Positions 1 through 64,000 of a stretch of 64,000 bases of DNA are shown here, piece after piece. The notes under the pieces were generated by a model. The model made no database searches. It saw nothing but the letters and a program-made list of their open reading frames with translations, and had not been told where the DNA came from. Source of the stretch: Desulfobacterales bacterium (GTDB taxonomy: Bacteria > Desulfobacterota > Desulfobacteria > Desulfobacterales > UBA5852); assembly GCA_963674755.2 (NCBI GenBank), contig CAXXVS010000003.1, positions 2,528,001-2,592,000 of the forward strand. The letters are read 5' to 3'. A program made the translations under genes and the position numbers. Positions within the stretch are counted from its first letter, which is position 1. Every line of letters begins with the position of its first letter.

Positions 1-27
1 TATCTTCCCGGGTGTTTCAAATATCAT
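1..27 (-). CDS. N-terminal fragment of a CDS running off the window edge (MIFETPGKI...)
   Basis: ATG at 27 (minus strand) preceded by AAGGAG; co-oriented with the next genes. Confidence 0.5.
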
Positions 28-82
28 GTGATCTCCTTGTGATCCCTCATTGCTGAAAACTGAATTCTCCGGTTGCCATGGG

Positions 83-712
83 TTAACCGGAGTTGTCCAG
101 CGATTTACTTCCCGGCGATGTGTCTCCGGCCAGCAGCACAATGCCGGCCATCAGGCCCATGGGAACCTGGTTGGGATCGCTTTCCCGGGTGATTTTGTCG
201 ATGGACCAGCCGACGGTCCGGGCGAGTTCGAAAAAGTTGACCCCCAGGCCGGAAATGGACGGCCGGGCCAGGTCCGGATGCCGGCAGGGTCCGGCATCGG
301 CGATGACCCGGCAGTCTTTTTCCCCGGCGCAGAAGATGCGCTTGCAGGAGCCGGCCGCCAGACCCCGGGCGTCCGTATACCCGCCGGCGACAGCCTGGCT
401 TTCGATAGCCGCGGCCGTCTCGTGAACCAGGCGGGACACCTCGAAACGGGCGTCACCCAGAAGCACTTCGGTGGGAACATCGAACTTGAAGACCAGGGCC
501 CGGGGAAATCGTTTCAGCAATTGCCGGAAGGCATTCGGTTTCATCACGTGGGGCGGGCAATTGGCACCCCGGCCAAAGCCGGGACAGCCGGGGTCCCGGC
601 AGATATCCGCCAGGTGGTCTTCCACTTTGATGCCCGCGGTGTTGATCATACGGGCGTCCGTCACGCCCAGCTGAAGGGCATATTGCAGCAATGGCGCTTC
701 AAAAGATGGCAT
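83..712 (-). CDS. DUF2284-like Cys-rich metal-binding protein
   Basis: CxxPGCPxFGxxxNCPP and GSCKxxFC...C...CRHPxxARPS motifs. Confidence 0.75.
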   Translation of the reverse strand: MPSFEAPLLQYALQLGVTDARMINTAGIKVEDHLADICRDPGCPGFGRGANCPPHVMKPNAFRQLLKRFPRALVFKFDVPTEVLLGDARFEVSRLVHETAAAIESQAVAGGYTDARGLAAGSCKRIFCAGEKDCRVIADAGPCRHPDLARPSISGLGVNFFELARTVGWSIDKITRESDPNQVPMGLMAGIVLLAGDTSPGSKSLDNSG

Positions 713-809
713 ATGTGATTTCCTGTTGATCCGTGGCCAGCCGGGCCATATTTAACGGAAGGGTTGCGATGGGCCCCATCGGCATACCGCTTCCTCCGAT
801 TATCGTGTC

Positions 810-1604
810 TCAAGGCGTAAAACGAAAGTGTGTTCCCGCAGGGAAAACCAATCCAAACGTTTCCTCCAAAACCTGCAGCAGTTCCACCGGATCCGCCAGG
901 GTCCGGGTGGTAATGGCCGCGCCCCGGTCGATGCTGAAGTCAAGATTAAGCAAGCTGTAGCGCGCTTCCGGCGTGGGCCGCTGGACCACGATACCGCGGG
1001 TGAACGGACTGTCCGGATGGGTGGAGACGTAGTGGTTGGCCACCTTGTAATCGATCCAGTATTGGGGTTCCAGGGTGAAGGCATAGAGGTCGATCCAGTT
1101 GTTTCCCTCCCGGGTCTGCAGAACCCAGGCGTCGCCCTCCGCCACGCTGCGGTAGGTCCAGTGGAAACGCTGGAAGATCCTTCCGGGCTGGAACGGCAGG
1201 GGCTTCAGAAAGCCCCGGGCCCCGAAGCCCACGTCCGCCAGCCACCGTTCGCCCCCCAGGTCCACCATCAGCAGCATGTGGGTGCGGGCGCGCACCCGGT
1301 CGCTGCCCACCCGCACCCGGGCGGCCAGCCGGGTGACCGGGAACCCTAGCGCTTCCAGTACCGCGGCCAGGAGCAGGTTATGCTCGAAACAATAGCCGCC
1401 GCGGCCGCCGTAGACGAGTTTGGCCTGAATGCTTTCCAGGTCCACCCGGATGGCGCGGCCCATGAGGATGTCGAGGTTTTCAAAGGGGATCCGGGTGGCA
1501 TGGGCCAGGTGAACGGCATCCAGCAGAGCGGGGCCCGGCGACAGGTCGCCGTGGTAGCCGATGCGCTGCAGGTAGGCCGACAGAGCGATCGCGGTGAGGC
1601 CCAC
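810..1604 (-). CDS. Arylamine N-acetyltransferase
   Basis: IPFENLD, RGGYCFEHN (catalytic Cys), THM (His) and ADVGFG (Asp) motifs. Confidence 0.92.
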   Translation of the reverse strand: MGLTAIALSAYLQRIGYHGDLSPGPALLDAVHLAHATRIPFENLDILMGRAIRVDLESIQAKLVYGGRGGYCFEHNLLLAAVLEALGFPVTRLAARVRVGSDRVRARTHMLLMVDLGGERWLADVGFGARGFLKPLPFQPGRIFQRFHWTYRSVAEGDAWVLQTREGNNWIDLYAFTLEPQYWIDYKVANHYVSTHPDSPFTRGIVVQRPTPEARYSLLNLDFSIDRGAAITTRTLADPVELLQVLEETFGLVFPAGTHFRFTP

Positions 1605-1608
1605 GGGC

Positions 1609-2064
1609 TTAAGCCAGCGCCGTTGGCCGCCGAACCGCTTCGACCGGGATGTCGTACACTTTCTGGGTCTTCGTCAGTTGGAAGCCGAGCCGTTCATAGA
1701 AGTGGTGGGCGCGGTCGCGGGCGGCGTTGCATCTGACCCGCATCCGCCCGATGCCGCGCTCCTGAAGCCATTGGGCGGCCGCGGTCACCAGCTCCGCACC
1801 GATGCCTCGGCTGCGTGCCTCGGCCGCCACCACCAGGCTGACAATTTCACCGCGCAGCCCTTCGGCCAGGCGGCTGTCGACCTGGGCCTGGAGGCATCCC
1901 ACGGCTTGGCCGTTTTCCCTTACCGCCACCAGAATGACGGCTTTTTCATCCAGTGTGGCAATGTGCCGGGCGATGTCCGCCGCGCTGCGGGCATAGCCCA
2001 GTTGATGCAGCAGGTCCGCAATTTCTTCGGCATCCGGGATGCCGGCTGCGCGGATATTGATCAT
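1609..2064 (-). CDS. GNAT family N-acetyltransferase (151 aa)
   Basis: Start reassigned to ATG 2064 after AAAGGA/GGAG; RSRGIG acetyl-CoA motif; AHHFYERLGF. Confidence 0.85.
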   Translation of the reverse strand: MINIRAAGIPDAEEIADLLHQLGYARSAADIARHIATLDEKAVILVAVRENGQAVGCLQAQVDSRLAEGLRGEIVSLVVAAEARSRGIGAELVTAAAQWLQERGIGRMRVRCNAARDRAHHFYERLGFQLTKTQKVYDIPVEAVRRPTALA

Positions 2065-2401
2065 CTCCGTGATTCCTTTTGTCCTGATGGCCCGTCGCAT
2101 GGATCGCTTGGCCCGTATTCGGCGGTGGTGTCCGCCTGAAGGCCGGCCGCTGGTCGCCTCCCTCATACGATACCTAACGGCGGATGGCAAGGTGCCTGGG
2201 CGGAGACTGGCTATCCCATAAAAAAACCAGGACCGGTGGCGCAAAGGCGCTCGCGGACGGGACCAGAATGGCCTTCGGGCATCAGGGCCGTTCGAAGGCC
2301 AGGCGACGCATCTTTCCCCTTCACTTGCCCAAGCGACCGCGCTATAAATGGCTTCCCCCTGATGGAAACTTGCTTCAACCGAACCGATGGGAGTGCCGCC
2401 G

Positions 2402-3511
2402 ATGCCTGATACCGCCGATGCCCAACGCGAGGCGTTTGCCCGCAAAATGACCGACATTCTCAATCTCGGCGCCCTGAACCTGGCCATGGGGCTGGGCTAC
2501 CGTCTGGGGTTGTTCGAGGCCCTGGATGCCCTGGCGGCACCCGCCAGCTGCGACGCCATTGCGGTGCAGGCCGAATTGGATACCCGCTATGTAAGGGAAT
2601 GGCTGGGGATCATGGTGTGCGGCGGCATCGTGGAATTGTCGGCAGATGATCGCGGCCGGGACCGCTTTCATCTGCCCCGGGCGCACGCCGATCTCATCAC
2701 CCGGCGGGCCGGCAGCGCCAATCTGGGGGTCTACACCCAGGAAATCCCGCTGCTGACCCGTTGCGCCGTGGAGGAGGTTGCAGAAGGCTTCCGGACCGGC
2801 CGGGGGGTGGAATACCGGCACTACCCGCGCTTCCAGCAGTTCATGGGACAACTGGCCGACGCCAAGCACCGGCAAGTCCTGGTGGGCACGTTTCTGCCTT
2901 CGGTGGACGAGGGCCGCATGGTCCGTCTGATGACCGACGGTATCCGGGTCTGCGATCTGGGATGTGCCGAAGGGCTGGCCTTGATGCTCATGGCCGAAGC
3001 CTTTCCCCGCAGCACCTTCGTCGGGCTGGACATTTCCGAAGAAGCCCTGCACACGGCACGCACCGCCGCCGCATCGCAAGGGTTGACCAACGTCACCTTT
3101 ATCCAAGAGGATGCGGCCGCGTTGAACGATTCGTCTTCCCTGGCGGGTTCGTTCGATTACGTGACGGCCTTTGACGCCATCCACGACCAGACCCAACCCC
3201 TGGCGGCGCTCCGGGGCGTGCGCGCCCTCCTGAAGCCGGGCGGGGCCTTTTCCATGGTGGATATCGCCGCCGCCAGCCGCCTGGCGGACAACCGGGACCA
3301 TCCCATGGGATCATTTCTTTATACGGTCAGCCTGATGCACTGCATGCCCGTGGGGCTGGTGGACGGCGGAACCGGGCTGGGCATGATGTGGGGCCGGGAA
3401 AAGGCGGTGGCCCTGCTGAACGAGGCCGGCTTCGGGGATGTTGTGGTGACCGCGATCCCGCAGGATGCGTTCAACCTCCATTTCTTCTGCCGCAAAACAA
3501 GGGCTTCATAA
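2402..3511 (+). CDS. Class I SAM-dependent methyltransferase with N-terminal winged helix (Rv2258c-like)
   Basis: RYVREWL wHTH segment; VCDLGCAEG motif I; FDAIHD; LHCMPV-like YTVSLMHCMP; start could also be 2387. Confidence 0.85.
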   Translation: MPDTADAQREAFARKMTDILNLGALNLAMGLGYRLGLFEALDALAAPASCDAIAVQAELDTRYVREWLGIMVCGGIVELSADDRGRDRFHLPRAHADLITRRAGSANLGVYTQEIPLLTRCAVEEVAEGFRTGRGVEYRHYPRFQQFMGQLADAKHRQVLVGTFLPSVDEGRMVRLMTDGIRVCDLGCAEGLALMLMAEAFPRSTFVGLDISEEALHTARTAAASQGLTNVTFIQEDAAALNDSSSLAGSFDYVTAFDAIHDQTQPLAALRGVRALLKPGGAFSMVDIAAASRLADNRDHPMGSFLYTVSLMHCMPVGLVDGGTGLGMMWGREKAVALLNEAGFGDVVVTAIPQDAFNLHFFCRKTRAS

Positions 3512-3641
3512 AAGGGCCACTATCGGCGCTGTGCGGCCTTCGGCCCCCGCGTCAGCGGCACGCTTCGCCGCTGCGGCGTAGGGATGTACGCCTCGTTCCT
3601 CAGCCTTTGCACGCCTTGATCTTGGCCTTTCTGCGCAACCG
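3501..3641. repeat. REP/MITE-like palindromic element (subfamily A)
   Basis: Imperfect inverted ends GGGCTTCATAAAAGGGCCA / TGGCCTTTCTGCGCAACC; central GGCGTA-N6-TACGCC hairpin and GCCTTG motif shared with other copies in the window. Confidence 0.6.
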
Positions 3642-3868
3642 TCCGGAAGGGATGGGCCTGCGGCCGAGAAGAGACCCGTGCGGTGCCGGAGGGTTCCCGG
3701 CCTCCCACGGTTTGCGGGATTGCCCGGCTGGCGCATGCAGGCGAGGCTGGAACGGGCCTTCGCCGATGCCCACCGCCAGAGCTGGACTGCAAGCGCCGGT
3801 GTTGACGCGCACAGACGAACACGCCCCCCGCGCCCTTGATGTCGGATCAACTTCCGGGCGGATTTTCC

Positions 3869-3895
3869 TAAAGCTGCACTGAAAAGTGCCAATAT
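3869..3895 (+). promoter_or_regulatory. Candidate sigma28 (FliA) promoter
   Basis: TAAA-N15-GCCAATAT versus consensus TAAA-N15-GCCGATAA, upstream of a chemoreceptor. Confidence 0.55.
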
Positions 3896-4003
3896 GTAGA
3901 TCAGCCCCCCGCCGAATCGGATTTTGCCTGGCTTCCGGTTTGGCGGTGGGCGGTTTTGCGTATTTGCCAAGCCCTTTCAAATTCCCTGCAAGGAGAGGAA
4001 CCC

Positions 4004-6127
4004 ATGTTTTTGAAGCGGTCCCTGAAGTTCAAGCTGATTGCCCTCGGTGTCATCCTGTCGGTGGCGCCGCTTTGCGTGGTGGCTCTGAGCACATTTTACC
4101 AGACACGTCATATGTCCGACGTGGCCTCAGACGGCCTGGCCCGGTTGACCCACGAAAACCTGACCAACACCGTGAACGGGGTCAGGACCATGTTGAACGC
4201 TCAAAACGAAGTCCTGCAGAACCAGGTCGTCAGCAATCTGAACGTCGCCCGGCGGGTCGTGCGGGACGGGGGGAACCTCTTCCTTGACGCTTCTGAAACG
4301 GCCACCTGGCAGGCTGTCAACCAGTTTACCAAGGCATCCCAGGCGGTGGATTTGCCCCACATGACGCTTGGGGGGGAGTGGCTGGGCCAGAACGCGGATC
4401 CGGGTGTTCCCACCCTGATGGTGGACGAGGTCAAGCTTCTGGTGGAGGGCACCTGCACGGTGTTCCAGCGTATGAACGAGGCCGGGGACATGCTGCGGGT
4501 GGCGACCAATGTGAAGAACCTCGATGGTACGCGGGCCATCGGCACCTATCTGCCGGCGGTCAACCCGGACGGCACCCCCAATCCAGTGATCGTCAGCCTA
4601 TTGGACCGGAAAACCTTTTGCGGAAGGGCTTATGTGGTCAATGCCTGGTACCTGACAGCCTATGAGCCCCTGTTCAACAATGACGGGGACATTATAGGGG
4701 CCCTTTATTTCGGCGTGGAACAAGAGGCCACTTCGGCCATGCGGGAAGCCCTGATGAACACGAAGATCGGCCAGACCGGTTATATATGGATCATCGACAG
4801 CAAAGGCAACTATGTGCTGTCCAAGAACGGCAAGCGCGATGGGGAAAGCATTCTGGGCGCCAAGGATGCCGACGGCAACGCATTTGTCAAGGATATCATC
4901 GCCAAAGCCCGCGGCTCCCGGGAAGGGGAAATCTTTGACAGCGTCTATCACTGGAAAAATCAGGGCGATGCAAAGGTGCGTCTGAAGATCAGTAAAGTCA
5001 CCTACTTCAAACCCTGGGACTGGATCATCGGGGCCGGGACCTTTGAAGACGAGTTCTTCCAGGCCCGCGACACCATCGAAGCCCGCGGCCGTGCCAACAT
5101 GCACATCCTGCTGGTACTGATCGGCATTGCCCTGGCGGCCTCCCTGGGCCTGTGGACCGTTATGGGCCATCGAATCGGCAGGCGGCTCGCGGCTTTCGCC
5201 GCCCACATGCAGGGGGCGTCCGACGAGGTGGCCTCGGCGGCCGGAGAAGTCTCCGCGGCCAGCCAGTCCCTGGCCGAAGGGGCCTCCCAGCAGGCGGCTT
5301 CCATCGAGGAGACATCGGCCTCGCTGGAGGAGATGGCGTCCATGACCAAACAGAACGCCGACCACGCCAACCAGGCCGATGCGCTCATGAAGGATGCCAA
5401 CACGACCATTGCCAAGGCCAACACGACAATGGACCGTATGACCGAATCCATGACGGCCATTTCCCAGACGGGCGAGGAGACCCAAAAGATCGTCAAGACC
5501 ATCGACGAGATTGCTTTTCAGACCAACCTGCTGGCCTTGAATGCCGCGGTGGAGGCGGCCAGGGCCGGCGAGGCCGGGGCGGGGTTTGCCGTGGTGGCGG
5601 ACGAAGTCCGCAACCTGGCCATGCGGGCGGCCGAGGCCGCTCAAAACACTTCGTCGCTTATCGAGGAGTCGGTGCGCCAGATCAAGGAAGGCGCCGAACT
5701 GGTGGATGTCACCAACAAGGCCTTTGACGAGGTGGCCGTGCAGGCCGACGAGGTGACGCACCTGATCGGGGAGATTGCAGGGGCTTCCACGGAACAGGCC
5801 CAAGGCATCGATCAGGTCAACACGGCCGTCAGCGAGATGGACCGGGTGGTGCAGCAGAACGCCGCCACGGCTGAAGAATCCGCTTCAGCCTCCGCAGAGA
5901 TGAATGCCCAGGCTGAACAGGTGAAGACCACGGTGAACGAACTCGTGGCTTACATCGAGGGCGGGGCGACGCCCCCGCCGGCGGCCGCGGTCCACAGCGC
6001 GAGCCCCGGCCGGACCGGTAACATCCCAGCGCGCAAGAAGCCTGGGCTGCAGGCGCCGGCCTCCGGCCTCCAAAGCGCCCAGGAAGCCCGTTCCATAGAA
6101 GCCCCGGAAGTCTACGACGATTTTTAG
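4004..6127 (+). CDS. Methyl-accepting chemotaxis protein with periplasmic Cache domains
   Basis: Two TM helices; Cache-like TCTVFQRMN...RVATNV...GTRAIGT; signalling hairpin [43 protein letters not shown]. Confidence 0.95.
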
Positions 6128-6211
6128 GGCCTTTCCGAAACGCTGGGCAAGCTTCGTCAAGGGCGCGTCGCAAGACGCGCTGCTTTTTCCGGGGATAGAA
6201 GCGATTTTCGC

Positions 6212-7012
6212 TTACGGCAATTCGCTGATCCAGCTGCCCCCGTCCAGCCATTTGGCGTGGATCTTTTTCAACTGCCCGGTCCCCTGGAGGGTGTTCAGAA
6301 AGTTGCGGACCCAATTGATCAGGAGGGTATCTTCGGCCATGGCAATCCCCAGCGGTTCGAATGTCAGGGGGGATTTCCCCGCCGAAAGCCCCTTGTCCTG
6401 ATAGCGGTAGGCTGCATAGGCGCAAAAGGGGAGGTCGGCCACCATGACGTCCGCCTTTTTGGCCAGAACGAGGGCGATAGCGTCGCCATAGGATGCGGCC
6501 GGCAGCAGCTTGGCCTTGGGCATAAGGCTTTCGGCAAATATCTGGCTGGTGGAATCCTTCAGTGCCGTTACGGTGACATCGGGCGCATTCAACCCGTCGG
6601 CATTCTGGAGTTCGGCATAGCGCTGCTCCAGGGCCAGAATCCCCTTGCCGGAGACGTAATAAGGTCCCACGAAAGCCACCTTGCGGTTGCGGTCCGCCGT
6701 AATGGTCATGCCGGAGAGGACCATGTCCACCTTGCCGGCTTCCAGGGCCGGCAGCAGATCGGCAAACGGCATCCGGACAAATTCGACAGGAACCCCCAGG
6801 TCTTCGGCCATGGCATTGGCCAGGTCGATATCCATCCCGATGAGTTCACCGTTCTTGGCCGTAGCGCTCATGGGGGGCTGCTGGCCGGTGGTTCCCACCT
6901 TCAATACTTTGTGCGCCAGAATGCGGTCCATCACCGGGCCGGCCGAGGTGTTGACCACCGTCAGGGCCACGGAAAGGACGATTACCCAAAAGCAAACCAG
7001 TTGTTTTCGCAT
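6212..7012 (-). CDS. Polar amino acid ABC transporter substrate-binding protein (family 3)
   Basis: Signal peptide; GMDIDLA and LEAGKVDMVLSGMTITADR motifs. Confidence 0.9.
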   Translation of the reverse strand: MRKQLVCFWVIVLSVALTVVNTSAGPVMDRILAHKVLKVGTTGQQPPMSATAKNGELIGMDIDLANAMAEDLGVPVEFVRMPFADLLPALEAGKVDMVLSGMTITADRNRKVAFVGPYYVSGKGILALEQRYAELQNADGLNAPDVTVTALKDSTSQIFAESLMPKAKLLPAASYGDAIALVLAKKADVMVADLPFCAYAAYRYQDKGLSAGKSPLTFEPLGIAMAEDTLLINWVRNFLNTLQGTGQLKKIHAKWLDGGSWISELP

Positions 7013-7152
7013 GGGATGGCTCCTCTAAAAATGGTTTCAAGGGAAAATCGAAGAGGGTGATGATGCCCCTCTTGATAGAGGTTCTTCGCGCGCTTTTCAA
7101 GAAGGAGGCCGCGATGGCCCCGCGTCCATGGGATGGCATCGGTGCGGGACCG

Positions 7153-8082
7153 TCACTCTACAGGGCGGGATTCGGCGAAGCTGCCGGCACAGATCCGGTT
7201 GCGGCCGGCCTTTTTGGCGTTGTAGAGTTGTTTGTCGGCCGCTGCCACCATTTGCTCGGCCAGTATTTCGCCGTCCGTATGGGTGTAGCTCTGGAGTCCG
7301 ATGCTGGTGGTGACGGCGACGCGCTGCGGTCCGCAGCGGAAAGGGCAAGCGGCCACCAGGGCACGGAGTTTTTCGCAGAATTGCAGGGCCGCGGTCGCAT
7401 CGGCTTCGGGCAGGATGATCGCGAATTCATCGCCTCCGTAGCGCGCCAGCAGATCGGACTCCCGGGTGTGGTGCTTGACCAGTTTCACGAAGGCCATGAG
7501 GATTTCATCACCGGCCGGGTGGCCGTGGGTATCGTTGATGTCCTTGAACTGGTCGATATCCAGCAGGGCCAACGACAGGCAGCGCTCGTAGCGCAGGGCG
7601 CGGCTGAGTTCACGTTTGAGCGATTCCTGGAAATAGGGCCTGTTGAAGGCCTGGGTCAGGTCGTCCACCGTCATCAGCCGATAGATATCTTCGTGGAATC
7701 TGCTTTCGGCGTTGTTGCGGGAAAGGAATTTGAGGACGGTTTCCCCCAGGTGCAGCCGGTCGCCGTCCTGCAGTTCGGCCTGCTGCACGCGATGGCCGTT
7801 GACGAACAGGCCATTGGTGGCGTCCAGGTCGCTGGCGGTCACCCTATCGCGCGCTACCGCGATTTGGGCATGCCGGCGGGAAACGCTGTCTTCCGGCAGG
7901 TGAATATCGCAGGATCCGTCCCGGCCGATGGTTTGTAAGGCGTCCTGCAGATAGAACGTCTTGCCGAGCTGGGCCCCGTAGACGACCACCAGGGCCGGCG
8001 GAGCACATGGTAGGCCGTCATATAGATCGACCGGCCCGTCGACGGCAATGGTTTCCTGCTCGTTGGTCATGTCTTTTGCCAT
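7153..8082 (-). CDS. FHA-domain diguanylate cyclase
   Basis: FHA motifs IGR, SRRH, TNG; intact GGDEF with RxxD (RESD) I-site; DxDxFKxINDxxGH. Confidence 0.92.
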   Translation of the reverse strand: MAKDMTNEQETIAVDGPVDLYDGLPCAPPALVVVYGAQLGKTFYLQDALQTIGRDGSCDIHLPEDSVSRRHAQIAVARDRVTASDLDATNGLFVNGHRVQQAELQDGDRLHLGETVLKFLSRNNAESRFHEDIYRLMTVDDLTQAFNRPYFQESLKRELSRALRYERCLSLALLDIDQFKDINDTHGHPAGDEILMAFVKLVKHHTRESDLLARYGGDEFAIILPEADATAALQFCEKLRALVAACPFRCGPQRVAVTTSIGLQSYTHTDGEILAEQMVAAADKQLYNAKKAGRNRICAGSFAESRPVE

Positions 8083-8209
8083 CCTGCCGCCCAGCCTTTC
8101 ATGGTTGCCATGTTGCGGTGTTGTCGCCCGTACGGAAAGGGACTCTTTTCCATATAACGGTTAACCCGTCATGAATCAAATATATTGACAAAAGATCTGA
8201 AATTTGACC

Positions 8210-8229
8210 AATGATAATTGTTATCAATT
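8210..8229. promoter_or_regulatory. Fur/Per box downstream of a TTGACA (8185-8190)
   Basis: AATGATAATTGTTATCAATT, close to the GATAATGATAATCATTATC consensus; directly upstream of a Fur-family gene. Confidence 0.7.
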
Positions 8230-8259
8230 AAAGGGAGCGGCTTCCGGGCCGGCCACGGG

Positions 8260-8721
8260 TTGCAATTCAACGATCCGCAAGAACGTTTCGAGATGATCGT
8301 CAGGAAGATGCGGGAGAACGGTCACAAGCTTACGCCTCAGCGTTTGGCCGTGGCCCGGATTTTGGCCCGCAGTGAAGGGCATCCCGGCGTCGAGGCCATC
8401 TATGAACAGCTGCAGGATGATTTCCCCACCATGAGTCTGGCCACGGTCTATCGCAGCGTGATGCTGATCAAATCCCTGGGGGAGGTGCTGGAGCTCGGAT
8501 TCCCGGACAGCGGCAACCGTTATGACGGCAACAAACCCTATCCCCATCCCCATGTGATCTGCGTGCGCTGCAGGAAAATCTTCGATCCCGAGCTGCCCAG
8601 CCTGCAAGACTTGACCCGGGAGGTCACGGCGGCCAGCGGTTTTAAGATCCTGACCCATCGCATGGATTTTTTTGGCATCTGCCGGGCATGCCAGGGCAAG
8701 GAGAGGGATACGGATCGTTAA
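8260..8721 (+). CDS. Fur family transcriptional regulator (PerR-like)
   Basis: KLTPQRLAV, SLATVYR, HPHVICVRC and C-terminal CxxC; start uncertain (TTG 8260 chosen because TTG 8218 lies inside the operator). Confidence 0.9.
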   Translation: MQFNDPQERFEMIVRKMRENGHKLTPQRLAVARILARSEGHPGVEAIYEQLQDDFPTMSLATVYRSVMLIKSLGEVLELGFPDSGNRYDGNKPYPHPHVICVRCRKIFDPELPSLQDLTREVTAASGFKILTHRMDFFGICRACQGKERDTDR

Positions 8722-8737
8722 TTTTTTTTGCCAGGCA

Positions 8738-8789
8738 TATGCGAATCATTATCAATTGATATGTTGAGCTTTTTGAAAATCAATTCGAA
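8738..8789. promoter_or_regulatory. Two Fur-like boxes
   Basis: TGCGAATCATTATCAAT (about 8740-8756) and TTGAAAATCAATTCGAA (8773-8789) in an AT-rich spacer. Confidence 0.55.
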
Positions 8790-8808
8790 TAACCAGGAGA
8801 ATTCCCCT

Positions 8809-9009
8809 ATGGCAGAAAAAGAAATCAAGCAGATCTGCAAATGCGAAAGCTGCGGCAACGAGTCTGAAATGGTCATCACCTGTTCACTGGTGGAGGAAGA
8901 ACTTCAGACGTCGGCCAAAACGCCGGTGAAAAAGGTCCGTGCCAAGGGACACGGGGTCTGCACCCATTGCGGCAACGAGGCCGATATCTGGGTGGATGTA
9001 GCGTCATAA
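8809..9009 (+). CDS. 66-aa protein with two CxxCGNE knuckles (rubredoxin/zinc-ribbon-like)
   Basis: RBS AGGAG; CESCGNESEM and CTHCGNEADI. Confidence 0.75.
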   Translation: MAEKEIKQICKCESCGNESEMVITCSLVEEELQTSAKTPVKKVRAKGHGVCTHCGNEADIWVDVAS

Positions 9010-9353
9010 GCCGCCGGAGGCCGACGGCCATACCCGGAGCGGAGCGGTGTTGAAGGACGGTCTGCTCTCTGCTATATTGGCCGCCATACCTGCCGAGAAG
9101 TATTCGCAGATGATTCCGCAGGCAGAGCCAAGGCCCTGTTGTCGATATTCATGAAAAGCCTTTCAGCAACTCCGAAGGGACCGATACACGTTCCCTGAAG
9201 TGACCGCTGCTTTTGTTCGCAAGGGACGGTTACACTTGATCGACGCGGATTGAAGCAGGCCGGCACCGGACTGTAGGCAGGCCTTTGCCCCAGCGGTTAA
9301 GGCCGTACCAGAATCCAATTTCCCCCACAATATCAATCCAAGGAGGTTATTTA

Positions 9354-9893
9354 ATGGCAAAGGCAACGAAGGAGACACGCAGGAAAAAAGTCATCGAAGT
9401 ACTGAACAAGGCCCGGGCCATGGAGCTGGAAGCCATCTATCAGTACATGAACCAGCACTACAACCTGGACGACAAGGATTACGGGGAGCTGGCCGCCAAG
9501 ATCAAATTGATCGCGATCGATGAAATGCGCCATGCCGAGATGTTTGCCGAGCGCATCAAGGAGCTGGGCGGCGAACCGGTCACCGAGCATGGCGGCAAGA
9601 TCGTCAAAGGGCAGCCCGCAGATAAAATCTTCTCCTACGATACGGTCCTCGAAGATGACACCATCGACGCCTACAACCAGTTTCTGCTGGTCTGCCGCGA
9701 CAACGGGGACAGTGGCAGCGTTAAGATCTTCGAGCAGATCATCGACGAGGAGCAGATCCATTTCAACTATTTCGATGCCGTGAACAACCACATCGCAGAG
9801 TTGGGGCAAACCTACCTGGCCAAGATTGCCGGAACACCTTCTTCCACCGGCCTGGGTAACAGCGGGTTTGTGGTCAGCGCGGGGGGTGAATAA
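9354..9893 (+). CDS. bfr: Bacterioferritin (Desulfovibrio type, 179 aa)
   Basis: RBS AAGGAGG; KVIEVLNKARAMEL, IAIDEMRHAE (haem Met, ferroxidase ligands), EExxH, TYLAKIAGTPSSTG. Confidence 0.93.
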   Translation: MAKATKETRRKKVIEVLNKARAMELEAIYQYMNQHYNLDDKDYGELAAKIKLIAIDEMRHAEMFAERIKELGGEPVTEHGGKIVKGQPADKIFSYDTVLEDDTIDAYNQFLLVCRDNGDSGSVKIFEQIIDEEQIHFNYFDAVNNHIAELGQTYLAKIAGTPSSTGLGNSGFVVSAGGE

Positions 9894-9937
9894 GGTTACG
9901 ATCGCCACCGGGTAAGGTTGCTGTGAGGACGAATTGT

Positions 9938-9984
9938 AAGAAAACCGGGTTCGGGGCGGATGCCTCTGATCCGGTTTTCTTTTT
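9938..9984 (+). terminator. Rho-independent terminator
   Basis: AAGAAAACCGG...CCGGTTTTCTTTTT long stem followed by a T tract. Confidence 0.8.
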
Positions 9985-10191
9985 GACGCCTTGATGAAAT
10001 CGCCCTCGGATGCGGTCGTGCTGAATCACGGTAACGGTTTGTCGACCGGCCTTGCTTTTCTCCCTGCAATCCCCGCTCGCTTGCCGGTGGCAGGGGATGC
10101 GTGTATATTATTTTTTCAGGAAACGACCATCACCACTTGATCGTCTGCACCGCCCAACGGTGGTGCGGCATTGCCCGCGGGGAGAAACACG

Positions 10192-11220
10192 ATGCCTTCC
10201 GATACTGTCTCCTCCGGAACTCCGGCAAGAAAGCGCCCGTGTGTGGTCATTCTGGCCACGGGGGGCACGATTGCCGGAACCGGTACGTCGGCCACCCGGG
10301 CGGGGTACACCTCGGCACGGGTCTCCATCGATGCCATGCTGGCCGCCGTCCCCGAACTTACGGATCTCGCGGCGGTTCAGGGCGAGCAGATCGCCAATGT
10401 GGGCTCCCAGGACATGACGTTCGAGACCATGATCGCCCTGGCCAAGCGCATCAATGCACGGCTGCAGGAAGAAGCGGTGAGCGGGGTCGTGGTCACCCAC
10501 GGCACCGACACCATGGAGGAGACCGCCTTTTTTCTCAACCTGACTGTCAAAAGCCGAAAGCCCGTTGTCATGACGGGTGCCATGCGTCCGGCAACGGCCC
10601 TGAGCGCCGACGGCCCTTTGAATCTCTTCAACGCCGTGGCCGTGGCCGCCGACCCCCGGGCGGCCGGACGCGGCGTGCTGGTGGTGATGAACGACCGCAT
10701 CCACGGCGCCCACTCCTTGAGCAAGACCAACACCACTTCGGTGGAAACCTTCCTGTCGCCCATCAACGGTCTCGTGGGAACGGTGAATTACGGCCAATGC
10801 CAGTATTTCAGGGAACCCTCCCGGCGGCATACCGCGGACAGCGTGTTCTCGCTGGAAGGGGCCGGCGCCCTGCCCCGGGTGGATATTCTTTACGCCTGTG
10901 CCGACATGCCGGCTGATCTGGTGGACTGTTCCGTCGCCCGGGGCGCCCGGGGGATCGTCATCGCCGGGGACGGCAACGGCAACATGAACGCCGCCACCCT
11001 GGAACACGCCGCCCGGGCCGCGGCCCAGGGCATCGTGATCGTGCGCAGCTCCCGGGTGTCCACGGGCACGGTCAGCCGCAACGTCGAAATCGACGACGAC
11101 GGCCTGCAGTTCATTGTCTCCGACGAGCTCAACCCGGCCAAGGCCCGCATTCTGCTAATGCTGGCCCTGTTGGAAAAGCGATCCCTGAAAGAGCTGCAAC
11201 AGCTTTTCTACACTTACTGA
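10192..11220 (+). CDS. L-asparaginase/glutaminase, type II-like
   Basis: ATGGTIAG, NVGSQD, THGTDTMEET, SADGP and LNPAKAR motifs; no obvious signal peptide. Confidence 0.93.
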   Translation: MPSDTVSSGTPARKRPCVVILATGGTIAGTGTSATRAGYTSARVSIDAMLAAVPELTDLAAVQGEQIANVGSQDMTFETMIALAKRINARLQEEAVSGVVVTHGTDTMEETAFFLNLTVKSRKPVVMTGAMRPATALSADGPLNLFNAVAVAADPRAAGRGVLVVMNDRIHGAHSLSKTNTTSVETFLSPINGLVGTVNYGQCQYFREPSRRHTADSVFSLEGAGALPRVDILYACADMPADLVDCSVARGARGIVIAGDGNGNMNAATLEHAARAAAQGIVIVRSSRVSTGTVSRNVEIDDDGLQFIVSDELNPAKARILLMLALLEKRSLKELQQLFYTY

Positions 11221-11471
11221 TCCCTGCCGGATGGCCGAACAGTTCCCGATGATTTCTCTTGACGGAAATGGGCAATTTGATTAGTTCGTATGCTAACAAA
11301 TAGCCGTGTTTCCTGGTGGGAGGCATTTGTCACCCTCCTCCATATACGGTGCACCGGTGCTTGGCGTACCATGCCGACAGCGCGGAGGGCCGGTAGCGGA
11401 TGACCATGCCTGACCTGACGGCGCGCTCAGGTGCCTTACGAAACCGCGATTGCATTGAAAGGGATTTTTTT

Positions 11472-12551
11472 ATGACGGAGACGATTTTTCGCCGGTTGCA
11501 GGAGCGGCTTGATACCTATTCCATGGGCTTTCCAGCCACGGCTTCCGGCATCGAAATCAAGATTTTGCGCCACCTGTTTTCCGAAACGGATGCCGGTATG
11601 TTTTTAGCCATGAGCCACGTCCTGGAAACGCCGGCGTCCGTGGCCGCCCGTCTGGGGCAACCTGTCGATGTCGTGGCGGCCCAGTTGGATGCCATGGCCG
11701 AACGGGGGCTGCTGTTTCGTCTCCGTAAGGAAACCGGTGCCCGTTACGGCGCCATTCCCTTCGTGCACGGGCTGTTCGAGTTTCAGGTGAAGCACCTCGA
11801 CCGGGAATTGGCCCTGATGATGGAGCCGTATGCCGAGGAAGGCTTCGACAAGGCCATGCAGGGGGGCGCCGACTATTTTCTGCGGCCGATACCCGTTCAT
11901 CAGTCCATCGATGCCCGCCACCATGTGGCCGCCTATGACGATGCCGTGGCCATCCTGCAAAGCAAGCCGCGCATCGTGGTGACCGAGTGCATCTGCCGCA
12001 AGCGCATGGACGTGGTCGACCAGAGCTGTGGCAAACCCCTGGAGGCCTGTTTCATGTTCGGCTCCATGGGGCAGTATTACCTCGACCGCGGGATAGGCCG
12101 TGAGGTCTCCCTGGACGAGGCTCTGGCGATCATGGACCAGTGCCGGGAAGCCGGGCTGGTGACCCAGCCGGCCACCGCCCAGAATCCTGCGGGCATGTGC
12201 AATTGCTGCGGCGACTGCTGCGGCGTGCTGGCGGCCTTGAACAAGCACCCCAAACCGGCGGAGTTGGTCATCGCCAACCATCTGGCGCATGTGGTGCCGG
12301 ATGACTGCACCGGCTGCGAGACCTGCCTGGAACGCTGCCAGATGGGCGCTTTGCAGATGACCGAAGAGGAGACGGCCCGGGTAAACCCGGACCGCTGCAT
12401 CGGTTGCGGACTGTGCGTGGTCAGTTGTCCTGCGGAGGCCATCGAACTGGTCGCCAAACCTGAAGAGGAGCGCCGCGTCCCGCCCACCAGCATGGCCGAG
12501 CAGATGGTGCTGCTGGCCCAGAAGCGCGGCCTCGTCTCCGTTCAGAAATAG
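11472..12551 (+). CDS. 4Fe-4S dicluster protein with N-terminal HTH-like region
   Basis: CICR, CNCCGDCC and two CxxCxxCxxxC motifs. Confidence 0.85.
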   Translation: MTETIFRRLQERLDTYSMGFPATASGIEIKILRHLFSETDAGMFLAMSHVLETPASVAARLGQPVDVVAAQLDAMAERGLLFRLRKETGARYGAIPFVHGLFEFQVKHLDRELALMMEPYAEEGFDKAMQGGADYFLRPIPVHQSIDARHHVAAYDDAVAILQSKPRIVVTECICRKRMDVVDQSCGKPLEACFMFGSMGQYYLDRGIGREVSLDEALAIMDQCREAGLVTQPATAQNPAGMCNCCGDCCGVLAALNKHPKPAELVIANHLAHVVPDDCTGCETCLERCQMGALQMTEEETARVNPDRCIGCGLCVVSCPAEAIELVAKPEEERRVPPTSMAEQMVLLAQKRGLVSVQK

Positions 12552-12676
12552 TCTTTTGTGTCCTGACCGGCGTTCTCCGCAGGTTTAGCGGCTGCGGCGT
12601 ACCTGGGTACGCCTCACCGCAAACCTTTGTGCGGCCTTGGTCAGAACCCAAAATCCTTATTGCTGAATCGGAGACG
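12533..12676. mobile_element. MITE/REP-like element (subfamily B, minimal form)
   Basis: Imperfect TIR CGTCTCCG-TTCAGAAATA / TATTGCTGAATCGGAGACG; internal CCGGCGTTCTC, GGCGTAC-N-GTACGCC, GCGGCCTTG and CCAAAATC. Confidence 0.65.
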
Positions 12677-12807
12677 TCTGTTGTTTTTCCAATTCCTGCA
12701 ATGTTAAACTGCGGCGATTTACGCGAGTTGCACGTTAATGCTGCGAGGCATTGAGCGCATTGCGCAGCCGTACGTCAATCCATAACCATTCATGCGGGGG
12801 AGGGGCG

Positions 12808-13785
12808 ATGCTCAAGACACGGATTACGGAGTTTTTCGGAGTCGAGCGGCCCATCGTACAGGGCGGGCTCATGTGGATCGCCCGGGCGGAACTGGCGGCG
12901 GCCGTGGCCAATGCCGGCGGGATCGGCTTCATGACGGCCCTGACCCATCCGGAACCGGAAGGTCTGCGGGCGGAAATCCGCAAGTGCCGGGAGTTGACCG
13001 ATAAGCCCTTCGGCGTCAACCTGACTTTCTTGCCCACCTTGCGGCCGCCGGACTACCCGGCCTATATCCGGGTCTGCATCGAAGAGGGGGTGCGCTTCAT
13101 CGAAACCGCCGGGCGCAACCCGGAGCCCTACATGGAGACCATCAAAGGGGCCGGCATCCGTGTGATCCATAAGTGCACCTCGGTGCGCCATGCGGTCAAG
13201 GCCGAGAAGATCGGCTGCGACGCCGTCAGCATCGACGGCTTCGAGGCCGCCGGCCATCCGGGGGAAGACGACGTCACTTCCCTGATCCTGGTGCCCCTGA
13301 CCCGGGATGCCATCACCCTGCCCATTATCGCTTCGGGCGGGTTTGCCGACGGGCGGGGGCTGGTGGCCGCCCTCGGACTGGGGGCGGACGGCATGAACAT
13401 GGGCACCCGCTTCGTGGCCACCCGGGAGGCGCCGGTGCACGACAATGTCAAACAGGCCCTGGTGGGGCACACGGAGCGCGACACGCGGCTCATCATGCGC
13501 TCCCTGCGCAACACCGAGCGTGTCATGCATAACACCGCTGTGGACAAGGTCCTTGACATTGAATCCCGGGGCAACACCCGGATCGAAGATATCATTCCCT
13601 TCGTCTCCGGCCTGGTGGGCAAGGAGTTGCTGGAAAAGGGCGACCTGGCAAAAGGTACCCTGGCCGCGGGCCAATGCATGGGCCTGATCCGGAACATCCC
13701 CACCTGCAAGGAACTGCTGGACCGCATCATGGCCGAAGCCGAGGGCGTCATCCGCGACAGGTTTTCCGGTGTCTTGCGGCCATGA
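12808..13785 (+). CDS. Nitronate monooxygenase / FabK-like flavin oxidoreductase
   Basis: PIVQGG, TDKPFGVN, DGFEAAGHPG, ASGGFADGRG and MGTRF motifs. Confidence 0.9.
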   Translation: MLKTRITEFFGVERPIVQGGLMWIARAELAAAVANAGGIGFMTALTHPEPEGLRAEIRKCRELTDKPFGVNLTFLPTLRPPDYPAYIRVCIEEGVRFIETAGRNPEPYMETIKGAGIRVIHKCTSVRHAVKAEKIGCDAVSIDGFEAAGHPGEDDVTSLILVPLTRDAITLPIIASGGFADGRGLVAALGLGADGMNMGTRFVATREAPVHDNVKQALVGHTERDTRLIMRSLRNTERVMHNTAVDKVLDIESRGNTRIEDIIPFVSGLVGKELLEKGDLAKGTLAAGQCMGLIRNIPTCKELLDRIMAEAEGVIRDRFSGVLRP

Positions 13786-14060
13786 TGAACCGGAACGTCG
13801 CGAATCCCCCCCCCCCGCACGCCTTCAAGCCACCGCGCCCCTTGCGGCGGCCTGGCAAGCCCCCCTTCCTCTCCAAAACATGCTTGATCCGCACCGCATT
13901 GCCCTGAATGACAAAGCGTTTTAGCCACCTGGCCAATGGCCGTGAAGCGCGGGCGGTTGCCGGGACGCCCTCCACAGCATCACTTCGGGCGGCGGTGGCG
14001 CCATCGACAGGGCCGGGGGGATTTCATTCGCGCGAATTCAGGCGTTCCCGAAAAAATCGC

Positions 14061-14087
14061 TAATCGAAATCGAAATGACGCCGATAT
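14061..14087 (+). promoter_or_regulatory. Candidate sigma28 (FliA) promoter
   Basis: TAAT-N15-GCCGATAT upstream of mcp-cheW. Confidence 0.55.
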
Positions 14088-14254
14088 GCTTTTGGGCGGC
14101 TTAATAACGGGTGGCCGTTTCATGCAAGCGGGGCAACGTCCAATTCGGGGGCGGGCATTGGAATCGTTATCTGAAACGGGTGTGAAGGACTGTGGTTTCG
14201 AATGCGTCCCCGCGGAGGCCATCCCAAAGCAAATTCCGACAATGTGTTAGGAAC

Positions 14255-15880
14255 ATGAATATGAAATGGTTCAGAGATGCAAAAGTGGGCATCAAACTGG
14301 TGCTCGGATTCGCGGTCATGATCGTCATGATGGGCCTCATCGGGTTTTCCGGCTATCGGGGCGTCAGCAAGATCCAGAAGTCGCTGGATGCCATATTTGC
14401 CGTGGCCATGCCGAGCATCGACTACCTGATCGAGGCGGACCGTGACCTCCAACAACTGCTGGTGGCGGAGCGCTCGATGATGTTTGCCGAGGCCGGTTCC
14501 GATGCCTTCAAACAATTCGCCGACGACTACGAAACGAACATGAAGCAGGCGGAAACGCGCTTTGACAAATACAAGGCCCTGGCCACTTCGGCGAAAGAAA
14601 AGGCCCTGATTCCGGAATACGAGAAAGCCCGGGCCGAATGGAAAGCGCTCACGCGCCGGGTCGTCGAGGCCCGCAAGACCGATACCCTGCAAGGGCGGCA
14701 AGAAGCCCTCAATCTCTCATTGGGCGAAGCGGCTGTAAAGTTCGAGGCCATGCGGGATTACATCGATCAATTGACCGGAATCAAGCTTGATCATGCTGAT
14801 GCGGAGCGGCAAAATTCGGCCGCCGCCTACCGCGGGACACTGATTTCCCAAAGTGTTCTGGTGGGTATAGGTCTTCTGGTCGGCATCTTCCTCACATGGG
14901 CCATCAGCCGCTCGGTAACCCAGCCGCTGCGGCGCGTGATCGAACACCTGAAGGCGTCTTCGAATCAGGTGGCCTCCGCCTCGGAACAACTCTCCGCTTC
15001 CAGCCAGAGTCTGGCGGAAGGATCGACGGAACAGGCCGCCGGCATCGAGGAAACCTCGTCCTCCTTGGAGGAAATGGCGTCCATGGCCAAGCAGAATTCG
15101 GACAATGCCGGGCAAGCCGATTCTTTGATGAAAGAGACCAACGGGGTCGTCAAACAGTCCAGCGCGGACATGGCGGAGCTGACCGGATCCATGGATGAAA
15201 TTTCCAAAGCCAGCGAGGAGACCCAGAAGATCGTCAAAACCATCGACGAAATCGCCTTCCAGACCAATCTGCTGGCCTTGAACGCGGCTGTCGAGGCGGC
15301 CCGTGCGGGTGAGGCCGGTGCCGGGTTCGCCGTGGTGGCCGACGAGGTGCGCAATCTGGCGATCCGGGCGGCCGAGGCCGCCAGGAACACCTCGGACCTC
15401 ATCGAGGGGACCTCCCAGAAAATCCAGAGTGGCGCTTCCCTGGTGGGGAGGACCAACACAGGCTTCCAGGCGATTTCCGAATCGGCATCCAAGGTGGGTG
15501 ACCTGGTGGCTGAAATTGCGGCGGCATCCAATGAACAGGCCCAGGGTGTGGACCAGATCAACAATGCCGTCGTCGAGATGGACAAGGTGGTCCAGAACAA
15601 CGCTGCCTCGGCGGAGGAGTCGGCGTCTTCCTCCCAGGAAATGATTGTCCAGGCCGAGCAGATGAAGGGCATGGTGGCGGAGCTGGTAGGCCTGGTCGAG
15701 GGACGCCGGAATACGCCGGCCGCGGCCACGCGAGGCGCCTCACAAACCCGTTCGGGGTTTGTCTCAAAGGCAGGCACGGGTGCCGCATCCCCCCGCAAGG
15801 CAACCGTCTCCTCCCCGTCTTCACGGACGCCGGAGCAGATGATTCCTTTGGATGACGCGGAAGCGTTCAGCGAATTTTAA
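14255..15880 (+). CDS. Methyl-accepting chemotaxis protein with four-helix-bundle sensor
   Basis: TM-helical sensor-TM layout; signalling hairpin nearly identical to the one at 4004-6127. Confidence 0.95.
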
Positions 15881-15897
15881 ATGACCCTCGCACCCGG

Positions 15898-15956
15898 ACC
15901 GGTGAACCGCAGCACCTGATTTTGCTTGCGGTCCACCGGTGGTTTTCATTTTTTTG
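15898..15956 (+). terminator. Stem-loop with T tract between mcp and cheW
   Basis: ACCGGTG-A-ACCGCA...TGCGGT-C-CACCGGT followed by GGTTTTCATTTTTTT. Confidence 0.45.
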
Positions 15957-15970
15957 AAAGGAATGGCAAA

Positions 15971-16444
15971 ATGGATACAACCAAGGCAGGCAAATATCTG
16001 ACGTTCAAATTGGCCGATGAGGATTACGGCCTATCCCTCCTTAAAGTTCGCGAAATCATTGGCATGATGCCCATCACCAGCGTGCCCCGCACCCCCGATT
16101 TCGTCAAAGGGGTGATCAATCTGCGGGGCAAGGTCATTCCGGTTACGGATCTGAGGCGGCGTTTCGACATGCCGGAGATCGGCTACACGGACCGCACCTG
16201 CATCATCGTGGTGGAGATCCAGACGGCGGAGAGCACCCTTCAGATGGGCATCGTGGTGGATGCCGTCACCGAGGTGCTCCCCGTGCGCGAGGAGGAAATC
16301 GAACCGGCGCCCGAGTTCGGCGCCAGCGTGGACACCCGCTACATCCTGGGGATGGCCAATATGGAAGGCGCCGTCAAAATCCTGCTGGACATCGACCGGG
16401 TGCTCACCACAGAAGAAATTGCGGAAATCGAGAAGGCTGCCTGA
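15971..16444 (+). CDS. cheW: Chemotaxis coupling protein CheW
   Basis: YLTFKL, VREII, VPRTPDFVKGVINLRGKVIPV, GIVVDAVTEV. Confidence 0.95.
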   Translation: MDTTKAGKYLTFKLADEDYGLSLLKVREIIGMMPITSVPRTPDFVKGVINLRGKVIPVTDLRRRFDMPEIGYTDRTCIIVVEIQTAESTLQMGIVVDAVTEVLPVREEEIEPAPEFGASVDTRYILGMANMEGAVKILLDIDRVLTTEEIAEIEKAA

Positions 16445-16519
16445 CATGATCGACGAAGGATGCTCAAGCCAATATTCGGTATGGCGGTAAGCAACTCGCC
16501 GTCCAACCCCAAATGATAG

Positions 16520-16546
16520 CGGCCGACGCCAGATTGGCGTCGGCCG
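16520..16546. terminator. Perfect 12-bp hairpin between convergent genes
   Basis: CGGCCGACGCCA-GAT-TGGCGTCGGCCG. Confidence 0.55.
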
Positions 16547-16615
16547 TTGTGTTGCGCGAGCCGGGATTTCACTATTTTCCCGCGCTTTCGAGAACGGATC
16601 GACGATGATGCCGAC

Positions 16616-18034
16616 CTATAATGCGTACAAATAATCGAAAAAGCCGTACATGATTTCGGTCATCTGACGGTTGCCATCCACCGTGCCGGCCATGCCATAC
16701 AGCGCGGTGGTTTCCGCAGTGGTGCCGGCTTTGTCCCGGGCGTAGGCCACCCCCTCCCGCAAGTCCGCCAGGAATTGTCCGGCCACCCCGGGGGTGAAGG
16801 TCTGGGGCATGGTGACACAGAAGTGCAGGGCCGGCGGAAGCTGCAGCACGTTGAAGCGCCAGCCCCGGGTCTTCATGAAGTCGTTGACGTGATAGATATC
16901 CACTTCATCGGAACGGAAGCTGATCACGAAAGTGGGGTCGCCGATGAGGGTCAGCTCGGGCATGGCCGCGATGCCCTGCTTGATGTCGTCGGCCACGGCC
17001 ATGATGCCCCGCACCGCCTCCAGATAGCCCTCTTCGCCCAGGTAGACCATCGAGGCCCAGGTGGCCGCGGTCAGTCCGCCGGAGCGGCTGCCCGAGGCGG
17101 TGGGGGAGGCATACATGCCGCCGGGCCAGTCCGGGACGCCGAAGTACTGGTGGCGGCGGAAGATATTCTTACGGTAGAGGACCACCGAGGTGCCCTTGAG
17201 GGCAAAGCCGTACTTGTGGGTGTCGGCCGACATTGAGGTGACCCCCGGCAGCCGGAAATCGAAGGGCGGGATCGGGTATCCCAGCTTTTCGATCCAGGGC
17301 AGGATAAAGCCCCCCAGGCAGCCGTCCACGTGCATGCCGATCCCGCGGTCCAGGGCCAGGTCGGAAAGATCTTCCAGGGGATCGATCAGGCCGTAGGGAT
17401 AATTGCCGGCGCTGCCCACGATGGCGATGGTGTTGGGGGTGATGCGGGCGGCCACGGCGGCGGGGTCCACCCGGAAATCGGGTTCGGCCACCGGGACGTG
17501 GACCATCTCGATCCCGAAGTACTGGCCGGCCTTGTCGAAGGCCGGGTGGGCCGTGTGGGGCATGATGATTTCCGGGGCGGTGATGCCTTTCTCCGCCCGG
17601 GCCCAGTCCCGGTAGGCTTTCATGGCCATGATGATACTTTCGGTGCCCCCCGAGGTGAGGGTCCCGCAGACCTGGTCTTCCGGGTTGGCCGCCGCCGCGG
17701 CATCGCCGTTAAGCATGCGGGCCGTCATGGCGATGATTTCGCTCTCCAGCTTGAACATGCTCGGGCAGAGGTCGAACTGGATGGTGTTCTCATGGGAGAA
17801 CAAGGCGAAGACCTTGTTCAAAAAAGCCCGGTGCGCTTCACCCCCATGGTAGAAGGTACCCGAGATACGGCCGCCCTGCCAGCGGGCGTTTTCTTCCCGG
17901 GCCATGACGGACAATTCCTGGAAGATGTCATCTTTGGCGCGCCCTTGGTCGGGAATGCGGTCGTGGGTTGCAAAGCGTCCCTTGTAGGGTTTCAAGGGGT
18001 CGGCAGGCTGTGTGGCCTCGTTGGAATCCGTCAT
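16616..18034 (-). CDS. Sphingosine-1-phosphate lyase-like PLP enzyme (group II decarboxylase fold)
   Basis: SGTFYHG, TSGGTESI, AHPAFDKA, HVDGCLGGF, SADTHKYG (PLP Lys) and GSRSG. Confidence 0.85.
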   Translation of the reverse strand: MTDSNEATQPADPLKPYKGRFATHDRIPDQGRAKDDIFQELSVMAREENARWQGGRISGTFYHGGEAHRAFLNKVFALFSHENTIQFDLCPSMFKLESEIIAMTARMLNGDAAAAANPEDQVCGTLTSGGTESIIMAMKAYRDWARAEKGITAPEIIMPHTAHPAFDKAGQYFGIEMVHVPVAEPDFRVDPAAVAARITPNTIAIVGSAGNYPYGLIDPLEDLSDLALDRGIGMHVDGCLGGFILPWIEKLGYPIPPFDFRLPGVTSMSADTHKYGFALKGTSVVLYRKNIFRRHQYFGVPDWPGGMYASPTASGSRSGGLTAATWASMVYLGEEGYLEAVRGIMAVADDIKQGIAAMPELTLIGDPTFVISFRSDEVDIYHVNDFMKTRGWRFNVLQLPPALHFCVTMPQTFTPGVAGQFLADLREGVAYARDKAGTTAETTALYGMAGTVDGNRQMTEIMYGFFDYLYAL

Positions 18035-18049
18035 GGGGTATCCTTCCTT

Positions 18050-19663
18050 TCAGTTGCGGGTCTCAGCGTTCAGGGCCGTGAAGATAGGCTTGTTGCGTTT
18101 AAAAAGCCGCCGGTACTGGCGATAGAGCTTATCGTACAATGTTTGGTGGTCGGGGTTCGGTTCGAAGACCTGTTTGATCGCCACCCGCCGGGGGATGTCC
18201 TCCAGGGTGAGATGTCCCAAAGCCGACAGCGCCAGAAAGGCGGTCCCCCGGACGGTGGCATTGACCGGGTCGGCCACCTGGAGGATCGGCACCTGCAGGA
18301 CGTCGGCGTGGATCTGACACCAGAGGTCCGACAGGGCGCCGCCGCCGGACAGGCGGAAACGGGGGATGGGGCGTCCGATGAATTTTTCTGCGGGACGGCG
18401 CGTCCAGCGGTTGTTGTAGGCCAGGGCTTCCATGACGGCCCGGGCCATGTGCCGGCGGGTGGTGTTGAAGGACAGGTTCATGAAACCGCCCCGGACCTGC
18501 GGGGCTTCGCTGGGCACGATGGCCCCGTTCAGCCAGGGCAGAAAAATGACCCCGCCGCTGCCGGCCGGCGCCCGGGCGGACATGGCGTTGAAGCGGTGAT
18601 AGGCGTCGTCGGGTATGGGGTCGGTCTGGAAATCGTCCTCCGGGTAGACCATCTGCCGCAGAAAGAAGTCCACGCACTTGCCGCCGGCCCCCTGTTCCCC
18701 CAGAAGATAATAGCGGTCAGGCAGCGGGCTGGGCAGCGATGTCATGAAATGGGTCAGGTCCGTTTTCTTGAAAGGCAGGTGGCAGGTCATATACAGGGAT
18801 GAGCCGATGGAGATGATGCTCTCGAAGTCTTCCACCGCCCCCGAGCCGATCAGGGTGGCGTTGGAGTCGGCGATTCCGGCCACCACCGGTGTCGCAGGGT
18901 GCAGCCCGAGATCGTGCGCCACGCCGGCCTCCATGGGACCCACCACCCCGTCGTTGGCAATGAGGGCCGGAAACTTATCTTTTACCAGACCGGCCCGCCG
19001 CAGCAGGTCGTCGCTGTAGACGGTGCCGCCCCAGCGGCGGTTGTCCGTCAGGGCGAAGGGGGCCATGGTTTTCTGGGTGGCCGTGATGCGGCCCGTCAGG
19101 CGGCTGGTGATAAAATCCATGGGTTCCAGAAAGGCCCGGGTGCGAGCATAGATCTCGGGATGGGCATGCTTGATGAAGAGGACATGGCCCAGGGAGTCCA
19201 CGCCGGACAGGGTGGGCACCAGGCCGGTCAGCCGGATCCAGCGCAGCAGGTTGAACAGCCCGTATCCGGCAACCCGGGGAAAGCCCCGCATGAGCGCACG
19301 GTTGTGAACGCCGCCGCGGGTGTCCATCCAGTGGATGGCCCGCATCAGGGGGACACCCCGGTCATCCACCGGCACCACCACCGACCACTGGGAATCGCAG
19401 GCCACGGCCGCAATGGCCCCGGGGGCGAGTCCGGAGCGGGTCATCACTTCCCGGATGGTGCGACGGGTGCCTTCCCACCATTCCCGGGGATCCTGCTCGG
19501 CTCCGCCGCCGGGCAGGAGGTGGGTGCTGACCGGCGCTTCCGCGCTCGCCACCACCGCCCCGCTGTCGGCTACGATGGCGGTTTTAAGGGTGCTGCTGCC
19601 CAGGTCGATGGCCAGGACGTAATGGCGATGCCCCTTGCCGGGCGTATCGGGTGCGCTCTTCAT
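18050..19663 (-). CDS. FGGY family carbohydrate kinase (xylulokinase-like)
   Basis: IDLGSSTLK, AEQDPxEWW, IHWMDTR, SGGGALSDLWCQIHADVL. Confidence 0.9.
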   Translation of the reverse strand: MKSAPDTPGKGHRHYVLAIDLGSSTLKTAIVADSGAVVASAEAPVSTHLLPGGGAEQDPREWWEGTRRTIREVMTRSGLAPGAIAAVACDSQWSVVVPVDDRGVPLMRAIHWMDTRGGVHNRALMRGFPRVAGYGLFNLLRWIRLTGLVPTLSGVDSLGHVLFIKHAHPEIYARTRAFLEPMDFITSRLTGRITATQKTMAPFALTDNRRWGGTVYSDDLLRRAGLVKDKFPALIANDGVVGPMEAGVAHDLGLHPATPVVAGIADSNATLIGSGAVEDFESIISIGSSLYMTCHLPFKKTDLTHFMTSLPSPLPDRYYLLGEQGAGGKCVDFFLRQMVYPEDDFQTDPIPDDAYHRFNAMSARAPAGSGGVIFLPWLNGAIVPSEAPQVRGGFMNLSFNTTRRHMARAVMEALAYNNRWTRRPAEKFIGRPIPRFRLSGGGALSDLWCQIHADVLQVPILQVADPVNATVRGTAFLALSALGHLTLEDIPRRVAIKQVFEPNPDHQTLYDKLYRQYRRLFKRNKPIFTALNAETRN

Positions 19664-19914
19664 CCCGCGTGAAGTTTCCTTGGGGTGTGTGCCGGTTCCA
19701 CGTCAAAGGTCACCGGATTTTCAATCCATATGGGGTATATTGTCAATGAAATAGAGGAGATTTCTGCTGCCGCTGCCCTATTCGGCAGGCAGCGCCCATG
19801 GAAAAGGCCCCCCGGTTGTGCTATTGCCACCCCGTCAACGATGACCCCGGAGACCCGTCGGCGTTTACCCCATCCAGGGGAGCCGCACGGACGGGAATGA
19901 TCAGCGAGGATCCC

Positions 19915-20742
19915 ATGGCCAAGATGAACAATTTAATGGAGCTTTTTCGACTGCTTGACAAATCCAACTGCCGCAAGTGCAACGAGAAGACCTGTCTGGC
20001 CTTTGCGGCGGCCGTTTTCCAGGGCCGCAAGGACATCACGGAATGCCCCAAACTCACGCCGGAGATTATCACCCGGTTTTCCGATTCGCCCATATCAGGA
20101 CGCACAGCGACCATCGAAGAAAACCGGGACGAATACCTGGCGACCCTGAAGCAGCAAATCGGCGGTATCGATCTGGCCGAGGCGGTCGCGCGCACCGGCG
20201 GCCGACTCAACGGGGACCGGCTGACCCTCAAAATCATGGGCAAGGATTTCAGCGTGGACCGGCAGGGCAACCTCTATGCCGATATCCACGTCAACCCCTG
20301 GGTGGCCATGCCGTTTCTCGATTACGTGCTGCATGGCGAGGGGGTGAGCCCCACCGGCAATTGGGTGTCCCTGCGGGAACTCAGGGAGGGCGGCGAGCGC
20401 TATCCGCTGTTCCAGAAGCGCTGCGAGGAGGCCATGAAACGGGTGGCCGACACCTATCCGGAGCTCTTCGACGACCTGGTGCATATTTTCAGCGGCCGGC
20501 AGGTGGCCGAACAGTTCGCCGCGGACATATCGGTGGTTCTGGACCCGCTGCCCAAGGTGCCCGTCATGATCTGCTACTGGCGGCCGGAAGACGGGCTGGC
20601 CTCCACCCTGAACGTCTTCTTCGACGAGACCGCCGACCGCAACCTGGATACCGGATCGCTTTTTTCCCTGGGAGCGGGGCTGACCACCATGTTCGAGAAG
20701 CTGGCCCTGCGGCACGGCTTCAGTGAATTGGCATCTTCTTGA
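19915..20742 (+). CDS. Fe-S (CxxCxxxxC...CP) plus DUF3786-like protein
   Basis: LDKSNCRKCNEKTCLAFA...CP N-terminus; PLPKVP...W..ED C-terminal region. Confidence 0.75.
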   Translation: MAKMNNLMELFRLLDKSNCRKCNEKTCLAFAAAVFQGRKDITECPKLTPEIITRFSDSPISGRTATIEENRDEYLATLKQQIGGIDLAEAVARTGGRLNGDRLTLKIMGKDFSVDRQGNLYADIHVNPWVAMPFLDYVLHGEGVSPTGNWVSLRELREGGERYPLFQKRCEEAMKRVADTYPELFDDLVHIFSGRQVAEQFAADISVVLDPLPKVPVMICYWRPEDGLASTLNVFFDETADRNLDTGSLFSLGAGLTTMFEKLALRHGFSELASS

Positions 20743-22144
20743 AATCCTCTTTGCGCAACCCCAGCCGCCGCATCTTGTTGTAGAGCCCCCGGGGATGGAT
20801 CCCGGCGATGCGGGCGGCGGCGTTGATCTTACCCCTTGTCCTGGCCAGCGCCTGTTCCAGATAAAGCCGCTCCACCCGGTCCATGACCTCCTGCTGGACC
20901 TCCGGCAGGGTTTTCTCCAACAGGTCTTCACCTGGCAGGGCGCCTCCCGGCAGCATGCCGTCCGTCCTCCCCGTGACGCGGAAGACGTCGGGCAGTTCGT
21001 CCAGATCGATTTCATGGCGGCGGGCCAACAGCATGGCCCGTTCGATGACGTTCATCAATTCCCGCACGTTGCCTGGCCAGCCGTAACCGCACAGGGCCTC
21101 GAGGGCTTCCTCGGAGAAGCCGTCGATTTCCCGGCCGATCTTGTAGCGGAACATGGTGGTGAAGCGTCGCACCATGGCTGGAATGTCTTCCCGGCGATGG
21201 CGCAGGGGGGGGATGGTGAGCATCAGCACGCTCAGGCGGTAGAAGAGATCCTGGCGAAACCCTCCCTGGGCCACGGCCTCCTCCAGGTTGCGATTGGTGG
21301 CGGCGATCACGCGCACATCCAGCTCGATGGGATTTTCTCCCCCCAGGGGCTTGACTTCGTAGTCCTGCAGGACTCGCAGTAACTTGGTTTGCAGGTGCAG
21401 GGGCATCTCGCCGATTTCATCCAGGAAAATGGTGCCGCCGTGGGCCAGTTCAAAGGCGCCCCGCCGGTAGCGGACCGCCCCGGTAAAGGCCCCCTGTTCG
21501 TGGCCGAAGAGTTCACTTTCGAGCAGGTTCTCCGGCATGGCGGCCATGTTGATGGAAATGAAGGGACCCACCGAGCGCGGGCTCTGGGCATGGATGGCCT
21601 TGGCCAGATGCTCCTTGCCCACCCCGGTTTCCCCTGTAAGCAGAATCGGGGAGTCGCTGGGCACCATCTGGTTGACTTCCTCCATGAAGACCTGCATGGC
21701 CCGGCTTTCCATGACGAAATCCGAGAGCTTGGGCTCCACCACGCCCCGGCGGTCGAAGCGCTTGCGCTGGATGAACTGGCGGCGGGATTCGAGGGCCGAT
21801 TCGATAGCCTCGTAAATACTGGTCTTGGACAGCCCCGTGTAGAGCACCACGTCGGCCCCGGCTGCGGCCAGCTGAGCGTGCTCCTCCAGCGATTCACTGT
21901 TGTGAATAATGACCGTGGTAGGGTTTTCGGGCAGTTCATTGAGAATGGCGATGCCGTTGTCCACCGGGCGAAGGACAAAGCTCTCGCTGATAACAATGAC
22001 GTCGAAGCCCTGCCGCAGGGCATTCTGCCATACGGAGCGCGGCGGGCCGAAGGCCTCCACCCGGACATCGGTGTCCATCAGTTTTTTGGCCAGGTATTGT
22101 TGCAGGCGGCTGTCTTTGATGGCCAACCCCACGCGAATCAGCAT
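20720..22144 (-). CDS. Sigma54-dependent enhancer-binding protein with degenerate receiver and Fis HTH
   Basis: GETGVGKE Walker [31 protein letters not shown] and C-terminal HTH; overlaps the convergent gene by 23 bp. Confidence 0.95.
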
Positions 22145-22470
22145 GGCAAAGGCTCCCTATATCGGCATGAACGTGCTGATTATGATGCGGTATCGTTATT
22201 AGCATGTGGTTCATAAAATAGCAAAAAAATACCGAAATAGGTTTTAAACCGTCGCTTCAAAAATATTTATAAAACAATATAATAAACTGAAAATACATTA
22301 AATAAAATTTAATAAGGTGCGCTATCCCGGATCAACCGAAGCGATGATTCAGCGGAACCCATAAAAAAGGAATTTTTATGCTTAAAAACAGCAATATCGG
22401 AATACGAATACCTAAATAAAGGTCGGGCGAACGAATTTAAGGTGTCTTCAAAACATAGAAAATATAAATA

Positions 22471-22483
22471 TATCAACAGGATA
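22471..22483 (+). promoter_or_regulatory. Candidate IHF site
   Basis: TATCAA-CAGG-ATA (one mismatch to WATCAA-N4-TTR) after an A/T tract, just upstream of the -24/-12 element. Confidence 0.4.
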
Positions 22484-22500
22484 TAATTGATTGGGCGCAA

Positions 22501-22516
22501 TGGCACGCCTTATGCT
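22501..22516 (+). promoter_or_regulatory. Sigma54 -24/-12 promoter
   Basis: TGGCACGCCTTATGCT (GG-N10-GC) at the end of an AT-rich 350-bp spacer, divergent from the enhancer-binding protein. Confidence 0.85.
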
Positions 22517-22579
22517 TTAGATGGCGCGTTTCAAGGCCGAAAGGCGGCCTTTCACCCCATCCCAGGAGAAACAGAAGCA

Positions 22580-22771
22580 ATGAAGTGGCAGGAATACGAT
22601 GGCGTTTATGGCGACGGCGATGATGTCCCGTCCCGGCGCTCCCGACGGACCAAGTTCAGGGAATTCGAAAATTACGCCCATGCGGCCGCTGGCCGGATCA
22701 AACGATCCGGCAAAAGGTCCCATCGGCCAAAAAACGTTAAAGATGATGACTGGGCCGGCTACGACCGTTAG
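22580..22771 (+). CDS. 63-aa charged peptide, candidate precursor or substrate
   Basis: First ORF after the sigma54 promoter; AGGAG RBS at 22564-22568; MKWQEYDG...DDDWAGYDR. Confidence 0.7.
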   Translation: MKWQEYDGVYGDGDDVPSRRSRRTKFREFENYAHAAAGRIKRSGKRSHRPKNVKDDDWAGYDR

Positions 22772-22822
22772 AAACGGGCCCGGCCGCGATGACAGGCGAT
22801 TCATGCCTCAGGAGAATGCTTC

Positions 22823-23797
22823 ATGCTCGATGTCCGCGTATGCAATGATACAAGTGAAGTCCATCGGCTCTGGCAGCATCATTGGTCCCCCAAATGTCTG
22901 TTTGACCTTTGGCCGGTGAGGGCCTGCTTCCAGCGGCATTTCCAGAACACCCCCCATGTCCTCGTGGCCGAGCGGCACGGCGTCTTTCGGGGCCTGCTGG
23001 CTTTGAGCTGGATCGAAGAGGAGCAGTATTTCGGCCACTTCCCCGGAGAATTGTGGCATGGCAGGACCTGGCTGGAGCAAAACCGCGTTCTGGCCGAAGA
23101 TCAGGCCACCTTCGAAGCCCTGTGGGAAGCTGTGCCCGTCAATACCGAGATGCGCTATCTGCATTCGGACAGCATGCCCGCAGGCGCACCGGTAGACCTG
23201 GATGAAATCGGCTACCTTTTCCGTCCGCCCCAGTACCACTACGATTTCAACGCTTACCTGGCCGAATTTTCCGGCAAGACCCGCAAAAAAATGCGTTGCG
23301 AAATCGATCGTCTGCATACCAAGGGGGTTTCCTTCCGCTACAACCGCCTGGCGGATGTGGACCGCCTCTTCCGGCTCAACATGGAAGCCTTCGGGAAGAA
23401 CTCCTATTTCAGCGACGGGCGCTTTCTAAGCGCTTTTGAAGATCTGGTGGTCTGGCTCCACAGCCATAACCTGCTGCGCGTGACGACGGTGCTCGTGGGG
23501 GGCGAAATGGCGGCGGTGGATATCGGGGCCGTCTGGAACGGCATGTATACGGTGGTGGCCGGCGGGGCCTGCAGCGATTTCCCCGGGGTGGCCAAATTGA
23601 TCAATTTCCACCACCTGGCCTGGGCCTGCGAGCGGAAGCTGCGGGAAGTGGATTTCCTGTGTGGGGAGTTCAACTGGAAAAATCGGTTTCATCTGGCGCC
23701 CCGTCCCCTCTACCAGATGGTGAAACAGGTTCCGGTCGAAGCGGCCTGTGCGTACCTGCCCGCACCGGCCACGGAGTTGATTTGTGCCGCCGGGTGA
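22823..23797 (+). CDS. GNAT-superfamily (FemAB/BcsL-like tandem GNAT) transferase
   Basis: YLAEFSGKTRKKMR helix, PGVAKL, EVDFLCGEFNWKNRF; RBS AGGAG. Confidence 0.7.
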   Translation: MLDVRVCNDTSEVHRLWQHHWSPKCLFDLWPVRACFQRHFQNTPHVLVAERHGVFRGLLALSWIEEEQYFGHFPGELWHGRTWLEQNRVLAEDQATFEALWEAVPVNTEMRYLHSDSMPAGAPVDLDEIGYLFRPPQYHYDFNAYLAEFSGKTRKKMRCEIDRLHTKGVSFRYNRLADVDRLFRLNMEAFGKNSYFSDGRFLSAFEDLVVWLHSHNLLRVTTVLVGGEMAAVDIGAVWNGMYTVVAGGACSDFPGVAKLINFHHLAWACERKLREVDFLCGEFNWKNRFHLAPRPLYQMVKQVPVEAACAYLPAPATELICAAG

Positions 23798-25055
23798 CGA
23801 TCGACGGGTCCTGGTGGTCGGCACAACGCCCGATTATATCGACGATATTCGCAGCCGCGGTGCCGGGCAGGCGCTCTTCCTGACCGATCCCGCGCTGCGG
23901 CGGGACGCCCGGGAGCCGATGCCGGAACCCAAGGAAGAAATCGTCTGTGATCTGAGCGAGATGGAAGAGGTGGTACGCCAACTGGCGGACCACCTGGAGC
24001 GCTGGAAGATCGGGCTGACCGGTGTGGCCTGCTTCGATGACGAATCCATGGCCCTGGCTGCCCGTCTGGCCCGGGACTACGGATTGCCTTACCCCAGCAT
24101 GGAAGCCGTGGCCAACTGCCGTGACAAGTATCGCTCCAAAATACTTTGGGCCGCCCAGGGCCTGAGCACCCCGGCGGTCTGCAAGGTCGCCTCGCCCGAA
24201 GCGGCGGCGGCCTTCTGGCGGACGGCCGGTGGTCCGGTGGTGTTGAAACCCATCGGCGGCAGCGGCAGCGAACTCATGTTCCGCTGCGCCGGCGAAGCGG
24301 ATTGCATGCGCCACTTTCGCACCATTGCCGAGGGTTTGGCGCAACGGCAGGACAACCGGCTCTATCAGTCTTGCGCCGCCGGCGGTGCCGGGATTCTGGC
24401 CGAGGCCCTGATCGCCGGGGAGGAATACAGCTGCGATTTCCTGCTTGAAAACGGCCGGGCCATCGTGCTGCGCCTGACCCGCAAGGTGCGTTTCGAGGAG
24501 GAGCCCTTTGGAACGGCCAAGGCCTACAGCCTGCCGGAAGACTGGCCTGAAGGGCTGAGGGACGGTGCGTTCGAGACAATCCTGCAGCGCAGCGCCCAGG
24601 CCTTAGGTATCGAGCGGGCCGTTGGCATGCTTGATTTCTTTATCCATGGCGGCCAGGTGGTGTTGCTGGAGATGGCGCCCCGGCCCGGGGGCGATTGCCT
24701 GCCTGCGCTGGTGCGCCGTTGCTGCCAATTGGATGTGCTGCAATTGGCGCTGGATTTTGCCTGCCAAAAACCCCTCGACCGGAAGCCGACGGCGTCCCAT
24801 GCGCCCATGGTGGGGCTGCGGCTGCACGCCCCGGTCGAGGGCACCCTGGCCGGCATCGACGACCGGGAACTGCGCCGGGATCCCCGGGTGCGGGAGATCC
24901 ACCTGACCCGCCGGCCCGGCCACATCATCAAACGACCGCCGGCCGACTACGATGCCTGGCTGCTGGGGCACGTCCTCTTTGTGCCCGATCCCGGCCGAGA
25001 CGTGGCCGCCCAGTGCCGGGAGCTTTGCGGTCGCCTGCGAATCGAGGTGTATTAG
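23784..25055 (+). CDS. ATP-grasp ligase (L-amino acid ligase-like)
   Basis: CRDKY, VVLKPxGGSGS, EALIAGEEYSCD, LEMAPRPGGD; C-terminal LAL_C2-like region. Confidence 0.85.
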   Translation: MPPGDDRRVLVVGTTPDYIDDIRSRGAGQALFLTDPALRRDAREPMPEPKEEIVCDLSEMEEVVRQLADHLERWKIGLTGVACFDDESMALAARLARDYGLPYPSMEAVANCRDKYRSKILWAAQGLSTPAVCKVASPEAAAAFWRTAGGPVVLKPIGGSGSELMFRCAGEADCMRHFRTIAEGLAQRQDNRLYQSCAAGGAGILAEALIAGEEYSCDFLLENGRAIVLRLTRKVRFEEEPFGTAKAYSLPEDWPEGLRDGAFETILQRSAQALGIERAVGMLDFFIHGGQVVLLEMAPRPGGDCLPALVRRCCQLDVLQLALDFACQKPLDRKPTASHAPMVGLRLHAPVEGTLAGIDDRELRRDPRVREIHLTRRPGHIIKRPPADYDAWLLGHVLFVPDPGRDVAAQCRELCGRLRIEVY

Positions 25056-25058
25056 CCC

Positions 25059-26366
25059 ATGCCGGTCACCGATCCTTCCGCCTATTTGCCGGCGATCAAG
25101 GCCACGACTGAAGCCGCGCCGCCGCGCCTGTCGCCGGACCGGCTGCAGGACTTCATCCGTCCCTATTTCGACCGCCGGGAGGTCTATCTCAACCTTCTTG
25201 CAACCCACCCGCCGCCGTTGTATGTGCAGGAATCCGGGGTGCTGCGGGCCCGGGCGGCCCGCCTGCAGAAGGCGTTTGCCGGACGGCTGCCGGCGGTGGA
25301 CTTTTACTACGCCGTCAAGAGCAACAACCACCCCCATGTGGCCGGCGTCCTGATCGACGCGGGTTTCGGGCTGGATGTGTCCAGCGGTCTGGAGCTGGAA
25401 ATGGCGCTCGAACTGGGGGCGCGGGATATCGTCTTCAGCGGCCCGGGCAAAACCATGGATGAACTGCGCCTGGCCGTGGCGAACGCCGACCGGGTGACGG
25501 TCCTGATGGACAGCTTCGGCGAGCTGGCGCGTCTGGAGGCGTTGACCACGGCCGCGCAGGTCCCCCTACGCTGCGGGGTGCGGCTGACGGTGGACCCCCA
25601 GGGCGTGTGGCGCAAATTCGGCATAACCCTGGACCGGCTGCCCGCTTTCCTGGAAGCGGCCGGGGCCTGTCCGAACCTGAAGATGGCCGGGCTCCAGTTT
25701 CACACCAGCTGGAATATGGGCCCCGACCCGCAGATCCGGTTCATGACCGCCCTGGGGAAAACCCTGTCCGGGATGCCCCCGACCCTGCGGCGCCGGATCG
25801 AATTCGTCGATATCGGCGGCGGTTATTGGCCGGAAGACGGCGAGTGGCTCCAGGCGGCCGGCACGCCGCAAGGCAAACTGAACGACGCCCTGGGAAAGCC
25901 GCCCGGCCCCCTCGATGCCCATTACCATTGGCCGGCCGCCCCCATCGAGGTCTTTGCCGAAGCCCTGAGCGCGGCCGTCCATGAGCACCTGCTGCCGGTG
26001 GTGGACTGTCGGATCTGCCTGGAGCCCGGGCGCTGGATCTGCCACCCGGCCGTACAGCTGCTGCTCTCGGTGGTGGACAAGAAGGCCCCGGACCTGGTGA
26101 TCACGGACGCCGGGACCAATACGGTGGGCTGGGAGCGCTTCGAAACGGACTACTTTCCGGTGCTCAACCTCAGCCGCCCGTCACTCGTGGAGCGGCCCTG
26201 CTATGTCCTGGGCTCCCTTTGCACGCCCCACGACGTTTGGGGGTACGGTTATTTCGGCGCGGACATCCAGCCGGGGGATATCCTGATGATCCCGGCCCAG
26301 GGGGCCTATACCTATAGTTTGCGACAGACCTTCATCAAGCCGCTGCCCAGGGTCCATACGATTTGA
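25059..26366 (+). CDS. Fold-III PLP decarboxylase (Orn/DAP/Arg decarboxylase family)
   Basis: YAVKSN (PLP Lys), LDVSSGLEL, FSGPGK, KFG, DIGGG, EPGR, GSLCTPHD and GAYT. Confidence 0.9.
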   Translation: MPVTDPSAYLPAIKATTEAAPPRLSPDRLQDFIRPYFDRREVYLNLLATHPPPLYVQESGVLRARAARLQKAFAGRLPAVDFYYAVKSNNHPHVAGVLIDAGFGLDVSSGLELEMALELGARDIVFSGPGKTMDELRLAVANADRVTVLMDSFGELARLEALTTAAQVPLRCGVRLTVDPQGVWRKFGITLDRLPAFLEAAGACPNLKMAGLQFHTSWNMGPDPQIRFMTALGKTLSGMPPTLRRRIEFVDIGGGYWPEDGEWLQAAGTPQGKLNDALGKPPGPLDAHYHWPAAPIEVFAEALSAAVHEHLLPVVDCRICLEPGRWICHPAVQLLLSVVDKKAPDLVITDAGTNTVGWERFETDYFPVLNLSRPSLVERPCYVLGSLCTPHDVWGYGYFGADIQPGDILMIPAQGAYTYSLRQTFIKPLPRVHTI

Positions 26367-26407
26367 CGCAGGGCCGCGGAACGATCAACCGAATCAAACG
26401 TGAACCC

Positions 26408-27130
26408 ATGACGACGCTGCAATTCGATATCTGGCCCCAGCCCGACAACACCACCTGCGGCCCCACCTGCCTGCACGCGGTCTACCGTTATTACGACGAT
26501 ACCATCGCGCTTTCCCAGGTCATCGAGGCGGTGCCCACCATCGAGGGCGGGGGCACTTTGTCCGTCTATCTTGCGATGCACGCCCTGCAACGCGGGTATC
26601 GGACCACGATCATCCCCTACAACCTGCAGATCTTCGACCCCACCTGGGCCGGTCTGCCGCCGGCGGAGATCATTCTCCGGCTCCGACGCCAGGCCGACGT
26701 CAAAAAGGGCGTGCCGGGGTTCCAGCAGGTTTCGGAGGCCTATCTGGAATACCTCCGGCTCGGGGGGCGGCTGCATTTCGACGTGCTTACCGCCAGCCTG
26801 ATCCGCAGTTATCTCAAGCGTGGGATTCCCATCCTGACCGGCTTGAGCGCCACCTACCTCTATGACTGCTCCCGGGAATACGATGTGGGCGGCGAGGTGG
26901 TCTACGATGATGTGCGCGGGGCCTCCTGCGGCCATTTTGTCGTGCTGGCGGGATACAACCGCGAGGCGCGCCGGGCATTGGTGGCGGACCCTTTTTTGCC
27001 GAATCCTCTGGCGGACGGGCAGCACTATGCCGTGTCCCTGGATCGACTGGTGTGCGCCATCCTGCTCGGCATTCTGACTTACGACGGCGACCTGCTGATC
27101 ATCCAGCAGGAACGCCGGAAGAAACGATGA
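26408..27130 (+). CDS. Stand-alone peptidase C39-like papain-fold cysteine protease
   Basis: Q-x5-C (QPDNTTCGPTCL), GHFVV and VADP catalytic set; alternative TTG start at 26363 overlaps the previous stop. Confidence 0.8.
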   Translation: MTTLQFDIWPQPDNTTCGPTCLHAVYRYYDDTIALSQVIEAVPTIEGGGTLSVYLAMHALQRGYRTTIIPYNLQIFDPTWAGLPPAEIILRLRRQADVKKGVPGFQQVSEAYLEYLRLGGRLHFDVLTASLIRSYLKRGIPILTGLSATYLYDCSREYDVGGEVVYDDVRGASCGHFVVLAGYNREARRALVADPFLPNPLADGQHYAVSLDRLVCAILLGILTYDGDLLIIQQERRKKR

Positions 27131-27840
27131 TCGCCACCTTCGGTTTAGAGCCCGGCTGCATCCTGGCCGGGAAGTATGAAGTCCTGTCCTGCCTCGGCCG
27201 CGGCTGGGAAAGCGAAGTCTACAAGATCCGTGAGCTGAAAACCCGTATCGAGCGGGCGGCCAAGATTTTTTTCCCCCACCGCAACCCCGATAACCGCAAT
27301 GCAGTGGTCTATGCCAAAAAGCTGCACAAGCTGCGGTCCTGTCCGCTGCTGATCCAGTACCACACCTTTGAGCAGATTCCCTATGAGGGCACCCCGCTGA
27401 CGGCCTTTATCTCCGATTACGTCGAAGGGGAGCTCCTCTCCGACTACCTGGCCCGCCAGAGAGGCCGGCGGTTGACGGTCTTCAAAGGCATCCACCTGCT
27501 GCATGCCCTGGCAACAGGGATCGAGAGCATTCACGGTCTGGGGGAATACCATGGCGACCTGCATGCCAAAAATGTGGTGGTGCAGCGTCTGGGAATGACT
27601 TTTGAGCTCAAACTGCTGGATCTTTTCCACCGGGGGCGCGCCACCCGCGACAACCGCCAGGACGATATCTGCAGCAGCATCCGTCTCTTCTACGATGCCA
27701 TCGGCGGTCCCCGGCGCTATGCCGGACAGCCCCCGCCGGTCAAAGCCATCTGCTGCGGCCTCAAACGCACCCTTATCCTGAAGAAATTTCGCACGGCCCG
27801 GGATTTGCGCCTCTATCTGGAAACCCAGGACTGGCGTTAG
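27127..27840 (+). CDS. Minimal Ser/Thr protein kinase-like protein (237 aa)
   Basis: LGRGWESEVY, AAK, YHGDLHAKN, LLDLF; ATGA overlap with the peptidase stop. Confidence 0.8.
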   Translation: MIATFGLEPGCILAGKYEVLSCLGRGWESEVYKIRELKTRIERAAKIFFPHRNPDNRNAVVYAKKLHKLRSCPLLIQYHTFEQIPYEGTPLTAFISDYVEGELLSDYLARQRGRRLTVFKGIHLLHALATGIESIHGLGEYHGDLHAKNVVVQRLGMTFELKLLDLFHRGRATRDNRQDDICSSIRLFYDAIGGPRRYAGQPPPVKAICCGLKRTLILKKFRTARDLRLYLETQDWR

Positions 27841-27974
27841 ACAGACCGCGGGCAAACCAAAATCGGATTAAATGCCAGCCACCGCCCGAAGCCCAGCTTG
27901 TCCCCGGACAGCCGACCCCGGAGCGAACCATTTTCCCCTGTCGTCCCTCCAGACCCCTTGCAATTGGATCAAAC

Positions 27975-27991
27975 ATGCAATAGATTTGCAT
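27975..27991. promoter_or_regulatory. Zur box
   Basis: ATGCAA-TAGAT-TTGCAT 17-bp palindrome upstream of znuA, matching the deltaproteobacterial Zur motif. Confidence 0.75.
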
Positions 27992-28042
27992 TCCCCTTGA
28001 AAACGTTCGAACGATTTTAACCTGATTGCGAAAGGACAATCA

Positions 28043-29017
28043 ATGAAATTTGTGAATCTCATGATAGCCCTATTTTTATTGATAATTATGCCATTATCCG
28101 GAGCGCTGGCCGGTGATGGTTTGCGGGTTTTTGTCAGCATTTTACCCCAACAATACTTCGTGCAACAAATTGGCGGAGAACATGTGAATGTGCAGGTCAT
28201 GGTGGCTCCCGGCGCCAGTCCGGCCACCTACGAGCCCAAGCCCCGGCAGATGGCCGCCCTTTCCAAAGCCCGGCTCTATTTTGCCATCGGGGTGCCCTTT
28301 GAAACGGCCTGGATGGACAAGATCGCCGCCGCCAATCCATCCATGCAGGTGGTGCACACGGAGCAGGGCATCCACAAGCAGCCCATGGCCGCCCACCATC
28401 ATGAGGGGGAGCACCATCAGGAGGACGAACACGATGAGGATGCCGGTCAACATGAGGGGGAGCACCATCACGAGGCCGAGCACCATGAAGATGCCGATCA
28501 GCACCCCGAAGACAGCCATCATGGGCCCGGCATTCTGGATCCCCATATCTGGCTGTCGCCGCCCCTGGTCAAAGTGCAGGCCGACACGATCATGAAGGCC
28601 CTCATGGCGGCGGATCCGGCCCATGCCGCCGACTATGAGCGCAACGGCCGGCGTTTTATGGCGGCGATCGATGTCCTGGACCGGGATCTTAAAAAAATGT
28701 TTGCCGGCCAGGAGGGGCGCCGGTTCATGGTGTTTCACCCCTCCTGGGGGTATTTCGCCGCGGCCTACGGCCTGGTGCAGGTGCCCATCGAATTGGAGGG
28801 TAAAGACCCCAAACCGGCCCAGTTGCAGGAACTCATCCGGTATGCTAGACAGCACCACATCAATGTCATTTTCGTGCAGCCGCAGTTTTCACGCCGCAGC
28901 GCAGCCCTCGTGGCCTCTGAAATCGGGGGACGGGTCGTCCCGGCGGATCCGCTGGCGTTGAACTGGATGGAAAATCTCCGCCAGGTGGCCGAAGCATTCG
29001 CGGCCGCCCTGCGATAA
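28043..29017 (+). CDS. znuA: Zinc ABC transporter substrate-binding protein
   Basis: Signal peptide; SPATYEPKP, His/acidic loop, DPHIWLSP, HPSWGYFA. Confidence 0.93.
   Translation: MKFVNLMIALFLLIIMPLSGALAGDGLRVFVSILPQQYFVQQIGGEHVNVQVMVAPGASPATYEPKPRQMAALSKARLYFAIGVPFETAWMDKIAAANPSMQVVHTEQGIHKQPMAAHHHEGEHHQEDEHDEDAGQHEGEHHHEAEHHEDADQHPEDSHHGPGILDPHIWLSPPLVKVQADTIMKALMAADPAHAADYERNGRRFMAAIDVLDRDLKKMFAGQEGRRFMVFHPSWGYFAAAYGLVQVPIELEGKDPKPAQLQELIRYARQHHINVIFVQPQFSRRSAALVASEIGGRVVPADPLALNWMENLRQVAEAFAAALR
28400..28501 (+). repeat. 51-bp tandem duplication in the ZnuA His-rich loop
   Basis: HEGEHHQEDEHDEDAGQ / HEGEHHHEAEHHEDADQ; both units start CATGAGGGGGAGCACCATCA. Confidence 0.85.
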
Positions 29018-29041
29018 GGCCGGGCGACGGAGGGGGAAAGA

Positions 29042-29818
29042 ATGGAACCGCCGATCATCGAAATGGAAGACGTTTCGTTTGCCTACAACGGGCAGCCCGT
29101 GCTGCAGGAGGTCAACCTGGTCGTTCCCCAGGGGGATTTCGTGGCCGTCATCGGTCCCAACGGGGGCGGCAAGACGACCCTCCTGCGCCTGATGCTGGGC
29201 CTGCTCAAACCGGATACGGGCCGTGTCCGTCTTCTGGGCCGGCCGGCCGGACGGGCGACCCACCACATCGGCTACGTGCGCCAGGACGTGCATATCAATC
29301 AGAATTTCCCCATCTCGGCGCTGGAGGTGGTGCTGATGGGCAAGCGGGATCCCCGCAGGCGCTGGGGGCATCACGGCACCCAGGACCGGCGTGAGGCCCT
29401 CCAGGCCCTGGAACGGATGGAAATGGCCGCCTTTGCCGAGCGCCGCATCGGTGAGCTTTCCGGGGGGCAGCGGCAGCGGGTCTTTATCGCCCGGGCGCTC
29501 GTCACCCATCCGCGGCTGCTCCTGCTGGACGAACCCACGGCCAGCATCGATACCAAAGGGCAGGCCGATTTTTACCGCATGCTCAAAGAGCTGAACGAGG
29601 AGGTCACCATCCTGGTGGTCAGCCATGACCTGCTGGTGATCTCCACTTACGTGAAATCCGTAGCTTGTGTGAACAAGCGCCTCCATTACCACCAGCAGGC
29701 GGAAATTACGGGTGAGATGATGGAAACCATGTACCCCTGCACGGTGGAGGAGGTCTGCCCGGTGGAACTCGTGGCGCACGGTCTGCCCCACCGGGTGCTG
29801 CAGTCCCACGAGGAGTGA
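29042..29818 (+). CDS. znuC: Zinc ABC transporter ATP-binding protein
   Basis: [20 protein letters not shown] and SHD motifs. Confidence 0.93.
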
Positions 29819-29822
29819 TGCC

Positions 29823-30644
29823 ATGCTGGAGGCGTTGCAGTTTGAATTCATCCGCCATGCCCTGATCGCCGGGCTGCTGACCAGTATCATCTGCGGCGTA
29901 ATGGGCACCCTGGTGGTGGCCAACCGCATCGTTTTCCTGTCCGGCGGAATTGCCCATGCGGCCTACGGGGGCATCGGACTGGCCTTTTTCATGGGCTGGC
30001 CTTACCTGGTGAGCACCCTGGGGTTCGCCCTGGCGGCCGCCCTGGTCATGGCGGCCGTGACCCTGCGCGCCCGGCACCGGGCCGATACGATCATCGGCGT
30101 GATCTGGGCCGTGGGGATGGCCATCGGCATCATCCTCATAGACCTGACCCCCGGCTACAATGTGGATCTGATGAGCTATCTTTTCGGCAGCATTCTGACC
30201 GTGCCGGTTTCGGATCTGTGGGCCATGCTGGCGGCCCTGGTCGCGGTTCTCGGATTCGTGGGGGTCTTCTACCAGGATCTGATGACCCTGTCCTTCGATG
30301 AGGAGTTCGCCCGCGTGCGGGGCGTGCCGGTCCGCGCCCTCTATTTTTCGCTGATCGGTCTGCTGGCCGTGGCCATTGTCATGGTGATCCAGGTGGTGGG
30401 CCTGATCCTCGTGATCGCGCTGCTCACGATACCGCCTTTCATCATGGAGAAATACGCCTCGTCGCTTTTCAAGATGATGGTGGGGGCCAGCGTGCTGGGG
30501 GCGGTGTTCACGGTAAGCGGTCTGTGGCTGTCCTATGCCTTCAATCTGACCTCTGGGGCGACCATTATCCTGGTGGCCGGGGCCGCTTTTTTCCTTACCC
30601 TGCTGGTGGAGCGTTTGAGAGGGAGACGCCGGTCCGCCGCCTGA
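29823..30644 (+). CDS. znuB: Zinc ABC transporter permease
   Basis: IAHAAYGG, YLFGSIL, FDEEFA; multiple TM helices. Confidence 0.93.
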   Translation: MLEALQFEFIRHALIAGLLTSIICGVMGTLVVANRIVFLSGGIAHAAYGGIGLAFFMGWPYLVSTLGFALAAALVMAAVTLRARHRADTIIGVIWAVGMAIGIILIDLTPGYNVDLMSYLFGSILTVPVSDLWAMLAALVAVLGFVGVFYQDLMTLSFDEEFARVRGVPVRALYFSLIGLLAVAIVMVIQVVGLILVIALLTIPPFIMEKYASSLFKMMVGASVLGAVFTVSGLWLSYAFNLTSGATIILVAGAAFFLTLLVERLRGRRRSAA

Positions 30645-30670
30645 AACGGACCGGGACCAAAGGAAGTGTC

Positions 30671-31099
30671 ATGTGTCTGCAATGCGATTATGAAAACCTT
30701 TTGAAACGCGCCCGGCTGGAGGCCACGGACAACCGCCTGCGGGTGCTGGCCGTGGTGGGCAACAACAGCTCCCCCCTTTCCGCCGGGGACATCTTTAATA
30801 CCCTGCAGCGCTCTTCCGCCATCAACCGGGTGACGGTCTATCGCATCCTGGATCTGCTAGTGGCCCACGGGCTGGTGGACCGCATCAGCACCGGCGGCCG
30901 GGCCGCCTATTACGGCCTGGCGCCCAACGAGCATCACCGGCCCCATCCCCATTTCTACTGCAAGCGCTGCGGTCAGATGGAGTGCCTCAACCCCGAAAGC
31001 CTGACCCTGGCCGGCGACGCCTTCCAGAAGACGTTCTCCGGTCAGATCGACAAGGTGGAGATACGGGTGGACGGCATCTGCAAGAACTGCATGCACTGA
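30671..31099 (+). CDS. zur: Fur family regulator, probably Zur
   Basis: NRVTVYRIL, HPHFYCKRCG, C-terminal CxxC; last gene of the znu operon. Confidence 0.8.
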   Translation: MCLQCDYENLLKRARLEATDNRLRVLAVVGNNSSPLSAGDIFNTLQRSSAINRVTVYRILDLLVAHGLVDRISTGGRAAYYGLAPNEHHRPHPHFYCKRCGQMECLNPESLTLAGDAFQKTFSGQIDKVEIRVDGICKNCMH

Positions 31100-31299
31100 A
31101 GCCCCCCTTCCGGGTCCGGGCTGCTCCCCCAGCGCCTCGGCGGCGTTGCCGGCTGACTTAAAGTGATCCCATACGGGGTGCAAGCTCTGCGGTGTCACCC
31201 CGCGCGCCTTGCCAGGAATCCTCATCCTTGTTTGACGATAGGGTCTATTCGGGGAAGATATCGGCCAATGCGTTTTCCAGGTCGCGTTTTGCGAAAACC

Positions 31300-31764
31300 T
31301 TAAAGGATCTTTCCGGGGCGCTCGGCGCTCTGGGAACGCATGTGCCATAGATGGGTGAAATAGCCCATACTGGCCAAAAGCAGGGCGCCCCCCATGGCAG
31401 TGTAGAGAAGCGCCAGGTAGACGCGCGGGATCGCGGTATGCCGCAGGAAGGATCCCATGGCGATCATGACGAGAATCATGAAATAGCTGCGCCAGGCCTG
31501 GAAAGCGAACAGGCAGCCCTTGTCGGCATAGCTGCCGATGCGGACCATGTTCCGGCGGGCCAGGCGTTGCAGCATGAAGCGGTGGAAGATGACGGCCAGC
31601 ACCAGGCCGGCCGCCACCAGAGGGCCGGCCTGCCGGATGGGCATGGCCCGCAGCCAGGACCAGGCCAGCCGGGCCAGCATGATCCCGGCGGCGGCCCACA
31701 CCAGACCGGCGATGGCGATCAGCCAGTGTTTGGGGACGGCCGGTTTTAAATGGACCAGTGTCAT
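31300..31764 (-). CDS. Hypothetical membrane protein (about 4 TM)
   Basis: Hydrophobic segments; starts 1 bp after the upstream gene. Confidence 0.7.
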   Translation of the reverse strand: MTLVHLKPAVPKHWLIAIAGLVWAAAGIMLARLAWSWLRAMPIRQAGPLVAAGLVLAVIFHRFMLQRLARRNMVRIGSYADKGCLFAFQAWRSYFMILVMIAMGSFLRHTAIPRVYLALLYTAMGGALLLASMGYFTHLWHMRSQSAERPGKIL

Positions 31765-31765
31765 G

Positions 31766-33553
31766 TCAGTAGGGGGCGGCCTCGAAACGGGCCACCACTT
31801 CTTGGCCGTGGTAAAGTTCCAGCATTTGCCCGAAAATGCTGTAATGATCGGTGGCCTTGAGGGCCTTGAAATAGGTGCGTTCCAGCCCGGCGTCGTTCGG
31901 GCAGGCCATCATGGTGGCGCCCAGGTCGCTGAAGGTCAGACGGTCCCCCTCTTTGCGGTAGAGGCCGAAAAAGCCGTTGCAGCCCGAGAAGCCCATGAGC
32001 TGGCGCTCCGGCGGCCGCAATATCAGTTGCGGCTCCCCCTGTCCGCTGGAGACGAACTGGATCGTCCGGCCGTAGAGTTCGGTCAGTTTCCAGGTGGTGT
32101 TGGTCAGGTGGGTCCGGGCCAGGCGGTCCGGGCAATCGGGCCGGTCGCTGATGGTGTCGAAGCGATCCACCACCAAAACGGTTTCCAGGCCTTCGCCCTC
32201 CATGGCCGGACGTTCGGCCAGGTGACCCGCCAGGGTCACATACCGCGGTGCCCCGGGTTCCCGGCGGGCCGCCAGATAGGCCCGCTCCAGGGCCAGGTAA
32301 TCCTTCTCCTGGGCCACCGGAAAAGAGGTGCCAGTGAAGCATTCGGTAAACCGGGCGGCATCGGCCATGTAGCGGAACAGTCCCGTCAGGGGAACCCCGT
32401 CCGTGAAAGGGTCCAACGTGGCGCGGCGGCGCAGATCCACCGGATCCTGCAACAGGTCCTTGCGGCCGTTGAGACTTGAGAGGTACAGGGTCGCATCGTT
32501 CTTCACCGCCAGCTTATAGAGGCCTTCGGCTTCTCCCACCAGCACGAGCCGGCGTCCGCCATGGGCCAGGTACCAGCGGCCGTGGTCATAGGATGAGGCT
32601 TCAGCGGGCACCGACGGGACCTGCTTGCGCAGCAAAAACATGCGATCGGGGTAGAGATTGAGGGTGATGGACAACGGTCCGCCGGAAGCGGCCGGCAACT
32701 GCCCGGCAAAGGTGGCCGGCAGGGGCAGGTCCTCCACGCGCCAGCCTGCGGCAGGACCCTGAGCGGGTGAGGGCGCTTCCGGCGGCGTCGCGTGCAGGGA
32801 AACCTCGATATGCGTCGGGTTGCCGCGGGTCAGGACCGGACAGGCCCGGGCCGTCAGGAAGCGGCGCCGGCCGTCGACCACAATGTCGGCCCGAACCTGA
32901 TAGCTGTGCCGGGGATCGATGTCCGCCGTGGCGTAATACAGGGCGAACGGGATCGGCACCTGGCGGCCTTCGGTGGGCAGCACCTGGCCGGCCACGAAGC
33001 GGGCCGGCGCATCCTGCTGCGACGTATCCTCCAGCTTCAGAACAACGGCGGCGGTATCGGGCAAGGCCATGCGCTCCCGGTAGGAGATCTGCCCGGTGAT
33101 GCGCCCGGCCGCCCCGTCGTCCCGCTGCCAGACGCCGCGCAAAACCCCCTTGTCGCCTGACAGAACCAGGGTTTTGTCCGTCAGGGTTTGGAGCGTGAGG
33201 TGGGATTCAAAGGGTTCGGGATAGCGTTCGGTGGCGGTGGTCAGCGTGAGTTCCCGGTCCTTCAGACGCCACTGCAGCCCGGACATGGTGTGAATCCCGA
33301 TGAGGCCGAAGCGCCCGTCCGTATCGAAGCGGATGCCTTCCGTTTCCGCCGGGCGGTCCCGGAGGGGGCGTACCCAGGTGCCCACCAGCGTGTGGGAGGG
33401 CGCGGGCGGCGCTTCTTGGGGCGGCATTTCACCTGCGGGCGGGAAGCAGCCCCCCAGCAAGGTGAGTATCACGATCCATGATAGAAGAACGGCGCTTCGA
33501 TGTGGCCGGCGCCGCCCGGCGGTTTTGTGCTGGAGCGTGGTGACGGGAACCAT
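31766..33553 (-). CDS. Multidomain lipoprotein (lipocalin-like + YbaY + NlpE-N + NlpE-C + META)
   Basis: LLGGC lipobox; ITGQISYRERMALP (YbaY); FAGQLPAA (NlpE-N); GLFRYMADAARFTEC (NlpE-C); GFSGCN and TMMAC (META). Confidence 0.75.
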   Translation of the reverse strand: MVPVTTLQHKTAGRRRPHRSAVLLSWIVILTLLGGCFPPAGEMPPQEAPPAPSHTLVGTWVRPLRDRPAETEGIRFDTDGRFGLIGIHTMSGLQWRLKDRELTLTTATERYPEPFESHLTLQTLTDKTLVLSGDKGVLRGVWQRDDGAAGRITGQISYRERMALPDTAAVVLKLEDTSQQDAPARFVAGQVLPTEGRQVPIPFALYYATADIDPRHSYQVRADIVVDGRRRFLTARACPVLTRGNPTHIEVSLHATPPEAPSPAQGPAAGWRVEDLPLPATFAGQLPAASGGPLSITLNLYPDRMFLLRKQVPSVPAEASSYDHGRWYLAHGGRRLVLVGEAEGLYKLAVKNDATLYLSSLNGRKDLLQDPVDLRRRATLDPFTDGVPLTGLFRYMADAARFTECFTGTSFPVAQEKDYLALERAYLAARREPGAPRYVTLAGHLAERPAMEGEGLETVLVVDRFDTISDRPDCPDRLARTHLTNTTWKLTELYGRTIQFVSSGQGEPQLILRPPERQLMGFSGCNGFFGLYRKEGDRLTFSDLGATMMACPNDAGLERTYFKALKATDHYSIFGQMLELYHGQEVVARFEAAPY

Positions 33554-33633
33554 TCCCCCTTGTCCTTAGATTAAGCGGCGTTTCGGTATTTCCTGTCCCC
33601 CAACAGACCGCATTTCCCCGGAAGCGCCGGGGG

Positions 33634-34677
33634 TCAGAAACGGTCGATGACGGTCACACCGGTGGTTTCGGAACGGTCCATGGCTTGCATCGCGGCAATA
33701 CCCTGCTCCAGGTCCACGGTCTGGGCGATCAGCTTGGCCGGCTGGAGCTTCCCGGCGGCGATCATGGCCAGCATTTCCGGGTAGCGATAGGCCTGCATGC
33801 CGTGGCTGCCCAGGATTTCCAGCTCGTTGGCCACGACCTGATCCATGGGGATGCGCGGCCAGCGGTGGTCGCCCGCCAGCAACCCCACCTGGACATGGCG
33901 GCCCCGTTTGCGCAGGCCGGCGATGCTCTTGAAGCAGGTGTCCGGGCTGCCCAGGGCGTCGATGGCCACATGGGCGCCGCCCTGGGTGATGTCCCGCACG
34001 GCCTGGACCACGTCCTCCACCCCGGAGGCATTGATGACAGCCCGGGCGCCCACGGACCTGGCCTTGTTGAGCTTTTGGGTGGTGATGTCGATCCCCACCG
34101 TCCTTGCGCCGACAGCCTCGGCGATCATGATGGCCGACAGGCCGACGCCGCCGCAGCCGTGCACCACGACCCACTCGCCGGGCGCGGTGCGCCCCTGGGC
34201 GATCACGGCCCGGAAGGCCGTGGCGAAGCGGCAGCCCAGGCTGGCCGCGGTGACGAAGTCGATGGTCTCGGGAATCCGCACCAGGTTGACATCGACGTAG
34301 CGCACGGCCACCCGTTCGGCAAACGAGCCCCAGTGGGTAAAACCCGGCTGGTGTTGATGATCGCAAACCTGATGGTTTCCACTGGCGCACTGGGGGCAGC
34401 GGCCGCAGCCGCAGACAAAGGGCAGGGTGACCCGGTCGCCCGGAAACCAGCGGGTGACGTCCCCACCCACGCGTTCCACCACCCCGGCCAGTTCGTGTCC
34501 GGGTACATGCGGCAGCCGGCGGATATCGGCATCATGCCCCATCCAGCCGTGCCAGTCGCTGCGGCAGATGCCGGTGGCTTCCACCCGGATGACGACGCCG
34601 TCCGGTGCGGGGGCGGGATCGGGGACCTCCTGGATTGTAATCGGGCCTCCAAAGGCTTCGTAAAGGGCGGCGCGCAT
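33634..34677 (-). CDS. Zinc-dependent alcohol dehydrogenase
   Basis: GICRSD, PGHE, CGxCxxCxxxxxxxC, GCGGVG; start reassigned to ATG 34677 after AAAGGA. Confidence 0.93.
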
Positions 34678-34765
34678 CGGTATATCCTTTCGTCGCAACG
34701 GTGATCGAGGTTTTTGCTGCCGGCAACCTTGCCCGGTATAAGAAACGGTGCGGCCGGGGCCCGGG

Positions 34766-34942
34766 TCAGTGGCCGGCTTTACAGCTGTCCTTGGGGGACT
34801 GGCGGATGTCGTGCTGGTGTTTGGCGATAGAGATAATGGCTTTAACGGCGGCCTGGGCCTCTTCGGGCAGATTCTGGGACTGCAGGCGCCGGGCCTCCTC
34901 AACGATGGCGACGAAGGCCTGGGCGATATCATCGGTTCGCAT
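34766..34942 (-). CDS. 58-aa helical hypothetical protein, absent from the ORF track
   Basis: [69 protein letters not shown]3-rich codons. Confidence 0.7.
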
Positions 34943-35089
34943 GGGCGCTTCCTTTCAAGGTGGTTGCAAGGGATGGCTGGGCAACGGCATGTGTGCCGAC
35001 CCGGCAGGCCATTATAGTCATTTGAGACGATTCGTAAACCCGTTTATGCGCGGTCGTCCCATTTTACCGGCCTCCGCTGCCCGGCGGCC

Positions 35090-37198
35090 TCACAGATCGG
35101 TGATCACGGGATCCCGCAAAAGGGCCTCCACCGCCGCCCCGGCGGTTTCCGCCGCTTCCGGGAAAACCTGCGCCAGGCTGCGGATGTGACGCAGGTTGTC
35201 GGCCGTCCGCAAAATCAGCATGGCCAGGTTGCCTTCCTCCAGATCCGACAGGGCCACCACCTCATCCCAGGGCATGCCCCGCACCCAGTGATACAGGACG
35301 GCCGCCGGACGCAGATAGAGGGGACGGATGGGAAAGCCTTCGGCATGCATGCGGCGGGCAAACGGCGCCAGGGATTTGCGCACCCGCTGGTAGGACGCGG
35401 TCAGGGAACGGGGCAGGGCCGTCTTGGGCAGCCGGTCGTCGCATTCGCGCTCGTTGACGAAGGTGGCGATGATTCCGGCCAGCAGGGCTGGGCTTTTTTG
35501 GGGGAAGACATTGCGCCGGAAGCCCTCGCTGATCAGGAGGGGCTGGTCCACCCGCAGCTGGGAGGCCCAGGTGCCGTCTTCGGTCAGACGTCCGGCGGCG
35601 TCCACATAGCCGTGCTCCTGAAGGAACTCCAGGTGATGCCGGAAGTCATCCCACAGATGGCGATAGCTGCGCTCGAGCATGTGCACGGGGGTCTTGGGGC
35701 CGAAGGAGCGCATCAATTGAAAGGTGGCGAAGCTGCGCTTGAGAAGTTCTTCCACCTGGTCGGGCAGGTGGGAGAGCAGCAGGTTGAGCACCATGGAGAA
35801 ATTGATGCGGATCTGGCTGGCCACATCCGAGGCCGGTGCGTCCACCAGGCGGGCGGCCAGGCGGGCGTCCATGAAACGGCTCGGCACGGCCACGGCAAAC
35901 CCGATCTTGTCCATGCCACGCCGTCCGGCCCGGCCGGTCATCTGGTGAAATTCGGTAGGGGTCAGGGGGGCGAAATCCTGGCCGTTAAAGCGGTCCGAAT
36001 TGAGGAAGAGAATCGTGCGGGCCGGGAAGTTGACCCCCGCCGCCACGGTGGAGGTGGCGAAGACCGCATCCAGCAGCCCTTCGCTCATGAGGGTTTCCAG
36101 AAGCAGCTTCCAGGCCGGCAGCTGGCCGCTGTGATGGGCGCCCACCGCCAGGTGGTTCAAATGCCAGAGCTGTTTGTGGTGCTGCAGGCGCGGGCTGACC
36201 GCGAGCAGCTCCTCCGTGCGGCGCTTCAAGGCCCGCTCCCGCTCGGGATCTTCGATGCGGTTGGCCCGGCAGCGGTTCAGGGCGTTGCCGCAGTCGGCCC
36301 GGGACTTGAGAAAGAAGATGGCCGGTAGCAAATCATAAGTGCGCAGCACCTGGAGCATATCGCCGAAGGGCGGCAGCCCCCAGGGAGGGCCCATGGTGGG
36401 CTTTTTCTTCTGGTCGAGCAGGGCCGCGACTTTTTTTTCGAGCCGGGCTTTGCCTTTGGCCGTACGCCCCACCAGGGGCAGCAGTGTACCCGACGGCGCG
36501 AAGTAGAGCGGATAGAGCGGCACCGGCCTCTTTTCTTCCTGGACCAGGCGGCAGGGCTTGCGCCGGATGGCGGCCAGCCACTCCGCGATTTCGCCCGCGT
36601 TGCCGATGGTGGCCGATAGGAGCAGCAGGGGGATGCGGGGTGGCAGGTAGATCATGATCTCCTCCCAGACCACGCCGCGCTCGATGTCCCCCAGGAAATG
36701 GGCCTCGTCCAGCACCACGAAATCCGTTTCCAGTTGGATGCCGGTGTGCATGGCATCGTAGAGCTGGTTGCGCAGGATTTCGGTGGTGCCGATGATAATC
36801 GATGCCTCGGGCTGCTCCCGACGGTCCCCGGTCAGGATACCCACATTGGCCGCCCCGAAGAGATCGCCGAATTCCTTGAACTTGGCGTTGCTCAGCGCTT
36901 TCAGGGGGCAGGCGTACCAGGCCCGCCCGCCCCTCTCGAAAATGTGGCGGATGGCCTGCTCCGCAATCCAGGTCTTGCCCGCGCCGGTGGGGGCCGTCAC
37001 CAGGCAGTCGCTCTCCTGCACGGCCGCCACGGCCTCGCGTTGGAAAGGATCGGGTTCGAAGGGCGTTTCATCGGGTACCCCGATCTGGCCGAAGACGGAT
37101 TTCAGCCGGCGGTCCGCCCCGGGGCGCAGCTCGGTCTCAGGTGCGGTGCGCCGGCGGGGGCGCGGACGTCCGCGCCGGGGGTAGGGGCTTCTGCGCAT
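35090..37198 (-). CDS. Ski2/HelY-like SF2 DEAH RNA helicase
   Basis: APTGAGKT, PLKALSN, DEAH, SAT, HHSG and QMTGRAGRRG motifs. Confidence 0.92.
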   Translation of the reverse strand: MRRSPYPRRGRPRPRRRTAPETELRPGADRRLKSVFGQIGVPDETPFEPDPFQREAVAAVQESDCLVTAPTGAGKTWIAEQAIRHIFERGGRAWYACPLKALSNAKFKEFGDLFGAANVGILTGDRREQPEASIIIGTTEILRNQLYDAMHTGIQLETDFVVLDEAHFLGDIERGVVWEEIMIYLPPRIPLLLLSATIGNAGEIAEWLAAIRRKPCRLVQEEKRPVPLYPLYFAPSGTLLPLVGRTAKGKARLEKKVAALLDQKKKPTMGPPWGLPPFGDMLQVLRTYDLLPAIFFLKSRADCGNALNRCRANRIEDPERERALKRRTEELLAVSPRLQHHKQLWHLNHLAVGAHHSGQLPAWKLLLETLMSEGLLDAVFATSTVAAGVNFPARTILFLNSDRFNGQDFAPLTPTEFHQMTGRAGRRGMDKIGFAVAVPSRFMDARLAARLVDAPASDVASQIRINFSMVLNLLLSHLPDQVEELLKRSFATFQLMRSFGPKTPVHMLERSYRHLWDDFRHHLEFLQEHGYVDAAGRLTEDGTWASQLRVDQPLLISEGFRRNVFPQKSPALLAGIIATFVNERECDDRLPKTALPRSLTASYQRVRKSLAPFARRMHAEGFPIRPLYLRPAAVLYHWVRGMPWDEVVALSDLEEGNLAMLILRTADNLRHIRSLAQVFPEAAETAGAAVEALLRDPVITDL

Positions 37199-37953
37199 CA
37201 GAGCCTTTCGAGGATGGCTTTGACTTCGTCCACGGCCGGCGACGGCGTGTCGAAGGGGGAGCGGCCGTTCAGGTCGGCCTCGATGAGGCGGTCGTCATAA
37301 GGCAGGAAGCCCAGCAGCTCGAAATCGGAGAGATGCTTGGCCAGGAAGGCCCGGTCGGTTTCCCCGCGCACCTTGTTGCCCACCAGGGCGATGGTATTCA
37401 AGTGGATTTCGGAGGCCAGGCGCTTAATGTTGCGGGCCGTATCGATGCTGCGGCGGCCGGGCTCCACCACCACGATGAGCTTGTCCACGGCCTGGGCCGT
37501 GGCCCGGCCCAGATGTTCGATACCGGCTTCCATGTCCATGACCACCACCTCGTCCCGGGCCAGGACCACATGGGTGATCAGGGCCCGCAGGAGGGTGCTC
37601 TCCGGGCAGATGCAGCCGGCCCCGCCCTTCTTGACGCCCCCCAGGCGCATCAGCTTGATATTCTCCAGCCGGGCCGAAAGGGCCTCCGGCAGATCGTCCA
37701 CCTTGGGGTTGAGTTTGAAATACCCGCCGATGGTTCCCGGCTGGGTTTCGGTGCGTTCGGCCACCAGGTCCTTCATCTCGGAGATGGGCGTGATTTTATC
37801 GGCGTCTGCGATACCCAAGGCCGCCGCCAGGTTGGCGTCGGGGTCCGCATCGATCGCCAGAACATGCTTGCCCTGCTCGTTGAAGGCCCGGATGAGGAGA
37901 GAAGCGAAAGTCGTCTTGCCGACGCCGCCTTTACCGCTGACCGCTATTTTCAT
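37198..37953 (-). CDS. cooC: CooC family nickel-insertion ATPase
   Basis: SGKGGVGKTT, IDADPDANL, GCICPE and DMEAGIEHLGR. Confidence 0.9.
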   Translation of the reverse strand: MKIAVSGKGGVGKTTFASLLIRAFNEQGKHVLAIDADPDANLAAALGIADADKITPISEMKDLVAERTETQPGTIGGYFKLNPKVDDLPEALSARLENIKLMRLGGVKKGGAGCICPESTLLRALITHVVLARDEVVVMDMEAGIEHLGRATAQAVDKLIVVVEPGRRSIDTARNIKRLASEIHLNTIALVGNKVRGETDRAFLAKHLSDFELLGFLPYDDRLIEADLNGRSPFDTPSPAVDEVKAILERL

Positions 37954-38183
37954 TCCGTATTCCTTTCTGTCACCGCCGCTGCTATAAGTGTCCGCTCAAG
38001 TCTGTTGTGCAATATAACACAGGATCGGGCCCTGTCCATGCATATGCACGTGTATCGAGGGGCTATCTTGACCTTTGCCGGAATCTCTCTTAAGGGGAGC
38101 GCTGAAACCGCGGGCGGACGCAATTGAATTGCCATGCGCGTGTTTTATATTGCGTGGATAATCAAAAAAGGAGGCATGCCCCC

Positions 38184-40178
38184 ATGCCGCGTGATAAACA
38201 ACCCACCCCCTCGAAGGATGCGCCCCTGATCCTGGCCCCGGCCGGCAACCGGGCGGCTTTTCTGGCCGCCCTGGCGGCCGGGGCCGATGCGGTCTATTGC
38301 GGCCTGAAAAGCTACTCGGCCCGGGCCGAGGCCAAGAACTTCACCCTGCCGGAGCTGGCCGCCCTGACCCAACTGGCCCACCGCGAGGGGATGCGGGTCC
38401 ACGTGGCGTTCAATGCCATGCTCACGGCCGGAGATCTCCCCCATGCGGCCGGGCTGCTGCAGGGGCTTGTGCGGCATGTCCAGCCGGATGCCCTGATCGT
38501 CCAGGATATGGCCATGATCGGCCTGGCGCGGCAGCACGGTTTCCAGGGCGAGCTCCACCTGTCCACCCTGGCCAATGCGAGTTTTGCCCGGGCCCTGGGA
38601 TGGATCCGGCGCCATTTGGCCGTGGACCAGGTGGTGGTCCCCCGGGAGTTGGACATCGACGAGATCCGCGCCCTGGGGGATGCCTGCCCGGATGGCCTGG
38701 GGCTGGAGGTCTTCGTGCACGGGGCACTGTGCTACAGCGTGTCGGGGCGTTGCTACTGGAGCAGCTTCCTGGGGGGCCGGAGCGGCCTGCGGGGACGTTG
38801 CGTGCAGCCCTGCCGGCGCCAGTACCGCCAGCGCAACGATGCCCGGCGGCACTTCTCCTGCATGGATCTCAGCCATGACGTCCTGGTGAAGGTGCTGGGC
38901 ACGATTCCCCAGGTGCGGACCTGGAAGATCGAGGGGCGCAAAAAAGGGCCCCACTACGTCTATTACACCGTGCGGGCCTACCGCATGCTGCGGGACGAGG
39001 GCCACGATCCCCAAAAAAAGCGCGAGGCCCTGCAGCTGCTGGAGCAGTCCCTGGGCCGGCCGGCCACCCACTACCGTTTTCTGCCCCAGCGGCCCCAGAC
39101 CCCCCTCCAGCCGGGAACGCCCACGGGCTCCGGCCTGCTGGTGGGAACGGTCAAGGGCCCGGCCCACAGCCCCTATATCGCCCCCCGCCAGCCCCTGCTG
39201 GCCGGCGATGTCCTGCGGGTGGGCTACGAGGACGATGCCGGGCACGCCATCGTGCGGGTGCGCCAGCCGGTGGGCCGCAACGGACGTCTGCCCTTCAGGC
39301 CCGGGCGTGGGGGGCATAGCGGCAGCCGGACGCCGGTTTTTCTGACGGACCGTCGGGAACCCGCGCTGCAGCGCCGCCTGACGGTGTTGGAAAAGGCACT
39401 TCCCGACCTGACGGAAGCACCGCCCCGGGAGCCGTCGGCCGGGATCCGCCTGCCCCAACCGATTCGTCTCAAAGGGCAGACGCCCCGCGATATGGTGGTG
39501 CGGCACACGGCTGACCGAAAGGGGGCCAAGGCAATCCAAGGCGTCTGGGTTTCCGCCCGGGCCGTGCCGCAGGCGCCGTCCAAGGCATGGGCGGCGGTCT
39601 GGTGGTGGCTGCCGCCGGTGATCTGGCCCACGGCCGAGGACGGCATTAAGACGCTGGTCGAGCGCCTGCTCAAGGGCGGCGCCCGGCACTTCGTCCTGAA
39701 CGCTCCCTGGCAGGCGGGCCTGTTCGCCCATCCGGAAAAGCTGATCCTCTGGGCCGGGCCGTTTTGCAACCTGGGCAACCCCTTGGCCCTCGATCTCCTG
39801 AAACAGGCCGGGTTTGCGGGGGCCTTCGTGAGTCCGGAGCTGGGACGCGAGACTTTTCTGGAGCTGCCCAAAATCAGCCCGCTGCCCCTGGGCATGGTGC
39901 TCAGCGGCCTCTGGCCCCTGGCCCTGTCCCGCGTGCTTTCGGAGGCCATCGACCCGGGCCAGCCCTTCACCAGCCCCCGGGGGGAGCAGGCCTGGGTAAA
40001 GCGCTGGGAAGACACCTTCTGGTTGTTTCCCAACTGGCGGCTGGATCTCAGCAGCCAGCGCCGGGTGCTGGAAAAGGCGGGCTACCAGTGGTTTGCCCAT
40101 CTGGAAGAGCCGCTGCCCAAGACGGTCAAACTGAAAGATCGCCCCGGTCTATGGAACTGGAACATCGGCCTTAAGTAG
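38184..40178 (+). CDS. Peptidase U32 family protein (RNA hydroxylation-type, long form)
   Basis: ILAPAG, GADAVYCG, EVFVHGALCxxxSGRC, RGRCVQPCR, KIEGR; RBS AGGAGG. Confidence 0.88.
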   Translation: MPRDKQPTPSKDAPLILAPAGNRAAFLAALAAGADAVYCGLKSYSARAEAKNFTLPELAALTQLAHREGMRVHVAFNAMLTAGDLPHAAGLLQGLVRHVQPDALIVQDMAMIGLARQHGFQGELHLSTLANASFARALGWIRRHLAVDQVVVPRELDIDEIRALGDACPDGLGLEVFVHGALCYSVSGRCYWSSFLGGRSGLRGRCVQPCRRQYRQRNDARRHFSCMDLSHDVLVKVLGTIPQVRTWKIEGRKKGPHYVYYTVRAYRMLRDEGHDPQKKREALQLLEQSLGRPATHYRFLPQRPQTPLQPGTPTGSGLLVGTVKGPAHSPYIAPRQPLLAGDVLRVGYEDDAGHAIVRVRQPVGRNGRLPFRPGRGGHSGSRTPVFLTDRREPALQRRLTVLEKALPDLTEAPPREPSAGIRLPQPIRLKGQTPRDMVVRHTADRKGAKAIQGVWVSARAVPQAPSKAWAAVWWWLPPVIWPTAEDGIKTLVERLLKGGARHFVLNAPWQAGLFAHPEKLILWAGPFCNLGNPLALDLLKQAGFAGAFVSPELGRETFLELPKISPLPLGMVLSGLWPLALSRVLSEAIDPGQPFTSPRGEQAWVKRWEDTFWLFPNWRLDLSSQRRVLEKAGYQWFAHLEEPLPKTVKLKDRPGLWNWNIGLK

Positions 40179-40358
40179 TGCCCGTCCAGAGACGGCATCT
40201 TTTGGCCCCGGCCCGCCGCCGGTGGACCAGAGGCCTTTGGCGGACAAGCCGGCGTTCTCGCTCTTTGGAAATCCTCGCCGTAGCCAGCTACGCCTCCGGG
40301 TTCCAAAGAACTGCGGCCTTGGCCGGAACCAAAATCTACCATCTCTGGACGGGCACTA
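40176..40358. mobile_element. MITE-like element (subfamily B, one insert), 183 bp
   Basis: Perfect 17-bp TIR TAGTGCCCGTCCAGAGA / TCTCTGGACGGGCACTA. Confidence 0.85.
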
Positions 40359-40517
40359 AGTGGTCCTGTTCATAAAAAGATGACGTAATGAGGGCGCCCA
40401 GACGCCTGTCTGACAAGGCGCGCAACCTTAAAGAATATCGGGTTCTGTGGTTTCGCAACGCCGCCAGGCAGGATGGCTGGGCGGTCGAATGGCATCGTAT
40501 TTGTGAACAGGGCCACT
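40359..40517. mobile_element. Second MITE-like element abutting the first
   Basis: TIR AGTGGTCCTGTTCATAAA / TTTGTGAACAGGGCCACT (16 of 18 match). Confidence 0.7.
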
Positions 40518-40538
40518 AAGCAACAATTTGGGAGTAAA

Positions 40539-41210
40539 ATGAATCTTCTCTTCGATCTGGACGGCACCCTGACCGATCCCTTCCCCGGCATCACCCGCTG
40601 CATCGCCTATGCCCTGGAGCGCATCGGATTTCCTGCGCCCCCTGCTGAGGAGCTGCGCTGGTGCATCGGCCCACCCTTAAAACACAGCCTGGCCAAGCTG
40701 CTGGCCACCGACGACGCCACCCGCGTCGAAGAGGCCTTGGCCCTTTACCGGGAACGTTTCGGCACGCTGGGTCTGTTCGAGAACGAGGTCTATGACGGTA
40801 TTCCCGACGTGTTGGCCGCCTTGAACGAAGCCGGGCATACGCTGGTCGTGGCCACCGCGAAACCGGCGGTCTTCGCCCGGCGGATCGTGGATTACTTCGA
40901 ACTGACCCGCTACTTCAAAACCGTCTACGGGAGCGAACTCGATGGGACCCGGGCCGAGAAGGCCAGCCTGATTGCCCACATCCTGCAGGAGGAATCCTTC
41001 GACCCCACCCGATCCGTCATGATCGGGGACCGGGCCTACGACATGATCGGGGCTAAGGAAAACAGCGTGTCCCGCTGCGGCGTACTCTGGGGATATGGGT
41101 CGCACGATGAACTGGAACGTTCCGGCGCGCAGGCCGTTGTGGCCACGCCGGCGGAACTGATCCCTGCAATCAGAAGCAAAGCATTTTTTGATCGGCCGTC
41201 GGCTGTATGA
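40539..41210 (+). CDS. HAD family hydrolase (phosphoglycolate phosphatase/5'-nucleotidase-like)
   Basis: FDLDGTLTD, IGPPL, MIGDR..D, LWGYG. Confidence 0.9.
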   Translation: MNLLFDLDGTLTDPFPGITRCIAYALERIGFPAPPAEELRWCIGPPLKHSLAKLLATDDATRVEEALALYRERFGTLGLFENEVYDGIPDVLAALNEAGHTLVVATAKPAVFARRIVDYFELTRYFKTVYGSELDGTRAEKASLIAHILQEESFDPTRSVMIGDRAYDMIGAKENSVSRCGVLWGYGSHDELERSGAQAVVATPAELIPAIRSKAFFDRPSAV

Positions 41211-41251
41211 AGACCGGGCTATCGACCCGCTTGTAAAAAGAAGCGATTCAG

Positions 41252-41935
41252 CTAAGTCTTCCGGCACATTTTCACGATCATATCGGTTGCCAAACGACGA
41301 TCCACGTCGCGGGGAAAGAGCGCCAAATGCCGCGATCCGGGAACGATATGCAGGTGTCGGGATTCAGCCTCGGTGGCTGCGGCAAAGAGGCCTTCGACGA
41401 CCTCGCGGGGTATTACATCATCCGTTTCGGCCGCGACGATCAGAAGCCTTCCCTTGAAGCGCGACAGGAGGCCGAAGGCATCCGAATCCCGCCAGCTGCC
41501 GGGCCTGCGGATGGCGGCGGAGAAGGCGGGGCCGAAAGGGAGATCGTAGGCACGGCGGGTGTAGACGGCCGGTACAAGCAGGATCAGATTTTCCACCGCG
41601 CAGGCGTCCAGGAGTTTAAGCGCGGTATACCCGCTCATGCTGGCCGCGATCAGGGTCAGCGGTTCCCGGCAGGCGTATCGGATGACGGCGGCGGCCTGGT
41701 CGGTCCTGGCATGCAAGGTGGAACCCGGGAGGCTCCCACCGGTCTCACCGTGTCCGATGAAGTCGAAACTGACCGTGGGCAGGCCATTGTCGTGCAGCGA
41801 TCGCCGCAGGCTTGAAAACCGCGCGCGGGATGATTGGCCGGCGCCATGCAGGACGATGGCACGGCATTCCGTTGCGTAACGGTCTCCGCGCAGCAGATTG
41901 TTCCCAAAGGGAAGTTCGAACGGGATGCGATGCAT
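41252..41935 (-). CDS. Alpha/beta hydrolase
   Basis: LHGAG, FDFIGHGE, AASMSG elbow, DDVIP and late His. Confidence 0.8.
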   Translation of the reverse strand: MHRIPFELPFGNNLLRGDRYATECRAIVLHGAGQSSRARFSSLRRSLHDNGLPTVSFDFIGHGETGGSLPGSTLHARTDQAAAVIRYACREPLTLIAASMSGYTALKLLDACAVENLILLVPAVYTRRAYDLPFGPAFSAAIRRPGSWRDSDAFGLLSRFKGRLLIVAAETDDVIPREVVEGLFAAATEAESRHLHIVPGSRHLALFPRDVDRRLATDMIVKMCRKT

Positions 41936-41939
41936 GTTT

Positions 41940-42611
41940 TTATAATTTGCCCATCGCTTGCCAGTATTCATATTCAAACGGCCACTCGTCTTTGCGATAG
42001 CGCATCAATTGGCGCATCCGTTCCATGAACTGAGTTCTGCGCTGGGCGATATCGGGCGGCACAACCTTGTTTTGCCAGTCGTGAACCAGTTTTCGGCCGA
42101 GAGCCCTGGCATTTTCCAGGATCTCGGCCGAAAATTCGTCGTCGGCCAGCGTCCCCATGGTGGCCCAGACCGAACCGACCGGGACGATGCCGGTCGTGAT
42201 CAGGAAGTGATTCATGTACTCCGCGATGGGCGCTTCGTCGCCTCCCCCGGAGGTCACTACGGAAGCGCCATACTTGCCCTCGAAGCCCAGGCGGTGGATG
42301 ACACCGCAGCAGCGGTCCATGAAGGCCTTCATTTGGGCGCTGACGCTGAAGATATAATTGGGACTTGCCAAAACGACCCCGTCGCTTTCCATGATCTTGG
42401 CCTGGATGGCTGCAAAATCATCTTTCTGGGGACAGAACCCCTTTTTGTGACATGTGTCACAAGCCTTGCAAGGCCGCACGGTCCCCCCGGGCAAATCGAC
42501 CGTTTCATAGCGCGCCCCTTCGCGTTCCGCGGCCTTCAATACCGCCAGCATCAGCCGGCCGGTATTGCCCTTTATTTTTCGTGGACTTCCCACGATGCCG
42601 ATGAGTTTCAT
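41940..42611 (-). CDS. Iron-sulfur flavoprotein / NADPH-dependent FMN reductase
   Basis: GSPRxxxGNT, CxxCxxCxxxxxC, ASPNY, KAFMDR. Confidence 0.9.
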   Translation of the reverse strand: MKLIGIVGSPRKIKGNTGRLMLAVLKAAEREGARYETVDLPGGTVRPCKACDTCHKKGFCPQKDDFAAIQAKIMESDGVVLASPNYIFSVSAQMKAFMDRCCGVIHRLGFEGKYGASVVTSGGGDEAPIAEYMNHFLITTGIVPVGSVWATMGTLADDEFSAEILENARALGRKLVHDWQNKVVPPDIAQRRTQFMERMRQLMRYRKDEWPFEYEYWQAMGKL

Positions 42612-42664
42612 ATGGAGCCCCTCCTAATTTTGGGTTGCATCGGATCGCGGCCAGGCGCCGACGC

Positions 42665-43333
42665 TCAGCCACCCTTAGACAATCGCCGGAATGGCCACCA
42701 TTTGCCGGCTCCCGTCCGGACGATTTGTTGCAGCCGCTGCCGGATTGCAGCCTCCGGCGCATCCCCCTGTCCTTCATTCTCTATGTCGATCGCCAAGGCC
42801 TTGCGGGCCAATTCCACAGCCTTGCGCTTGCGGCCGGTGTCGGCCGCCATGATGGCCATGGCCGCCAGAACCTGCCACTGGGATTGCGGCAGCAGGAGCA
42901 CCACCTCGGCGTCCTTGATATGGCGGAGGGCTTCCTCGTAACAGGTTTTGTACCCGTGCCGGGCAACGAACAGGGCGAAATGGGTAGGCACATCGGTCGT
43001 GAAGAATCCTTGCGCGTTTTTACCGGCGGCGAGGGCCTGGCGGTAGACCTGCAGGGCCTCGTCCCATTGCCCCAATTCCTCCAGGCATTTGGCCTTTTGC
43101 AAATAGGCGGAACCGATCTCGTTGGGGTCGGGATAATGCGCGATGAGATGTTCCAGAAGCACCAGGGCCGCCTGGTATTCGGGCGGGGAACATTCGCGTT
43201 GCAGATAATAGGCCTGTATCCGGAGATATTGCGCTTTTTTATAGGAGGATCGTGCCCGTTGAAAATGGGCGAAAAAATCCTTTTCGTCTTCGGGCGACCA
43301 CGATGTTTTGCGGTACCAGTCTCTTTTTCCCAT
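42665..43333 (-). CDS. TPR-like hypothetical protein
   Basis: AYLQKAKCLEELGQWDEALQVYRQAL TPR pattern; KWWPF near the C-terminus. Confidence 0.7.
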   Translation of the reverse strand: MGKRDWYRKTSWSPEDEKDFFAHFQRARSSYKKAQYLRIQAYYLQRECSPPEYQAALVLLEHLIAHYPDPNEIGSAYLQKAKCLEELGQWDEALQVYRQALAAGKNAQGFFTTDVPTHFALFVARHGYKTCYEEALRHIKDAEVVLLLPQSQWQVLAAMAIMAADTGRKRKAVELARKALAIDIENEGQGDAPEAAIRQRLQQIVRTGAGKWWPFRRLSKGG

Positions 43334-43430
43334 TTCCCCGCCCCGTTTGGATGAAATTGCGTTGGGGGTCGTCGCGCAGCCGTTCGGGCCGATCCCTTTA
43401 TCGTCGGTATTGCCAGGCGCTTTCAGGCCG

Positions 43431-43496
43431 TCTGAACGCGGCCGCCAACTTGCCTTGGTCCGGCATCCCGGGCCAAAAGGTTTATACGCGTTATGC
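43431..43496 (-). mobile_element. Degenerate attC-like site
   Basis: Minus strand GCATAAC...GTTCAGA, 66 bp, with internal palindrome; 19 bp after a stop codon. Confidence 0.4.
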
Positions 43497-43515
43497 CGCG
43501 CCTGTAATCTTGTCG

Positions 43516-44193
43516 CTATTGCGAGGGCTTGCCGGCAAACACGTAAGCCCGTCTGCTCTGATACTCGATTTCAGGGTAGGGGTCCCTTTCGATCGTCTCT
43601 GTTTCAGAGAAGCCACACATGGTCAACAGGTTCGTTATCTGATCAGGCTTGAAAAACATGAACTCAATAGCGATCTTTTTCCCAAGAAATTCGTCGACGA
43701 AAAGAGTCCCTTCGCCGATATGGTAGGAAAGAAGAAGCAATCCTCCCGGTTTCAGGACACGGTAGATTTCATTCAAAGCGGTGCGTACCTGATCCTCCGT
43801 AAAATGAACGATGGCATAAAACGCTATAATGGCCGCGATGGAATTGTCGTCAAATTCAAGCGCGAGCATATTGCCCTTCCGAAAAGGGATGTCCGGATAA
43901 GTTGTTTGGGCATGTTCGACAAAACGCGCGGACAAATCAAGTCCTGCAATCTCAACCCCCAGCTTTTTGAGACATTTTGCGGTGTGACCCGGACCGCATC
44001 CGAAATCCCAAACCGGTTTCCGGTTTTTGACGGCTTGTGAAAATCGGAGGAGTATTTCCCGATCCATGGGTTTCTTCCCATGTTCGCCGGAGAAGACTTC
44101 GGCGTATTCCTTGGATACGGCATCATACAAATTTTCTACGGCAGACGAATTATCGATAATGTGTCCCGTGCCTTTATTGCGCGGCTCTTCCAC
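43516..44193 (-). CDS. Class I SAM-dependent methyltransferase
   Basis: WDFGCGPG, GLDLS, FYAIVH, RVLKPGG; lower GC. Confidence 0.88.
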   Translation of the reverse strand: MEEPRNKGTGHIIDNSSAVENLYDAVSKEYAEVFSGEHGKKPMDREILLRFSQAVKNRKPVWDFGCGPGHTAKCLKKLGVEIAGLDLSARFVEHAQTTYPDIPFRKGNMLALEFDDNSIAAIIAFYAIVHFTEDQVRTALNEIYRVLKPGGLLLLSYHIGEGTLFVDEFLGKKIAIEFMFFKPDQITNLLTMCGFSETETIERDPYPEIEYQSRRAYVFAGKPSQ

Positions 44194-44276
44194 GCTACCT
44201 GCCCCCTATTGAGAGAAAACCAGACGCGGCAGTATTTAATCGATATCTTTAAGCCATGCGTGCCACGGGAATTACC

Positions 44277-44762
44277 CTAAGCGTTGGGAACCCCTATCCT
44301 AATGGCCCTCAAAATGTCACTCTCCGAAGCCGGTCCGTTGTTATCGATTTCCGCCGCCCAATCCAATTTCACGCGCGCGGCAATGGCGTTGTATTCAGCC
44401 ACTTTGTCATCCGAAACAGGGATGTGGTTTTTCCGGTCACGTTGCTTGACCCGTTCGAGACAAATATCAAGATCACAAAAGACGCGGATCAATTTGATCG
44501 AATACTTCCGGCTTAACGATTCATGGAATCGATGGAAGCCGTCACCGGCGCCCAGATTCTCAATCATCAGTTTGTCACCGCTCTCGAAAGCTTGGTCGAT
44601 GGCCTGTTCGACCTTTTGCCACCCGTCTTCCCCGGGCTTCAACGACAGCCAGATGTTTTCGACCCGCAGGAAAGCGATATCGGTCTTTTCCGCGATCAAG
44701 GTGCCGATGGTGGTCTTGCCCGACCCCTTGGGCCCGATCAGCATATAGAGGGTTTTTTCCAC
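44277..44762 (-). CDS. P-loop nucleotide kinase (shikimate/gluconate kinase-like)
   Basis: IGPKGSGKTT Walker A; CLERVKQR lid. Confidence 0.8.
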   Translation of the reverse strand: MEKTLYMLIGPKGSGKTTIGTLIAEKTDIAFLRVENIWLSLKPGEDGWQKVEQAIDQAFESGDKLMIENLGAGDGFHRFHESLSRKYSIKLIRVFCDLDICLERVKQRDRKNHIPVSDDKVAEYNAIAARVKLDWAAEIDNNGPASESDILRAIRIGVPNA

Positions 44763-45292
44763 TACGCTTGTTCCGCGAGAGATTTAAAGTTAAGCAACTG
44801 GCGGCGCATCATGACCCAATCGCCCCAGGCCAGGAAGGTGCGCATCAGCCGGGGGAGCGGGCCCGGAGAGTAGGGGATCACAAGCTTGACCAGAAGACGA
44901 CAGGCGCTCCGGGTCTGGGGAACGATCAGATAGCTCACCAGACAATCGCCCCAAAGGCGCGATCCGATCGCCTTCGGCTCGAGCCGGAGGGTTATGTGGC
45001 GGTTCCGCTCGAAAGCGATGACTTCGAAAATGGTCATCATGCGCTGGCCCACGGCAAGTTTGTCCAACCCGGGGATCAAGTTCCGGGGGCTGCGGCGACC
45101 CAGGTTGTCGATCCAGTCGTAGCTGTAAGGTGCAACCCGCATCTGACACAGCCAGGGAAACAGGACTTCGGCTGCGGCCTTGACGGTGATCCCCCGATAA
45201 AAGGCGGCATTGGGTCCTTGAGCCCAGCTATCGCAGGGGAAGGGCCGTAAAAGCTCGTGCGGTGAGGTGCCCCAGGTGACGGGTAGCGGCAT
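44762..45292 (-). CDS. Hypothetical SRPBCC-like protein
   Basis: FPWLCQM...YSYDWIDN...MMRRQLLNFKSLAE pattern; TAGTG overlap with the next gene. Confidence 0.65.
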   Translation of the reverse strand: MPLPVTWGTSPHELLRPFPCDSWAQGPNAAFYRGITVKAAAEVLFPWLCQMRVAPYSYDWIDNLGRRSPRNLIPGLDKLAVGQRMMTIFEVIAFERNRHITLRLEPKAIGSRLWGDCLVSYLIVPQTRSACRLLVKLVIPYSPGPLPRLMRTFLAWGDWVMMRRQLLNFKSLAEQA

Positions 45293-45318
45293 CGTAAGTT
45301 CCCCTGCGAAATAAACGT

Positions 45319-46791
45319 CTATCGTGCGGTCCCATCTCCATAGCCGTATGCCTCGCCGGCACCCAGCCGGCCCATGGCAAGATCTGTCACTCGCATTACG
45401 GCGCTCTCCGTGTAGAAGCCCACCCCGCCTTTCCGGTATGTGTCGTCCGCCAGGCTCAGCAGGATATAGCCGTTCAAGGAAAATTCCAGGTATTGTTCAT
45501 ATGCGACCAGGCGGAATGCAACCGGGCCGCTTTCGGCCTCGTAGTGGCCGGCCTGCAGCTGTCGATAGCGAAAATCGTTGTCCATGGTGCCCCCGGGCTT
45601 TTTCCCCCAGGCCCGGATCTGGGTGAGGCCTTTATAGAGTTCAAGGCTCAGGTAATAACCGTCGCCCTCTTCGTCAACCCGCAGCACCAGGCCGCATTTG
45701 CCCCGCTTTGCCAGTTCCAGGGTGCCGGTCAGCAGGAAGTTCCGGTAGTCGCCCCGGAGCAGAAACACCTCGCCGCCGCTTTCGCTGCCAAGATGCAATT
45801 CATCATCCCGGGAGGACCCCCTGGCGGAACGATTGCCGAACAGCGCTTTGACCGGCGTCAGTTCGGGCAGGGCATGGCGCGTCCGGGCCAGGCGGTCAAA
45901 ACCCTGAAACGATTTCAGCCTCAGTTCACCTTCCGCATCGACCGCCAGCTCCTTGGGCGGGGCCATCAGATGGATGCTTTCAGCATGCCGTTTTTTGACG
46001 AAGAAGTTCCAGATCAGATAGCCGTCCCGCACAGCGGATAGGCGGGCCGCATAGTTGCCCTGGGGCAGCAGGACATTGTCGGAGAAATTGCGGTAGGGGC
46101 CTTCGAATCGATCCGACCACCAGTAATGGACCTTGACGTCCTCCCGGATGGATCCCACCAGATAATAGCGGCCGTCGATCCGTGCCAGGTTCGGCACCTC
46201 CACATCGTCATATTGCATGGGGTGGAACAGCGGCGGCCCGAATTCATACCGGCCACCGGCCGTCTCCCTGATAAGCGCCACGCATCCCCGCCGCACGAGC
46301 GGCCCCGTCTTGACGCGGGCCGCGGCAAGCAGAAAATGTTTACCGTTTTCCCGGAAGCAGAAGGGGTCCCGAAAACTGACCCAGTGCCGGCCCTCGGCCA
46401 CCTCATGCTCATAGTGGGAGCCCGGAATCTCCAGGGGAAAGGTCCCGGAGGTATCCTTCTCCCAATGATAGAGGTCGTCACTGCGGGCCAGACCGATGCG
46501 CTGAATGCGGCTTTGGTCTTGCAGGCCCAGGCCCGTGTAGAACATCCGCCAGGCACCTTCCCGGGCGGGGTCGGGCGAGACATGCATGGTCCACAGCATA
46601 TCATCGTCCCAGGCGTCCGGGTCGCTGATGAACAGGGCGTTCTTGACGCGGCGCCAGCTCAACCCGTCGCGGCTCACGGCGTGGGCGATGTAGGCATGGT
46701 TGGGGAGGGTCAGGTGATAGAGATGAAAAACCCCGTCGTGTTCGACGACATTGACGTCGCCGATCTGCAAATCCCTAATCCTTGGATACAT
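45319..46791 (-). CDS. GH32-like glycoside hydrolase (beta-propeller plus beta-sandwich)
   Basis: IGD nucleophile region, HAVSxDG, FRDP, EVP acid/base. Confidence 0.75.
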   Translation of the reverse strand: MYPRIRDLQIGDVNVVEHDGVFHLYHLTLPNHAYIAHAVSRDGLSWRRVKNALFISDPDAWDDDMLWTMHVSPDPAREGAWRMFYTGLGLQDQSRIQRIGLARSDDLYHWEKDTSGTFPLEIPGSHYEHEVAEGRHWVSFRDPFCFRENGKHFLLAAARVKTGPLVRRGCVALIRETAGGRYEFGPPLFHPMQYDDVEVPNLARIDGRYYLVGSIREDVKVHYWWSDRFEGPYRNFSDNVLLPQGNYAARLSAVRDGYLIWNFFVKKRHAESIHLMAPPKELAVDAEGELRLKSFQGFDRLARTRHALPELTPVKALFGNRSARGSSRDDELHLGSESGGEVFLLRGDYRNFLLTGTLELAKRGKCGLVLRVDEEGDGYYLSLELYKGLTQIRAWGKKPGGTMDNDFRYRQLQAGHYEAESGPVAFRLVAYEQYLEFSLNGYILLSLADDTYRKGGVGFYTESAVMRVTDLAMGRLGAGEAYGYGDGTAR

Positions 46792-46875
46792 GGTTTGACC
46801 TCTGTTGGAAACCTTCGCAACGGGCAGGTTCTCTATGGAAGCCGTCCCGCTGAAATGGCGGTAGAAGCGCTTGCG

Positions 46876-46938
46876 GCCTAACGCTCCAGCGATCGATCCG
46901 GCCCATAGACGGACTGGCCCTGATCAGCGGCTTTTCCC
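46876..46938 (-). mobile_element. Degenerate attC-like site with intact core GTTAGGC
   Basis: Minus strand GCTGATC...GATCGC-TGGAGC-GTTAGGC; the inverse core AAC is lost. Confidence 0.4.
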
Positions 46939-46951
46939 TTGCCGTGCTCCG

Positions 46952-47614
46952 TCACAATTCCGGATGATTACGGAGTTCCTTCACACCATTGGGGGTATCG
47001 ATATAAACGATCATATAGGGGGTGGCGTTTCGGCCTAAAGCGTTTATCGTCACGAGATTCGACGCCCCTATTGACGCTAAAGCAGATTCAAGCCAACGCG
47101 GATAGGGATGGTAGATCGCCAAACCTTGAAAACGGCAAGCGCGATCGGCCATGTTCGCGGACGGATGGGTCTCGGTCTGCCATTCGATCGCATAGGGCAG
47201 CAGGCCCCCCGCGATGAGCCTTCCGTCCTCGGGAAGCCCGAAATACCAGCTCAAATCCCCCCGGGTGACGAACTCGGCGGTTCCCAGTGAAAACGCGGCC
47301 TGCGCCATCAGCGTGTTGATATCTTGCGTGTTGACGACCCAGGCCAACAATGCCGGCTGTTTCTCGATCCGCTGCCGTATGAAGGCGTCATCCAAACCGA
47401 ACCACCTTGGACGCGTGGGCGGTGCCATGTCAGGATTGATAGCAAGTATTTCCAGGAAGCTATCATTTCCGAGCTGCATTAGGTGATTATGCGTGCCCAT
47501 CTTTTCATGCACGCCGCCAAAGGGCATATCAACGCCCAAACATTCCTGCACATACGCAACCCCCTGCTCGAGGGAGCCCGCGCCTATCACAAGATGGTCT
47601 ATACGTGTTGGCAT
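46952..47614 (-). CDS. VOC family protein (Glyoxalase_3-like)
   Basis: IDHLVI, GGVHEKMGTHN, FLEILAINP, RWFGLD. Confidence 0.88.
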   Translation of the reverse strand: MPTRIDHLVIGAGSLEQGVAYVQECLGVDMPFGGVHEKMGTHNHLMQLGNDSFLEILAINPDMAPPTRPRWFGLDDAFIRQRIEKQPALLAWVVNTQDINTLMAQAAFSLGTAEFVTRGDLSWYFGLPEDGRLIAGGLLPYAIEWQTETHPSANMADRACRFQGLAIYHPYPRWLESALASIGASNLVTINALGRNATPYMIVYIDTPNGVKELRNHPEL

Positions 47615-47642
47615 TTTTCGCTCGCGAAAATGGTGGTTGAGC

Positions 47643-47700
47643 CCTTAACGCCGTTGTTGGGCGGCGAGCGGAGCAAGTCCTATAGCCGCCGCGGCTAACG
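47643..47700 (-). mobile_element. attC-like half site
   Basis: Minus strand GGACTTGCTCCGCTCGCCGCCCAACAACGGC-GTTAAGG resembles attC right arms; left arm disrupted. Confidence 0.4.
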
Positions 47701-47714
47701 GCGCCGGAATGATT

Positions 47715-47978
47715 TCAGTATTTGACACTTCTCCAGTACCTGACGCCAGGCGCTCCCCCTTGACACGCGGGGCAACGCTTTTCATGCATATCAGATCCAT
47801 TTGTTCCATAGACATAGCCGCAAATTGTGCATTCAGTTTTATAGGCATATTGGCCATGGTCTGTTCCCTGAACGCCGCAATGCCCGCCACACTGTTGGCC
47901 ATTAGGATTAAGATAGCCGATTTCCACACTCTTGCCACTACCGTCCTGCCAGTTTATCGGAATATAGTTTTCGTCCAT
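47715..47978 (-). CDS. 87-aa zinc-ribbon-like hypothetical protein
   Basis: CTIC...CPAC plus CGGHC; lower GC. Confidence 0.7.
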   Translation of the reverse strand: MDENYIPINWQDGSGKSVEIGYLNPNGQQCGGHCGVQGTDHGQYAYKTECTICGYVYGTNGSDMHEKRCPACQGGAPGVRYWRSVKY

Positions 47979-48015
47979 GGCTCAGCTTTCTCTGTGCATG
48001 CATTTGGCGTGTGGC

Positions 48016-49113
48016 TCAAGCACGCGGTTTGTCGGCGTCACTTGCGGCCTGTGGTTCGTCGTCTTTGTCTTCCTGATTCAATTCATCCTGTTTGTGCTCC
48101 GTCGCCTTGAGGCGTTCGCGGACCTGGGCCATTTTCGACTTGATCTGCTCCTTGTCTTCGCCGGACGCTTCCTTGAGCAAGGAGTCCAATTCCTGGAGCT
48201 CTTTGGTCAATTTCTGTTTCTCGTTTTCAATCTGCTCAGCCCGGTCGGCCTTGTCAAAGGCAATTTCCTCGGCCGCGGCCGATGTTTCCGGGGACGCTTC
48301 GGCAAACGTTGGCGGGATGACCTTTTTATCTTCTCCCATGGGGCGCTGATTCATATAGGTCGGCGACATGATTTCGATACCCTTGCCATGCAGCGTGTCC
48401 AGAACATGCCGGGAAAGGTTGGAACGGGCGGTGATAAGCCCCTTCACATCAACCAGCAGGCCGGAGATGCGATAGGTGATCGCGTAGTTGCCGATTTCGA
48501 GGATGTGAACAAAAGGCTCCTCGAGTCCGCTTTGCGCCGCGGCTTCAATAAGCAGCGGTTCGACCTTCGAATGATGAAGGTCGAAGCCCAGGGACAGGGT
48601 GGTTGAGATGATGGTGCCCGAATTGAGAACCGCCGTTACGGGGTTGCGGATCAGGTAGGTGTTGGGAAGGGCGATAAGCTCCCGGGCCTCGGTCTGCAAT
48701 TCCGTGTCAAACAAGCCGCGTTCGGTGACACGGCCGAAATAGTCGCCGACACGCACAAAATCACCGGTCCTGAAGGGTTTGGTTATATTGAGCAGTATCC
48801 CGGCCATAAAGTTGGCCACGATCGTTGTCGATGAGAAGGCGATGATACCTGAAATCAGCAGCCCGATAAGCCCCAGCAGCCGGTCGCGAAACGCCTCGCT
48901 CACGGGCAGGACGATAATGGCGAGGATAAGACCAAGCAGCAGCAAGCCCAGCAAAATGATTTGGCGGGGAAACTTGCGCTCACTGCTCAGATCGGGATGG
49001 CGCCCGATGAGAAACCAGTGAGCGCCCCGCAGGGCCCCCGCCAGCGCAAGGGCGACACATATGAGGGGCCAGAATGATATGATCGAATCCAGCAGGTGGT
49101 TCCAGCGTTCCAT
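48016..49113 (-). CDS. MscS family mechanosensitive channel with coiled-coil tail
   Basis: Three TM helices; ANFMAG, KPFRTGDFV, IALPN. Confidence 0.88.
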   Translation of the reverse strand: MERWNHLLDSIISFWPLICVALALAGALRGAHWFLIGRHPDLSSERKFPRQIILLGLLLLGLILAIIVLPVSEAFRDRLLGLIGLLISGIIAFSSTTIVANFMAGILLNITKPFRTGDFVRVGDYFGRVTERGLFDTELQTEARELIALPNTYLIRNPVTAVLNSGTIISTTLSLGFDLHHSKVEPLLIEAAAQSGLEEPFVHILEIGNYAITYRISGLLVDVKGLITARSNLSRHVLDTLHGKGIEIMSPTYMNQRPMGEDKKVIPPTFAEASPETSAAAEEIAFDKADRAEQIENEKQKLTKELQELDSLLKEASGEDKEQIKSKMAQVRERLKATEHKQDELNQEDKDDEPQAASDADKPRA

Positions 49114-49207
49114 AAATGATCCCGATTGTTCTGCCGACGGTTGGTAGAAAACCGCGCCCCAGGATGGTCACGATCCTCATTATTGAAAAACATGCGCCGC
49201 CAATCGA

Positions 49208-49312
49208 TAGATGTCGTCTTTAACCGTGGCGGCACGCTTGAGCCAGGCACCGCCGCAAAGGCGCGATCATCAAGCAGCGAACCGATTTTCCAGCCGTTCG
49301 CATCTTTCATTC
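49208..49312 (-). pseudogene. Decayed duplicate of 49776-49881 (internal part of the DUF1254 gene)
   Basis: Encodes MKDANGWKIGSLLDDRAF versus MKDANGWKIGSLFGDRAF, followed by a 1-nt deletion. Confidence 0.85.
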
Positions 49313-49351
49313 AAAACCACGGCCAGGAATTCAGGCGTTCAGACCGGCATC

Positions 49352-50830
49352 TCACTTGGCTTTGATGATAGCCGGTGGGCTCCAGGTGCCTTTACCGGCC
49401 GGCAGGATGGAAGGTGCTTCCGTCTTCGGCCAATAGAGGCGCATCACGAGATAAATTGATCCGTTCGGTGCCGGCAGCCAGTTGGATTCCTTCTGTTTGC
49501 CCGGTGAATCCTTCTGGATATAGAGTGTCAGCGAACCGTCTGGGTTTTTCTTCATATCCGGCACCATCGGCGAGTTGATGAGGTAACGGTTGATGGGATT
49601 CTTGATGAGCAGCTGTGTCTTGCCGTCGTACATGGTTACGGACCAGAAAGCGTTCACGGGCGGCAGTTGGCCGGCGGGGAAGGTGAGCGTATAGCGATGG
49701 CTGCTGCCATCGAGCGCGTCGCCGTCGGCATCCTGCCGGGTTATCGGATACATGGCCTCAACCGCATCGTTTCCGTAGATGCCGCCTTTGGCAGCAGCGG
49801 CCCGCTTGAGCCAGTTGCCGCTGTAAAAGGCACGGTCACCAAACAGCGAACCGATTTTCCAGCCGTTGGCGTCTTTCATTCTGGCGGACAAGTATTGGTC
49901 TACGCGGTCATCACCCGCCTTCATCGCAAGCAGGATGGCGGCCTTGTGTTCCAAGGAGAGATCCTTGAATTCAAAAGCCTTGTCCGGCCCGATTCCGATG
50001 CGGGCTAACCTGGTTCTTATGGCCCTGTCCTCCGGTGTTATGGGGATGAACGTCAGGGCGGCGTCGAGATACGAGAAGAAGTTGTCCTTGATCCCGCTCG
50101 TCGATGCCGGGAAGAAATCGATCGTGGGGGCGGCGGGCGGAGCGGGCTGTTTCAAATAGGCGGAGAGGGGTTGAACCTTGTATCCCTTTTGAACCGCCAC
50201 CACATTCGGCATGTCGCCGGGATCGAACAGCTGGGTTCTGAAGATGGTCAGTGAAAAAGGTGTCGTTGATCGGAATACCTTTTTGAACCTGGCAGGTGTT
50301 TCGCCCTTCCAATCGGGGCCGGCAACAAGGTAGGCGCCGGCGCCGTTGCCGGTCGCACGGCTTCCGATATAGCCGTAGTTGTAAGTATTGCCGTCAACAA
50401 GCTGAACCGAGTAGTAGCGTTCTTTTTCAACGGCCGGTACGGAGATCACCACTGGCTCCGCCCGCAGGTCCAGCCAGATCATCGAATACGGGGTGTCGCT
50501 GTTGGGCGTTACGACAGCCGTGTCCTTGTAGGTGAATACGTGTTCATCGTTGTAGATCGTGTTGAAGGGAGCCTTGTATTGCCCGGAATTTTTGTCAACG
50601 GCGAATTCGTTCATGATCGCGTAGTTCATCACGATGGGCAAACCATAGATAAAACCTTCCTCGGCAATGTCCTTGGTCTCGGCAATGCCTGGCGCGATAA
50701 TCCCGGCGGCTTTATCAGCCTGCTCGGCGACTGAAATGGCATCGTTCTTTTTAACGCAAGAAGCCAACGCCACGAGTGTGATGACGCAGCATATCATGAT
50801 GACAATTGACTTACGTTCTATCGTTATCAT
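49352..50830 (-). CDS. DUF1254/DUF1214 lipoprotein
   Basis: LASC lipobox; VVTPNSDTPYS, PPVNAFWSVTMY, NWLPAP, MRLYWP. Confidence 0.9.
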   Translation of the reverse strand: MITIERKSIVIMICCVITLVALASCVKKNDAISVAEQADKAAGIIAPGIAETKDIAEEGFIYGLPIVMNYAIMNEFAVDKNSGQYKAPFNTIYNDEHVFTYKDTAVVTPNSDTPYSMIWLDLRAEPVVISVPAVEKERYYSVQLVDGNTYNYGYIGSRATGNGAGAYLVAGPDWKGETPARFKKVFRSTTPFSLTIFRTQLFDPGDMPNVVAVQKGYKVQPLSAYLKQPAPPAAPTIDFFPASTSGIKDNFFSYLDAALTFIPITPEDRAIRTRLARIGIGPDKAFEFKDLSLEHKAAILLAMKAGDDRVDQYLSARMKDANGWKIGSLFGDRAFYSGNWLKRAAAAKGGIYGNDAVEAMYPITRQDADGDALDGSSHRYTLTFPAGQLPPVNAFWSVTMYDGKTQLLIKNPINRYLINSPMVPDMKKNPDGSLTLYIQKDSPGKQKESNWLPAPNGSIYLVMRLYWPKTEAPSILPAGKGTWSPPAIIKAK

Positions 50831-51248
50831 CCGCTTGTCCTCCTGTAAGGGTTATCTTGTCGGGTTAAGTCATCTTTAGCCATATCGTCCAGTAGTGCAG
50901 GTGTGAGGCGCGAGAACAAACAGCCTGGCGAGAAACAAGGAAGCAATGAACCGCCAGCATTGTTGTCAACCAATATGGGTATTCATTACGAATTGACAAG
51001 ATCAAGACCAGCCAAGGGCAACCGTATGGCAAAAGTCTATTTGCCAACGGCCATCCGGCTATGGCGGCGCTCGGCGTGCGGAACGCCTTCAAAGCGGTCT
51101 GCCAAACGGGAAATTTGCGGGCTAATTATTTCTTTGAGGGGTGCTCTGGAAAGATTGTTTTTCGGACATCTGATGCCGGCGTTTCCCTGCATCGTTTTTT
51201 TATACGGCAAATCTTGTCGATCGGTATCGACCGAAGTAGAAAAATCCG

Positions 51249-51311
51249 CCTGAACATGCTGCTGTAGGGCGTGCGGCAGTTTGAACGTCTCTATCAGCGG
51301 ATTTGTTAGCC
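51249..51311 (-). mobile_element. attC site (63 bp)
   Basis: Minus strand GGCTAAC (contains the GNAT TAA stop)-6 nt-GCTGATAG ... CTACAGC-5 nt-GTTCAGG; two extrahelical T on the bottom strand. Confidence 0.7.
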
Positions 51312-51782
51312 TCGGTCCTTGTCGAAGCTTAAAGCAAATCGAAGCATATCCTTGAGTTGAATCCCATTCTCATAGATGGGTTCTTCGTAATTATTAAGAA
51401 AAAAATCCTTGTCAATAGCATCCGCCCGAAAGCCTTCGCGTTGATAAAAGGCCAACTGATATCCGAATGTTCCCGTCCCTACTTCCAATCGTTTCACCTG
51501 CGCTTCACGAGTAGAGGCGATCACATGTTGAAGCAATTTCCTGCCAATACCTTTTTTTTGATGTTCTGGCGCAACGGAGATATTCATTAATTCATGAATA
51601 TCTGCTGAAACGCGTTCAACGATGCACACACCAACGGTCCGATCTTTCAATCTAGCGATAAAGCACCTGGATCGGCTCAGATAGTCTTCAACTTTCGTTC
51701 TTGAAGGATCCGCTTGCAGAAGCAAATCCATGGGTACTTCCGATGCTGTCACTTCTTCTATTCGTATCATGGAATCTGCCAT
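51306..51782 (-). CDS. GNAT family N-acetyltransferase, AT-rich cassette gene
   Basis: LLLQADPS, HQKKGIG, LEVGTG, AFYQREGFR, DMLR. Confidence 0.9.
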   Translation of the reverse strand: MADSMIRIEEVTASEVPMDLLLQADPSRTKVEDYLSRSRCFIARLKDRTVGVCIVERVSADIHELMNISVAPEHQKKGIGRKLLQHVIASTREAQVKRLEVGTGTFGYQLAFYQREGFRADAIDKDFFLNNYEEPIYENGIQLKDMLRFALSFDKDRG

Positions 51783-52105
51783 TTTTATTTCGTTAGTTAA
51801 CGATTATATTATCATGCTGCATGATAATTACGGAAAAGAATTATTTTGAGACACTTCCGCCGTAAAACAAGGCATGGTCTCGAACGGTAAGACGTCCACC
51901 GTGATTTCCGTTTGCACGGGTGGAGCGAGGGCCGGCAGGGGGGGATTGATGAATTGTTCCGTATCAGAATTCGGCTGTTGAGACAATAGGATAGGTCGAT
52001 TTATGGTGTCCCGGCGGATGGCGTTGACGGCCCAATGAAGCCGGCCGGGTTTCATAGGATGTGAGGCTCGCTACGGAAGTATTGCCAAACATCGAGGGAA
52101 GCGGT

Positions 52106-52343
52106 TAGAGTGTCCATCCATAAATGGCATCTTTTGTCCCCTGGCCCGCCGCCGGTATACCAATCCACCTTTGGCGGACAAGCCGTCGTTCTCGCCTCCT
52201 GTCGGTCCTCGACGTAGCAGGGCTACGCCTGCGGGCACCCACCGTTGAAGAATCAATCCGATGGGAAGTCCCGCTCGGCGGGACGCCAGTCGGCTGCGGC
52301 CTTGCCAGGAACCAAAATCTACCACCTCTGGATGGACACTATA
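52106..52343. mobile_element. MITE-like element (subfamily B, two inserts), 238 bp
   Basis: TIR TAGAGTGTCCATCCA / TGGATGGACACTATA; interior similar to 40176-40358 and 56993-57297. Confidence 0.85.
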
Positions 52344-52393
52344 TAGCAAAAACGATCGTATCCGAAGACACTGCCGTCGAAAGGTCAACCGTC

Positions 52394-52768
52394 ATGCGCA
52401 TCAACCGCAGGGAGTTCGAAGCGGCTGCGGAGCGGGCTATCGCAATGATTCCCGAGATGTTCCGGGCCCATTTGGGCAATATTGCCATTGTCGTCGAAAA
52501 TCATCCCTCCCATGAGCTTCTGATGGAAATGGGCATCCCTGCCGACGAGACCCTGTTCGGTGTATTTACCGGCGTTCCCCTGCCTGAGCGTTCGGTCACC
52601 GAACCGCCCCTCTACCCCGACGAGATCATCGTCTTCCGCCAACCGCTCATGGCGGCTTGCAGCAGTCTAAAGGAATTGCAGGAGGAGATCGCTATCACGG
52701 TGATCCACGAGGTGGCCCACTATATGGGGCTGAGCGAAGATCGGCTGGAAGAACTCGGCTACGGCTGA
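52394..52768 (+). CDS. Zincin-like minimal metallopeptidase
   Basis: LFGVFTG, PDEIIVFR, TVIHEVAHYMG, LEELGY. Confidence 0.88.
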   Translation: MRINRREFEAAAERAIAMIPEMFRAHLGNIAIVVENHPSHELLMEMGIPADETLFGVFTGVPLPERSVTEPPLYPDEIIVFRQPLMAACSSLKELQEEIAITVIHEVAHYMGLSEDRLEELGYG

Positions 52769-52784
52769 TAAAAGGAGAACCGTT

Positions 52785-53216
52785 ATGAGCGCATTGATTC
52801 AGCACACGGCTCGGTTGGTGGTGCAACTGGCCACCGGTCCCGACATCCGGGACATTACGGGGGAGTTGGACCGTATCGTCCGCCAGGGCGCCATTCGGGA
52901 GGGGGGGCTGGCGGCCTCCGTGGTGGGATCCACCGGGTCACTTACCACCATCGAATACGAACCCGGGGTGGTGGCGGACCTCAAGGCGGCCATCGAACGG
53001 CTGGCGCCGCAGGATGCCGTCTATGCCCACGAGGAAGCCTGGCACGACGGCAACGGCCACAGCCATGTGCAGGCCGCGCTGCTGGGGCCGTCCCTGCACC
53101 TGCCGGTGCGGGAGGGCCGCCTGGAACTGGGCACCTGGCAGCAGGTGGTGGTCATCAACCATGACAACCGCCCCCGCCGGCGGCCCATCGAGGTGACGGT
53201 GACGGGGGTGCCCTGA
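52785..53216 (+). CDS. YjbQ/UPF0047 family protein
   Basis: GSTGSLTTIEYEPG, NGHSH, LGTWQ; RBS AAGGAG. Confidence 0.9.
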   Translation: MSALIQHTARLVVQLATGPDIRDITGELDRIVRQGAIREGGLAASVVGSTGSLTTIEYEPGVVADLKAAIERLAPQDAVYAHEEAWHDGNGHSHVQAALLGPSLHLPVREGRLELGTWQQVVVINHDNRPRRRPIEVTVTGVP

Positions 53217-53278
53217 TGGTGTCGATGACGAACCAGAGGTTTCAAACTGAGAGGGCGTGATGATTACCGACAATATGA

Positions 53279-53782
53279 AGTGCTTCAATACAGGAAGCCG
53301 ACGGATATACGGACAAGGAACTTGGCCTTGCCCGCCTCCGGGCGTCCAAGACCCGCATCGAGGAAATCATGGAATTTGCCGCCAAGATGAACTACCGGCG
53401 CCTCGGTATGGCGTTCTGCATCGGCCTGAGCCGGGAGGCCAAGGTGGTGGAAAAGCTTTTTGCGTCCCGCGGGTTCGATGTGGTTTCGGCGGCCTGCAAG
53501 GCGGGCCGTATTCCCAAGGAACGCCTTGGCCTGCGCCCGGACCAGCAGCTCGATCCGGAAACGGAGGAGGCCATGTGCAACCCGGTTTTGCAGGCCATGA
53601 TTTTGAACGAGGCGCAAACCGACTTCAATGTCCTCCTGGGACTCTGCGTCGGTCATGACTCCCTGTTCCTGAAGTTTGCCGAAGCCCCCTGCACCGTTCT
53701 GGCCGTAAAAGACCGGGTCCTCGGGCACAACCCCCTGGCGGCCGTGTATAATCTCGACAGCTATTACTGTTCCGTGAAGTGA
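53279..53782 (+). pseudogene. DUF1847 family gene, apparently 5'-truncated
   Basis: AFCIGL, MCNP, GLCVGHDSLF, KDRVLGHNP; family-like sequence (ASIQEA...TRIEEI) extends upstream of the first ATG (53369) to a TGA at 53276. Confidence 0.6.
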
Positions 53783-53860
53783 GGCGCTTGCGCCAAACAA
53801 CCTCATTGGCATTGAACGTCATTTAGCAAGTTGACTTTCAGGCGCCTGGACCAAATTTTA

Positions 53861-53882
53861 ATGATCATATAATGCTGATCAT
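53861..53882. promoter_or_regulatory. Palindromic operator candidate enclosing TATAAT
   Basis: ATGATCA-TATAATGC-TGATCAT upstream of the ADC-family gene. Confidence 0.4.
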
Positions 53883-54163
53883 ACCCTCGACCCGACCGCC
53901 CTCATACGATCATTAACGTCGACCTGCCCCCTCGGAGCGCTTCTCGATTGCCAATCCACCGATAGTTCCTTTTTCTCTGACTATTGATGCCTGAATCGGG
54001 CAACTGTCCTGTATGGAACTGAAGGGATTTCGATTTTCCGGCAACGTTTTGGCTGCGCTTGCCGCCCGCTTATTCACTGCGCCGGCGCGCCATTAAGATT
54101 CGATGGTTGGCTCGAAATGAAAGCCGCCAATGTCCAAAACATTTTTCCAAAAGGAGGTTAGCG

Positions 54164-54949
54164 ATGGGATTCGTAAAGACGATGGAGGAAATCGCCGCCA
54201 GCCACAGAGAGACGGGCGATTTTTACGATGCAGAAGTGCTTACCGTCTTTTTTGAAACCAACCCCAAAGTTGCAGAACGATTCATACCGCCGCCCCTAAG
54301 CCTTGGTCCATTGCCAATCGGCGCTGTCTTTGTCGCCAACTACCCCAAAACCAATTTCAGCGTGTCCTATTTAGAGAGTGCCCTATTCCTGATGGTCACC
54401 CATAACGGTGAAGATGGCGTCTATTGCTTGTCGATGCCGGTCGACAACGATATGGCCCTTATTTTAGGCCGGGAAACGTTCGGTTATCCCAAAAAAATGG
54501 GGAATATCTATTTGGAGCGGGAAGGAAATGATTTCCGCGGGGGGACGGAGCGGCACGGGATACGCTTTATGGAGGTGAAAGCACGCATGGAGGGCGCTTT
54601 CAACGACCCCGGAGCCCAGCAAATCATCGCTGAAATGACCCAAACCAATCCCGACATTGTGGTTTACAACTATAAATATTTCCCCAATCCGGAAATAACC
54701 GGGTTCGACTACAATCCGAGGCTGGTCAAAGAAACAGTGAAACGCCGATTTAAGCATATTGATTATGGCGAGGCCCAACTGTTCTTCAACCCGTCCCCCC
54801 ATGACCCTTGGAGCGACATCGAGATCGTCAAGGTCCTCGGTGCAACCTTCTCGGTGGGCGATAACTCCATGTTGCCGGGTGAAGTGGTCGCCGAAGTCGA
54901 TTCTGCGGAATTTGCGCCCTATGCCTTTATGAAAATGGACGAACTATAG
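54164..54949 (+). CDS. Acetoacetate decarboxylase family protein
   Basis: YLESA, GRETFGYPKK (Schiff-base Lys), SPHDPW; RBS AAGGAGG. Confidence 0.85.
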   Translation: MGFVKTMEEIAASHRETGDFYDAEVLTVFFETNPKVAERFIPPPLSLGPLPIGAVFVANYPKTNFSVSYLESALFLMVTHNGEDGVYCLSMPVDNDMALILGRETFGYPKKMGNIYLEREGNDFRGGTERHGIRFMEVKARMEGAFNDPGAQQIIAEMTQTNPDIVVYNYKYFPNPEITGFDYNPRLVKETVKRRFKHIDYGEAQLFFNPSPHDPWSDIEIVKVLGATFSVGDNSMLPGEVVAEVDSAEFAPYAFMKMDEL

Positions 54950-55210
54950 ACAGCCCTGCTCATTTTCGAAGCATCCGAGATGATCGATGCCGACAAATAG
55001 AAAATAATAGAAAGCCTGCCGAAGACGATGAACGCCAAGGTTGCCGCCCGCAAAATTTTATCGGGTGTAAGCAAAAATCAAGCCTATATTGTATTCCCAT
55101 TCTATGCTAAATTATTCTGGTGGCTTTTAAGAATACACCCCGCAATTTTGAACCCTCTGGGAAACAAATCGGTGGCCATATTCAGATCGGCAAAATGGGC
55201 AACCGAATAG
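54950..55210 (+). pseudogene. C-terminal remnant of a short-chain dehydrogenase-like gene
   Basis: IFEAS...DK*KII...AARKILSGVSKNQAYIVFPFYAKLFWWLLRIHP with an internal TAG at 54998; no Rossmann N-terminus. Confidence 0.55.
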
Positions 55211-55337
55211 AAGCGTCATGCCGTTTTTTACGGACTATAAACCGGTCGTTAGCCATCCAAATGGATGGTCGAACTTTCGTTCGAAGGCAGATTTCACCGT
55301 TTCTGTTCCCATTGGATACTTGTCAAAGGAGGGGTGT

Positions 55338-57011
55338 ATGGAAAAAAGCAGGCGATGGCATGCGCAGTATCCCGAAGGTTTGGCGTTCTGGCCGGAATTT
55401 GAGAAACGGACCCTTTCCCAGGCCCTGACGAAAACCGTTGTTGATTTCCCGGAACGAATCGCCCTTGATTTGTTCGGGAAGAGAATTCCCTATCGGGAGC
55501 TCAATCGGCTGGTCGGCCGATTTGCGCAGGGGCTGCAAAACCTCGGCGTCGCCGCGGGGGACAAGGTGGCCCTGCTGCTGCCGAACATCCCCCAGGTGGT
55601 GATCGCCAATTTCGCCATATGGCGCCTGGGGGCGGTGACAGCCCCGGCCAATCCCCTGTATACGGAACGGGAACTCCTGCATCAGCTGAACGACTCGGAG
55701 GCCACCGTTCTCATCGCGCTGGACCTCCTCATGCCGCGCGTGCAGGGTATCCTGGCGCAAACCGCCGTCCGTGAGGTGATTGCCTGCCATATCAACGACT
55801 ACCTGCCCTTCCCCAAAAATTTCCTTTTCCCCTATGTGAAGAAAGACATGTACCGCGCCATAGCCCCCGGGGACCATCGTCATTTGTTTACCGACATCAT
55901 CAAGGGGACAACGGGCGAGGTGACGGAAGACAAGGCCCGCTGGGATGACCTGGCGGCCCTGCTTTACACGGGCGGCACCACCGGCGTCAGCAAGGGCGTC
56001 ATGCTGACCCACGCCAACCTGTCGATCAATGTGCAGCAGCTTAAAATGTGGTTTTCCCAATTGGAAGAGGGGAAAAGCAGCCTGCTGGCGGTGTTCCCGT
56101 TTTTCCATTCGGCGGGCTTCACGGGGATGCAGAACATGAGTGTCTTCGGCGGATTTACCAATGTCCTGGTGCCCCGGCCGGAGCCCAAGGTCATCGTCGA
56201 CATCATGAAGCGGGTCAAGCCGGATTTCGTCCCCGGGGTCCCCACCATTTATACCGGCCTGCTGAACACGCCGGCCTTCCGGCAAATGGACCACAGCCAT
56301 GCCAAGCTCTTTGTGGCCGGCGCCGCCCCGCTGCCCCCGGAAACCGTGAAGGAGTTGACGTCGCTGACGGGCAAGGGGATTACCAACGTCTACGGGCTTA
56401 CGGAAACCTCACCCATGGCGACGGTCACCCCGTGGATGGGCTTGAACAAGGCCGGCTCGGCGGGCGTGCCGCTGCCGGGGACGGACATGCGCATCGTGGA
56501 CGTGGCGGACAGCGCCAGCGAAATGCCCCCCGGCGAAAAAGGGGAAGTCGCTTTCAAGGGGCCCCAGGTCATGCAGGGCTATTACAAGCGGCCGGAGGAG
56601 ACGGCCGCGGTGCTCAAAGACGGCTGGTTGTATACCGGTGATATCGGCTATATGGACGAAGACGGCTTCCTGACCCTGGTGGACCGTAAGAAAGACATGA
56701 TCATTGCCAGCGGCTACAATATCTTCCCCAACGAGATCGACGACGTTCTCTTCGAACACCCCCAAATCCTGGAGGCCTGCACCATCGGCGTGCCCGATGA
56801 ATACCGCGGCGAGACGGTCAAGGCCTTCGTGGTGTGCAAGCCGGGCGCAAGCTTGAGCGAAGATGAGGTGATCGCCTATTGCCGGACCAAGCTGGCGGCC
56901 TACAAGGTCCCCAAAAGCATCGAATTCATCGCTGAATTGCCCAAAAGCGCCGTCGGCAAATTGTTGCGCAAGGAATTGCGGGCACAAGCGACAGGGCCCA
57001 TCCGGAAATAG
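55338..57011 (+). CDS. Long-chain fatty acid--CoA ligase
   Basis: YTGGTTGVSKG, YGLTE, TGD, DRKKDMI, PKSAVGK; RBS AAGGAGG. Confidence 0.95.
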   Translation: MEKSRRWHAQYPEGLAFWPEFEKRTLSQALTKTVVDFPERIALDLFGKRIPYRELNRLVGRFAQGLQNLGVAAGDKVALLLPNIPQVVIANFAIWRLGAVTAPANPLYTERELLHQLNDSEATVLIALDLLMPRVQGILAQTAVREVIACHINDYLPFPKNFLFPYVKKDMYRAIAPGDHRHLFTDIIKGTTGEVTEDKARWDDLAALLYTGGTTGVSKGVMLTHANLSINVQQLKMWFSQLEEGKSSLLAVFPFFHSAGFTGMQNMSVFGGFTNVLVPRPEPKVIVDIMKRVKPDFVPGVPTIYTGLLNTPAFRQMDHSHAKLFVAGAAPLPPETVKELTSLTGKGITNVYGLTETSPMATVTPWMGLNKAGSAGVPLPGTDMRIVDVADSASEMPPGEKGEVAFKGPQVMQGYYKRPEETAAVLKDGWLYTGDIGYMDEDGFLTLVDRKKDMIIASGYNIFPNEIDDVLFEHPQILEACTIGVPDEYRGETVKAFVVCKPGASLSEDEVIAYCRTKLAAYKVPKSIEFIAELPKSAVGKLLRKELRAQATGPIRK

Positions 57012-57297
57012 CATTTTTTGGCCCCGGGCCCGCCGCCGGTGGGCCGGGTTCCCGAATGGAGATCAATCCACCTTTGGCGGACAAGCCGGCGTTCGCGCCT
57101 CCTGTCGGTCCTCGGCGTAGCCGGGCGACGTCTGCGGGCACCCACCGTTGAAGAATCCATCAGATGGGAAGTCCCGCTTGGCGGGACGCCCGTCGGCTGC
57201 GGTTTGTTGAGCACCGATGAGTTGCGGATCAGACGTGAAATCCCGCGCTGTGCGGCGGGACCAGGAACCCAAATCGACTCTCTCCCGGCGGACCCTA
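56993..57297. mobile_element. MITE-like element (subfamily B, three inserts), about 305 bp
   Basis: Closely similar to 52106-52343; decayed TIR AGGGCCCATCCGG / CCGGCGGACCCT; touches the stop codons of both flanking genes. Confidence 0.8.
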
Positions 57298-60200
57298 TTT
57301 TAATCCTAGTATGACACATTCCGGCGACAGCCCCTCAGCCACTTTCGGCGCCAGGGGGTTTTCCGGTTTCACCAGGAAAACCCGCGCGGCGTCCACCTTG
57401 CCGGATTTCAGCAGATAGTCCTGGACGGCTTGGGCCCGGGCATAGGCCAGATCCTCCAGCTGGGGGGTGCCCACTTCGATGTGCTGCCGGATCAGGGCTT
57501 CGGCCTCCTTGGGCGGCAGGGTTTTTTCCATGCCGATGAAGTTGGTGGGTTTTTTGAAGGTTTCGGCCTTGTAGGCGGCCTGCAGGAGATCGTCATATTC
57601 TTCCGGGGCGATGACGATGTCCTCCAGCGGGGGGCTGGGCTTGCCCTCGTCAGCCAGTTGCAGCGCTTTCTGGGCTTGCAGCTTGCGCTTGAAGAGGATT
57701 TCGGACAGGGCCGGGGTGTCGCCGGCCGGATCGGCGAAACCGGAGATGTCCACCTGCAGGGCCGGGCGGTCGTAGAGCACTTTGGCCAGCTCATCGAGCT
57801 TGGCGGTGGTCTCGGGCGTCAGCTTGGCCGTGCCGGGGTCAAAGGCCAGGTGGTCCGGGTGGGCGCTTTCGAAGAGTCCCCCCAGCAGGGTGAAGGGCGA
57901 GGTGGCCGCCTTGACAATGAGATTGACGAAGGCCTGCAGGACGATGCCGCCGATGGAAAAGTCGGGGTCGTTCATGTTGCCGGAGACCGGCAGATTGATG
58001 TGGATGTCGCCGCGCCGGTCCTTCAACAGGGCTACGGCCAGGTCCACCGGCAGCCCCAGGTCGTCCGGGCTTTTCACCTTCTGACCGAAATTGAACTGGT
58101 CGATCTGAATATCGTGGTTGGCTTTCAGGGTCTGATGTTCGATGAGATAGGTGGTTTTGACGGTCAGCTTGCCCTGGCTGATGGTGCGGCCTACGTAGCG
58201 GCCCGAATAAGGGCTGGCGGCGGTGAGATCCAACTGCCGGAGGTTCAGGGTCAGGTCGGCATACATATCGCCCTTCAGGGGCTGGATCTGTCCGGAAATG
58301 GATACCGGGGCATTGCCGGCCACGCGTCCCTTGATATCCACCTTGGCGGGCTGGGCGGCCTCCGAAGACAGGCCGGTAATGGCGGCCGACACCGCTGAAA
58401 TGCTGATCTGGAAACCGGGCTTGAAACTGCGGTCGGCAAAAACGAGGTCACCCCCGTTGCTCCGGAGCGCGTGAATGGTGATGGGCACCGGCGCTGAACT
58501 TGCGGCCGGCCCGGAGGAGGTTGCGGCGGCCGGTGCGGGGGTGGCCGGACGCTCCGATTCGGGCTCGGCGGCCACCGCCAGGTTGAGGCGGCCCTTTTCG
58601 TCGATCAGGACCCGGCTGAAAGGCTTCTCCAGGCGGATCTCATCGATGGTGACAAAGGTCGGATTGACCCCGATATCCATACCGCTCGCATTGAGGGCCT
58701 GCCAGGTCACAAAAGGCTGGGCCCCCCGGCGGTCCAGGGTGCGGAAGTTCCGTACCGCGGCCTGGCCCTTGTAGACGATGGAAGGGGCCCCCTTCTCGTC
58801 GGTCTTCAGGGTGAGGTCGCCCGCCAGGGCCAGGTCGCCGTCGGCCAGGACCACGCCGATGTAAGGTTTGATAAAGGGGTAGAAGGCCGCCAGGCCTATC
58901 TGGTCCAAGGTCAGGTGGGCGTCCGCGCTCAGGGGCTGCACCGTCAGGGTCGTGCGGGTCGTGAGGTGCCCGGTCTCGTTGATGCGGCAGCTCAGGTCCA
59001 GAGCGGTCCGGGTAGCGGGGCGAGTCGAGAAGTCGGTGACGGCCAGATCGATGGCGTCCACGGTAACACGGACCGGATCGTCCGGCACGAGGTTGACCCC
59101 CCGGAAGGCATAGTCCGTCAGATTCACCTGTCCGACATCCACTTGCCAGGGCTCTCCGGCCGGAGCGGGGGGCGCATCGCCGGCCGCTGGGGGGGGCAGC
59201 AGGATATCCAGATTCAGAACGCCGTCCGCCAGCCGGCGCAGCTCGAAGGCGCCTTCCCGGCCCGTCACCGTGCCCACCTGGACCGCCTGACGGTCCACGT
59301 CGATGGCGGTCCGCGCCACTGAGAAATGGGGAATCGCGATCATGGTGTGATCCTGCAGGGCCTGGTTCGCGCCGGCGGCCGGTGCGGATTTGAGGTCCCT
59401 GATCTGCAGGCGGGCCCCTTCCAGGGTGATCTGGGCGATTTTCACCACGGGCGGCGGGAGGTTGATTTTGCGGAAGACCTCCCTCATCGGGAGCGCTTGG
59501 CTGGTGCGCACGATGCGTTCCGTGGGCAGCCGTGTAATCGTGAAGGCGGGATTTTGCAGCAGGATCTGCTGGAAGCGGACGATGCCCTCCCAGGGCTCCA
59601 GGTCGGCGAGCTCGAGGCGGAGCTGATCGAGCTGCAGCATGGGGCGCCCGGCCCCGTCCTCCAGGGCCAGGTTGTGCAGGGCGATCAGCCCGGCGGTGCG
59701 GAAGGAATGGCGCCCGTCCTCGAAGGCTTGGTAGGTCAGGGCGAGATTGATATCCAGCAGGCCGGATTGGATGCGGATATCGGCTTCCGGGGGAACGTAA
59801 GGCATGTAGGCGGCCAGATCGATGCCCTGCAGGTCGAGGGTGAGATCGGTTTCCCGGGAGCCGGCAAAGGGCTTGACCTGCCCATGCAGGCTGAAGGGCG
59901 TGCCGTTGATGGTCGCATAGAGGTGTGGATCCACGAAAATATTGATGCGGGACGGCAGGTTGGAAAGAAAGGGGACGGCGATGTCGATATCGGTGATGTG
60001 GTGGGTCTTGCCGCGGATGTCGTCCTGGAAGCGAATTTCACTGCGGATCAGCTGGATATTGTTAATGGAGAAACGGAAGGGATCCGCAGCTTTTTTATCC
60101 TCGGCCGGTGCCGGCGCTTCGGTACCCGATGTGGCCTCCAGCAGATCGGAGAAATTCCAGCGATGGTCCTTGTGGAGCTCCAGGGAGGCGTAGAGGCCGT

Positions 60201-60543
60201 CCAGACGGAACTCTTTGATCACCGGCGCCCACCTGAAGAGGGAGACGGACTGCAGGTTGACATAGAGCTCCCGGAAGGCGGCCAGCCTGTTTTGCCCGCC
60301 GGGTTCCAAGACCTCCATATTGCGGACGGTGGCCGACAGGGTATAGGGGTTCAGGCGCACGGCTTCGATGCGCACGTCCCGGTGCAAAACCTTATGCAGC
60401 TGGCGGACGGCCACCGCACGCACGATGGGCGGCAGCACGAGAAACCCGATCAGCGTGTAGAGCAATACGCCCAGAACGGCTGCCAAGAGGAGTTTTTGCC
60501 GGCGGGTCAGGGCCTTGAACCGTGCTGCCATCTGATTTGTCAT
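57295..60543 (-). CDS. DUF748 (AsmA-like) membrane-anchored protein with OmpA-like C-terminus
   Basis: N-terminal TM; LNPYTL; repeated beta-rich units; LAVALLKDRRGDIHINLPVSG; LAYARAQAVQDYL. Confidence 0.88.
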   Translation of the reverse strand: MTNQMAARFKALTRRQKLLLAAVLGVLLYTLIGFLVLPPIVRAVAVRQLHKVLHRDVRIEAVRLNPYTLSATVRNMEVLEPGGQNRLAAFRELYVNLQSVSLFRWAPVIKEFRLDGLYASLELHKDHRWNFSDLLEATSGTEAPAPAEDKKAADPFRFSINNIQLIRSEIRFQDDIRGKTHHITDIDIAVPFLSNLPSRINIFVDPHLYATINGTPFSLHGQVKPFAGSRETDLTLDLQGIDLAAYMPYVPPEADIRIQSGLLDINLALTYQAFEDGRHSFRTAGLIALHNLALEDGAGRPMLQLDQLRLELADLEPWEGIVRFQQILLQNPAFTITRLPTERIVRTSQALPMREVFRKINLPPPVVKIAQITLEGARLQIRDLKSAPAAGANQALQDHTMIAIPHFSVARTAIDVDRQAVQVGTVTGREGAFELRRLADGVLNLDILLPPPAAGDAPPAPAGEPWQVDVGQVNLTDYAFRGVNLVPDDPVRVTVDAIDLAVTDFSTRPATRTALDLSCRINETGHLTTRTTLTVQPLSADAHLTLDQIGLAAFYPFIKPYIGVVLADGDLALAGDLTLKTDEKGAPSIVYKGQAAVRNFRTLDRRGAQPFVTWQALNASGMDIGVNPTFVTIDEIRLEKPFSRVLIDEKGRLNLAVAAEPESERPATPAPAAATSSGPAASSAPVPITIHALRSNGGDLVFADRSFKPGFQISISAVSAAITGLSSEAAQPAKVDIKGRVAGNAPVSISGQIQPLKGDMYADLTLNLRQLDLTAASPYSGRYVGRTISQGKLTVKTTYLIEHQTLKANHDIQIDQFNFGQKVKSPDDLGLPVDLAVALLKDRRGDIHINLPVSGNMNDPDFSIGGIVLQAFVNLIVKAATSPFTLLGGLFESAHPDHLAFDPGTAKLTPETTAKLDELAKVLYDRPALQVDISGFADPAGDTPALSEILFKRKLQAQKALQLADEGKPSPPLEDIVIAPEEYDDLLQAAYKAETFKKPTNFIGMEKTLPPKEAEALIRQHIEVGTPQLEDLAYARAQAVQDYLLKSGKVDAARVFLVKPENPLAPKVAEGLSPECVILGLK

Positions 60544-60827
60544 GATGCGGAGAGCTCCTTGGGGGTGGGGAAAACGCTTCGGAACCAGAAATGCGCTATG
60601 GCCAATATGGGGATTTCCCCGCTAACAAGTCAAGCCGGAAATACTGCGCCCATCATGCTCCGTCAGCGCTCTCCGGCCGGAGCCCGCCGGTTGACAGCCC
60701 CTGTAAAACATCATATGCGAGGCTATCCCAAAACTTAGGATTTCCGTTTGCGATCGAGGCGAGGCCGGTGGAGATAGGCTTCTCCGAGATTCTGTGCGAT
60801 GGATGGCTGTGTGATATCATGATGCTT

Positions 60828-61820
60828 ATGTCTTTCCGCCCGCGTCGCGTATTCGCGATGCTGCTCTTGCTTTTAACAGGCGCGGCCCTGCTGGCCGCCT
60901 GCTCCCGCGACGATACGGCCGTGCCCATCGACCTGTCCGTGCGGGAGGAAGTGGCCATGCCGCCGGAGACCGACCAGGTCCTCACCTACGCCTATCTGCC
61001 GCAATTTTCCCACACCGTCAGTTTCCAGCGCCACCATCTCCTGATTCGCTATCTGGAGGCCCAAACCGGGCTGCGCATCCGCCAGGTGTTCCCGGACACC
61101 TTTGACGAACACATGCGGATGGTGGGGCAGGGGAGCATCGACATTTCGTTCTCCAATCCCCTGATCTATGTCCGCATGGCCGAGGCCTACTGCACGCGGG
61201 CCTTCGCCCGGGTGATCGAGGAGGACGGGCAGGAGCGCTTCCGGGGCGAGATTATCGTCCGTTCCGATAACCCGGCTGTCCAGACCCTGGCGGACTGCCG
61301 CGGCAAACGCTGGATTGCCGTGGATCCGTCCTCGGCCGGCGGGTATCTCTATCCCCTGGGGCATTTCCTGGCCAACGGCATCCAGCCCTCCGACTTCTCC
61401 GAAATCGCCTTCGCCCCCGGTCCGGGGGGCAAGCAGGAAAAGGTGATCCTATCGGTCTACGCCGGTCAGTACGATATCGGCTCGGTGCGCGAGGGGGCCC
61501 TGGAGGTGGTGGCAGACAAGGTGGACCGTTCCAAGATCCGGGTGCTGGCCCGCACCCGATGGTACCCGGGATGGGTCTACGCAGCCCGGGCCGATCTGGA
61601 TCCCGCCAAGGTCGCCGCGGTGGCCCGGGCACTCATCGCCCTCGATATGAAGAAGCCCGACGATCGCCACATTCTGGAAAACGCCCATATGACCGGCATC
61701 ATCGCTTCCAGCGACCGGGATTTCGATTCGGTGCGCGAATTATGGGGCCGGGTCGCCGATCTGCAGCACCGCTGCTCCAATCGCGCGCCTCTCGATACCA
61801 CCATGGATCGGGCCAACTAG
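60828..61820 (+). CDS. PhnD-like phosphate/phosphonate-binding lipoprotein
   Basis: LLAAC lipobox; VDPSSAGGYLYP; DRDFDSVR; exact start uncertain (60819-60858). Confidence 0.82.
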   Translation: MSFRPRRVFAMLLLLLTGAALLAACSRDDTAVPIDLSVREEVAMPPETDQVLTYAYLPQFSHTVSFQRHHLLIRYLEAQTGLRIRQVFPDTFDEHMRMVGQGSIDISFSNPLIYVRMAEAYCTRAFARVIEEDGQERFRGEIIVRSDNPAVQTLADCRGKRWIAVDPSSAGGYLYPLGHFLANGIQPSDFSEIAFAPGPGGKQEKVILSVYAGQYDIGSVREGALEVVADKVDRSKIRVLARTRWYPGWVYAARADLDPAKVAAVARALIALDMKKPDDRHILENAHMTGIIASSDRDFDSVRELWGRVADLQHRCSNRAPLDTTMDRAN

Positions 61821-61834
61821 GACCATTTACGGGC

Positions 61835-63724
61835 ATGATACCCTTCCTGAGCAAAGCCGGCATCCGCACCAAAATCAACCTGGGCATCATGACCATCGTC
61901 CTCGTTTCGGTGCTCCTGATCGCGCTTTCGGCCAGCCAGATCGTCAGCCGGGCCCTGTTCCTGGAATATCGCAACCGGGGCATTTCCCTGGCCGTCAACC
62001 TGGCCGCCCGCAGCGAAGACCCGATCCTGGCCATGGATTTTTTGCGGATGCGCAGCCTGATCGGCGAGGTCACCTCCTCGGCCGGGGACATCCTGTATGC
62101 CTTCATCCAGGACCCCGACGGCGAGGTTCTCAGTCATACCTTCAACGGCGGTTTCCCCGTGCAGCTCAAAGCCGCCAACGCCGTGCAAAACACCCAGCGC
62201 TGCCATGTCAAGCTGTTTTCCTCAGGGGAAAACCAATTCTATGATTTCGCCGCCCCGGTCATGGTGGGGGAATTCCAGGTGGGGACGATTCGCCTGGGAT
62301 TACTGCGCACCCAGGTAACGGCCACCGTCAAGGAATTGTGGTGGGCTATCTTCGCCTTTGCCATTCTTTCCGTCATTGTGTCGGACACGGTGGGGTTCGC
62401 CCTGGCCCGCAATCTCACCAGCCGGATCAAGCGGCTGCAGGCGGCATCGGAGGACATGCTCAAGGGGCATCGCGAAGGCGGCGATCTTCCGGCGGCGCTA
62501 CCGGCCCCTGAGGGGACGCCCGCGGTTCCCCCCAAACGGTCCGGCGATGAAATCCACCAGCTGGCCGAAACGTTTGACGCCATGACGGCCGCCATCAAAC
62601 GCTATATCGAACAGCTGGCGGCCTCCAAAGCCGTACTGGCGAAATCGGAGACCAAGTATCGCCGCATTTTCGAAGATTCCATGGATTTGATCTTCGTGGC
62701 CGACCAAAACGGCCGGCTGAAGGACATCAACCCCGCCGGCGTGCGTATGCTGGGCTACGAATCCCATCGCGAGCTGGCCCGCCGGCAGAACCTGACCACC
62801 ATCATCGAACACCCCGAAGAAGCCCGGGAATTGATTGCCGAAATCCGACGTGTCGGGTTCATCAAGGACCGCGAGTGCATGCTGCGGACCCGCACCGGCG
62901 GCGAGCTGGCCGCCCTGCTCAGCATGACGACCCGCAGCGATGCCTCGGGGTTGGTGATGGAATACGAGGGCATCGTCAAAGACATCACCCAGCACAAATT
63001 GATGCATCGCCAGCTGCTGCAGGCGGATCGGCTGGCTTCCCTGGGGCAGCTGGCGGCGGGGGTGGCCCATGAAATCAACAACCCGCTGGGGCTCATCCTG
63101 GGTTATACCCAGCTGTTGCTGCGGGAGGGCGCCGCCGCCGACGGGGTGACGGAGGACCTGCGGACCATCGAAAAACAGACCCGCAATTGCAAAAAGATTG
63201 TGGAGGATCTGCTCAACTTCGCGCGCAAATCCGGCACCTACCTCTCGGAAGTCAAAGTCAATCAGGCCCTGGATGCGGTGATCGACGTCGTCCGCAAACA
63301 GCTGGAGCTGGACAATATCGTGATTCGAACCCGCTACGATGAGAATCTGCCTGAGATCGCCGGGGATACCGAAAAACTCAAGCAGGTGTTCCTGAACATG
63401 CTCATCAACGCCCGCCAGGCCATCGGCAAGAACGGCGAAATCGTCATCACAACAGGCGTTGACCCGGAGCGCCCGTCTGTGGTTATTACCTTCCGGGATG
63501 ACGGGCCGGGCATCGCGCCCAACATCCTGGACAAGATTTTCGATCCCTTTTTCACCACCAAGCCCACCGGCCAGGGAACGGGATTGGGGTTATCCGTGAG
63601 TTACGGGATTGTCGAGGACCACCAGGGTGACATTAAGGTGTCGAGCGTGGTCGGCGCCGGAGCGCAATTCCGCATCCGGCTGCCCATCGGCAAGCAACCA
63701 TCGTATCCGGAAGGCGATTCATGA
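61835..63724 (+). CDS. HAMP-PAS sensor histidine kinase (NtrB-like)
   Basis: Two TM helices; GDEI HAMP; PAS; GVAHEINNPL, NARQA, DDGPG, FDPFFTTK, GTGLGL. Confidence 0.95.
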   Translation: MIPFLSKAGIRTKINLGIMTIVLVSVLLIALSASQIVSRALFLEYRNRGISLAVNLAARSEDPILAMDFLRMRSLIGEVTSSAGDILYAFIQDPDGEVLSHTFNGGFPVQLKAANAVQNTQRCHVKLFSSGENQFYDFAAPVMVGEFQVGTIRLGLLRTQVTATVKELWWAIFAFAILSVIVSDTVGFALARNLTSRIKRLQAASEDMLKGHREGGDLPAALPAPEGTPAVPPKRSGDEIHQLAETFDAMTAAIKRYIEQLAASKAVLAKSETKYRRIFEDSMDLIFVADQNGRLKDINPAGVRMLGYESHRELARRQNLTTIIEHPEEARELIAEIRRVGFIKDRECMLRTRTGGELAALLSMTTRSDASGLVMEYEGIVKDITQHKLMHRQLLQADRLASLGQLAAGVAHEINNPLGLILGYTQLLLREGAAADGVTEDLRTIEKQTRNCKKIVEDLLNFARKSGTYLSEVKVNQALDAVIDVVRKQLELDNIVIRTRYDENLPEIAGDTEKLKQVFLNMLINARQAIGKNGEIVITTGVDPERPSVVITFRDDGPGIAPNILDKIFDPFFTTKPTGQGTGLGLSVSYGIVEDHQGDIKVSSVVGAGAQFRIRLPIGKQPSYPEGDS

Positions 63725-64000
63725 AACCGCGGTTGCTGATCGTGGATGATGAAAGCGACATGCTGCGTCTGCTGAGCCGCAGTGTGAGCAAAGCGCTCGA
63801 CTGCCAGGTCAAGACGGCGGACAGCGGCGAAGCGGCGCTGCGCCTTTTCGATCCCCAGGCCTTCGATCTCGTTCTGCTGGATATCCGTATGGCCGGCATC
63901 GACGGGATGGCGGTCCTGGAAGAGATCCAGGCCCGGGCGCCGGGGTTTACGGTGGTCATGATGACGGCCTACGGGGCCATCGAGGTGGCTGTGGAAGCCC
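63721..64000 (+). CDS. Response regulator, N-terminal receiver (runs off the window)
   Basis: ATGA overlap with the kinase; LLIVDDE, LVLLDIRM, MMTAYG. Confidence 0.9.
   Translation, partial: MKPRLLIVDDESDMLRLLSRSVSKALDCQVKTADSGEAALRLFDPQAFDLVLLDIRMAGIDGMAVLEEIQARAPGFTVVMMTAYGAIEVAVEA

Follow-up and report, generated by a model that had tools for sequence, protein, structure and literature searches.

A sigma54-controlled operon in a Desulfobacterales bacterium with a conserved three-enzyme core predicted to form small polyamine amides

RELATED PATHWAYS

Small, NRPS-independent gene clusters in which two amide-forming enzymes join amino acids to a polyamine have been described for phevamine A (hsvABC; PMC6187163) and, in fungi, for E-64 (the cp clusters, found through their dedicated PLP decarboxylase; PMC12568646). 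Phevamine A and the E-64 analogues are also the precedents for ATP-grasp amides of polyamines. Among fold-III PLP decarboxylases, ODC, ADC and DAPDC bind the side-chain amine through an acid beside the catalytic Cys (PMC7857480, section 8). FigC, which belongs with FigA to rhizoferrin biosynthesis, SbnH and BtrK are fold-III enzymes without this acid and act on amide-linked conjugates from a neighbouring ligase, the substrate of BtrK being a glutamylated carrier protein (PMC7857480). Four residue types diagnostic for ornithine decarboxylases were defined by Li et al. 2023 (PMC10407285), where SpeDC sits in spermidine or homospermidine clusters; the main text of that paper uses neither the term ‘ATP-grasp’ nor ‘acetyltransferase’.

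No published account of the operon described below was found in searches of openly accessible papers. A cassette of C39, RLAN/RimK, GCS2 and FGase genes was reportedly described by Iyer et al. in 2009, who may mention related gene neighbourhoods as well.

THE OPERON AND ITS CONTROL

The window is a stretch of 64,000 nucleotides of contig CAXXVS010000003.1. A first-pass annotation had seen in it a sigma54-driven operon of six co-oriented genes, divergent from a dedicated enhancer-binding protein and without a transporter, and each part of this description is confirmed. The strict -24/-12 box, TGGCACGCCTTATGCT at 22501..22516 on the + strand (GG at 22502-3, GC at 22514-5), has no second strict match in the window, and the whole genome has 19; a relaxed box appeared in 53 of 20,000 shuffles of intergenic DNA. 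From the first gene to the sixth, the junctions are a 51-bp gap, a 14-bp overlap, a 3-bp gap, a 41-bp gap and an ATGA overlap, the 41-bp gap becoming a 4-bp overlap if the fifth gene starts at an alternative TTG. All six + strand genes are single-copy in the genome, and their family labels were upheld by Pfam. None is a transporter, genes of the ZnuABC type beginning only downstream, at 28043.

The activator (20720..22144, - strand) has an AAA+ domain (PF00158, E 1.8e-69) with GAFTGA at residue 218, a Fis HTH and a receiver-like N-terminus. Many relatives have a sigma54 box upstream of the first operon gene, and an orthologue of the activator lies at most 4.5 kb upstream in 42 of the 58 loci with room for it (best 80 of 176 confirmed relatives); a TetR gene takes its place upstream in 12 relatives' loci. 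Judged from sequence, the six genes are a real operon, with the box in front of them and the activator divergent.

A CONSERVED CORE OF THREE ENZYMES

Synteny, counted over the best 80 of 176 confirmed relatives, divides the operon in two. The transferase is adjacent in 72 of 74 loci and the decarboxylase in 70 of 72, in a fixed order, against 11 of 65 for the peptidase and three of 65 for the kinase. The conserved unit is thus a Fem-like transferase, an ATP-grasp enzyme of the L-amino-acid-ligase type and a FigC/BtrK-like decarboxylase; peptidase, kinase and microprotein are optional extras. Of 301 genomes sampled from the order, 55 have the core operon, which also occurs in several other phyla, and the core enzymes are common to many anaerobic bacteria. 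Given this spread and the lack of a published description, the putative polyamine conjugate may be widespread in anoxic sediments. Genes for the microprotein, the three core enzymes and the peptidase are all present in a cultured relative, Desulfosarcina alkanivorans, where the product can be sought directly.

The transferase (22823..23797, + strand) is a tandem-GNAT protein of FemX fold. Its profile matched none of the PDB sequences, but a fold search placed Sba18, Sbb17, FemX and FemA at ranks 1-11, and its identity to FemX and to Sba18 and Sbb17, which are aminoacyl-tRNA-dependent peptide synthases, is 10-15%. With tRNA-dependent enzymes as its nearest relatives in fold, it is predicted to be an aminoacyl-tRNA-dependent amide synthase. 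The ligase (23784..25055, + strand) matches the Pfam models ATP-grasp_4 and LAL_C2 above cut-off and ATPgrasp_N below it, and its best PDB profile matches are 4dim, 3vot (an L-amino acid ligase) and BacD. It scores far below the RimK-family cut-offs, and none of its 15 NCBIfam matches reaches cut-off or is a graspetide model. These matches assign it to the free-amino-acid (LAL) type.

They also bear on the peptide pathway proposed in the first-pass annotation. In its six-gene RiPP form, the small first ORF would encode a precursor, the amine would come from the PLP enzyme, and maturation would fall to the peptidase and kinase. The gene order fits such a scheme, as do the tight junctions, the small first ORF and the 85-95% identity of the kinase within its genus. 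The full six-gene form, however, is confined to one clade (six of 69 rows of the core tree). Among 301 genomes of the order the kinase was found in four, which belong to a single genus, and no operon gene is seen in 76 of the 80 kinase loci from metagenomes, many of which lie on short contigs. A SET gene separates peptidase from kinase in some close relatives. The supposed precursor is no constant companion of the enzymes, being matched in 12 of 55 operon genomes, the ligase is not of the peptide-maturase or RimK type, with no graspetide-maturase model among its matches, and the peptidase stands alone rather than being a double-glycine C39 leader peptidase fused to an ABC exporter. Synteny argues strongly against a six-gene RiPP pathway as the general function, and we regard it as extremely unlikely. 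A six-gene unit for peptide tagging is likewise not supported. What endures of the earlier proposal is a syntenic and apparently undescribed pathway that, from its enzyme families, would form amides.

The decarboxylase (25059..26366, + strand) is a fold-III PLP enzyme in which K87, H215, GGG253-255, E322, R325, C388 and Y417 are invariant among 36 sequences, as is T389, directly after the catalytic Cys388. Its best profile match is the N-citrylornithine decarboxylase FigC (7kh2, E 2e-38), followed by a DAPDC, BtrK and SbnH. It shares a His at Cys+3 with FigC and a CTP stretch with BtrK and SbnH, and in the alignment a Trp falls at the DAPDC Arg of the specificity helix. By alignment it lacks the side-chain-amine-binding acid next to Cys and appears to be of the FigC/SbnH/BtrK type, for which the same role, decarboxylation of an amide-linked conjugate from a neighbouring ligase, is predicted here. 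The operon differs from the rhizoferrin pathway (PMC7857480) in having an ATP-grasp ligase instead of an NIS synthetase and an additional Fem-fold transferase, and neither a carrier protein nor a gene for siderophore export was seen. An acyl carrier protein of the butirosin BtrI/J/K/H style was likewise absent from the 39 neighbour proteins scanned, a subset of the neighbours.

THE PROBABLE PUTRESCINE SUPPLY

In most relatives the core is preceded by a gene for a SpeDC ornithine decarboxylase. A SpeD-like match was found in 56 of the 79 loci with upstream room, two of the 56 being remnants. Seventeen of the SpeD-like sequences all have Q87, T91, F98 and Y106, which, with positions matched by eye, fit the four diagnostic residue types of PMC10407285; the consensus, also compared by eye, is close to the proven ODC domain in Fig. 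S5 of that paper. Most related operons thus begin with an enzyme that resembles described SpeDC, but the gene is missing here: a profile positive in 27 of 27 control genomes gave no match in this genome. Relocation was considered and rejected, no SpeDC being found elsewhere in this genome or in any of 22 SpeDC-less genomes. On the core tree SpeDC is ancestral and was lost 3-5 times.

Where SpeDC has been lost, a different route to putrescine is nearly always present. Among 25 genomes in which SpeDC is lost or broken, 21 have agmatine deiminase; among 25 in which it is intact, one does, and there the match is a divergent family member. Of the four SpeDC-less exceptions, three have an ODC-type enzyme with Asp after Cys, and one, G619, has no visible substitute. 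The present genome has an agmatine deiminase (AguA) beside a Pot-type ABC transporter, an AguB orthologue elsewhere and no recognizable arginine decarboxylase. In four relatives (L035, L037, L038 and L040) aguA and a gene for a Pot-type binding protein adjoin the activator, with aguB in three. Because loss of SpeDC is matched by agmatine deiminase or an ODC-type enzyme, putrescine, from SpeDC or a substitute route, is the likely amine input; this comparative argument is a new contribution.

The PLP enzyme had earlier been cast as the amine supplier, a role that its lack of an acid beside the catalytic Cys and the probable origin of putrescine in SpeDC or a substitute do not favour. It might fill this role as an arginine decarboxylase, yielding agmatine and then putrescine through AguA and AguB, with SpeDC redundant wherever AguAB exist. 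The presence of AguA and AguB beside a missing arginine decarboxylase would be explained, and there are acidic residues on the specificity helix; yet the catalytic Cys is followed by Thr and not Asp, genomes with an intact SpeDC retain the PLP enzyme but have no AguA, the three SpeDC-less genomes with an ODC-type enzyme have no AguA, and AguA here adjoins a Pot-type transporter. We consider an arginine decarboxylase very unlikely.

An ornithine-first route on the model of rhizoferrin is still unlikely, though less remote. The ligase or transferase would acylate ornithine and the PLP enzyme would decarboxylate the resulting N-acyl-ornithine to an acyl-putrescine, SpeDC feeding a second step or serving as a dispensable booster. 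FigC as the best profile match, with the shared His at Cys+3, speaks for this route, as do the repeated loss of SpeDC from a core whose PLP enzyme remains in place in nearly all loci, and G619. Such a route, however, needs no substitute source of putrescine, and yet loss of SpeDC is nearly always paired with one.

PROPOSED PATHWAY

The reading that we think probable, with putrescine as amine acceptor, is a carrier-free, NRPS-independent pathway in which amino acids are attached to putrescine and an amide-linked intermediate is decarboxylated to give a small polyamine-like amide. The Fem-fold transferase would aminoacylate one amine of putrescine from aminoacyl-tRNA, the ATP-grasp ligase would add a further residue, which may be Glu or Asp, and the PLP enzyme would remove the alpha-carboxyl of this residue, much as BtrK and FigC do on their conjugates. 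The product is likely to be an aminoacyl-putrescine amide. Compared with the phevamine A and E-64 clusters as presented in PMC6187163 and PMC12568646, one of the amide-forming enzymes is predicted to be tRNA-dependent, the core has two decarboxylases, the hosts are mostly anaerobic and control is by sigma54 or TetR.

THE MICROPROTEIN

The first gene (22580..22771, + strand) encodes 63 aa, about 50% of them charged, with the C-terminal motif K41-x-S-G44-K45-R46-x-H48-R49-x-K-T52-x-K54-D55-x-x-W58. Its dN/dS is 0.08-0.40 in 11 of 12 pairs, the other being saturated, and all 12 matches in 301 genomes lie directly behind the operon promoter with a box upstream. The family forms 53 clusters among 1.84 billion representatives; no Pfam family is common to 20 members, and the ESM Atlas, where recognition was low, gave nothing above 0.88. 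The ORF is a real gene of the operon, from a family without a Pfam match that offers a new handle for bench work. The same cannot be said of its proposed role as substrate of a peptide pathway: 43 of 55 operon genomes have no match, although some divergent charged ORFs are missed by the profile, and in several loci the promoter is 80-150 bp from the first enzyme, which leaves no room for the gene. Nor, with one genus collapsed, does it track the peptidase (p=0.23, against p=0.03 for the raw co-occurrence); 10 of 17 peptidase-bearing genomes lack the microprotein and five of 12 show the reverse.

Amino-group carriers of the LysW type are defined by a fixed C-terminal glutamate motif, from which the microproteins depart in that their C-termini vary in length and residue. 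GG occurs in nine of 47. An attenuator or leader-peptide role was rejected, as no conserved hairpin follows the gene in 26 loci. Replacement of SpeDC by the microprotein was rejected too, 13 loci having both, 13 the microprotein alone, 43 SpeD-like alone and 10 neither.

The enzymes might instead modify proteins, attaching an aminoacyl or polyamine tag to a side chain, with the microprotein as one acceptor, a decoy or a store and the C39 enzyme removing the tag. Conserved Lys41, Lys45 and Lys54, acidic residues near W58, purifying selection on a sharp motif found only behind the operon promoter, the tie of the C39 clade to the operon and the raw co-occurrence all accord with tagging, as do the peptide substrates of FemX-fold enzymes and the action of BtrK on a glutamylated carrier (PMC7857480). 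The absence of the microprotein from most operon genomes, its loose association with the peptidase and the LAL-type ligase, far under the RimK-family cut-offs, make protein tagging a doubtful alternative. A specific and improbable form of it is reversible protein polyamination: a tag of the aminobutyryl or putrescine type would be assembled by ligase and decarboxylase on the microprotein, at one of its conserved lysines or acidic residues, or on a host target where the microprotein is missing, and the C39 clade would erase it. The S-G-K-R-x-H stretch may resemble the hypusinated lysine loop of eIF5A, and such a system, if true, would make an amide-linked counterpart of hypusination in bacteria. 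Within the putrescine-amide pathway that we favour, the microprotein is an optional, presumably co-expressed partner, most likely a binder or regulator and not an obligatory substrate.

THE PEPTIDASE AND THE KINASE

The fifth gene (26408..27130, + strand; alternative TTG start 26363) encodes a stand-alone, papain-fold C39_2-type peptidase (PF13529) of 240 aa with Q/C/H/D motifs intact. It is nested among RimK-linked copies, to which it is 44-60% identical, as a separate clade (support 99/95) without adjoining RimK or GCS2; RLAN-RimK and GCS2 genes were found neither beside it nor elsewhere in this genome. Its suspected link to the operon is supported, since the operon transferase is present in 17 of the 18 genomes that have this clade, against 0 of 12, and in the 18th the peptidase and decarboxylase genes adjoin. 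The phylogeny places it in a single operon-linked clade that descends from RimK cassettes. Recruited once from RimK/GCS2 amide-ligase cassettes, it would probably hydrolyse or edit an amide of the pathway, and this dedicated clade of putative amide hydrolases is a second new handle for the bench.

The small Ser/Thr-kinase-fold protein (27127..27840, + strand; PF00069) had been counted as a pathway member, which its restriction to a single genus speaks against. Membership of the RimK cassette was rejected too, since 80 kinase loci gave no match to RimK, GCS2 or FGase. The kinase is usually paired with a PP2C phosphatase, whose gene comes immediately after it in 40 of the 67 metagenome loci with room but is lacking here, and the kinase of this operon is likely a recent passenger.

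Operon structure and activator

The six + strand genes at 22580-27840 follow a -24/-12 box (22501-22516) that is the sole strict match within the 64-kb window; shuffling the intergenic DNA 20,000 times produced a relaxed box in 53 cases. Successive ORFs are joined at +51, -14, +3, +41 and -4 bp, the +41 bp junction becoming -4 bp if a TTG start is used. ORF 1, the microprotein, belongs to no Pfam family, and Pfam assigns the others to a GNAT transferase (PF13480), an ATP-grasp ligase with LAL_C2, a fold-III PLP decarboxylase, a C39_2 peptidase and a protein kinase. Each has one copy in the 6.7-Mb genome. A sigma54 activator with the GAFTGA motif is transcribed divergently from 22144 on the - strand. 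Re-examination of the sequence bears out this anatomy of sigma54 box, co-oriented ORFs, tight junctions and divergent activator, as drawn in the first-pass annotation.

The receiver-like domain of the activator (20720-22144) reads VIVISE at what we take to be the position of the phospho-acceptor Asp, and no histidine kinase recurs beside the activator. Given these two features, it may sense a ligand directly. The flanks, an FeS/DUF3786 gene convergent with the activator (19918-20742, + strand) and a group comprising znuA and then genes named by eye as ABC ATPase, permease and Fur/Zur-like (28043-31099, + strand), are common to the closest relatives only.

A conserved core of three enzymes

A ligase profile search of genome contigs gave 176 relatives. 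The best 80 of these come from Thermodesulfobacteriota, Planctomycetota, Omnitrophota, Acidobacteriota and others, and among those of the 80 with enough flank the transferase adjoins the ligase in 72/74 loci, the decarboxylase adjoins in 70/72 and an activator is nearby in 42/58. The first-pass annotation had proposed a synteny check of the whole gene set: transferase, ligase and decarboxylase do stay together, but the peptidase is found in only 11/65 and the kinase in 3/65 of these loci, and a FastTree phylogeny of the core enzymes, with 69 rows, confines the six-gene form to a single clade of six. Of 301 genomes sampled from the source's order, 55 carry the transferase, 30 a member of the peptidase family, 12 the microprotein and four the kinase.

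A DksA-family gene is present, often near the core, in nine loci across phyla (L044, L050, L059, L067, L074, L075, L093, L099 and L103). An acidobacterial locus (L098:7968-13177) has the rearranged order ligase, decarboxylase, ..., SpeDC, transferase, with another gene, DUF2156-like by eye, 5' of SpeDC.

The missing decarboxylase and the probable supply of putrescine

Most relatives carry, directly 5' of the transferase, a protein of 130-145 aa with the AdoMetDC fold that is without counterpart in the window. A SpeD-like match of this kind is found in 56/79 loci with upstream room, and on the core-enzyme tree the gene is ancestral and was lost three to five times. Li et al. (2023; PMC10407285) demonstrated ornithine decarboxylation by a particular clade of AdoMetDC homologues, for which they give Gln, Thr, Phe and Tyr as diagnostic residues. 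Matched to these by eye, Q87, T91, F98 and Y106 are invariant across 17 operon copies, the consensus of which closely resembles the proven ODC domain in Fig. S5 of that paper; with the AdoMetDC model TIGR03330, whose cut-off is 76 bits, the first member reaches only 25. The gene missing from this window is, judged by its sequence, SpeDC, a predicted pyruvoyl-dependent ornithine decarboxylase.

The SpeDC profile found no match anywhere in this genome, nor a copy elsewhere in the genome in 22/22 SpeDC-less genomes, and matched all 27 genomes initially assigned to the SpeDC-positive group. Among the latter, G619 and G630 turned out to hold remnants only and are counted as 'lost' below. The remnants, between promoter and transferase, cover profile positions 106-137 (locus L043 of G619) and 6-41 (L067 of G630), and are recognisable as SpeDC loss caught under way.

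Agmatine deiminase (AguA) is present in 21 of 25 genomes with SpeDC lost or broken and gives one match, divergent and split, among 25 SpeDC-intact genomes, a comparison limited by loss events that are few and kin-linked. Three of the four AguA-less exceptions carry a fold-III enzyme with an ODC-type Cys-Asp loop, and at four loci without SpeDC the activator has aguA and a Pot-type binding-protein gene as neighbours. Here, that aguA-Pot cluster (70-83% identity) lies about 105 kb away (G000:C3:2654140-2659307), an aguB orthologue is on another contig and a canonical speD-speE pair stands at G000:C2:1814897-1816230; the genome has no recognisable ornithine or arginine decarboxylase or agmatinase. 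Against putrescine count this lack of a recognisable arginine decarboxylase or agmatinase, G619, in which no substitute for SpeDC was found, G003 and G004, with the deiminase match split in two pieces, and one SpeDC-intact genome that also carries an ODC-type enzyme. On balance, putrescine is likely to be the pathway input, which here would come from outside the operon.

The pathway would work in the manner of the NRPS-independent amide pathways of phevamine A, E-64 analogues and rhizoferrin (PMC6187163, PMC12568646, PMC7857480), but the operon belongs to none of them. The operon is real, and we lean towards its encoding a derived form of a putrescine-amide pathway that is as yet uncharacterised; tagging of proteins by its enzymes, also raised at first pass, seems improbable. 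The literature searched held no account of the operon, in keeping with the initial failure to recognise the combination as a described pathway. New here are the mutual exclusion of SpeDC and AguA, the family of microproteins and a peptidase clade bound to the operon.

The microprotein

Two features mark the microprotein ORF as a genuine gene, a Shine-Dalgarno-like AGGAG and a dN/dS of 0.08-0.40 in 11/12 pairs, the remaining pair being saturated. Its profile recovers 53 clusters among 1.84 billion representatives, and 20 members compared share no Pfam family. About half of the residues are charged, and a variable N-terminal part precedes a sharp C-terminal motif (K41 in 45, R46 in 46, H48 in 45, R49 in 45, K54 in 42 and W58 in 41 of 47 microproteins). 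In the order sample, all 12 matches follow the sigma54 box and precede the first enzyme, both with and without SpeDC.

The small peptide had been proposed as the precursor of a RiPP-like product. The microprotein is, however, unmatched in 43/55 operon genomes, by a profile that misses some charged ORFs of divergent sequence, and at several loci promoter and first enzyme are too close together to accommodate it. It was not detected in TetR-type loci, and no conserved hairpin was found 3' of it. It belongs to the system yet cannot be an obligatory precursor, and the RiPP reading fails every RiPP test run. Microprotein and peptidase occur together in seven genomes, singly in five and 10, respectively, and are both absent from 33; the association (p=0.03) falls to p=0.23 after collapsing one genus, so that the one does not reliably track the other.

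Divergent charged micro-ORFs missed by the profile occupy the same slot after the promoter in L092 (about 630 bp 5' of the transferase), L023 and L064, one of which is a Planctomycetota locus.

The C39 peptidase

Elsewhere a member of the peptidase family opens a C39-RLAN/RimK-GCS2-FGase cassette (7/8 other phylum matches). RimK-linked copies make up 12 of the 30 in the order sample, all in genomes without the operon. The remaining 18 are not adjacent to RimK, 10 standing beside the operon and eight elsewhere; the operon transferase is present in 17 of these 18 genomes, and in the 18th the peptidase is beside the decarboxylase. Two more loci have it 5' of a TetR-type operon. As all 25 non-RimK rows form a single branch (support 99/95) and nearly all these genomes have the transferase, a C39 enzyme probably joined the pathway in a single recruitment and is dependent on it. 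Only 17/55 operon genomes carry it, and a hydrolase or editing role is suggested.

The kinase

The kinase belongs to a widespread family of 3,390 proteins with a conserved HGDLH loop. A PP2C phosphatase gene lies directly 3' in 40/67 metagenome loci with room, without any other common neighbour. In the order sample the kinase is confined to a single genus; here no PP2C gene follows it, and the genome has one weak PP2C-like match elsewhere (27%). A SET-domain gene (L137:3315-4004; L128:360-974) is inserted between peptidase and kinase in some close relatives and also stands near a RimK cassette. These findings speak against its initial inclusion in the pathway, and most simply it would be a passenger.

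The kinase-PP2C pair is widespread across L134-L213 (e.g. L183:6001-7529), where the small kinases with the HGDLH loop have DLF, DMF or DFF in place of the expected DFG.
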